DNA of 55,076 nucleotides, from NCBI GenBank assembly GCA_003427395.1, contig BFEA01000004.1, forward strand, positions 8,428,303 through 8,483,378. The letters are read 5' to 3'. The notes beneath the pieces were generated by a model. That model saw only the letters and a list, made by a program, of their open reading frames with translations, ran no database searches and was not told the DNA's origin. The position numbers and the translations under genes are program-made. This document shows positions 1-55,076 of the stretch, one piece after another; within the stretch, counting starts at the first letter, position 1; each line of letters opens with the position of its first letter. This DNA is from Chara braunii (Eukaryota; Plantae; Charophyceae).

Positions 1-512
1 GTTCGTATACCTTGTAAAATGAATGTTGACTCTGATCAGGCATCTATCATCTGCCTCAGGATGTCTGTGTTTTCTGGCTCGATTGCTTGTCTGGAATTCG
101 TATCCGGATGGGACTCTATCAATTGAGCGCCTGATTCTCGATACATTGACCCTGCCACGTACCAAGATCGCTTCCCCTCTCCTATCTTCTTCTTCTTTTC
201 TTCTTTTTTTTTTTAAAAAAATAAATAACCTGAAACAGGGTACTAGGGAAGATGGTACGAGCATGCCCCCCTAGTACCCTATTTTGGTTGCTCCGATCTA
301 TTTGTGGGGAGCATCACATTGCTCGAAAACGGGTCCAGTGTCCCTTGAATACATTATCTTGAATTTTGACNTAAGTTGGTATGTGCCTGAACCAGATTTG
401 AAAAGCTACCTCTTCACTCGTTTGAGCGAGCGCCAGATCTCTATCCTTAATATGTAAGCAACTATTTCCATACCAGCGAAGCTGGAACTTCTGCTTTAGG
501 CCAGAAGGACTT

Positions 513-1390
513 TTAGTCCGAACCAAACCAACTCAGGGGGACCAGACACCCTGCCGAGGGTGGAAAAGGGTACGGGAATTCTGACATAGGACTCAGAGGA
601 ATAGAGGGATCGAAGTTTGTCCAGTCATGAAAGCTGAGATAATAGTCTCTTTTGAACTCTTGTTTTTCTTCTGCCTGTTGATCAGCCTTTTCCCCCTTCC
701 ATATGACCTTTCCCAATTTTCCTCCCTGCTGACCCCCAAGCCAAGCGCCACTGAAGTTTTGAAGATGTTGGAGAATTTCCGTTTTGGATGATAAAAATTT
801 GACTCTCTCTTTAACTTTTTCCCACTTCGTTGTGATTTCCATGTGATTTGTTGTTTGATTGACTCCATGAATTCTTGACCATCCAGTCTTGCTCCCTCCA
901 TTTCATAGGTGCACCCACGACGCCAGATGGCCCATATGAGTGCTCTTCGTCCAATAATAAGTGAAATCATCTAATTGATCCGGCTTCCAAGCCTCGCATA
1001 ACAAGGCTTTCCAATCCCATGGCCAATTGTGCGTTGTACCTAGTTGATTCCATATCCTATCCCACCATCTCCACATCCAAACCGCTCCAGGACATTGTAT
1101 AAAGATATGTTCTATTGTTTCCGGGATTTTTATAGAGGGGAATGCTGAGATGCACAGTTTGCACCATGGAAACGCGAACCCCTTCTTCTCCACTGAAGTT
1201 CTATCAATGATCCAATAATTTGTTGGGAGACATCGGTGTTCTATTTGCCATTGTAGCGCTGCTACTTTGGCTGGTCTGGACTTATGTTTTTGAACCATTT
1301 AATATTTCTCATGGCCTCTTTACTTACATTCAGATGATTCATCCATCTTGATTCCACCCTATCCTTTAGATTCAATCTAGGTCTTAACAT
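513..1390 (-). pseudogene. C-terminal part of LINE A ORF2 (zf-RVT-like), broken by frameshifts
   Basis: WCKLC...ETIEHIFIQC; colinear with 37080-37890 of LINE C. Confidence 0.85.
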
Positions 1391-4000
1391 TCAGTATGTT
1401 GATTTATCTGTTAGCGTATGGAGGGGTCGGAAACACTTCCTTTTTCTATCAAAGGAGGCGGTCCAGACCCAACTGACCGGATCCAGAGGTAACTTATCTA
1501 TTGCGGTCTTGGGTCTGAAGGCATACCATTGCTTCTTTTCCTCTAATACTCTTATCCTGAAGGCTTGTTCCTGTTTTATCCATTGTGTTTCCTGCGGGTG
1601 TGTTTGTTGTAGGATATTGTTATATCCTAACCTATAGATAGTCAGTAGGATTTCCCCCTCCCCCGCCATCGTAATCACATTCCCTATCTGCTGGTCGTTA
1701 TCATACAGACCTACCCAGTCTCCTTCTCGTAGGTTAGGTCCTTTTCTTAAGATTCTGACCCAGTCTAGAGGGACAAAATCTATTATTAGTTCAAGAGATG
1801 ATTCAACTTGTCTGCAATATTTTAGTCTAGATGATAGATCAGTGTAAGTTATCCAATTTTTGGTTTCTTTATTCAAGATATCTCCTACCCTGAGGATTCC
1901 ATTTTTTACCCATCCCCTCCATGGGGAGTCCATACAGTGTAGCATCCTCCCTTGTGAGTCTGGAATCCATCTGTTGTCAAAGAGTGGTTGTTGACAAACT
2001 TCCTCCCATCTTTCTGGAGAGGTCTTGTCCGGTAGAGGCAATTTTCTCCATGTTTTGAGAAGATCTTGCCAGAAGGAATCATTCTTCATATCTAATCTCG
2101 CTGCTTGTTGTTTCGAGATTGACTCCTGGTTACACACCTGCGTTCTTCTTCTAGTTATAGACCAGTTGCGATTCTCTATCCATATCATGGGGTCCGTATC
2201 TTCAGGGACTTCCGGTGCGAGTCTTTCAATTTGTTCCCAGGCTAAGGCTATCCAGGGTGTTTGTGGTTTGAATAATAATCGTTTAATCCATTGGATAGCC
2301 AGAGCCATTACTTGAGTAGCCGGGTCCAATATGCCTAGTCCTCCTTTTGTCTTTGGTTGTACTACTGCTTGCCACACAACTCTACTTATAACATTTTTGT
2401 GATCATGATTGCCTCGCCAAAGGTAGGTCGTTACTTGTCTCTTAAGTGCTTTTAAAACTACTTTGTCTAGAGACCAAATTGTTGCTTTATACCATAAGGA
2501 AGCGAATATAACATTATTGATGATAGGTGTCCTGCCTATGATAGATGTTTGTTTGTCCTTCCATTGTTCCATTTTTGTTAGGGCTGGTTTAGTTATCCAT
2601 TCATTATTTGCCTGAGGTTTAACTTCTGCAGACAATGTTATCCCCAACACTCTAATGGGTGTTGTGGGGGGTAACCAGTTGATATGAGGTAGTTCTGGTG
2701 GTCTCACCCCTTGGTGATGAATCCACCACCCTTGAGTCTTGTTCCCCCAGTTAATTTCCATGTCTGAGAGATAGCAAAATTTGTTCAATAATTTTTGGAT
2801 TTCCTCCATGTTATCATGGGAGGCATCCACCATTAGCGAGAGATCGTCTGCAAATAGAGAGCAAACTGGGATGGCCTCCTTGGGGAGGTATGAGACTTGA
2901 ATACGGCTAACATCCTTGTTTTGTCTTAAATTGGCCGATAAGGCTTCCATCATAATAACAAAAAGAAAGGGTGCAATAGGGTCTCCTTGTCTCACCGACC
3001 GTTGAAGATCAATTGGTGGTGCTAGGTTACCATTGATCATCACCCTTGTTGTAGCATTAGAATGTAATATCTCAACCCATCTACGAAAGTCTGGACCAAA
3101 GTTTAGTTTTTCCAGACATTTATCTAGAAATAACCAGTCGACATGATCGTAAGCCTTTTCAAAGTCAATGAAAACAAAGGCCGCATTATGTTTCGACTGT
3201 CTAGACAACTTAATTAATTCGTTAACTAGAAGAATGTTGTCCTGGATATTCCTTCCTTCGATGAACCCTGTCTGCGTAGGGTGAATAATGTCTGCTATAA
3301 CTTTCCTCAATTGATTTGCTAGGGCTTTCGCGGCCATTTTGTACACCACAATGAGCAGAGTGATTGGTCTGTAGTTTTTAATGTTCGTTCTCTCTCCTTT
3401 TTTATATAGAAGAGTTAGAATGTCTTGGCCTATCACCTCTCCCATTCTACCTGTCCTCCATACTTCGTTGTAGAAATCCATAAGATCATGTGAAAGATGT
3501 TCCCACATCAACTCCCAAAATTCCTTTGGGAGACCATCTATGCCTGGGGTTTTTTCTTCTTCCATCATCATCAGGGCTGTCCAAATTTCATCTTTTGAGA
3601 GAGGTTTTTCTAGCATCTCCTTCTGTACTTCTGTCAATGCGTTAGAGAGAGGTGCTAGAAATTCTTCAATCTCTTGTTCTCGTTGATGTCTGGGTATATT
3701 GTTGCATTTTGACTTTAAAAACTCCTTGTAATAATTCCTTGCTATCAATGAACAAGCTGCAGTCGAGATGGCCCAGGGTCCCTGAGGATTTTGGGGGTCA
3801 GAAAGTGCTTCTATCACCGATCTTCCGGTTCTAACCTTTGCAATGGCAAAAAACCTGGCATCCATCACTCCTTCCGTGTTGTATCCTTTCAATTTTCCTC
3901 TAATTCTTATTCCTTGCCATCTGTACTCCATGTAAGAATAAAGTTTGGATTCTATATTTCTAATCTCTTCTGTTACCAAATTTAAACCCTCCTCGTCCAT
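1391..4000 (-). pseudogene. LINE ORF2 reverse transcriptase region (endonuclease lost by 5' truncation)
   Basis: Motifs KTPGIDG, NYRPITLL, DFEKAYD, RQGDP, LFADD, KGGLGI; premature stop at 1391. Confidence 0.92.
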
Positions 4001-4142
4001 TGAATCTTCTTCACACCGCGCGCGCCCGAGAGAGAGAGAGAGAGAGAGAAGGTGGGGGAGAAGCGTCCCACTAGCAAAGAGGATGGGATGAGGATCCGAA
4101 TCTATACATGTTTTATGCAGATCTGTGTATGTCCAGATTTTC

Positions 4143-4211
4143 TTTAGTCCTCTAGAACAATTTGCTATTATTCCATTGATTCCTTTTCATATAGGAAACT
4201 TGTATCTTTCA
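4143..4211 (+). pseudogene. atp6: Mitochondrial atp6 fragment (micro-NUMT)
   Basis: Translates FSPLEQFAIIPLIPFHIGNLYLS, the conserved start of the plant ATP6 core; AT-rich relative to flanks. Confidence 0.85.
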
Positions 4212-4587
4212 ACCAGTGGTAATGACCCTTTTTACTTCTTCTCTTTTTACCATACCCCATTGAAAGATGGGAATCCCTGCTATACCCAGTCCCAGTGGCC
4301 AACTTTTGTCTATACCCAGAAATGGCCTGTAGAAATTAATTGCAAGCCCAGGACCCAAGGTGGTCCAAGGTTGGTAGCAAGCCCCAACTACCTGAATGCT
4401 CAAATTATGGACATATCCAACCAAATTATGTGCATACCCTGGACTGAGGTGGACCAGCCAAACTGTGCTTATACACGTCACCAGATGGCTGTAATCATCC
4501 TCACGCCCAACGGCCATTGAGCCACACAGATCCATGGGGAAATTACTGTTATACCTAAGTACTGGCCCCAAAGGTCCCACTAGCACA

Positions 4588-4615
4588 GAGGATTGAATTT
4601 AGCACCTGCATCTTG

Positions 4616-4648
<33 letters not shown>

Positions 4649-4776
4649 CACCTGCATCTTGAAGTGTTTGTGGAGAGGTGCAGAAAATCTGGACATACAC
4701 AGATCTGCATAAAACATGTACAAATTCGGGTGCTCATCCCATCCTATTTGCTAGTGGGACGCTTCTCCCCCACCTT

Positions 4777-4814
<38 letters not shown>

Positions 4815-4995
4815 CGCGCGTGCGCGCGGTGTGTCAATCCACACACGTGGGGGGAGAGAGGGTGAGAGAGGGAGAACGAGAGAGAGGGCAAGATCCCACT
4901 GGCAAAGGATTGGATAAAGCATCTGAATCTGGATGTGTTTCATGCAGAGATGCACCTGTCCACAGACACGTACAGATTCAGGTGCTATAATCCTC
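4588..4995. mobile_element. MITE-like foldback element with internal (CT)n/(CG)n; partial inverted copy at 4012-4142
   Basis: gaggatt..tagcacctgcatct at 4588 is the inverted match of agattcaggtgctataatcctc ending at 4995; 4012-4142 is the reverse complement of ~4682-4834. Confidence 0.6.
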
Positions 4996-5001
4996 GGCCC
5001 C

Positions 5002-5071
<70 letters not shown>

Positions 5072-5096
5072 NNNNNNNNNNNNNNNNNNNNNNNNN

Positions 5097-5152
<56 letters not shown>

Positions 5153-5183
5153 CTCTGTACACTAAAAAAAAGCATGACTGTAC

Positions 5184-5240
5184 CAGACTATTTCGTCGGA
5201 CTTTCACCCACTCATCAAGAGATTGAACCCCGACAGTCTG
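5184..5240 (-). ncRNA. Type III hammerhead ribozyme (complete fold, C3->U variant)
   Basis: Minus strand: CAGACUG-U-C | GGGGU UCA AUCUC UUGAUGA GUGGG UGAAAGU CCGAC GAAA UAGUCUG; stems I, II and III form; GUC cleavage triplet. Confidence 0.85.
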
Positions 5241-5573
5241 CCCAGGATGCATTTGACTGATGGATAAGGACTCACCACATCGCCCAGAGTTAGGGATACC
5301 CCTGAGAAAAGTGGTAGACTTTACTCACAACAACCTTGCAATCCTAGCAGACTGCCGGCCCAAACCCCTGACAAGAACGGTAGTAAGTCTCAGAAACTAA
5401 TCTGACACAGTCATAAAACCCACTCTACACACCCACTCAGCCATGGACACCCAATGGCATGACCACTAGTACGGTCCCGGCCCTAGCTGCATCGATCCGT
5501 TGAACGGGGAGCTTAGCAAGGTCGTGTTGTGTGTTGTCATATTCGCTATACACTCAAAAAAGCACGACTTTAC

Positions 5574-5613
5574 CAGACTGTTTCGTCGGACTTTCACCGA
5601 CTCATCAGGAGGT
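5574..5613 (-). ncRNA. Hammerhead ribozyme 3' portion with canonical core (lacks the cleavage-site strand)
   Basis: ACCUC CUGAUGA GUCGG UGAAAGU CCGAC GAAA CAGUCUG; exactly 390 bp from the first copy. Confidence 0.85.
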
Positions 5614-5640
5614 GTGTGTGTGTGTCTTGTTTTATCTTCT

Positions 5641-5790
5641 TGTTTTTTTTTTTCCTGTGTCAAGACGTAAAAAAATGTTAACTTCCTGCCAGCATTGATT
5701 GCCCTGGGGACCCAGGTGATTGACTGCGCAGGAGTGGAAGGGGGGGAGCCCCTTCAGCCCTGTGACCAGGCACTTGCAAGGAATATGAAC
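5641..5790 (-). mobile_element. LINE 3'-UTR fragment with poly(A)
   Basis: Reverse complement matches 38108-38198 of LINE C (gaag.ggctcccccc...cagtcaatc...gggcaatcaatgctggcagg); T-run at 5641-5653. Confidence 0.7.
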
Positions 5791-6253
5791 GAGAGCGATA
5801 GACAGATATCCAAGTTGCAAAATCACGAAGTAGTCCAGATAGTGATTTTTTATTTATTTATTTATTTATTTATTTATTTTTTTTGCGCCAACGCCATCGG
5901 TTAGCGCTCGGGCCCGCCCACACCACGTCGCGTCGCGCCGTACGGCTTCACTCAGCGGGACGCAAATTCGAAAACTTTCCCGCGCGCGATCTCCACGCGC
6001 TGACCCCATCGCTCGCCACCACCCGGGAAACACGCTCTGCGCGCTTCGCCCCATATGCTAGCCATCGCGCGGCGCCACGTCACGAAAGTGCCCTCCTAGG
6101 AGGGCCCAGAAAGGCGTGAAGGCCAGGAGTCGGAAGGAGGAGAGGAATGGGAAAGGGAGTATGAAGTAGAGGGAGAGAAGGAGAGGAGGAGAAGAAAAAG
6201 AGAGAGAGAGAGAGAAGAAAAAAGGAGGGGAAAGGGGGAGAGAGAGAGAGAGA

Positions 6254-6334
<81 letters not shown>

Positions 6335-8678
6335 GGAGAGAGAGCAAAAGAGAGAGAGAGAGAAGAAAGGGGGAGGAACCGCCCCGGAAGGGCGAACTGA
6401 GAAAGAACAAACGCGACCAAGAGAAAGTGGGGGAAAAGGACAACAGGAAGGAGTGTGAAATCCAAGTCCATCGACGGAAGCTGCTGGCGAACGAAGGGCC
6501 AAAGGAGAATTTTTTACGCAACACCCAAAACCGAAGATCGACGAGGAAGGAAACTCCTAAGGAGAAGCCAATCGAGAAGGCAAAAACGCGAGAGCAGAAG
6601 ACACACCAACATTTTCATTGGAATTGACAAGTGAGATCTACACCATACTTTTCTGACACAAGAGTCACTCTACAACACGATAGCATCTACTGATTCCATA
6701 ACAGTAACACAGACGTTTACCCACCGGCCCTAAAACTCTACCTAGACCCACTATCCCCATCCATCCACCGCCATCAACAACTTTCGCTCATCAACCTCGT
6801 CAAATCCCAGTTCTCTTCCCCCCATTCTCACCGTTTCGCCATTCGAGACCCCCTCCCCACCCCTTCGAGATTCCACACCACACGCAACATTCAACCACAA
6901 CATCCATCATCCAATAATTCCATCATGGACCCTCCTTCACCGACCCGACGACCACCCGAAGCCCAATCAGCCCCCCCCCGTACTCCCCTCCACCCTCCCA
7001 CGTCCCGATTTTCCCCCAGTCCCACTCTACACCCTCCTGGCACACAGACTACCCCCAATCAGAGCCCAGCCAAACCCCACCCTCTTCACACACCAAACCC
7101 AACCCCCCACCTACCCTGACTCTACCCGACCTCCGCCTTCCTGCCATCTCGATCCCAACTCCTTCTAACCTACTCCCGACTCAGCGACCACACCGATACC
7201 AGCAGTTCCCTACCCCGACCTCCCCTCACCCCCACCCCGGTGGCATACCATTCCAACCCCACCGGCACCCGGTTCCCATCCCGATCCCTTTTCCTATCCT
7301 CTACTCCGCTCCCACAGCTGAACCCACCTACTTCCCATCCCGACGCGATAATGATACCAACAACCATAACCCAGACTCCCCCCCATTTCCATCCTATCCA
7401 TACTCCCTCCTTCCCACACACTCCCCCCGATCTAAACCAAATCAACCACCAACCCCTCTCCAACTAGCCTCTACTCCCCCCCCCATCCCGTCCCCTCCAA
7501 CGGCCATACCACGGCCATCCCGGCCCAACTCAATCCCCCAACCCGTACCCTTTCTCATTCCGCCTCTATCTCGACCTTCCGCTTCGCCTACCGTGCGCCC
7601 TCCTAACACTTACACCATTAACAAGCGGCCACTTCCCTACGTCTACCAAATCTCAGATCGTGCACAATGTGTCCACCACCCAACCCCACCCCGAACACAT
7701 CTCGATCCGACCTTGCACCCCCCCCATTCTTATACACCCCGACCCACATCCTGAAGTCCCCCCGCTTCCACCCCACCCCCCCCAGTCCCCAGACCCTTCC
7801 CAACCCCGTCACCACCCGCCCCCTTCCCGACCATATACCTTTCTTCCCTCCACATCTATCACGTCCCCGATCCCGACCTCAGCCCGCACTCAACTTTTCC
7901 TTCTATCCAGCCTCCTTTCCTATCCTCTACCCCGCTCCCATAGTTGAACTTGCCTACTTCCCATCCCCACATGATAACGATTCCAACAACCATAACCCAG
8001 ACTCCCATCCACTACCACCCTATCCATACTCCCTCCTTCCCACACCCTCCCCCCGAATCGTGCTCCTTTCCAACACTTACATCGTTACCAATCTATTACT
8101 CTCCTACGTCTACCAAACCTCAGATCGCGTGCAATCTGTCCACCATCCATCCCCACCCCATACACATCTCGATCGGACCTTTCACCCACCCCGTCCCTAC
8201 CCAATTCCTGCCTTACCCCCCCCCCCCTTCCCATTCTGCCTCCCCCCCCCGATCTCTCCCAACTCCCACACCGCCGCCGTCCCGATCCCAGAAAACTTTG
8301 ACCAGATCCCCCTCCACTCCCACCTACACCACAATCTGATCTCGCCCCACACCCAACCCCACCAGATTCGAACCACCTTACACCTCCACTCCACCACCAC
8401 ACCCATCCCAATCCGAGGCCCCCCAAATCCTATACCACCGACGTCCAGACCCCAACTCCACCCCTTCCCGCTCTCACCCCACCTGTCACCCCGCACCCGT
8501 TGGGCTTCCATCCCAACCGGAGCAGGGTCTAACGTCACACTCATCCCCATCCAGCCCACGGAATTCCCCTCCCCACTAACAACCCAAGATTCCCCCAATT
8601 GTCACCCAGCTCCCCCACATTAAAAGCACACCCAGCAAAACTTAGTCGGAAGTCCAATATCAGCGCCACACAACAAAG

Positions 8679-11600
8679 ATGGAGGGTATGGGAATTGAAA
8701 CACAGAATTGGCTCGCCGAGCAAACATGGTCAACACTTGTCAAAACCACTAAGCTCTTAGATCAAGGAGGAAGCCACAAAGAAGAGGTTGTGATCTACGA
8801 GTGTCCAAAAGAACTGACAACCAAGTCAGACGAACTACACAAAAATCACGCAGTGCTTTTCACCTTCGCTAAAAAAAAACAAGAGCTGGACAGGCAAGCG
8901 AAACTGAAGGGAGCTTCCTCCTTCACCAAGGGGGGGATCTAACCATCCAATCCTGGAACGTTAGGGGGCTGGCAACAATTCTGTCAAATGCAGAAAAGTG
9001 GCACTGCTTCTTAGCTACGACAGGATGTAACAACTCTAACCCCCCGGACATACTGTGTATACAAGAAAACCATATAACAAACACTAAAGCACACAGGGCA
9101 ATAGAAAAGGAGATCATTAGAAGAATGAGAAATTGTAGGGCTACAGTAACAGCCTGCAGTCCCCACCCATCTTCAGCAGGAGTACTCTCATTGATACACA
9201 GAAACACAGAAGTGACCAATCAGTCGCATATCACAGCAACTTCAGTGGAGCTCACGTCAGGAAGATGGACCAAAGTGGACCTGACTTACAGGGGAGAGGA
9301 ACTCTCAGTCATAAACATCTACGCTCCCAACTCGCCAACCGAGAGAACGTAATTTTTCACAGAAGTCAGAACGCTTCAGCAACCGCAAAGGCACACAATC
9401 ACAGTAGGAGATTGGAACATCATCCAAAACCCGCAATTGGACAAAATTTTGTGGGCAGAAGATACACCCCATGACCCAGCAAGAGCAATACTTACACAAC
9501 TCATACTAGAAAACAATCTGAAAGACCCCTACAGAATGCTAAATCCCGACAAAAAGGACTACACATGTATTAGGAAAACAGCTCAAGGCAGAACATATTT
9601 CTCAAGAATTGACTTCTTCCTCATATCTGACACGCTAGAAGGAGCAGTACAGGACAATCAAATAGGAGGATTACCGCATTATGACGACTTCGACCACAAC
9701 CCAATCAACATCACTCTGACCCTCACCTTAGACAACACCCCAGGAAGCAGTTTCTTCAAACTTAACACATCACTGCTCAACCTAAGTACATTCAAGCAAG
9801 GCTTACAGGAAAAGTGGGTAGAATTAAAGGAGAAATTCGGAAAAGGGGAAATTCTAAACGATCTCCCACTAGCGGTTTGAAAGATAGGTGAATGGGCAAA
9901 TCTCTTTTCGAGGAAAGAAGCCAGTAAGAGGAGAGCAAGACAAGAAAGTCTGGAAGCAATGGTAGAACTTGCAAAATTTAACCTCATCACCAACCCAAGG
10001 GAGCCCCTTTACGAACAACTCCTCGAAGAAGCCAGAACAGAACTTAGACAATGGGCAGATTGGAAAAGACAGGGGCTAGCAATCAGAGCTAGAGTGAGAG
10101 ATTGGGAAAGCAACGAAGAAATGACGAAATTATTTTTCCAAAAGATCAGGGCGAATCACAGGAACAGCAGAATACACAGCCTCAAGGACACCCTAGGGAA
10201 CCTACAAACCACACAAGATGGGATATTGAAAGTAGGCTCAGACTTCTATCGATGCCTCTACACCTCCAAGACTAACCCGGACAACTACAACAATACCAGA
10301 AAGCGAGAGAAAAATTTCTAAAACATCTCGACAAAAGTCTTAAACAGGAAGTCATAGAATACCTGGAGAAGGACATCTCTAAAGAGGAACTTTTCCAAGC
10401 CCTCAAGAGTATGCAACCAAACAAAACCCCCGGAAGAAACGGCCTCCCGAAAGAATTATGGCAGGCCTACTGCCACCCACTATGTGATGCAACCACAACC
10501 TTCTTCCAAGAGGCCTTCGAAAGGGGGTCTCTCGGCGAGGAGTTCAGCACCGGGATAGTCACTCTCTTAAACAAAAAAGGGGATAGGACAGACATAAGGA
10601 ACTACAGACCCATAACTCTTATTCCGGTAGTATACAAAATCCTAGCAAAAGCTCTGGCCAACAGAATAAAGAATGTTACTAAAAAGTGTTTCCATTTAGA
10701 TCAACATGATTCATTCCAGGGAGATACATCCTGGACAATGTTTTTTTTTTTTTTTTTTTGAACAACCGAGGTGGTACTAGGGGTGCTGGTAAGAGCAGAC
10801 ACCGCTAGTACTCCCAGGGAGGCTCCATCTATTGGTGGGGAGCGGCACCTGCTGGAAATCGGGTCCAGTGTCCCTGAACATGCAGATTGTTGTAGGCTGG
10901 CAGTATTGATTGCCCTCCGGCGAAGGGATTGACTGCCCATCTGTGATCTACCTTTTTCTGTATACACCTGCCAACATTGATTGCCCGGAAGCCCGGGGAT
11001 TGACTGTGTATGCCTAAATGAAGCAACAAAGATAATAAAAGATAAAAAATTACAGGCAGCAATACTATTCTTCGACTTTGAAAAAGCGTACGACCAAGTC
11101 AACTGGGATTTCATACAACAAAGCATGGAAAAGATGGGGATAGAACCAAATTTCAGAAAATGGGTAAGAGTACTATACGGGGACGCCAGAGGGATGGTAC
11201 AAGTTAACGGGCATCTGTCTGAGAGGTACAAAATGTCTAGATCTGTCAGACAAGGAGACCCATTGGCAGCTCCAATTTTCCATTTCGTAATGGAGGCGAT
11301 AGCTGCCTTCCTACGCAAAGACCCTTCCATAGAAAGACTCTTAGCCCAGCACGAGGGAAGACCACTCTATATCCCCACAGTAATGCTTTTCGCGGACGAT
11401 CTCACTGTGCTTATCAGAGCGTCGGACTCATCCTTTCTGGCACTCACAAAAGCAATGCAGGCCTTTCAGCTAGCATCGAAAATGAAGATCTATTGGAACA
11501 AAACAATAGGTTGGTGGTTGTCTTCCTCTGATCCCCCCCAGCAAAACCAGGACACCCGGGGGATTACAATGGCTAGACGCCCAACATCCTGTGCGCTTCC

Positions 11601-13590
11601 TTGGCATCCAAGTATCAACAAACGGCACCGACGAATCCTCAGGGTCCAGTCTCCTAGTCAAAATGACAAACAAACTAGTAGGCTGGCAAGCAACGTGTGT
11701 CCCACTCATGGGAAGGGTCTTAGTACTTAACGCCTCAATACTATCCATGGGTTGGTATGTGGCAACTTTGTGGAACCCCCCTACAAACTTCTTCACCAGC
11801 CTTAAGAAAAAGCTAGGGGCCTACCTCTGGACAGGCAGCACAGACAAAGATAGATATATTACCGAAGTGGCATGGAAATATATTACCAGACCAAACACAC
11901 TAGGGGGACTAGGTCTTCTGAACCCAGCAGCTCAATTCCAAGCTCTACAACTAAAGTTGGATAATTAAGCTACTGTTCAACAAAGAACTACCATGGCACG
12001 AGTTAGCACTCCACCAGATCCGCAATCTAGTTCCTTTCAAAGTAGATCCTACCATAGAAGGCTATCATTGGATCCTCAACCCGTCATGGACCCCTAAACG
12101 TCAAGGAAAAAGCGGACCTTCGAATGGAGAAGATCCGCCGAGTGAACACTAATAACACATTGGAGAGCATGCTTCCCCCAGAAAATAAAAACCCCACAAA
12201 TCCGGGAGGAAGTGTTGAGACAACCCCTTTTCGGAAATCCCTCACTAAGAGATCAAGATCAAAAGCCTTGGCCCCTAAATTCCAAAGGCAGGAAGTGGAG
12301 AAAATGGATAAGCAACGAAATTTGGAAGGTAGAACACATATGGAACTCAAATGAAAATAGATGGATCACAGTCCAGGAACTTAGAGCCAAACTCAAAGGG
12401 GTACAAAACTTAAAAGATCAGCTAGAAAACCTGCTAGAAAGCGTCCCACTAAAATGGGAACTATTGCTAAAATCAAAAATCAAGTGGGCAGTAGGAGACT
12501 GGGCAACCAAAAAAGGAACAACCCTTCCGACAGAGGGGTATAAGCTAATTAAACTAATCGACAACGACGAAAGCAGGGCAGAATTCACGTCTTTCGAGCT
12601 AGTAGACACACACAAATCGTGGGCAAAACCGGGCAAGATAATTGAGCAAAGGATCGCAATCGAACTTAAAAACCTCAGAAAGGTCAAAACATGCTCACCT
12701 AGACTCAGTAGAAAAAGCTCCTTACTTAATGAACAAGGCCAGAAGAAAACCTGGATCCATAGGTCGGACAAAGACATAAAAGAACTGGAAGTGGACCCAA
12801 CAGAATGGGGGTGGCTCGTCCCTAGCAACAAAGGAGGAGCTATAAAGCTCACACCAATCTACGAAGTGAAAACAGGGTACAAGTTAAGAAATCAAACGAA
12901 AGACCCCCAATCAATAATTTCAGAGAGATGGAAACAGAACTCGGGTGAAAATGCAGATTGGGGGGGCAAAATTCTATGGAGCCAGTACGCCAGTATAAGA
13001 CCAACAAAGATCAGAAGCCTGCAATGGCTTATACTATACTGGGCGTTGCTAGTTAATCAATGGCTGAGCAAACGAAGGAAACAAGAAGACCCCCAGCAAC
13101 ATTCGGCTTGGTGCAAAATGTGCAGCGAGAACGCTGAGGAATCTTTGCAACATTGTTTAATATACTGCCAGGGGGCCGAAGAACTCTGGGATAGAACCAA
13201 ATCCTTGTGGGACGACCTATTAGGCCAAGACGACCCAGCAAGTACGAAGTACCTGCTGGCAGGAAGGAAAGAAGAAGAAGACATCAAAGAAGAGGAAGCC
13301 GTCCTTGCAGACCTATGGAGAAGAGCGACCATGTGGGTAATCTGGAAAGCGAGATGCAAAGGCACTTTGACCGGTCTAAATACCAGTTTGGAAGAAAAAT
13401 GGACCGAAACCAAAACCATAATTCAAACAGAGAAAAGAGCACAATAGAGTAGGGAACAAAAAGAGCAACAAAAAATACTCCAACCAGAGAAGCAAGAAAC
13501 GAGCCAAAGGAACTTTGAAAGAATCTGGCTCAGCAAAAACAGAGCTGGAGAGATAGTGAAGGGCAAAATACAATTTAAAAACTGGCGTTA
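8679..13590 (+). pseudogene. LINE B ORF2 (APE endonuclease-RT-zf), multiple stops and frameshifts
   Basis: SWNVRG, DILCIQENH, INIYAPN, GDWN, SRIDFFL, DHNP; NYRPITL, DFEKAYD, QGDPL, FADD; CKMC..ESLQHC. Confidence 0.92.
10741..11005 (-). mobile_element. LINE-C-family 3' tail retroposed into LINE B RT
   Basis: Poly(T) start; reverse complement matches 38157-38352; interrupts the ILDNV/CLNEA coding segment. Confidence 0.85.
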
Positions 13591-15164
13591 AACCAAAGAT
13601 CCAGACTCCGGACCCCTTCTACCCCAACCTCTGGCCCGCACAACCCTCACGCACCTCAACCCCACGAGACTTACCACCCCTGAACCCCCACCCAGAACTC
13701 CTAACCAGACTCTCCATCAAACTAACTTCCCGCCCAAAGTACCAAGCAGGAAGCCCAGGCCCGTCTTGAGCGAAAAGGAGGAGCCACGAACCACCCAGAA
13801 AGCAAGCTCTGTTTCTGATCCAAGGAAGACCCTGGTCTCGACAGGGAGAGCGCAGAGATGATAACAAAAGATCAGCAAACTGGGCAGAGAGTGAGTGTGG
13901 TAAAACGGAAAGGACGGAGGAATTCTGTATACAATGGAAAGACTGGCCCTACTCGGCAAAAGAAAGAAAAAGACTGACAATCCAGTCATCAAGAGGTCAA
14001 GACCCAACGCAGCCTAAGAACTGGCTCGTCAAGAAAGGAGGAGCCATGTCCCAGCCGGAAGACAAGGATCTGACCCAGACCAAAGGAAGACGCAGACCTT
14101 ACAAGGGGAAGTTCAGGGACGACACCAAAAAAGTCAGGACTCAAACAGAGAGAGACGATGGCAAAGCGGTAGAGCAGGAGGTTTGTGGCATTCAAGGGAA
14201 AGACCGGCCAAACTCGGAAACGGAGGAGAGAAGACAGGCTTTAGACTCCAAGCGCTCAAGGCTACACCTAACCATTGCAGACGGAAAGGCGCACCTTCTC
14301 GAGAGAAGCTCAATGAACGCACTGAAAAGGGTTGGAATCTAGCTAGAGGGTTTAAGGGTTCAGGTAGGGTTTAGGGTTTAGAGTTTACTACGGAAATAAG
14401 GCAAATAGGAAAATGACAACGAAGGGGTCAGGGCAGGTTGAAGGATAGGGAAGTATTCTTCAAAAGTGCTAGCCTTACAACGAGCGTTTAGGGATCAGGG
14501 TTAAAGGTTTAAACGTAAATAAAGCCAACAGGACTCTAGAGATGACGGACTACAAAAAAGGTTTGTAGGCATCCCAGAACGCTCCTGTATATCACACCTA
14601 CCCGACATCTGCACAGCTAAGAGGAGCAGAACTGGGACCTGACAGAGGGGAAGACAAAATTAGCATAGGGTAACTCAGGCAGGGGTGAGAGGTGGTACAT
14701 CCTTCCTCATGGAAGCAATCAATACCGCCTTCTCGGGGCCCCCAGCCATAATGGGGGGAGCGTGGGTGAGTCTCCTATGTATTCCATTATTGACTTGCTG
14801 GAGGAAAGGAACCGGACTGTCGCTCCCCAGAATGGCAGGAGCCAGAGCCAAGAGGCTCTGTTATTTGTTTAAAAAAAAAAAAAAAAAAAAAAAAGACAAG
14901 GCCAAAGATCACACACACAACCCTGCGGTCTCTTGCTTATCAAAGCCCTCTTCTCCCACCTCCAAACAATAAGTACAACAATGAAGTAGCTGCTCCTGAC
15001 TCGCTGCCGACTCGCCACTCAGAGGGTAGGACTGCCTATCTGGCTGCTAAGCCCTAGCTTATGCTACAGCCTCCACCATGCCACAGAGTACAGTCCACTT
15101 CTGCTGATGATCACTTGAGGAGTCTGCCATGTCAGAGGTCTTCTTCCTTATCGATAACCAGGTT

Positions 15165-15950
15165 AGTATGTGACAACCTTCCCCACGGCCTCCCTGCCTT
15201 CCCCAAGGATCTTCCCTTCTATCACTACCCTTATTGTACATGGCGACACACAGCTATGGCGATGCACGGCTATGGTGACGCACAGCTATGGTGCCGACCT
15301 TCTTCCTCATCACCAAGCACTATGGCTGAGTATACTTCCCCACAGCCTTCCTGCCTTCCTCAAGGATCTCCCCCTTCCTACCACCACCGTTACTGCGCAC
15401 AGCTATGGTGCCAGCCTTCTTCCTCAGCGCCAACCATTATGGGATCTCCCCCTCCTACCGCTACCCTTACAGTACATGGCGACATACAGCTATGGCACTG
15501 ACCTTCTTCCTGATCACCAACCACTATGGGCGAGCATCTGCCGAACTTCCCCACAGACTTCCTGCCTTCTTCAAGGATCTTCCCCTCCTACAGCCACCCA
15601 TACTGCACACAGCACCGTACAGCCATCACGCCAGCCTTCTTCCTGAGCACACAACCACTATGGGGGTTGGATCTCCCCCTCCTACCGCTACCCTTACTGC
15701 AGTCTCTTATACACATCTAGATGTGTATAAGAGACAGACCACTATGGGGGTTGGATCTCCCCCTCCTACCGCTACCCTTACTGCACATGGTGGAGCAAAG
15801 CTATGGCGCCGGCCTTCTTCCTCATCACCAATCGCAATGGCTGAGTATCTGCCAAACTTTCCCACAGCCTTCCTGACTTCCTCGAGGATCTCCCCCTCCT
15901 ACCACTACCCTTCGAGCACACAGTGCTGCACATCTATGGTGCCAGCTTCG
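15165..15950. repeat. Degenerate tandem array (~110-150 bp units)
   Basis: Recurring ccttcttcctc...aggatctccccctcctacc.ctaccctt...agctatgg units. Confidence 0.75.
15700..15737. other. Nextera mate-pair junction adapter (assembly artefact); also at 18012-18049, 49297-49334, 49471-49508, 49591-49627 and 50823-50860
   Basis: CTGTCTCTTATACACATCT-AGATGTGTATAAGAGACAG (palindromic Tn5 mosaic ends). Confidence 0.97.
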
Positions 15951-16251
15951 TACTCAGCAGCAACCGCTATGACGCTCACGACTGCATCGTGCTGCTCTTC
16001 CGCACAGGCATGTGTTGACTAAATGCTGCTGCAGTCTAGCAGTAACCTGCGCCTGAATGATGTGTTGACCTGCCTGGACTTGACATATATGCAGAGGATA
16101 GGCCTTCCCTCGGGTGGTAGGTAACGCCTTCCAGTCTGCTCCACAATCGGTCGAACCCTACCGCCCTTGGGTAGAGTTACTGGGTCCCACCTATGAGCCG
16201 AATGGGCCTGTACCTTCTGAACACGGACCCAGGGCCTACTGCCCTTTACTG

Positions 16252-16498
16252 CCTGCCACACGGTCTAGGGGCCTCGGACTATCTCGGGAAAAAGGTAGAT
16301 GAATATCAGACCACCGAAGACGAGAAGCGTTCAATGGCTGCTCGCATATGCTGTCCAGCCAGTAAATGGGACATATGCCTGCCACACGGTCTAGGGGCCT
16401 TGCACTATCTCAGGGAAAAGGTAGATGAATATCAGACCACTGAAGACGAGGAGCGCTGAATGGCTGCTCGCATACGCTGTCCAGTCAGTAAATGGGAC
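16252..16498. repeat. 2 x 126 bp tandem duplication
   Basis: cctgccacacggtctaggggcct...cagtaaatgggac occurs twice. Confidence 0.85.
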
Positions 16499-17310
16499 GT
16501 AACCTAAGTTGCAACCAGTTAATCAATATGATTGTACTAGCTGATTGGCCTCAGTTTGACCCATGGTTTCAACGAGTGTGCAACTAAACCAGTCGATCAC
16601 GGGTGCATGAGAAAAGGAAGTGATATGATCTTAACTGCTCAGATGAATGCACGCATGATGTGCAATAAAGAGGAAGCGGAAGACATTCTCCACTGCCTAC
16701 TGGACCAGACAGTGGTCTCGGTACACAGAACAAGCCACCGAGCTATGGGGCATATTCTTCTTCTCTACGCTCTCCCTCCTTCTCCACCACCCCTAGTTCT
16801 ACTTTGGATTGACATCTCCGCACAAGCCTCCCGAAAAGTAGCTAAGATTTGGTTTAACCTCCTCAACAGGAAGATGGGGCATCACGCCTGAACAAGGGTT
16901 TTGCAATGACTTGCTGTTTTCTGGTCACCTGTAGCCTCTCTCTGTCGAGGCTGTACTATACGTAGGACAGATTCGTAATTTTGTTTGGCTGAGGGCTAAC
17001 TGAGTGACCTGACTGTAAGGAAAATTCGTGAGGGACATGTCTGTAAATACGGGAAAAAACAGGCCCGTACTAACTGAATTTCCTACAGCTAACCTAACTG
17101 CGAATAGCAGGCCAGGGCTACCCCTATGACAGACAGGCCCTACAGGCCTATGCTGATAGACGGTTCTATAGCCTATAGCCGGGTAAGGTAGAGGCCGAGA
17201 GGCCGAAACTGAATCGGTACCGGTCAGTCAGTCAGTCCAGTCTAGGTCGAGTCTAGGCTAGTTTTAGTCTATAGATAGGATGGGCACATCGGTTCAGGGC
17301 TTTTGGCAGT

Positions 17311-17321
17311 TGGTACCGAGC
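17311..17321 (+). promoter_or_regulatory. Probable tRNA-iMet primer-binding site of an LTR retrotransposon remnant (~16900-18010)
   Basis: ...ggCA-gt-TGGTACCGAGC resembles the canonical PBS TGGTATCAGAGC just after a CA LTR end. Confidence 0.55.
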
Positions 17322-19747
17322 ACATCGCTGCTGTGCTACGCATGAACCGGAATTGGTGACGGCTCAGCGTGGAAGGAGACAGGCATAGCCAGACCTTCGG
17401 AGCGCCAGCCATAGCTGGGACCTGCGCTGTACTCTGCCAGCACGTAGGGACTGTCAGAGGTCTGGGTTATTGAGGTCTGCTGGAGGTGAGAGAAGTTGGT
17501 GCCCTGCTGGACCCTCCTCCCGAGTGGGGTTCCAGGGTTGTGGCGCTGCAGCCATAGCTGCAGCTTCTTCCTCACAGGTCATCTTGTCAGCAGTTGCTGG
17601 CGCTTCTGCAGACTTCCACCCGGGAAGTCTTCCGACACTTCGTCATCATCAGATACTGTGACGCTGTTCTTCTTCTTCATCCTCTGAGTGGCGCTTGGCC
17701 TCAGAGGCCTGTTTCAGGGTGGCGCTTCCCTTTGGAGGCTGTATCTGGGTGGCGCTTGATGTTTCAGGGGCTCAGGCGTGTCACGGGTGGTTACTCGGGG
17801 TTGGGGAGTGAGGCACTGATCATTTCTGAGCAGCGCACTGTAGTACTGAGGTTATCCTGACAATTCGAGATTCTGAGTTTAATACACAGTGTAATACNNN
17901 NNNNNNNNNNNNNNNNNTCTGAGTGGCGCTTGGCCTCAGAGGCCTGTTTCAGGGTGGCGCTTCCCTTTGGAGGCTGTATCTGGGTGGCGCTTGATGTTTC
18001 AGGGGCTCAGGCTGTCTCTTATACACATCTAGATGTGTATAAGAGAAAAGTCATGTACCAAGCAGAGAGCACAATGCACCAAGATACCATCCAAATAAGA
18101 GCAATACAATGATCTCGAGTGCCAATGCCGACGCTCTCTGGTCACACCAACACTGTATCCAATGCCGTTCCTACTGTCTGGCGCCCAACACCCAGCCTAC
18201 ACTACTCAGCCTATCTATCCTATCTACGTTCATGCGACTAGTTCACATCGAAGTTGAACACCAATGTACGTGACATCATCACCAATGCCGACCACCAGCA
18301 CACACCAGGTACGGTCTCTCTCCTCCCCTCATCCCACCTTGACTCCCCTCTGCATGCGCCTCCTACCGCAAGACCACCATCGCCGTCACCTGCACCCGCA
18401 CGCTCGGCCCGGCTATGGCCGCCGTGCGCGCACTGCCACCGCAGTGCCCTCTCACCTCTTGCGCCCGAGTGCGCCCTGGCCTGGCCGCATAGCGCAGCTT
18501 TGCATGGCGCAGCAGCAGCGTGGCCGCATTGCCCACTCAGGCCAGAATGAGGCTGCCGGGGAAAGGCACTTTCCTTTCTGGAAAGTGTGGCCCTGTGTCT
18601 GGCTGCGTGGGCCTGGTCTGGGAAGTTTCCAGTAGCTTCCAGTCGGGCCCCAGTGTCTGCGTCGCATACGGCAAAGGTGCAGACCAGAACAAGAACCGAC
18701 CTCTCTCACATAGTACAAGATAGCGCAGCGGAAGGCTAACATACCAATGATCCGAACAATCAATGTTGCGATGCAGACCAAGCATACATCATCTTCATTC
18801 CATGGTGTGAAGGGGCCTGGCGCTCACACAGGAAGAATGTGCCAGTCCCCAACCATACACAGATGAAGAAGAGGGGGGGTTAGACGAAGAACAGGGGAAG
18901 ATANNNNNNNNNNNNNNNNNNNNNNNNNNNNNNNNNNNNNNNNNNNNNNNNNNNNNNNNNNNNNNNNNNNNNNNNNNNNNNNNNNNNNNNNNNNNNNNNN
19001 NNNNNNNNNNNNNNNNNNNNNNNNNNNNNNNNNNNNNNNNNNNNNNNNNNNNNNNNNNNNNNNNNNNNNNNNNNNNNNNNNNNNNNNNNNNNNNNNNNNN
19101 NNNNNNNNNNNNNNNNNNNNNNNNNNNNNNNNNNNNNNNNNNNNNNNNNNNNNNNNNNNNNNNNNNNNNNNNNNNNNNNNNNNNNNNNNNNNNNNNNNNN
19201 NNNNNNNNNNNNNNNNNNNNNNNNNNNNNNNNNNNNNNNNNNNNNNNNNNNNNNNNNNNNNNNNNNNNNNNNNNNNNNNNNNNNNNNNNNNNNNNNNNNN
19301 NNNNNNNNNNNNNNNNNNNNNNNNNNNNNNNNNNNNNNNNNNNNNNNNNNNNNNNNNNNNNNNNNTCTCTCCAACGCTACGCTAGCTCCTAATAGCGCCC
19401 AGCGTTGAAGACCACTGCTAACACTACTACTACTACTGCAGCTCTCCTCCAGAGTGCTGCTGCCGAATCCTGAAGACTGCCACCTGCCTCCTGCACGTGA
19501 AGTGCCTGGGAAGTCCCTATGAACTACCTCCTGACTACTTGCAGCCTGCAGGGCGGGCCAGTCTTATATAGTGCTGGCCCGTCTAGGAGGCTGCTCTTGC
19601 CAATGCCAAAACGTGCCAGACCCTGGCGTTGAAGTTCAAACAAAGGTTGTCTTGAAAAAAGGCCCAAAATGGTCTGTGCTAAAACCCTGGTCTGCTGCCT
19701 ACGTTTTAGGGCAGGTCGACTTTATGAGGGCTTGACAATCGCCCTGG

Positions 19748-19930
19748 TTTTCAGGCTTTTAGGCTGAAACGACACAAGGCCTGTAGGCCCTCGTTTTCAG
19801 GCTTTTTAGGCTGAAACGACACAGGGCCTGTAGGCCCTCGTTTTCATGCTTTTAGGCTGAAACGACACAGGGCCTGTAGGCCCTTGTTTTCAGGCTTTTA
19901 GGCTGAAACGACACAGGGCCTGTAGGGCCC
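19748..19930. repeat. ~45 bp minisatellite x4
   Basis: ttttcaggcttttaggctgaaacgacacagggcctgtaggccct units. Confidence 0.9.
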
Positions 19931-20480
19931 TGAATTTCCGTCTCGTCGGGCCCTGCAGGCCCGTGTGGCTGTGCAGTATGCCACAGTCTGCGACCAGGCC
20001 CACCTGTGTTGGTACGAGCCTGGGCGCTTTTGGTTGGGCACGTCCAGGCAGCGGTCCAGGCTCCATGTGTTTGTCGCATTCTCATTGGCTCATGGGTGTT
20101 GTGTGATGACAATGCTGCTTTCTCATTCGTCTGCGGCCAATGCGTGATGTGTCGGCCTCCCACTGTGTGTGCCCAGGGCACAACCAACCGGGGCCCTGGG
20201 CTCAACTGTGCAGCGCACCTGTTGCTTCTGGAGGAGCCAGGAAAGGCTCACGTTGCTTTGTAACCAACTGGCGTGCTGCAACTGTCTGATACCCCACATA
20301 TGGAAAAATGTGGATAGAAGGCCTCACGTGGATATTCAGGCCCGCCTTCACTTAGTGCGGGCACAATTCTTGCTGGGGGCCACAGCCCAGAACACTTGCA
20401 TGTGTGTAAGGGCCCCGTGAAGACTCAATTCTCGCATTCCATCCCATTTAGCTTCGAAAGTCCGCTGAGATGCCTCTACA

Positions 20481-21947
20481 CAGGTGCTTTCCCCTTCAGT
20501 CTTCGTTCGTACGCAGCCACGATCTGAGGTCCCGTTCTGACGAGCTCCTCTCTTGTGAAACAACGATCTTTTTTTGGATCGGTATGATGCCTGAATCTGA
20601 CCCGGTACTCCCTCATAGGTTTGGGCGGTCTTCCCCTGCCCACAGGCTTGGGAACAGGCTAGTCTCTATGTTCCACAATGTCGTCGACATCCACATTGTC
20701 ATCCATGGTTGGGGACAGCATTGATCTCCTGGATGGGAACTGATTTGTCTCAGCGAAAGGTTCAAGCTTGGAAGCGTGGAATACAGGGTATGTGCGCAGA
20801 TGACCAGGGATTCTTATGATATATGAGGGTCCATCCAAATCACCACCCACAATATCCAGGACTTCCCAAGGACCAAAATACTGTGGCATCAGCTTTCTAG
20901 AGATTCCAAATTCCTGACCCAGTTCACTAGCCTTTACCCAGACGCGGTCCCCTACCTGAAATGTGGACTGTCGTCCGTGTTTGTTCTCAGAGGCAATCAT
21001 TGCTTCTTGAGATTTCCTGATGTGTTCGACAGCCTGCTGCAACAACTTCTCATAGTGGACACCAAACTCTATGGTTCCAGGTGTTGCAGTTGGTCGGTTT
21101 TCAGGAAGGAGGAAGTCTCGCGCATGTCTAGGCTTCCAACCCGAATGCAGCTGATTAGGACTGACACCAGTGGTGTTGTGTTCAGCGTTATTGTACAGGC
21201 TGGCAATGAGAGGCAGTTTCTCATCCCAGTCATCGTGGCTGGGCTTTATATAATGCTTCAGCAAATGCTGCACCACACGGCTCATCTGTTCCGCTTGGTC
21301 GGTGGCTTCGGGATGATTCCCCTAAGTCAATTGAAGATGAGTACCCATTTGTTCAGCGTCTTTCTTCCACATCTCACTTGTGAACCGGACATCTCTATCA
21401 CTAACGATGGTCTTAGGCAGTCCAAAGTCACACACCCAGTTACCCATAAATAACTCGATGACGTGTGTGTTCGGTCTTGGCTGTCTCAGGCATGGCAATT
21501 AGTCTAGCGTACTTGGTGAACCTGTCCACTATAACGAAGATATGCCGTTTGCCAGTCTTGCTGGTCACAAGAGTGTCCATAAAATCCACGGAGACACTTT
21601 GTCCTAGACCCGCAGGAATGGGCAAGTGGAGCTTAAGTTCGCGGCTTGTCCCGTTGACAGACTTGACAAGTCTGAACATACTTCTTTGCATCGTCTAGCA
21701 TACTAGGCCACCAGAAACGTTGAACTACATTTGCACTAGTCTTCTTGTAGCCGAAGTGACTAGTTGCATCATGACACTCCCCTAAAAATAATCTATGTAG
21801 AATCTCACTAGACGAAACACAAAATCTCTTAAACCTTGCCTTTTCAAGAAAGATTAACCCATCCACCATCACAAACTCATCTGGTGCGGACTTATCTTGA
21901 GCCTCTAGTCTGCGGATGATGTCCATCATGACGAGATCTTCCTTATT
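20481..21947 (-). pseudogene. Ty3/gypsy (chromovirus) integrase plus chromodomain, degenerate
   Basis: H..HFG..C..C zinc finger, SVDFM/VIVDRFTKY core, YFGPW (GPY/F), VFHASKL, chromodomain-like DVDDIVEHR...QIVAAYE. Confidence 0.92.
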
Positions 21948-22699
21948 GTACCAAATACCCTTACAAGGGTATTTGGCGTGCTTTTTGCAAGTCGCGCCGG
22001 TGCGGCCTCGTCCAAAGTTGACGGCGCGCTTGCGGGTGAGAGTTGAGTTAGCGCCCGGATGAGCAGCGCGCGCGGGCGTGTTGACGGCGAGGTGCAACCC
22101 TGCGAAGCCTGGGTGTGTGCGGCATCACCGGCCAGCGGGACGCGTGGGCCCCTCGCCCCCTTGCTCTTTCTTGTGTCCCTCGCGTTTATTTCTATTTTTA
22201 TTATATATGTTATTATTATTCCTATTTTTTATGTTGTTGACTCAGGCGACCGGTTCCACGACTGACGTCAGGACCTACGGGCCCGGCTCACCTATTACAT
22301 TGTCCAACACAGGTGGCCGACACGACAGTCGTGGACCTTGAGCATGCATCTTTTTTGGCAGGGCCATTCGGGTCTCCTGCGTGTCAGGGAAGTTGGCAAA
22401 ATTCCTTTATCCTACCCAATTTGGAAGCACGGACAGAACAGGTCAACATTCTTGAGAGCGGTGGGGTCCGTGGTCGTGGCTTCCTTCACTTCCCATTTGG
22501 AGAGCGTCGATAGCCCAGAGTGGAAAGAAATTGGAGGACATTCCGAGTGGGCCTGTGGGACTGCAGCCCAAGGGTGGCGGGGGCCGCTGTGGGGCACCGT
22601 CTGCCAGCCACGATCTGTTGTGAGAGGTTTGAATGTGAACATGCCCACAAGGTCCCGCTAGATGGTGAACCATGTCTGGGCACAGTCGGCGGGGGCCGC

Positions 22700-23035
22700 A
22701 TTGTGGCCCTGTTCGCATGTACCCCCCCCCATACTTCGGTCTTCAATAGTCTCAATTGAATCTTGGTTGCTACCACCAAAATCTGTGTTGGGGCCCACTT
22801 CACCCAGCCTTGCTGCAAACTCCGCGCCCTCCTGCTTGCTGCAGCGTCGGAGTAGCCCCGACGGCCGTGCATAGGTCGTGCGCTTCAGTGCTGCTCATTT
22901 TCCGGGCTGATAGATTCGGCAGATGAGTTTGTTGCACATTCCGAGCGGATTTCGACTTCCATGACCACCATCCTGCTGCCTGTATAGGCTGCCACTCCCT
23001 TGCGTTGTCTCGGTTAGCGCACAGTTTGGCACCAG
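22700..23035 (-). pseudogene. Degenerate nuclear LSU (25S/26S) rRNA fragment
   Basis: Matches remembered reverse-complement LSU stretches: cttcggtcttcaa..ctaccaccaa.atctg, gattcggcag.tgagtt, gcggatttcgacttccatgaccacc.tcctgctg, gttagcgc.cagtt.ggcacc. Confidence 0.85.
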
Positions 23036-25974
23036 CTTGGAGACAAGTAAAAAGGGGGCAGAGGTACCTGGGCACGTTTCCGCACCAGGTGCATTCGCAG
23101 ATAAAGGAAGAACGTGGCGATGGGAAAAGTTGCTATGGCGGGAGCAAGGATCATGTTACTTACCCATTCCTTGATGGAAACGGGTGAGTAAAGAGATTAA
23201 ACAGGGGTTCTTTGGCCGGCAAGTCGAATGGTAGGGTCAGAATGGCAGGAGAGCCAGTAGAAAGGGAGGTTAGCAGAGAAACGTGTGCGTGGAGATGGCG
23301 GGGAACAAAGGAGAAGAAGGGTGGGAAACACATATCGCACCTGTTTCTTAGCAGAAACGAGCAAGAGAGGATGCGATTTTGGGGTTTTAGCCCTGTGCAA
23401 ATCGATTGGTGAGGTTAGATTGGTCGGTAGATCAATAGTTTTGGTGTTGTGTGGATGGTGAACTGCACGTGAGGTTGGAGCGCTTCGAATAAGAAAGGGG
23501 TAAGATGTCATGCACGATTGAAGGAGGTGAGTAGGAGAGTTCGTTCTCATTTTGCCAAGTTTGGTGAGTAGGGGGTGTTTGATAAGAGAGAGAGAGCACT
23601 TACCCAGGAAGGTTGAGGATGCAGGAGAATTGAATACTCACAAAGCGCTGCACATTCCCATGTTCTAGTGAAAGATTCAGTCATGGACCTGGCTCGATGG
23701 GAGGTACTGCAGCGAGTGACTTCAACAACACGTATTTCTTCTGCTTTCTAGCGGGAGATTCATACTCTCTATCTCTCTGCGCGGATGGTTGGCAAGCAGT
23801 GTATATTTCCATGTTCTAACGAAAGATTCATGCCCACTCTGAAAGTTGGAGAATGAAGGAGCGCAACCCTCTTGCTGCCTATCCCTGTCGGAGATAGGGA
23901 CCTCATCCCAGTTCGCTAGCCATTTTCGACCACTGAGACGTTCATCTTCGGGCTTATCGTTGTAGCTTGCCGACGCGCTAGTTATTGTGGACGCCCTTAT
24001 TCAAGGTGCTGGTGTTGCATGTGCGGTGCTTGTTCTCAATACATCGCCTTGACTTTTTTTTTTTGGAACTGCACGTGCGTGCGCATGGAGAGAGAGAATG
24101 ATGGCCTACCTGAGAAGACTAGCGATACAGAAATAATCGAGAATTGAGCTACGGAAGATTCGGGCTCATCGTGCATGTCTGAAGAGGGTGCTTGTTGCGG
24201 GCGATAAAGAGGAAGAGGGAGAGAGACTTACCTCTTCCCGATGTTGTGGACCGTGGTGGTCATCACGCTGCTGGTAGTCGTCTCCGCTCATTGCTTTTCT
24301 GCTCGCGGTCGCCGCTGAAGCCAGGCTGGTCGTTCCATGGCCGCGACTTCCCTTTTGAGCGCAGTCGCTCCCTTGGCCCGTGTTTGTTCTCCTTGTCTGA
24401 ATTCGCATGAACCTGGCTCTGTCATATGACCAGGTGCATTGCGGAAAGCAAGAACTTATTGTGGAAATCAGGCAATTATCAAGGAGGCAGCCAGCCTGAG
24501 CTAGGCAACAGAGAGGAGAGGGGCTCACTTGTTGGAACTTGCTGAGATACTCAGGCGGAGTTTGACTCATGATGGAGGATAACGAGTGCCATACCGCGTG
24601 TACAGCATGAACTGAGTGAACCAGAGAAAGGGGCAGCCGAGAAAGAAGAGGGAGCGAGAAAGACTGGTAGCGAGCAGAGTAGGGAGAGAAGGGAGGCAGT
24701 AGTGTGGGGCCAAGAGATTCATCTGGTGGAGTTGTTTGCGGTCAAGAGGTTGGACGTTGCTGGCCATACGATAGGTCACAGGTCTTCGTTGTTGTTTCTT
24801 TCTTTTTGGGTAGACCGTTACTGTTATTTGGTGGCTACTACTGCTAATTCAACTGCAAGTTGTTGCGACTGTGGGAGCGGCATACTCTACTCCATACGCT
24901 ACTACATAACAACGTCCTACAGTTGACTTCAGCAGCATGTTTTTGTTGAGTTATGGTAGCACGCTTGTTAACCACCTGGCAGTACGCTTATGAAAGGTAA
25001 AGAAAACGATTGTCGTATATTCTTTGTGCACTTTTACTCAAATGTGGCCGTCGGGTTGCGCAGTGAAAGTTGGAGTCGGTTTGAGTCGGGTTACTACAAG
25101 GCTACTTACCTTTGGAGTGTTGATCATTGCTATGTTCCTCACCGCCAAAAGGATAAGTCGGATTGTTGGTTGCTCTGTTTTCAGCAGCTACTACGACTGT
25201 GTCCCTGGGTGTCGTTGTTGATGGGTCCTGTTGTGCACAGCCACTGAGTACACAGTGTTTTGTTGTGCCCTTACTGTGTGACACCGCAGCTGCTGCAATT
25301 TAGTATTACGGCAGCTTGCAACTGTTGCACACTGCAACATTTTTCCTACATTCGAATAAAACACAGGTGGATTGTGCTCTATTTGAAAGCGAACCTTCTA
25401 GGTTACATTTGGCCTAAGGGGAGGTACAGTGATTTTGAGGGAGAGACCCGAATCTGCAAAGGAAAGGGCGTCACCGTTGCGACTTGGTTGGTCATCGTTT
25501 TAGTCATCTTCGTGGCGTTTGAATGCGGTTCGGATGTTTTTGTTGCGGTCTGGTCGCCATTGTGGGGCCCTCAGGCGCACCAAGGTTTCTAAGCCCGCTC
25601 GTGCGAGTTTGAGTGCATCCCTTTTGGGTCTTAGCGACTAAAAGAATTTATCTCTGCCTTTCTTATTCAAGGTCGGGTCTATTGGTTCAGAGAGAAAGGC
25701 GGCAGGCGGGATTGAAACCCGTAATCTGTGTCAAGGCCTCTATGGGAGGTTCGCCCCACCGATTGCGGGAGCTCTGTTGGGGTTCAGGCGGGACCCTGGA
25801 GGCAAGGGACTTTAAGGTAGGCCGATGCAATCTCCCTTAGGATCCCGTATACCCCTATCTATATCACCCTTTATTCAGTTCTTCAACTGAATCAGCGAAA
25901 ATTTACTATGCTTGTTTAATTTCATTTTGCTTAAAATGGAATCCAAGATGTTTGCTTGCGATGATTTGAAATGG

Positions 25975-26545
25975 GGCTGGAGATGAGGTCCTCATGACTG
26001 ATCTGGTCACTTTGCTTGTTTGCCTAAGACATTGAACTAGGGTTGGAGATGAGGTCCTTTTGACTTATCTGGTCTCTTTGCTCATTTGCCTAAGACGTTG
26101 AACTAGGGTTGGAGACTAGGTCCTCCTGACTGATCCGGTTGCTTTGCTCGTTTGCCTAAAAAATTGAACTTAGGCTGGAGATGAGGTCCTCCTGACAGAT
26201 CCGGTCGCTTTGCTCGTTTGCCTAAGACATTGAACCGGGGCTGGAGATGAGGTCTTCCTGATTGATCCGGTCACTTTGCGCGTTTGCCTAATACATCAAA
26301 CTGGGGCTAGAGATGAGGTCCTCCTGATTGATCCGGTCGCTTTGTTCGTTTGCCTAAGACATTGAACTGGGGTTGGAGATGAGGTCATCTTGACTGATCC
26401 AGCCGCTTTGCTCATTTGTTTAAGACATTGAACTAGGGTTGGAGATGAAGTCCTCCTGACTGATCCGGTCGCTTTGCTCATTTGCCTAAGACATTGAAAT
26501 GGGTTTGCAAGTGAAGTCATTTCAACTGATCCGGTCACTTTGCTA
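25975..26545. repeat. ~66 bp tandem array x ~9
   Basis: ggagatgaggtcctcctgactgatccggtcgctttgctcgtttgcctaagacattgaact units; unit length is divisible by 3. Confidence 0.9.
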
Positions 26546-28925
26546 AGCCAATCAGTTTTGCTCGTTGACAAAGGTCTGATTTTTCTCCTTGTGAGAATAG
26601 TCCAGGCTAGTGTGTTAAGGATTGCATGGGGTTTGACTGAGAACAACTTGGAAAGTTAAAGATTAACTAAATAAGATACAGAACTCGTGTCTTTGTGAAT
26701 CAGGACAAGCAAAATATAAAAACTTTAGATGAACGAACCCTTGTTTTTGAATTGGTTGAATGGGTTGTTGACATGACATGCTTGCTAGCAATACCTTGTC
26801 TTTTGTTAAAGTTCTGTCTGTTTTTTTTGCTTAGTTGGGTAGTCTGTTAGTGCTCGCGACGTGCTGGAGCTATTGGAGTTAGTTCAATTCCTGCATTTTC
26901 CGAGTTAAGTTTATTCTGGGATCACTTATTTTACTTGCCTCTGTATAAATTTTGGAAAGCTAGTTTTCCTACGGGAAGCGCTACCGAAATTTCTACAAAA
27001 CCAAGGAGGTAGTCAAATTCTGATTTTCAAAGTTTAACTTTTGTCTGAGTTTTATGTCTGGCTTAGTTAAAATCTGGGAAGTCTGCTTTTCTAGGGTAGG
27101 TGATGCCCAAATTTTTACTAAATCGGGGATTTAGACAAAATTTGACTTTATGAAGTCAAGAGTTGTTTCTGAGTTTTATATTTAGCCTCGTATAAATTCT
27201 GAAAAGACATTTTTCCTACGGGAAGCGTTGCTGAAATCTTCTTAGTTTTGAAGAGTTAGATTATTTTTTGGTAGGATAAGTTTTGGTGATCCGCCCTGTA
27301 TAGGGGAGATGCTGTCAGAATTTTCCTTATTCTTTGAGGTTCATTTGAGAGAGAGATTTAAGATCTAGTCTTATGAGATTTTGAGTGAGATGTGATATGG
27401 CGATTTATTCTTCATATGTCTCTATATGTTTAAAGTTGAAGTATTTGGGATTTGACCTGTGTTGTGTAACAGGTCCTTCTTGGCCGTTTTGATTTAAGAT
27501 CTGACTAGTTCAGCCCAATCCTATGAGGATCGTCTTCTGTTATATTTTGATAACGAGTCGGTTGGTTGATTGTCGACTTGTCAGCTTAGGACACAACTTT
27601 GCTTACACCTGTACCTCAACTTGATGCTTTAGCCCTGAGATTTGATGTGTTTCTTTGATGGTTTTAACCAAACTTCTTTTAATGGTCATTATGAAGAACC
27701 GATGGGGTTCTTAATGGAAAGTTGAATAATGGTTGGGCCTTGAGTATGTGAGGCGTGGTGTGAGTTACAAGGAACAGTAAAGTTGACCACATTGGTGTAT
27801 AGCAATGTGGCTTTCGTATGTGTATGTGCTTTATGCACATTAGTATTTGGAGCTTGGTATACGAGCCTTACCTTGGAGGCAATGAGAATGACAACCATGT
27901 GTCGCGTGATCTGCATACCTGATGGGTTTATTTTTCCCCTTTTTATCTTATCTCGAGTTCTGATCTTAATGTGGTTTGAATGTATTTTCTGATTGATTTT
28001 GCTTGTTAATTTTTATAATTGGACGTTGAAGTCTATGGCGGCCGTCACCTTGACCTGGTTGCGGGCCCCGATGAGGTAGCTCGTCTCCATAGTCATAAGC
28101 GTTGACCACCACAGCGGGTCGGAACCTGTCTGCCACCTACTCTCCATAGGGTGCAGAAGAGGGTAGACTTCTCAATCACCTTAGAGGTTATCTAGCGTCA
28201 AGAGTTTAACCCCTCAAGGCGCATGTCAGTTGATACTTGAGTGTCGAACGCGACACTCGAGACCACTGAGGGCCACGCGATTATGGGTACTACATAGTAC
28301 GCCGCACGATATTCATTCTGAACAGTCTATACGACTGCTTGCGTATTTAAGCATGGCTAGTCGATACGAGTAAGCCTGCGCCCGCGCGATATTTATTATG
28401 AGTTTCACGCACGACGCCTAACCGATTCAGTGTTGGGAAGGTTATGGGTCAGATAATAAAGGGACTAGGAGTGTTTGTGTGAGTAATTTGATTCTTCATT
28501 TTTGGCGTGGTGTAACGCGTGGTAGGAAGGATGCGTCCTAGTCGGCCGGCAACGAGTCGCGCTTGGGACTTCAGCCCCCCAGTACGTAGCCTCACGTGCG
28601 GGTATGATAGAGGTGTGCGACCTCGCGTACCCCGTATGCAACAGCACACGAGAAAACACCCTCGGCTGGTCCACCTTTGCGATCGTATGTAAAAGTTTTC
28701 GTACTGTGGACTGGTAGCTCAGCGAGAATACGCCCATCCAAGGGATGGTAACAGCTCTCGCGGGTGGAGGTAAGTTGTACCTCTCGTGACCCTATCATGT
28801 CGTAGGGGTTCACGAGAGGTATGGCTGGCGCACTTGGCTAGAGCGGCAACGCTTTGCGACAAAGTCCTGCAAATCCTGCGTGACGCGGCCAGGAGGGTCC
28901 CCCTGTGGGACCGATGCGCTCGACA

Positions 28926-29822
28926 ACGTCCACCATTGATCGAGTTACTTCGTTAGATAGGCCAAACTGAGTAATTAGCACACCTAGGCAGTCTTCCCTA
29001 CATGACAGCGCGCCAACAACCTTATTGTACTCTCCCTTCACATAATCCAGCTTGAAGTCATATTGATCTATGACTTCGATCCAACGTTTGAGTGCATCAA
29101 AAAGAACAGGTTGCGGGGCGGTCACCGTGCTATAGTTCTTTACAAAGTTACGATAGTAGCCGATCATCTCTAAGAAAAATTTGACCTCGGTTACAGGCAG
29201 AGGTCGTGGCCAGTCATGAATGCTAGCCACCTTCGCATCTTCAGGCCTTATCCCTTCCCCGGATATCTCATGACCTAAGTACAAGATTTTAGTGCGCCCA
29301 AATTCGCATTTTTCTAGATTAATCTTATAGTTGTGATGTCGCAGGAGTGAAAATGCAGTTTCTACATGTTGAGCATGCTCCTCGACTGTTCTACTGAAGA
29401 TAAGAACATCGTCAAGGTAGACGACAACAAACGTATCCAAGTAATAATGAAACACCTTGTTCATGGCATGTTGGAGTGTTCCCGGCGCATTGCAAAGGCC
29501 AAAGGGCATCACCACAAACTCGCATAGACCGTACCTGGTCTGAAAAATGGTTTTGTGTTGGTCCTCTAATCTAATGGCAATCTGATGGTAGTCGGGCTTT
29601 AAGTCTATCTTTGTACAGTACTTACATCCTTGCACCCTATCCAATAGGTTGTCGATGCAAGGTAAAGGCTCTGTGTTCTTAGCCATGTTGGCGATGAGGC
29701 CTTTATAATCTATGCACATCCTTGATGATCCCCCCTTCTTCGGAACGAATAGTACTGGTGAGCCGAAGGGGGAAGTGCTAGGCCGAATCCAACCCTTCTT
29801 TATGAGCTCTTTCAGTTGCCTC
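28926..29822 (-). pseudogene. Ty3/gypsy RT and partially deleted RNase H
   Basis: [50 protein letters not shown]. Confidence 0.93.
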
Positions 29823-29824
29823 TA

Positions 29825-31010
29825 CCATTGTCTCTACCATTTCACCCCTCCCCATGTGTGCACCCTCAATGGTTAGTGTACAGCGGCGCCACCAGATAGC
29901 CACAACACCGCTTTCCTTCCAATCAAAAAAGGATTGGAGGTAAAGACTGAGGCTTGGGCCATTGAATTTCCACAGCGCAGGGCTCTCCACTCCCACGGAC
30001 ACTCAGCGTCAGTTTCTAAGGCCACCCAGATTCGTGCCCACCATCGCCAGGTAAGAACTGATGACGGGCATTGCAAGAAAAGGTGTTCAATTGTTTCGTT
30101 TACCTTCCCAGTTGGAAAACCCTCCATGCAGGCCGTGCACTGCGGCAGGGCCACGCCTCTCTGGCCCAGGTGGGTGTGGTCAATGAGCCATATATTTGCG
30201 GGGAGGCAACGGTGAGCTATTTGCAATTGCAGCGAGGTGAACTTGGCAGGTTTACACTTGACCTCCTTAAACTATTTAATTGGTTTGAGTGCCTCTAGTG
30301 GTATGTTCAGATGCCTTGCCCATTGATCCACTATCCAGCCTCTTAGATTGATCCGGGTCCTTAGTAGTCTGTAAGTGGCCTTAACCCCGAGGTTGTGTAG
30401 GGATCGTTACCTAGGTTGTGAATCTTGCGAGGGGATCCGCCACCTCCACTCCCCCGGCTCGATGGGGAGTTTCTGAATAGAAAGCTCAGGCCTGAAAGCT
30501 ACCCAGGAGTCCCCCTCCTTCAGCACCGTCCGGTGCCCCCCGTACCAGTCAATTCTGGCAGTTTTTACAGAACACTTTTATCAGTGCTTCACCCTGGCTG
30601 GCCATCAGCACCTGAACGATGTGGGCCTCATCTCCTTCTATTGCCACCCAATCCCCCTCCACAACCGTTGGGCCACGCCGCAGAATTTGTAGCCATGCCA
30701 AGGGGAGGGAGAAGATAATTTCTTCAAGCTTCTCCCCAATCTGGTGGCAGTGTGGCAATCTACCTCTGAGTTGGCCTTCTGTTATCCAGTCAGTGTGTGT
30801 GCTGTCCCATATGCGTTCCACATTGTGGACTCCCTTCCTGATCCAAGAGTCCCATGGTGCCCCCGAGCTTGTGAAGACTCTCCCCTGTCGATCCGCTATC
30901 CAGCGATTGCCGAACAAGGGTTGGCGGAGAACCTCCTCCCACCTACTGGGAGGTGGTCTATCAGGAAAAGGAAGCCGCCGCCAATCTTCGATCAATCGAA
31001 GCCAAAAGTT
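29825..31010 (-). pseudogene. Internal fragment of a LINE A/C-family ORF2 C-terminus
   Basis: RWEEVLRQPLFGNRWI and QCTAC...ETIEHLFLQC match LINEs A and C. Confidence 0.88.
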
Positions 31011-31092
31011 ATATTTTCGAGTCTTGTTTTGCGTTAAATTTTGTATCGTATCGTATCCTATCCTATCGTATACTATCTTATCCTATCGTACT

Positions 31093-31150
<58 letters not shown>

Positions 31151-31165
31151 AATCACATCTGATCT

Positions 31166-31234
<69 letters not shown>

Positions 31235-33491
31235 NNNNNNNNNNNNNNNNNNNNNNNNNNNNNNNNNNNNNNNNNNNNNNNNNNNNNNNNNNNNNNNNNN
31301 NNNNNNNNNNNNNNNNNNNNNNNNNNNNNNNNNNNNNNNNNNNNNNNNNNNNNNNNNNNNNNNNNNNNNNNNNNNNNNNNNNNNNNNNNNNNNNNNNNNN
31401 NNNNNNNNNNNNNNNNNNNNNNNNNNNNNNNNNNNNNNNNNNNNNNNNNNNNNNNNNNNNNNNNNNNNNNNNNNNNNNNNNNNNNNNNNNNNNNNNNNNN
31501 NNNNNNNNNNNNNNNNNNNNNNNNNNNNNNNNNNNNNNNNNNNNNNNNNNNNNNNNNNNNNNNNNNNNNNNNNNNNNNNNNNNNNNNNNNNNNNNNNNNN
31601 NNNNNNNNNNNNNNNNNNNNNNNNNNNNNNNNNNNNNNNNNNNNNNNNNNNNNNNNNNNNNNNNNNNNNNNNNNNNNNNNNNNNNNNNNNNNNNNNNNNN
31701 NNNNNNNNNNNNNNNNNNNNNNNNNNNNNNNNNNNNNNNNNNNNNNNNNNNNNNNNNNNNNNNNNNNNNNNNNNNNNNNNNNNNNNNNNNNNNNNNNNNN
31801 NNNNNNNNNNNNNNNNNNNNNNNNNNNNNNNNNNNNNNNNNNNNNNNNNNNNNNNNNNNNNNNNNNNNNNNNNNNNNNNNNNNNNNNNNNNNNNNNNNNN
31901 NNNNNNNNNNNNNNNNNNNNNNNNNNNNNNNNNNNNNNNNNNNNNNNNNNNNNNNNNNNNNNNNNNNNNNNNNNNNNNNNNNNNNNNNNNNNNNNNNNNN
32001 NNNNNNNNNNNNNNNNNNNNNNNNNNNNNNNNNNNNNNNNNNNNNNNNNNNNNNNNNNNNNNNNNNNNNNNNNNNNNNNNNNNNNNNNNNNNNNNNNNNN
32101 NNNNNNNNNNNNNNNNNNNNNNNNNNNNNNNNNNNNNNNNNNNNNNNNNNNNNNNNNNNNNNNNNNNNNNNNNNNNNNNNNNNNNNNNNCGAAGGGGTTG
32201 AAGTCGAAGGCCTAACTTTAGTGAGTGGAAGAGACATGCTTTATTTATGCATCTTTCTACACTTCATTCCTTGTCCTTAATGTGCGAAACGCGAGTGTGG
32301 ATTAAAAAGAAATAATAATAAGAAAAAAAAAAAACAAAAAAAAAAACCTTACGATTCTGGCTCCTTATGCATTCTAGGGAGCGTCAGTCCGGTTCCTATT
32401 CCACCGGCAAGTCAAGAGAATAAAATGAGTACGCACACCAACTCCTCTCCCCATTCTGGTTGAGAGATCCAAGGGGGCGGCATTGATTTTGACGTGCCAA
32501 CTTCTGTGCTTGAACGAGCTTCCGAAGGCTTAGGGTCTGGTACTCTTCTTGTCGGTCTCTAACGGGCTTTGGGCATCTCCTTTTTGGCAGACGGGAAATG
32601 CATGCAAACAATGGTCGTTGAGGCCCTCCCACTTCAAAGTACTTTTGTTTTCTGTTTTTCTTCAAAATCTATGAATTTACGTAGGAATTATGCGTGCCGT
32701 CGCAAGCATGCTAGGAATTTTGTTCGCAGTTGGGAGCTCCTGAGTTTGCAGGGGCACTTCCCACTAACGTGTCCTTTCTTGTTCATGAGCGTCCCCAAAA
32801 TCGTCCCGAAAAACCCCGGGAATTTTCTATAGGAATAGGAATGGGTGTGGAAATTAGTGCCCCCGATCACGTGCGGGTATTGCTTTTGAATTTTTCAATC
32901 TTGAATTAGTCCTAGGAAAAGGTTTTGTTCGTAATCGGCCTCACACATTACTGTTTCGGCGCCTTTTCGTTTCTACATCGGCGCCATGCATGCAAGCTTT
33001 CCTCGCCTCCAGCTACGCCTCAGACTATCCTCACCGTTCTCCTTCGCGCCTTCTTCCTTTAACCCGTAATTGTTTCCCATCTCATTTTGTTTTGCCTTTG
33101 CGCTTTCTGAATCTTGGTTCTGCTCCGCACCACTTTTCGTCCCCTCTCCTTTCCAGCCTTCATCTCCGTACAGGAAGTCCCTACCGATCACCTCTCAGAG
33201 CCTTCCAATCGCCAGACGATGGCGTGTAAGGAGGATTTTAATCCCCTCGCACTATGATCTGATTAGTGCAAAGAACTCGCGCGAATCGATATGGCCTTCC
33301 CAAGGCGATTAATCCCTCTCCCCTCCTCTCTCTCTTCTACTATTTCTCCTTCGCTTTTCCTAGCTTCCGCCTCCCTCTCCGCAACTATAAAATCTGCAAT
33401 TACGTTCGAAAAGCTCTCTCTCAACCCATCTGCCGGCTTCCGGGTAGTGACTAGATGATGTAACGATCGGCGAGTCAAAAAGTCATGACGA

Positions 33492-36400
33492 GTTGGTTGT
33501 AGTTTCATGAGGCTGTGGGGGGAGAAACTGGCCAGACATTGTCTGTGTCCAGGAAACACACCTGATGGACACCCCAGAGCACAACCGCACCCACAAGATG
33601 ATCTGGCCATACCAAGCCTTCAGGGCCCATGCCCCGAAACCTGGAAGTGCAGGGGTAGCTATCTGGATCCCCCCGGAGTCCAGTGCAGACCCGCTCCATT
33701 GGGTGATAGACCAAGAGGAAGGCATGTGGGTGTCTATCCTGGTCACACTGGAAATCGAAATCGTATGCATAGTGTGTATCTACGCCCCCAACATGGCAAG
33801 GGAGAGAAGAATCTTCTTCGAGAACATCAAAGCACAGATACCGGAAGGAATCCCGGTCATTATTGCAGGGGACTACAATGCAGCCCCGGATCGATGGATG
33901 GATAGATGGCGGATCCCCTCCCTTGCCCAGGTGTATGTGGAGGAGGATGAGCAGATGATAAACGACTTATGTCTCTCCCTGAAAATCTTCGACTCCTTCC
34001 GGAAACTGAACCCGGACACAAGATTCTACTCATGTCAACGGAAGACCGGTACAGAAAGTCAGACAAAATCCAGGATTGATCTAATTCTCATCTCGGAGGA
34101 CATGGGGGAATCGCTGCTTTTAGCAACGATCTTGCCTGCAAGTCCATACCCGGGCCTAAACCACAAAATGTGCATGGTCACTCTATCCTTTCGAAAGAAA
34201 CCATACTGGGGACCGGGCTTCTACAAGCTCAACACTTGCATCTTGAAACAAAAAACCTTTCATAGCTACATCGCGGACTGCTGGAAATACTGGCACATGC
34301 AAAAACAACATTTCCAACAGGCAATAGATTGGTTTAACAACGGGCTGTTCTATCTGGGTAAAAAAAGTCAAGAATACTCTAAACTATTGGCAGCCAAGAA
34401 ACATCAACAGGAGATGGAACTACACCAGCAGCTGCAACAACTTCAGCACCAGGACCAGCCTAACGACAACCAAATTTTGCAAGCAGAAGAATACTCAGAG
34501 ATTCAAACGCTCAAAAACCGGCAACGCTGGGACGGAATACGAATAAGAGGACGACTGACACGATACCAAACAGAAGGAACAATGGATAGGAATTTTTTTA
34601 GCATGGCCAGAGTGCGCTCACACAGAACCACCATTGAAGCATTATACGATCCACAAACCGGACACCAAGATATTGTCACCTCTAACCCCCACTGCACACA
34701 AATAGCACGATCATTCTTCCAAGATTTGTTCACCTCAAGGTGCGTCCGGCAAGAAAGAAACGCCAGGGAGAAAGATATTGCAGATTTCTTGACCCCACTA
34801 GAGAAGACCCTGACAGGCCAGCAAAAAATAGACCTGGACCGTCCCCTGTCCAAGGAGGAGATATGGACGGCGATGATGCAGATGGAAGAAGAGAAGACGT
34901 CGGGCATCGACGGGTTCCCTAAGGAATTCTGGGAAACCTTCTGGACGCAGCTAGCCCTCGATCTCATGGAGTTCTATCAGCAGGTGTGGGAAACAGGGAC
35001 AATGGGGGAGTTGGTGGGTCAGGGTGTTCTTACTTTGTTACACAAAAAGGGGGATAAGATGGACATCAGAAACTACAGGCCAATAACCTTGCTCACAGTC
35101 GTCTATAAAATGTTAGCAAAGGCCCTGGCAAACCGACAGCTCCCGGTTCTGGAAGATATTATCCATCCGATGCAAACCGGGGTCATCAAAGGCCGCAGGT
35201 TCCAGGATAACATACTATTAGTTAATGAACTGCTTAAGCTGACAAGACAGGACAAACAAAACGCTGCGGTGGTTTTCATAGATTTTGAAAAAGCTTACGA
35301 CCATGTGGACTGGCTATTCCTAGACAAATGTATGGAAAGAATGAACATAGGGTCAGTCTTTCGCCGCTGGACTGCGGTGCTGCACCATAACGCAACCACG
35401 TGCGTCCAAGTCAATGGAAGGATAGCACCACCCTTCCCATTGCGGCGGTCGGTCCGTCAGGGGGACCCTCTGGCACCCTTCCTGTTCATAATAGTGATGG
35501 AGGCATTGGCAACAAATCTTCGAACTAACAAAGACCTGAAAAAATTGCAGATCTCTTCCATCCCGGAAGAAGCAATCCCGATCTACTCAATGTTCGTGGA
35601 CGATCTGACACTCATGGTCGACGCAGACGCAACAAACATGGAAGACATCAGACAATTGCTCGAGCGATTTACAATAGTTTCAGACATGACGGTCAACTGG
35701 GGAAACAAGACCCTGGGCTGGTGGATCCACCACCAAGGGGTCCGCCCCCCCGAGTTTCCGTAGGTCAAGTGGTTGCCAGACACGGCCCCAGTCACGGTGC
35801 TGGGAATCATGCTAACGGCACTGGGCAGGCCCGCATCGAACGACGAATGGATTATGAAGCCCGCTCTAGAGAAACTAGCACACTGGAAAGACCGTCATAC
35901 CTCTCTTATTGGTAGGGCATTGGCAATCAATAGCATGGTATTGGCGGCCCTTTGGTACAAATCGGCAATTTGGGCCCTTAGCAAGGAGTCCATTCGATCA
36001 CTTAAGCGACAGGTAACAGCCCTGCTATGGAGAGGAAACGGAGAACTTCCAAATGTTATCAGCAGGGTAGCCTGGAGCTCGGTGATACAACCGAAAGACA
36101 AAGGAGGCCTAGGGATCTTGGACCCAGACACTCAGTTCAAGGCATTAACAATTCAATGGATCCGGAGACTGTTATTCACTCAACGCCTCCCATGGCATGC
36201 CCTTGCCCTGGAACAAATAGCTAGGCTTGCCCCGCAGGCACCGCAGGGAGTCAATCCACTAACCTGGTGGGAGGACCGTTACTGGACAATACCACGTTCC
36301 CGTCCGGATCTGGTCAGGGATGACTTCTGGACCCGAGTTCTACACGCCTGGCGACAACTCCCGCTGCCTGATAAACCCCCACCAACCAGATGGGAAGAGG

Positions 36401-38352
36401 TGGCACGCCAACCCCTTTTCGGGAATAGATGGATAACAGACCGGAACAGTAGAGTGTACTGCAGTTCAGGCACCCCATGGAACAACTGGGTAAAAAAAGG
36501 TATAACCACAATTAAAGATATATGGGACACACAGGTGGGAGACTGGAAAACCGCACAGCAACTCAGGGCCACACTCAAATATTATCATAAAGTGGAGGAA
36601 CACATTGAAACCTTGATCTTTGTCATCCCCCTGGACTGGGTTCGTATCCTGCGCAGAGGACCGCGGCTCGCAGAAGGGGATTGGGTAACAGCCCCGGGGG
36701 ATCAGGAGAGCATAGGCAACGTGGTGGAGGTGCGTGCAGACGAATCCCTGGTCGCTCTCTTCCACATTGGCAAGAACAACACGCTCACCCGGTACACCCC
36801 GGAAGTGATGAGATGGTGGAGGAACTCTGACCTGCACAGGATCCGGGTGATACAGGACAAAGAGGCGTGGATCGCATATCAGCCAGACACACCCGTGGCT
36901 GAACTCCCAAATGACCCCGAGGAGTGGCAGTGGTCTCCCCAGCGGAAACGCAGAAACGGGGACAACATGAAGTTGTACACCTTGACGGTGAAGGCCACCT
37001 ACCGGCTACTGCGACCGAAAGTGAATATAAAAGAAAAAGTGAAGGATCGATGGAGGTCTCACCTGAATATAGGAATTGAAGCAATTCGTTCTATCCGATG
37101 GTTCTCCACCACAAAGTCCAGGCCGGCGAAGATGGCCTCGCTACAATGGCAGATAGAACACCGTTGCCTACCCACCAACGACTGGCTGATCGACCGCACA
37201 TATCTGAAGCAGAAGGGACGGGCGCTGCCATGGTGTAAGTCGTGCCACACCGCCTTCCCCTCCCGCAAAATCCTGGAAACCATAGAGCACATATTCATGC
37301 AGTGTCCGGGAGCCGTGCGTACATGGCAGTGGTGGGATAGAATCTGGACACAGTTAGCCATCGGTTCCAAACTGGCCATGGGACTGGAGAGCCATATTGT
37401 GCGAAACATGGTCCTCTCCCACTGACAACGCTTTTGAAAACAACATGTTCAAGTTGGGAAGGAGAGCTGTCATATGGGCCCTCTGGAGAAAACATTGTAT
37501 TCTAGTAATAGAGGGGGTCCGTATAGCCGGGGAGGAAGTAACAGACATGATAAAACAGTTCATTCAACAAGAACTCAGGGCACAGTGGCAAAAAATAAAA
37601 AACCAACTGGATTTGTTTCAGACACCCAAAGACATAAAACAAGCAATTCAGCAATTCTCGGCGGATTGGTTGGGAAGTGAGAAGGGGGGCTGGATCGCCT
37701 TCGTCCAATGGGATGGCGCACCTGCTCAGGAATGCCACCAAGACGAGCTCAGGAGAGATTAGTCTATCAGTTTCATAGACTGGACCACGGTGGGACAGGA
37801 GATCCCGCTGCGACTACCCACCGATTTCCCTGATCCGTTTCCGACCCACCAGCTGGCAATGGTCGATATGCAATGGTATGGCGCAGAGTGAGCGAGGTGG
37901 AGTCTGAGGCGGAAGTTTTGCAGCAGATATCTGGCACCTGGCACCTGGTCTAAGGCGCAGCGCTTAACCCTAGACAGCAGTAGATAGGGCGGGGGGGGGA
38001 CTTGCTCAGTTGCCTTTGGTGTGTTAACAAAAAAAGAGGGCCTTTTGGGACCAGCAGGTGTTTTGCTGAATCTGGAAGTGGGGGAGCCAGGAAGAGATAG
38101 CAGTTATCTGGCGCCAGGATTAGGGTGAAGAGGCTCCCCCCTCCCAATCTCCTGCTCAGTCAATCCCATGGTTCTCAGGGTAATCAATGCTGGCAGGATC
38201 ATACCGCACTTTTCTGAGGTGACTAAATGTGACTTGAACCTTGTCTATGTAAGGGACGCTGGACCCGGTTTCCAGCAGGTGCTGCTCCCCACCAGTAGAT
38301 GGAGCCCCCCCCAGGTGCTAGCGGTGTCTGCTCTTACCAGCAACACTAGCAC
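33492..38352 (+). mobile_element. L1/Tx1-like LINE (copy C), truncated within the APE N-terminus; 3' end runs into a gap
   Basis: APE-RT-zf and 3' UTR; flanks rejoin as in the uninterrupted copy at 45950-45990. Confidence 0.92.
33520..37890 (+). pseudogene. LINE C ORF2 (APE-RT-zf); stops at 35761 and 37760, frameshift near 37360
   Basis: DIVCVQETH, IYAPN, AGDYN, SRIDLIL, NYRPITLL, DFEKAYD, QGDPL, FVDD, WCKSC..ETIEHIFMQC. Confidence 0.93.
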
Positions 38353-38770
38353 NNNNNNNNNNNNNNNNNNNNNNNNNNNNNNNNNNNNNNNNNNNNNNNN
38401 NNNNNNNNNNNNNNNNNNNNNNNNNNNNNNNNNNNNNNNNNNNNNNGGCCGCGACGGACTGCAGGATCTGGGCAAGTCGGTGCAGAAACTAATTTGGCAG
38501 GGTGACAATCGTTGGGGTACAGAGGTCGGTACGTGCTGGCCAAGATCGCCGGTGCCTACGCAAGGAAGGTGTGAGTGTTGACGAATGGTTGCATGGCCCG
38601 GGGCCACGGTGTGAGAGCATAAGGCCTTCACGCCTTGTTCTTCGTTCTTCTCTTGTTTTGGAAGCCAAGTGCATGGCGAAACGCCGATTTTTTTCAATTC
38701 TGCCAAGTGCAATTATGATTCTACCCCTCATCTTGGTCCATTTCTTCAGTCCATCTACGTCTTCGCCAAT

Positions 38771-38825
<55 letters not shown>

Positions 38826-39315
38826 GAATGATTGGATAACATAACATCTTCCTCGTATCTGTCCGTGTTTGAGTCACCACCCCGTTTGTCTCTTCTAGTC
38901 CGATCGGATCTCACATGTACAAACATCATCGAACTTAAGAGGTTAACAAGCTCACGCTATCTTGCTTGCTTGTTTTTCTTTCTTTGCTGGTTGCGCAATG
39001 ATTGGTGTGTGTTTGTGGTGAAGAACAACATGTGTGATCTTCTGCCCCATATTTATTGTTTATGCTCGAAGTTTCGTCGGGCAGACTCAGCCGAGCATAA
39101 AAACAAGTTGGGAGTGAAGCACTTTTTTGTATGGCTGAATTGCTATCTTGATGACTTGGATGAAATGAGAACTTGGTGTTATTTCCGTTTATGTGGGATT
39201 TCTTCATATCTATTTCGTTTGCTCCTTTTCTTCCCTCAATGAATGTCGATACTTGTGTTTTTGATCCCATCAAACGACGGATTGACTAGGCAAACGCTAC
39301 TAACCGGCTTATGGC

Positions 39316-39753
39316 ATGTGGACCGACCATACCAATCCGACTGGGCGCCAACTCCCCGTATCCCTAAAGCGCCCGTTCCCATATAACATGGAAAGGCCAC
39401 GTGTATGTGAGTGGGACGTACGAGAAGCGGTCGCAAAGATCGGAGGAAGATATTATTTCCCTCCCGAAACGAGGTGTTCTGGGTTTGTGGGTGCTGGATT
39501 TGTTCTCGTCGATACTCATTTTCCGCCTTGTTTCTTATTATTGCCCTTTAACGAGTTGATTGCCATCCCGTGGATGGCGGTGACACCCCATTGGCCCAAC
39601 ATTCTCTGCAGTGATTGTTGCGGCACCGAGCGTTATCCGGAAGGGGGTTCCACTACCGCAGACATTGCAAGGACGAGTTTAAGGAACGAGCAACCCGGCT
39701 GCGGCCTTCCACGTCGGATTCCGAGCTCTGCAGTGAGCAACGATGGGACATGA
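39316..39753 (+). CDS. Unknown ORF/exon carried by the TGT...ACA element (homolog at 46834-47125)
   Basis: Peptide conserved between the two copies, with many third-position changes. Confidence 0.5.
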   Translation: MWTDHTNPTGRQLPVSLKRPFPYNMERPRVCEWDVREAVAKIGGRYYFPPETRCSGFVGAGFVLVDTHFPPCFLLLPFNELIAIPWMAVTPHWPNILCSDCCGTERYPEGGSTTADIARTSLRNEQPGCGLPRRIPSSAVSNDGT

Positions 39754-40059
39754 TTCGAAAACGAGACCCCACGTGCGTACCCCCGCCTTTCCGTTCTAAA
39801 AGACGTCGAGTAGCCCACATGGAAGTTCAGAGTTACTTTTTTTTGGATTAGATGAACGTTTGAAAATTGTGCGCGCCTGTTCCATTCCCGCGCGGCAATG
39901 GCCATTTCTCACCAAACACTAGGACCACACGGGAGATTCTTGTTTTGTTCGGGTCTCCACACTCAATTTTCCAAAAACCCTTGGCACACCCCATCTTGCT
40001 GTTTCTCAGGGCCTCTTTTCCGCATTTTAATCACTCCAACTGGAAGACAGCACAGGGCG

Positions 40060-40416
40060 TGAGATTGAACGTCACATATTACTCCCTTTGGAAGGGTGCA
40101 CCAACCCCTCACCCCTACCTAAGTTAGCCTGATGTTCTAGTCTCCGAACCTGCTCTGATCTGAGCATCATTAGGGCTTGCACTTCCCCTGCAAGACCTGT
40201 CCCTCTTGCTCTCCACTACTTTATCAGGCTGTGCCCAGGCGGGAGGTTGAACGTCACATATTACTCCCTTTGGAAGGATGCACCACCACTCACCCCTACC
40301 TAAGTTAGTGTGATGTTCTAGTCTCCGAACCTGCTGTAATCTGAGCATTATTAGGGATTGCACTTCCCCTGCAAGACCTGTCCCTCTAGCTTTCCACTAC
40401 TTTATCAGGCTGTGCC
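40060..40416. repeat. 2 x 182 bp tandem duplication spanning the element end and LINE D UTR
   Basis: ttgaacgtcacatattactccc...tttatcaggctgtgcc occurs twice. Confidence 0.85.
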
Positions 40417-41340
40417 AAGAAATCCAAACTTGTGGTATTTCCTGTCTGTGTCTGGGAATCTCTGGCTACTCCTCAAAGCTTAGCTTATCTGCAAACTATA
40501 CCGCCTTGACGTAGGTTTTCCAAACCCTAAACCCTAGCGCAGCCGAGTTCTACTTTTTAGTTGCTGCTGTTTTGCTATTTCTTTATTTCTTTCTGCCTGC
40601 AAATTTCCTAAGTTAACCTATTGCTGCCGCTTCATTATACCTGGATCTGCCCCTCCCAACTTCTACCCATGGGGGGGGGGGGTCCAATCAGCATCTTCGG
40701 CTAGGTGTCGTTGTGCTCCTCTAAGCTATTTGCTGCCTGATGTGCTTACAACCCTAAAGTAATGCGGCACATTCTATTTTATAATGATTTCCTCCATGAG
40801 GTATGTTTCCTTTTTGTCTATAGTGCGCTGCCTAGGTTTAATCCGGGGCTGCTCATTGGGTTGTCTTTGACCTATGTGGTTCTGTCTCCTCTCATGTTCT
40901 GCTGGAACCTTCTATCCCCTGTTACCTCTCCGTTCCCTAGCCCCTCTGCTATCTCCTTGCTTCCCATATCACTCCTATCTCATACAAGCTGCCTAGTTTT
41001 CATCCTCCTGCTCCTATTCCTTGTTGGTTATCTTTCTGACTTCCAGTACCTGAGGACTGCGTAAAAGGTGGGGTGGGCCTCTTCTCATACTAGTCCAGGT
41101 CCATTGCAGCAATCCCATCATGCTGTCATCTGTCTATCCGGGTCCTACCTATCCGTCAAGTCTTCTTCCGGTTATTTCTGCTACTGACCCCTCTTTTAGC
41201 CATGTCCCTTCAAATTCCTTCTGGGTTCTGGCCTTCTTCAGATTGCCATCTTCTCTATCCATCCTTCCAAGGGCGTGTTTCCATTCCACTGTAATTTCAG
41301 CTTCCATAATCCCCTTTGCTTCCTCTCAGGATTCATTGCC

Positions 41341-41344
<4 letters not shown>

Positions 41345-41380
<36 letters not shown>

Positions 41381-41677
41381 AAAAGTCGTGCAGGCTGAGG
41401 TATAGGCAGGCCCTAACCTGATGGCCAGTGCTGTAATCACACTCCCACGACACACCCAGGGCAGAGCGGGGCATTCCAAGGCAGGAGACTCCCAATGGTA
41501 CCCAGTCCCTCATCGACCCTTTCCCCCCCTCAACTGGCTCAAATGAGTGCCGCGATCGAAATCCGCCATATTGGACTCCAGAGAATTTGCATCCCCGGCC
41601 GGGTACCCCACGGGGGGACGGCTGTAAGGTTGTGTAGATGTATGCGGGGCCGTGCCCGTTGAGAGTCCTGCTGGCTG
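41345..41677 (-). mobile_element. Short poly(A) retroposon (SINE or LINE tail) with 8-bp TSD
   Basis: TGCCAGTT at 41337-41344 and 41678-41685; poly(T) on + strand. Confidence 0.85.
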
Positions 41678-42516
41678 TGCCAGTTATGTTCTTGCTTCCT
41701 ATTGTTCCTGCACACCTAGCTGTCCGGAATACCCATATGGTTGTTTCCCTTAACAGCTCTATAACCGATCTGTCCTCGTCTGGGATTAGGTTCTCCCGCT
41801 CTTTGCTGCTAGAGGGAGAAAACTCCGATGGGTATTCAAAGGAAGAGAGCCTGGACCAGACTTTTTTGCATCTGTCCTAGAGGGATTTTGCATGTTGGCG
41901 GTTCAGAAGGCAATGTGTTAGAGTTTCCCATTCTTGATCATGGTACATTCAACAGAGCTGGAAGAAGTCAGTTCTGTCTCCTTCCTTGCATCTGGACTCT
42001 AGCCAGCCATTGACTGGGACCACCATGTTGATTATCGGCCACCGTAGGCTTCTTACCCAATATAGTCTAATTGATGCGTAGAAGGTCCAAGGTATTGTCT
42101 GCAGCCATGCTGGGTCTATTTGGAGGTTCTCATCTTGCAACAATGGCCTGCTGCCGGTTTTCCTCTCTACGCCTTATTTTAATATGTTGTACCCCTTCTT
42201 CACTGTGTATTTCTGTAGGGCTATCCATTTTTCAGCTCTGCCTCTCCCTCTATTTCCGTACCAGCCCCATTCAATTGGGTCTATTTGTCTGGCCTGGACA
42301 ACCAGACGGGGGTTTCTTGCCTTTTTCTTCCTCGCTTCGTTCGCTTTTGTTTATTTCTTAATTGCCTAACCTTCCGTAGATACTGTGTGTCTTGAATTCT
42401 AGGTTTATTTGGGAGTGTTTCCTTACTTCTAGTATTGATGATCTCCCCATGTTTTCTATTTCATGAACGTCAAAGTTCGCAATATGTGTATCAGGTGTTG
42501 AGTATCTAATGAATCG

Positions 42517-42779
<263 letters not shown>

Positions 42780-42962
42780 TGAAACAAAGTTGACCATGAG
42801 TGACACATAAAAGAATCTCCAATTGATGCCATTGTTGGCTAGTCAAACCACTACAATGAAACATGCACCATGTTTGAATTCCGTGGGACCCACATACTTT
42901 GCTCCCCTTCATTTCGTTGTGGTTGACGCACATGAGCCGAGGGTCCACAGCATCTGGATTCT

Positions 42963-43035
42963 GGGTGTGTAGCTTAGTTGGTAGAGCACTGGGCTTTTAA
43001 CCTAATGAAGGCAGGTTCAAATCCTGCATTCTCTA
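42963..43035 (+). tRNA. trnK: Mitochondrial-type tRNA-Lys(UUU) pseudogene (NUMT)
   Basis: gggtgtgtagcttagttggtagagcactgggcTTTtaacctaatg..gcaggttcaaatcctgc closely resembles plant mt trnK; acceptor stem degraded. Confidence 0.8.
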
Positions 43036-44988
43036 TAAGGTAGCCATCCATGACAACGTGGGTTAGAATGCTAATGTGGCAGGATAAGGTGTGGCTGAGC
43101 CCTAAGCTGATTGCAAACTCAGTTTAGGACTTCTGGCGGCGCTATTGAGATTGTTGATATGGCTGTCTATTAATCTGCCTTCACGTGTTTGTGAGCAGGT
43201 AGAGAATTGTGAATCACTTGCGTGATTATAGATTTCTCGGATAAATTGTGTATATTTTCAGTGCAAGGAGTGCGTCAGATCTAAAATAACCAAAACGGTC
43301 AGTTTCCTGTCTACCGCTTATCATGATAATGAAAAGATGATATGAAATGGCATTGGATTTTGTTCAAGAACAAAAGAGAGAGGATGTGAAGAAGTACACA
43401 GGGAAGGAGGGGGAAAATGTGATGAAGAATGGGAAAGATTGGGAGGAGTCGACGTGAATGACATGGACAACGAGCATTTCGAATTTGAGATCCTCCACTC
43501 CATGTGGGTACAGCCACAAGTCAAGTAGCTTCCCCAACCTGAAATCAACTGAACCAAAGCACAGATGCGTCGGTGAACAGCAGAACCTTTGTGGGATTAT
43601 ACTACAAAATGAGTTTGCCAGCCCAGTTTCTGGGCATAAGCATAATTTTCTGGTCCCATGCATAATTTTGTGGTCCCTGACAGAGGGCCAGCGGGATGAG
43701 GTACACGTATAATTTGCAGCAGGGGAAAAGTAGGGTACGACGCTAAGTTGGACACGGCCCAGGAAAAAGTGCAAGTTGGGCGCTGGCACTGTACCCCAGA
43801 AATCCCCACCTTTCAATGGGGTAAAGTTGCCAGTTTCCCCTTTTTCAAAACGACAACTGCCTTGAGGTATCATCATCCAACTGACCAGCTGAAGATAGTT
43901 CAGAGTTCATCTGCTTGCTTCAGGATTCGAGTTCATCTGCTTGCTTCAGGATTCAAACTTAGGTCTGTGTTTCTCAAACAGTCCATGAGTGTACCCCTGA
44001 GCCCCATAAGCTGGGTAAATGCATTCCATCCTCCCATCTTGCTCTACTTTTCTTGTATTGGAGATTCTTCTGCATTCATCCACAGTGAGTGTTTCCCGTC
44101 CCAGTAGGATTTGAAATCACAACCTGTTCGTCAACACTTATGTGCGACCATTGGCGAACACTTCTACGGCAAGGATCATGTGTCCATCTCTGCTCAGGTC
44201 AGTGGACTGTATAAGGCCATGTGACCTTTCCTTCTACCAGGGCACAGGCGCGGCTACTCTGGGCTGCGGCCCGCCATCCTCACCGTCAGAATCACTTCAA
44301 CTGAATAGCCTCAGAAGCTACACATGAAAAAAAGGAACAAATAAAACATGGTTGCCCCACCTTCCCCCCTCCCTACACGCCCTTCATACCCAGACATAAC
44401 TGCATCCCTACTCTGCAGTACAAGCAGTACACCGGTAGATGTATAGCCACCATGCACCCCTCTACATTAGCCGTCCACTAGACCCCTCTCCGGTCTGATC
44501 ATTCTTGGTTGTTTATCATCTTGAGGCATGCTAGCCTCTGTCATCAGTAGGTTCCTGGTCACAACCTCTGTCATCACTAGGTTCCTGGCCACTCCATCCA
44601 TCCCAAACCTCGGTCATCAACTAGACTCCTTCAGTCCTTGTAGTCGTGTCTTGTCATCACCCAGAGCAGCTCCTTGTCTCCGTCATCAGTAGGTACACTG
44701 CCACCATCCGTTCCCAAACCTCTGTCATCAACTGGGCCTACTCTGGTCTATTTGTTATGGGAAGCAGACAATCCCTCCGCTACAAATCCCTCCATGACCA
44801 TCCCACCTGTGGCCCTACCCCCTCAAAGCAAGGCCCTAAGGTAACCAAATACAACATGACCATCCCCACCTGAACCCCAGCTATATCCATACTATGCAAT
44901 ACGAAGGGCCGATGAGAATCGAGCCCTGGGCCTCTCCCTTGCATCACCCTAGCTCAACCTACCTGTCTATCTACTGCACTAGGCTGCG

Positions 44989-47187
44989 TGTGACGTACCA
45001 ACTTCCGTACCCAAATGTCCTGAAGCCCTGAGTTTTTGTCGGGTTTCTCTTGGGCTCTCTCTGGGTACCCCTTCTTTTTGCTATCTCCCCGGTGTGAGAA
45101 ATCACAAGCCAACCAGGCCCTCTCATGCCTAAAACGACGTTTCTTTTTTAATTTCACTGCAATTTCCTTTCGGCATCTACGTAGGAATTTTACGTTTCGG
45201 CAGTTGGAAATTCTGGGATTTACCGGCGCTCTTCTCACTGACGTGTCGTTTCTTGCAAAATGGATGTTCCAGCACTCGCCCTTGAAAGATTTGTGAATTT
45301 TCAGTAGGCGGCTAGATAGACGTAGGATTTCGCATGCTCAATCCCGTGAGCTGGTATCACATTTGAATTTCTCAATCTTGAACTAGCTTTAGGATGGAAC
45401 ATAACTGTTTTGGTGCCTTTTCCTTTTCGCCACAGCGCCATGCATGCAAGTTTCACCCGCTCCCTGCTAGTACCCATACCTTCTTCACCCTCCTTTTCTT
45501 TGCGCCTTCTCTCCTTCACCTGTAACAGTTTTCCATCCCCTCCCTCTCGCGCTTCATCCCCACTCCTCGTCTGAATCTTGGTCCCGTTCCGCACCGCTTT
45601 TCGCGCTCTCCTCCTTCCTGCCTCCAGCCCCATATCGGAACTTCCTACCGATCCCCCTCAAGTATTCGGAGTCATCAGGCGACGTCGTGTAGGGAGGATA
45701 CTCCCCACACGCGGTGATCTAATTGGCTGCGAGGAAACCTGTGGGGATCGATACGGCTTTCCCTGGGCGGTTATCCCAAACTCCCTCTTCACCCCTCTCT
45801 ATCCCCACCCCACGCTTCTCCATCTTCTATTTCCCTCCTCGCAACTATAAAACCCGCAAGCGCACCTGAAAATCTCTCTCTCAACCCATCTGCCAGCGTC
45901 AGGGAAGTCGTGGCTAGGTGATGTGCAAGTAGCAAGTCAGAGAGTCCCGACGAGCCGACTGCAGCGCATGCATAGCTGTGCGCCGGTTGGTCGCGACGTA
46001 CTGCAGAATCTCGGCAAGTTGGTGCAGCAGTCGAGTTGGCGGGGTGACGATCGCTGGGTTTGGAGGTTGGTATGTGGTGGCTGGGATCGTCAGTACCTGA
46101 GTGAGAGGAGTATGCGTGTGTATGAATGGTTGCATGGCCAGGGGTCATGATCAGAGAGCAGAGGCCGGTGCGCCTTGAGTTCCGGATCCTTCTTCTTTTG
46201 ATTCTCAGAAAGCTAAGTCCATGGCGGATAGCCGAGTGCTCCCCCTCAAGATTGTCTATGCGATCAGAATTATTTTCCCATCCCCTCAATTCCCTTCTTC
46301 GGTCAAGCTATGTCTCTCTTTCTCTCCTCTCCTTCTCTCTCTCCTGTCTCCTTGAAAGCTGAAATGACTCAGGATTTCTTTGATTTGCTCACCCCTGTTG
46401 AATTCAATCGGATCTCGCATGAACGAGTATCGTGAACTCAAAAAGGGCCGGAAGATCTTAATCCGTTTCTCTCTTCTGCTGTTGATGCATCTCTCGAACA
46501 TCTGAAGAGTCGTGAATGTGAGATGGGATGTATATTTGTATTAATCAGGTTAGCTGTGCATGAATCACACTAAGGTTATGGATATCCATGTTTGTCGCTC
46601 CCTTGATGGATGATGATTGTCGCCGCAATCATGAATCACACTAAGGTTATGGATATCCATGTTTGTCGCTCCCTTGATGGATGATGATTGTCGCCGCAAT
46701 TGAATCAAACTCACACCTTTCTTTTTTATCGGTTTGCTGGAAATTGCAATAAAACTTATAGCATCATTACCGATTTTCTTCGTGATTAAGCAATCGATTG
46801 AGTAAACTCACGTATTCGGAATTTGCTTGTGCCATGTGGACCGATTGTTCCGATCCGACCGGTGCCGACTTCCCGCACCCCCATCATGACCATTCCCGTA
46901 TAACAAGGACAGGACACGTGTTTCTGAGTGGGACGTACGGGAAGTCGTCGCCAAGATCAGCGGTTGATATTATTTTCCGCCCGAGACAAGGTGCTCTGGG
47001 TTTGTGGGCACTGGTTTTGTCATTATCGATACTCACTACCCTCCGTACTCATTGCTATTGCCTTTCAACGAGCTGATTGTCATCTCGTGGGCGGCAGTAA
47101 CACCCCACTGGCCTAACATTTTGTGCATTCTGCACAATTAATCGCTCCGCCCGGAAGACAGACTAGGGCGTGAGGTTGAACGTCACA
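44989..47187. mobile_element. TGT...ACA element copy 2 with imperfect TIRs and perfect 4-bp TSD TGCG
   Basis: tgcg|TGTGACGTACCAACTTC ... GAGGTTGAACGTCACA|tgcg. Confidence 0.85.
46559..46700. repeat. 2 x 71 bp identical tandem duplication
   Basis: catgaatcacactaagg...gtcgccgcaat occurs twice. Confidence 0.9.
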
Positions 47188-47237
47188 TGCGGAACAAGTA
47201 CGTAGGGTGCCAACCTAGCACCAACGCAGAGGAGGTT

Positions 47238-47310
47238 GAGGGCCGACAGAATCAAACCCGCAACCTCCCCATTGCCATGGCAGAGCTCTAACCCACTGAG
47301 CTGGCAAAGC
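47238..47310 (-). pseudogene. tRNA-like sequence (probable SINE head)
   Basis: Minus strand agctcagtgggttagagc (A box/D arm) ... gaggttgcgggtttgattc (degenerate B box/T arm). Confidence 0.6.
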
Positions 47311-47394
47311 TATAACCCACTGAGTAACCAGGCTTGTCCAGGAGTCTCCTATTTTCTAGAGCAGTCCCTGAGGAAGTTGCAAACATAGGGCCCT

Positions 47395-47937
47395 GTCCTT
47401 CAGGACATCCGTTAAAATTGGAACGATACAGAGAAGATTTTTTTTTATTTTTTTTTTTTCTATATTCTTCTCTCNACTTCTGTTTTTGCCTTTCACTACT
47501 ACTCCTAAGGCTATCTAGAGGGGACCCCTGCAAGCATAGTTTCCTCTCACTGTGAAGGGGAGATTTCATGTTGCCCCTTGCCCCTAATGTTGAGGGTATA
47601 GGGTTGGGGCCGCCAGTGGGGGTCTGGCTAACACAAAGACCGAGACCTGCCAGTAGCTGCGCCTCCCTTTCTCATCGTCCCCCACCCCTCATCCAGTAGC
47701 AGCAGTAGCTATGGCCAACACTCTCCCACACACCACACACAACCCACTCGCACTCGCACTCACACCCATGTTGGTCATAGATTCCACTAATACCGATCAG
47801 GAGTATCCTGAGGACTATCCCAATTCGTTGGCACTAAGTGCGCCGCAGGCTGTCATGGGGCTTGAACCCACAACCTCCTGATGGCATGGCCCCTGCACAC
47901 AAGGATGACACGCACAAATCAAGAAATGGTCCAAATT
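47395..47937 (+). pseudogene. U6: U6 snRNA retrocopy split by an insertion (U6 at 47395-47439 and 47884-47937)
   Basis: gacatccg.taaaattggaacgatacagagaagatt ... gcatggcccctgc.caaggatgacacgcacaaatc.agaaatggtccaaatt; A-rich tail; flanks agggcc(c)t. Confidence 0.92.
47440..47883 (-). mobile_element. tRNA-derived SINE, 5'-truncated, inserted in U6
   Basis: Poly(T) at left; right end on minus strand caggaggttgtgggttcaagcccc is a tRNA variable arm/T-arm. Confidence 0.75.
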
Positions 47938-48302
47938 GAAAAGAAAAGAAAAAAAGAAAAAAAAAGGGCCTCCAGGGCCTCAACCATTCAAAAAACCACT
48001 GCTCCCTGGGTTTCGGTTCCTAGACAGGTGAAAATATGTATGGGTCTTCCAGCAGGGCAGGTCTGGAGGTACTGGTGGTGGTTAATCAGGATGTGAACTC
48101 GTTGACAGTTACAAGTGTTCACCATTCAGCCCCATGGGCTGCGTGATCCTCTAGTACTTGACCTCGGCATGCAACTTGTTGGGGCTCTTTCGTAGGCACG
48201 CTCGTTTGCCTTTTGCCATGACCACTGACTTGCCAGTGGAATAGGAACCGGACTGATGCTCCCCAGAATGGAAAGGAGCCAGAACCATACGATTCTGTTT
48301 TC

Positions 48303-48660
48303 CTGAAGGGATCATTTGCAAAATACCCCCATAAGTTGAGATATATGCCAAAATGCCTCTGAATCATGTGGATAGAGGGGAATCCCCCTCTGAGGAAAAA
48401 AAAAACAATTAGTGAATTACCCCTCGTGCCGGTTGGACCCCCCATCTTTGCGATACAACTTTGCACCAACTTTTCCAAGGCCTGGTCAAAAGGCCAAGGC
48501 CCAAACGGCAAGGTCCAGATTGCAAATTTGCACACCCACCTGACAGGGGCACAACACAAAGATTTCGGCCCGTAAGGACATTCCACCCTACCCACATCTT
48601 TCAGGGGCATTTTGGCATATATCTCAATGTACGGGGGTATTTTGCAAATTATCCCTTCGA
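48303..48660. mobile_element. MITE with ~80 bp TIRs
   Basis: gaagggatcatttgcaaaataccccc...gagatatatgccaaaatgcc is inverted at ~48580-48658. Confidence 0.75.
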
Positions 48661-48899
48661 TAAAACAAACAAAAGGGAAAATTGCATCTGTACACTGTAC
48701 CCCACTTAAACCGCAAATACACGGCCCCAGCCTTGCAGAAAGTTTTTGTCGCCACAAGCAAAACTCGGAGGGGCTGCGCAGCGTGGGGCGCCATTGAAAA
48801 AACAAATCTGCTGCCTCCAAAGTGGTGCGGGTTTCATGCTGACACCCGCGGGCGGATGTGTGGTGTACTGGTGCTTTAAAGATGGGAATAGCCGCTATA

Positions 48900-49470
48900 C
48901 CCAGTCCCAGCGCCCAACTTGCATCTATACGCAGAGCCCGTTCAACTTCGCATAGTACCCGACTTTTCCCCTGTGCAAAATTGCAGGCATACCCAGCCCC
49001 GGAGGTCCTGCGCCAGTCCCAGCGCCCAACTTGCATCTATACGCAGAGCCCGTTCAACTTCGCATAGTACCCGCCTTTTCCCCTGTGCAAAATTGCAGGC
49101 ATACCCAGCCCCGGCGGTCCTGCATTCCACTCAACGGAATTATGCCCATGCCCAGAAACGGGCTGGCAAAATTGCTGGTGTACCCACAGTCAGGGGTGGG
49201 CCTTGGATGGCAACCACAAAGTTATGCTCATGCCCACTGCTGGGTATGAGCATAATTTCAGGCATCCGGTAGTAGAGTATATGAAAAATTTAGGGTCTGT
49301 CTCTTATACACATCTAGATGTGTATAAGAGACAGGTTCAACTTTGCATAGTACCCGACTTTTCCCCTGTGCAAAATTGCAGGCATACCCAGCCCCGGAGG
49401 TCCTGCGCCAGTCCCAGCGCCCAACTTGCATCTATACGCAGAGCCCGTTCAACTTCGCATAGTACCCGCC
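48900..49470. repeat. 112 bp repeat units (some copies adapter-flanked); related sequence at ~4260-4330
   Basis: ccagtcccagcgcccaacttgcatctatacgcagagccc recurs. Confidence 0.75.
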
Positions 49471-49627
49471 CTGTCTCTTATACACATCTAGATGTGTATA
49501 AGAGACAGAATTTAGGGTATATGAAAAATTTGGCCGGTCCACCTCAGAGCCGGGTATGCCTATAATTTTGCCTGGGTATGTCCATAATGTTGTCTCTTAT
49601 ACACATCTAGATGTGTATAAGAGACAG

Positions 49628-49990
49628 CCCAAAGACTTCTAACTGTTGTGGACCTGGTCCAACAGAGGCGTTAGCATCGTCCCACTCTGGGTGAGTACCA
49701 GAACACATCACTGTCGAGAGCAGCTGTCTGGATGCCCTTCACTCACCCCGAAGGTTTCTAACTGCTGTGGACCTGGTCCAATAGTGGCGTCGGTGTAGAC
49801 CTGGTCCAATACTGGCGTCCATATCTTTGCTGTGGGTGAGTACCAGAACACATCACTGTCGAGAGCGGGTGTCTGGATGCCCTTCACTCACCCCAAAGGT
49901 TTCTAACTGCTGTGGACCTGGACCAATAGTGGCGTCGGTGTAGACCTGGTCCAATACTGGCGTCCATATCTTTGCACTCCGGGTGTACCA
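49628..49990. repeat. Tandem ~120-145 bp repeats
   Basis: ttctaactgctgtggacctggtccaa / ggtgagtaccagaacacatcactgtcgagagc recur. Confidence 0.75.
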
Positions 49991-50772
49991 GAAGACAACA
50001 CTCGAGACGGGCTGTGTGGACAGTGGAAAAAGTGGAAACACTCACCCTAAAGTGGAAAAACTCACCCCAAAGGGTGAGTGTTTGCAAAGTCCGCCCCCAC
50101 CACAAATCACCTGTGCAGTCTGGGAAACCAGGCAGTGAGGAGTACCCACCATGCTCTGTTTTCCGCTGTTTTCACATTGGGTTTTCTGTTTTCACATCGA
50201 GTTTCATATTTTTTTCACATTGGGTTTAGGATCACCAACAGCAGTGTATGGTGAGTAGTGCAGCGAGGCCCATAGAGTCACACAGCACTTTTTTTTAGCA
50301 TTTTCTGCCCTCCCTCTAATGGCCTTCCTTTTTTTTTCCTGCCCTGCTGTTTTCATGAAACAATTTCTCTTTCTCCCCTTTGAAACACTGGGAAACACCA
50401 CGGCTTAGCAGGCCCCAGAATTGCATTCGCGATCACATCCAGCTGCCTCATGCCACGGCTCAGCAGGCCCAAAATTGCAATGCCAAAGTACGATTTTGGT
50501 GGTTGAAGGGCAAAGTGTGACTGTAAGCCCGTAGCAAGTTTCGTGAATTTCGGAAAAGAAAGGTCCTGGTGTGAGTGAATAGCCTTCAAAGTTCCGCTGG
50601 CTGATTTTTGTTTTCACATTCTTTGCCGATACTTTTCTACTTGACAGTTATTTGGGGTTGAGTGTAGGTTGAGTGTTGGTTGTTTCATCAAACAGTCCCC
50701 AAGTCTACAGATGGCTGAACCACAGCAGTCCGAGCCCCTACGTGGCATAAACAATCGCAACTCTCTTCCCCC

Positions 50773-50824
<52 letters not shown>

Positions 50825-50955
50825 GTCTCTTATACACATCTAGATGTGTATAAGAGACAGGTATCACTGGATCCAGTGACCAGTTTCCGCTGTGGACTTC
50901 AAGGCAACTTCAGGACACGAAGGGGTTGAAGCCGAAGGCCTAACTTTAGTGAGTN

Positions 50956-51016
<61 letters not shown>

Positions 51017-53096
51017 CGTCAGTGTGTGTGTGCATGCCTGGACAAAGAAATAAAACCAACCCTGCCAGATGGCAATGTGACCCACGTTGGAACACAGCAG
51101 GAGGAGAAGCAGCAAAAGAGAGAAAAAGGAGGTGTAACACTTCGCAAAGCATCACATGGCAGCAAGAAGAAGCAGAAGAGGAAAGGTGGGAAGGAAGAGG
51201 GGGGAAGCAGGCGGACAAGGAGGAGGTGGAGGAGAAGGAGAAGGAGAAGGAGAAGAAGAAGCAAAAAAGGGGTTTCGGGCCAGGCGTCACGTGGCCGCAC
51301 GGTCATCCCGAGAAAATCGGGTAGAAACACAAGGGAGAAGGAAAGGAAGGCGGAACGGGATAGAGGCACAAGCAGTGTGGTCCTCGCAAAAGGAGAGGGC
51401 CGGGGGACAAAAGAGAAAAAGAAGAAGCAGATGAAGGAGACGGGGAAAATCGCAACAGAGCGGTAAGGTAACAACGGGGGAAGGAGTCGAGGAGGTTGAA
51501 TAGGAGAGCGGGAGAGTACGCTTGTAAACAAAACAAAAAAAAATAAACAAAAAAAAAAAAGTCTAACTAAAACAAATTAGTAATGTGCTACTATGTGGCA
51601 AGCCTAGAATACCCTCTCCCGGTTTTCTGTCATTCCCTCCTCTGTTGGCATTTCCTCCGCTTCCTCCTCCTGCTCGTCCTCCTGTGCTGATTTTTCTGTG
51701 GAAACCACTATAAACGTTCCACGACGGTAAAACATTTATTTCTTCCTCTTCTTCCTCACTCTTACTAGGATCCCAACCAACGTACCTGCGACGTCACGTG
51801 ATGAACCACCCCTTCCTCGTCTTCATATCGTCACCTTCTCCTCCTCCTTCCTCTTGTTCTCACCTTCTCCTCCTTCCTCCTCTTCTTGTTTCTAGTTCTT
51901 CCTCCTCCTGTTGCTACGCTATTGATTGTTTCACTACGGAGACTCCCGCCACACCGCATGGCGCGCACCGCCTCCTTTCTTCTTAATCACTATCTTCTTT
52001 TTCTTCTTCTGCTCCTTCTTCCCCTCTGCTCCTACCCGAGCACGTCGGCTACGTGGTACAACGAAACCCGCCTCCCCCTCCATGTACAGTACCGTCTCCT
52101 TCTCCTCCACCTGCTCATATCTTCTTCCTCCTCCACGCCCTCCAGGTCTGACGTGCCTTCCATGTGCCATGATAGAGCCCTCCTAATCTAATCTTCTTTC
52201 TAGTTCTCCTTCACCTCCACTCCTACTGCTCATCCTTCGGAAACCTAAACGCGACCTCACACTCCTACGGTCACGGCATGACTGTCGTCTGGCGTTACGA
52301 CGCCTTGCTTCACCTCACATCTTTGGCTCTTCTCCTTCTTCTTCTTCCCGCTCCTCCACCTCCGCTTTTCATGTCCTTGAAAGGCCCTCGCCCGTCTTCT
52401 TTCACATGACATGGCAAAGCCCTCCTCCTCATCTTTTTCTAGCTCTACTTCGTCGACTTTAATCCTAAATCAAATCTTCCTCATCCTCCGGAAACCTAAA
52501 CGCGACCGCCACATCGGGCTGTACAGAGTTGACCCTCCGAATACAATTTCTTTCTCCTTCTTCTTTACGGCATTCCTCACACTCCTGCGGTCACGTCATG
52601 ACTGTCACCTGGCACGACGACGCCTGCCTTCACCTCATATCATTGGCTCTTCTTCTTCTTCTTCCCACTCCTGCTCCGCTTTTCATGTCCTTTCAAACCC
52701 CCTCGCCTGTTTTCTTTCACGTGGGATGGACAATCGTGAGCGAATGGTTCGTTTGAAAGGGATGAAAGTATGATGGCACAAGAAGAAGGGAGACGAAAAA
52801 GAAAAGAAGAGGCGACGAATGAGAAGGAGGTGGAGGAGGTGGACGTGAAAAAGAAAAACAAAGAAGAAGAATAAGAAGAGGGGGAGGGGAGGGGGAGGGG
52901 AGGGGGAGGAAGAAGAAGAAGAAGAAAAGAAGAAGAAGAAGAAGAAGAAGAGGGAGAACGAGAGGAGGGAGAGCCAGGAAGCGAAGAGAGGAGGACGAAC
53001 AAGCAGAAAGAAGACAAGAGCGAGGATACTATAGATTGAGGTAATCAGAGGGCAGAAGACAGCAGTAGTAGATTTTGCATCAAAGACGACTGATAG

Positions 53097-53145
<49 letters not shown>

Positions 53146-53195
53146 GTCATGTTCGACATACATAAGTGTACAAAAAACGTATGCCTGTGTGTGTG

Positions 53196-53248
<53 letters not shown>

Positions 53249-54890
53249 ACAGACAGACAGACGGACCGATCTGAGCAAGGACTAGCACTCTCGCAATGCA
53301 CGGGGATGTAGACGCGCGTGTTTGTGCCCTAGGGAAACACAAACAATCACGAGGAGACGACAGGGAACAAAACTGTTGCCCGAGGCAAAAACACCAGCTA
53401 CCTCCATTAGCAAGTTGAGACGGGATGGCCTACTAGAAACTAACAAGCGCGGCGTTCAACATTTGCGAACACTCGTGCGCGCAACCGCGACCGATCACGC
53501 ATACAACACGCATACCCCTTACCCCCTCCTGCCCACATCCAACTGCCCCTGCCCAAGCACAGGCACTCACAGGTAAAGACACGCAGCCACATACAGAGAC
53601 AGAAGACCAACAAGGAGGGCACCACACACACACACCTCCCACTTTCACTTGCCCCCGCCAAGCACAGACACTCACAGGTCACGACACGCGGTCACGCACA
53701 GAAACCGACGACCGTCATGAAGAGCGACACACACATAAATACGTACTTCTGGCGGGCCGGCGCCAAATCCTTTGGCCACGTGCGCTGCAAGTTAATTCCA
53801 ATCTCGATGTGCCTGTCCACACTCGTCGCCGGAGGACTCCGCATCAGCGTTAGTGGCAGTGGCAGACCGCTAAATCCTGGCCGTCCGACCGCGAGCTGTC
53901 AGTGGCCAGCCCGTTCTTCGTTCGTAACCATGCCGTTCGATCCGGACCCTGTGTTCAGAGAGGATGTTCGCGGCCGATTCCTCTCCGCAGCAGTGAAGGG
54001 TGATCGCGGCAGTGAGCGGACAACGGTTGGATTGGCTAACCAACCGTCGACGATGCGTCTCACGCTTGCTTGGACCGTCTTTGTGTCAACCCCCCTCACC
54101 TCCCCCTGCCCTCATCCATGCCCGCAACGCCGGGCTCCTCTTCGTCCGTTTGTCCCATGGTCCAGGAGTCCCCAAAGCCATCCAGCGGAAAGGAGCGGGC
54201 CCTAAAAAAGAAGGGGCTTCGGCTGAGGGCGGTAAGAGAGCCTTTCCGTTCTATGGGTGGGAAGTTCCACCTGCTGGAAAACGTGTCCAGCGCCCCGAAA
54301 TGATATATCAGAAGACAAATCATAAAGCACTGGGGTAATTAGCTTAGCTCGAGTTGTCTTGTCACCAAGAACCCTCTCAGCTCAAGGCTACCTAAAAGAG
54401 AACTTCCCATAACGTGGTTCTACATGATTGTGATCCAACTAAACATCTTGGTTCCAGTTGGCACCACTCTAATCAATTCGACCACTAACGTCTTCACCCA
54501 AAAATAATGCTCGGGCATTATATTCAACTTACCCTAAAAAAATCGAAGTTTTGTTTTTACTCTTTTTTTTGAAATACAACACCTTTTCGAATATAACGTC
54601 TGGGCTTTATATTCGAATGGAAAGTCTGGGCGTTATATTTGAATGTTCCATGGAGAGAGTGCCTTGTAGAGGGAGTATACATGGGTTTTAAAAAGGGTTG
54701 AAAGGGGGGTTTACTTCCAAAGGGTATGTTTTTGTTTGATTTTTTGTTTTCTTTTTATTTCTTGGAAGGTCGGTGTGAACTACACGAATGGGCAGTAAGA
54801 GCATCCCCTCCTTTGCAAATTTGTTTTCGTTTTTTATTTCTAGATTTATAAGGAATTCTGAAGTGACCATCTGCCAAAAGTTGGTTGCGT

Positions 54891-55076
54891 TGTCGGGGCA
54901 AATACCCTGACAAGGGTATTTGCCGGGTTTTTTCAACATCGAACGCTGTCCGACTTTTTCGCTTAAACCACCACTACCTCCGACCCTTTTTTGCCGAGCC
55001 TGAATTTTACTGCGCACCGAGTTTTGCCGAGCCTGGGCAGTTGCGTCTGTGAAAGAACATAAAAACGAAAAAAAAA
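54891..55076. mobile_element. Probable left end of an element related to the one starting at 21948
   Basis: tgt + hairpin caaataccct.acaagggtatttg + T-run, shared with 21948-21990. Confidence 0.45.

Follow-up and report, generated by a model that had tools for sequence, protein, structure and literature searches.

The charophyte Chara braunii hosts Penelope-like elements of the Chlamys type, in which canonical hammerhead ribozymes have been described for Chlamys-2_cBra, with a 3′ hammerhead, and for the EN-less PLE-X families (Craig et al. 2021, PMC8557442). Chlamys elements commonly target (CA)n and reach very high copy numbers in C. braunii, and the Naiad/Chlamys group leaves 5′-truncated, partial-tandem, and inverted copies (PMC8557442). 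The role of the hammerhead in Penelope-like elements is debated, with the processing of tandem transcripts on one side and mere parasitism on the other (Craig et al. 2021, PMC8557442).

Two kinds of retrozyme provide the other points of reference. Plant LTR retrozymes contain 300-400-bp LTRs with hammerheads, a tRNA-Met primer binding site, and a 4-bp target duplication, and give an RNA of 600-1000 nt (PMC4918200). Animal non-LTR retrozymes have type I hammerheads, are arranged as uniform tandem monomers, and yield abundant circular RNAs (PMC7229834). A 2026 preprint derives the animal retrozymes from Penelope pLTRs (bioRxiv 10.64898/2026.07.22.740005), and the general idea of a Penelope derivation is therefore already known. 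A full-text literature search for short hammerhead families in Chara returned no paper besides Craig et al. 2021.

The locus considered here lies in a 55,076-nt stretch of C. braunii DNA (assembly GCA_003427395.1, contig BFEA01000004.1), which is referred to as the window. The original prediction described a 390-nt non-coding unit bounded by type III hammerheads. The locus is probably better described as two adjacent, 5′-truncated, and mutated copies of an abundant non-coding retroelement family that inserts into microsatellites with Penelope (Chlamys)-type machinery.

Hammerhead motifs and layout of the locus

The complete hammerhead of the locus is read on the minus strand from 5240 to 5184. 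Direct reading confirms the type III motif predicted there, with a cut between 5232 and 5231. An 8-bp stem III leads into a GUC with C17 at 5232 and a 4-bp stem I hairpin; UUGAUGAG and a stem II of 5 bp, one of them a G.G mismatch, come next, and GAAA and the returning 3′ strand of stem III close the motif. Stem III is open and stems I and II are closed hairpins, which is the type III topology. This is the only complete hammerhead at the locus, and its core is not intact: the C3 position is U (5218), stem II contains the G.G mismatch (5209), and position 15.2 is U (5190).

A second core, CUGAUGAG, is found at 5608->5601, exactly 390 nt upstream of the core of the full copy, and is perfect, as had been reported. 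The exact core pattern is matched at 5608->5581, and this partial copy (5608->5574) also has a perfect stem II, GAAAC, and the downstream strand of stem III. Missing from it are the cleavage site, the upstream strand of stem III, and the greater part of stem I. Its start, at about 5613, lies 8 nt 3′ of the expected cut position. The correctly spaced core pattern matches twice in the 55-kb window against 0.08 matches expected, and none of 100 shuffles reaches two. The hammerhead motifs at 5240->5184 and 5613->5574 are genuine.

Covariance searches and folding add caveats. In the Rfam Hammerhead_3 search suggested with the original prediction, the partial copy scores 18.7 bits, below the gathering threshold of 48.5, and the full copy has no match; across the whole window, Rfam at gathering and E-value thresholds reports no hammerhead above threshold. 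Folded as a hammerhead, the genomic full copy has a computed energy of -13.1 kcal/mol, 7.7 worse than its minimum free energy of -20.8. For the family-majority sequence of 5182-5242 (minus strand), pairing of the cleavage-site and stem I letters with the 3′ strand of stem II is computed at -23.1 kcal/mol against -20.9 for the hammerhead fold. This alternative pairing could be a folding switch or an artefact of the model. Because copy 1 has no cleavage site and copy 2 combines U3 with a broken stem II, the locus is probably dead. The earlier suspicion that the genomic copy is inactive is likewise judged probable.

Read along the minus strand, the locus begins with an (AC)7 run (5612..5625), a remnant of the (CA)n target upstream of copy 1; the run overlaps the start of that copy, whose first 1-2 nt are ambiguous. 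Copy 1 (5533..5613, about 80 nt) comprises the core and a 3′ tail and is delimited by sequence reading, alignment, and Rfam Hammerhead_3. At its 5′ end, about 5613 and straight after (AC)7, stands ACCUC, which belongs to loop 1 or to stem I (3′ strand). The hammerhead part of the copy (5613->5574) continues with the core CUGAUGAG, stem II, and GAAAC and closes with stem III (3′ strand); the family 3′ tail follows, with the last letters ...AUGACAAC. A degenerate 9-nt CA remnant (5524..5532, minus strand), recognized from sequence and alignment, separates copy 1 from copy 2.

Copy 2 (5151..5523, minus strand) is non-coding, about 373 nt long, and delimited by its sequence and by a gradient in read depth; it contains the full hammerhead (5184..5240) and a 3′ tail. 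It is followed by an (AC)n microsatellite (5097..5150, minus strand) that is interrupted by an assembly gap at 5072-5096, and a (GA)n run occupies 5004-5071 on the far side of the gap. Microsatellite sequence on either flank of the locus would mask any 4-bp target site duplication. Copies 1 and 2 have only about 70-90 nt in common, at 84-87% identity. Among the window ORFs in all frames, no frame is open across the element, in agreement with the statement that it holds no meaningful ORF.

Related copies and public reads

Further copies were sought in about 265 kb of non-gap Chara DNA, made up of the window and loci L007-L013 from GCA_003427395.1. The survey contains one further copy of the (CA)n family, at L007 30612-30777, which corresponds to element positions 234-399 at 91.6% identity. 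Its 5′ start, at element position 234, directly follows a long (CA)n. Alignment of this copy with the two window copies gives a family 3′ terminus ...GUGUAUAG.G.AUAUGACAAC, and in copy 1, copy 2, and the L007 copy alike this terminus is followed by (AC)n. The adjoining interval L007:30778-31146 is an insertion of roughly 370 nt in hammerhead loop 1, composed of 57-nt and 107-nt tandem units that resemble a degenerate ribozyme core with stem II.

A sister family has its ribozyme core in common with the window family and differs in its tail, which is 70 nt long with the last letters ...GUGACGA. It is located in (TA)n and is represented by 11 copies across L008, L009, and L010. One head-to-head pair (L008 9036-9116 against 9025-8910) consists of an inverted 5′-truncated copy abutting a nearly full short copy. 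A third, decayed hammerhead element at L008:74690-75010 (minus strand) has lost its GAAA box and stands after (CT)n within a Ty3/gypsy pol region. At about L008 74750 (minus strand), stem III of this third family pairs U with A at the position of a C-G pair in the window family, a compensatory change seen in a single case.

The sister family has tandem pairs at more than one place (L008 23813/23978 and L010 14876/15005), and Penelope-like elements typically form partial tandems (PMC8557442). Both observations suit the reading that a single Penelope-type integration made the two window copies as a partial tandem, in which copy 1 would be the pseudo-LTR or 'tail' of copy 2, in place of two insertions made independently into one microsatellite. 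This reading is nevertheless unlikely, as the two copies differ by 13-16% in their common part, too much for one template unless the event is old and decay was uneven, and as microsatellite letters stand between them.

The 5′ ends of the copies are not evenly distributed. The 5′ half of the ribozyme is kept in only 3 copies in the approximately 265 kb, and 12 copies lack it. Six of these 12, copy 1 of the window included, start at +9 to +13 from the cut, a 5-nt zone that falls in loop 1 or in stem I (3′ strand). The other six have starts scattered further 3′, and none of the 12 begins at +1 to +8; these 5′-end statistics rest on a small sample of copies.

Public reads were mapped on 5150-6400 from two raw oligo-dT RNA runs, one DNA contig set, and one contig set of uncertain kind that is guessed to be RNA. 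At 5218, 5209, and 5190, the majority letter on the minus strand is C in each case, which restores C3, the stem II pair, and C15.2. The majority of reads also has a canonical or pairing letter at stem I position 5222, and across these four positions such letters make up about 70-100% of reads, varying by run and place. Since the majority letters restore all three defects, the family hammerhead is canonical, with the conserved CUGANGA, GAAA, A15.1-U16.1, and NUH triplet, and copy 2 is a decayed member of the family.

The hammerhead module is extremely abundant in C. braunii. Summed contig depth, which is not equal to copy number, reaches about 6x10^5 across the core (5570-5611), whereas the unique flank (5864-6200) has 6-60. 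Within copy 2, DNA contig depth falls from about 10^5 (5234-5275) to 434 (5486-5527), a drop of more than 100-fold toward the 5′ end, as expected from a 5′ truncation series and not from a uniform monomer. For many reads and contigs the match stops at 5528, beyond which they run as (TG)n (plus strand); these ends are the 3′ terminus and (CA)n of other copies of the family.

Joints that go back along the element, for example from 5613 to 5232, occur in both DNA contigs and RNA, and some of them hold the missing stem I letters between their two sides. They are the intact hammerheads of other copies, split across the two window copies, and not circle junctions. Such joints had been proposed as a sign of a circular RNA, and they are rejected as evidence for one because DNA contigs contain them as well.

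These observations bear directly on the model first put forward for the locus, in which a slightly over-unit-length copy was reverse-transcribed from a circular or multimeric 390-nt self-cleaving RNA, making the element a compact type III retrozyme. The two cores do share one orientation at a spacing of 390 nt, the intervening sequence has a stable fold (z = -3.5), and back-going joint reads exist. A CA remnant and the family 3′ terminus nevertheless lie between the copies, the L007 copy starts after (CA)n at a different internal point, depth is uneven over the supposed unit, and the back-joints have the explanation given above. The arrangement is seen only once, and the sampled Chara loci contain no uniform tandem arrays. 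The locus thus consists of two copies that share a microsatellite and differ in their 5′ ends, and is not a 1.17-mer of a circle.

The model of a 390-nt circle is largely refuted, and a retrozyme of this kind has a very low probability. What had been taken for a 390-nt monomer is two separate copies, each with the family 3′ tail and (CA)n, over which depth varies more than 100-fold. One part of the proposed derivation from a self-cleaved or circular RNA of about 390 nt survives, in that a short copy starting just 3′ of the cut fits a self-cleaved template; the circle and the monomer do not. The broader description is supported: the repeat family is non-coding and reverse-transcribed, has a type III hammerhead, and lacks LTRs.

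Expression of the locus itself is not visible. Only 2-3% of the mapped RNA reads are at least 99% alike, about 90% of those continue into unlike sequence, and the flank has no RNA depth in the oligo-dT runs; from the scarcity of near-identical reads and the silent flank it follows that the locus is not visibly expressed. Over 5150-6400, RNA reads from the oligo-dT libraries form no pile-up of ends at the cleavage site or elsewhere, and cleavage has no direct sign in these libraries.

Proposed origin of the copies

The preferred reading, a family of 5′-truncated copies made by Penelope-type machinery, begins from the shape of the copies. The family hammerhead sits about 40 nt before the RNA 3′ end, and copies stop at a constant 3′ terminus, after which (CA)n begins, while their variable 5′ starts directly follow (CA)n. 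A fixed 3′ end combined with ragged 5′ ends suggests target-primed reverse transcription starting at the 3′ tail, which would generate the copies. The enzyme would most likely be supplied by a Chlamys-type Penelope-like element with an N-terminal GIY-YIG plus RT, and the short non-coding copies would be truncated or non-autonomous products of this machinery. The window family displays the insertion features of the Chlamys type, namely a microsatellite target, 5′ truncation, partial tandems, and inverted truncated copies.

No Penelope-like ORF with GIY-YIG plus RT is present in the window or in the approximately 265 kb of sampled Chara DNA. The GIY-YIG motif was sought with a regular expression over six frames in the window and four loci, and Pfam searches of 26 ORFs returned only LINE, Ty3/gypsy, gag, and DUF659 matches. 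A further search at the protein level yielded a single match, to a LINE protein of Chara. The window element would be at best a non-autonomous or truncated Penelope-like copy, and its putative link to a particular autonomous Chlamys element is drawn from the literature and from architecture.

A SINE-like element mobilised by a microsatellite-targeting LINE would share several of these properties, since a fixed 3′ end, 5′ truncation, and the absence of an ORF also match LINE dependence, and LINEs are abundant around the element. This origin is very unlikely by comparison with the Penelope-like one. Searches of the element against RNA families detect no tRNA, 5S, or 7SL head, and the tail of the element is shared by no LINE in the window or the sampled loci. 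The neighbouring LINE has an A-rich/(GAA)n tail and not (CA)n, and head-to-head inverted truncated pairs are a trait of Penelope-like elements. The missing pol III head, the lack of a LINE with the element's tail, and the A-rich tail of the neighbouring LINE together make a LINE partner less likely.

The neighbourhood of the element contains other repeats and RNA fragments. The LINE reverse transcriptases of the window have their best protein matches, at 58-80% identity, in CBR_g proteins of C. braunii. Two U6 snRNA-like fragments, separated by 440 nt on the plus strand (47395-47439 and 47880-47940), score 35 and 31 bits against a gathering threshold of 44 and may be either pseudogenes of U6 or copies made by a LINE. 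Next to decayed Ty3/gypsy integrase ORFs (20659-22097, minus strand) there is a 28S rRNA fragment of 200 nt (22845-23042, minus strand, 98 bits).

Within the Penelope-type reading, the hammerhead would also cut the template RNA in vivo. Self-cleavage of the family ribozyme is predicted from its sequence and indirectly supported by the copies that start 9-13 nt 3′ of the predicted cut. If the template cleaves itself, many copies, copy 1 among them, would represent only the 3′ cleavage fragment, starting 9-13 nt past the cut. The clustering of 5′ ends at this distance and not at the cut itself speaks against the explanation as it stands and requires an extra assumption. The shortfall of 9-13 nt may be due to microhomology joining in loop 1 (CA in the window family) or to loss of the terminal stem I hairpin.

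A stronger version of this proposal is that the 3′ fragment cut in vivo, which consists of the remainder of the ribozyme and a 40-70-nt tail, is an efficient template, from which thousands of copies have been inserted into (CA)n and (TA)n. This version is plausible but somewhat doubtful. If it holds, the genome would preserve, in fossil form, a record of ribozyme cleavage that took place in vivo during a Penelope-type life cycle, and the family would be a green-lineage, type III counterpart to the animal non-LTR retrozymes. Copies piling up just 3′ of the predicted cut would provide a sequence-only readout of cleavage before reverse transcription, and such a family would tie plant-type (type III) hammerheads to non-LTR, Penelope-style mobility. 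The locus itself is one decayed example, and the family-level question is moderately interesting.

Comparison with described hammerhead elements

Exact-pattern scans with the core and stem II over metagenome and viral contigs found no member of the family outside Chara and matched only unrelated phage or environmental hammerheads. On phage-like contigs of 19-21 kb, a type III hammerhead lies just upstream of an ORF (L002:8190-8244 and L004:3440-3494; Rfam Hammerhead_3, 53.6 bits), and the IMG/VR contigs L005 and L006 give the same phage-type finding. Two 2.47-kb metagenome contigs (L001:1520-1575 and L003:1373-1401) have the core and stem II of the Chara family as part of a possible type III hammerhead below the Rfam threshold. 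The phage hammerheads of L002 and L004 agree letter for letter with the Chara family in the core and in stem II with its loop, whereas their flanks and stems I and III are unrelated. The identity of stem II between phage and Chara looks like convergence and not homology.

The window element resembles the plant LTR retrozymes (Cervera, Urbina and de la Pena 2016, PMC4918200) in its type III core, which is the same, in a very similar stem II, in being non-coding, and in its occurrence in the green lineage. Unlike those retrozymes, it has no pair of cleavage sites delimiting an RNA of 600-1000 nt. A plant LTR retrozyme is excluded at this locus by a repeat of only about 70-90 nt, by an upstream hammerhead without a cleavage site, and by the absence of a tRNA-Met primer binding site, to which the element has no match even when up to 2 mismatches are tolerated.

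With the animal non-LTR retrozymes, the window family shares short non-coding hammerhead repeats and a probable dependence on Penelope. It differs from them in that its hammerhead is type III and its copies are dispersed, 5′-truncated, and embedded in microsatellites. An animal-type non-LTR retrozyme is likewise excluded, given the type III hammerhead and copies of unequal length parted by a CA remnant in place of uniform tandem monomers.

The original prediction held that the family was possibly undescribed in this lineage, which is at odds with the hammerhead-bearing Chlamys Penelope-like elements already published for C. braunii (PMC8557442). It also named, as a reading to be set against its own, the possibility that the unit is the pLTR of a Penelope element. 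Because the published Chlamys elements of C. braunii both carry hammerheads and target (CA)n (PMC8557442), this possibility likely applies in substance. The likeness to Chlamys elements, compared by description, extends to the host, a canonical hammerhead near the 3′ end, (CA)n insertion, 5′ truncation, partial tandems, inverted truncated copies, and high copy number. Unlike Chlamys elements, the window family has neither ORF1 nor a GIY-YIG-RT ORF at or near the locus, and its copies measure 80-370 nt. Short non-coding families and 5′ ends clustered by the cleavage site are features of the Chara copies that the account of Chlamys elements in PMC8557442 does not include.
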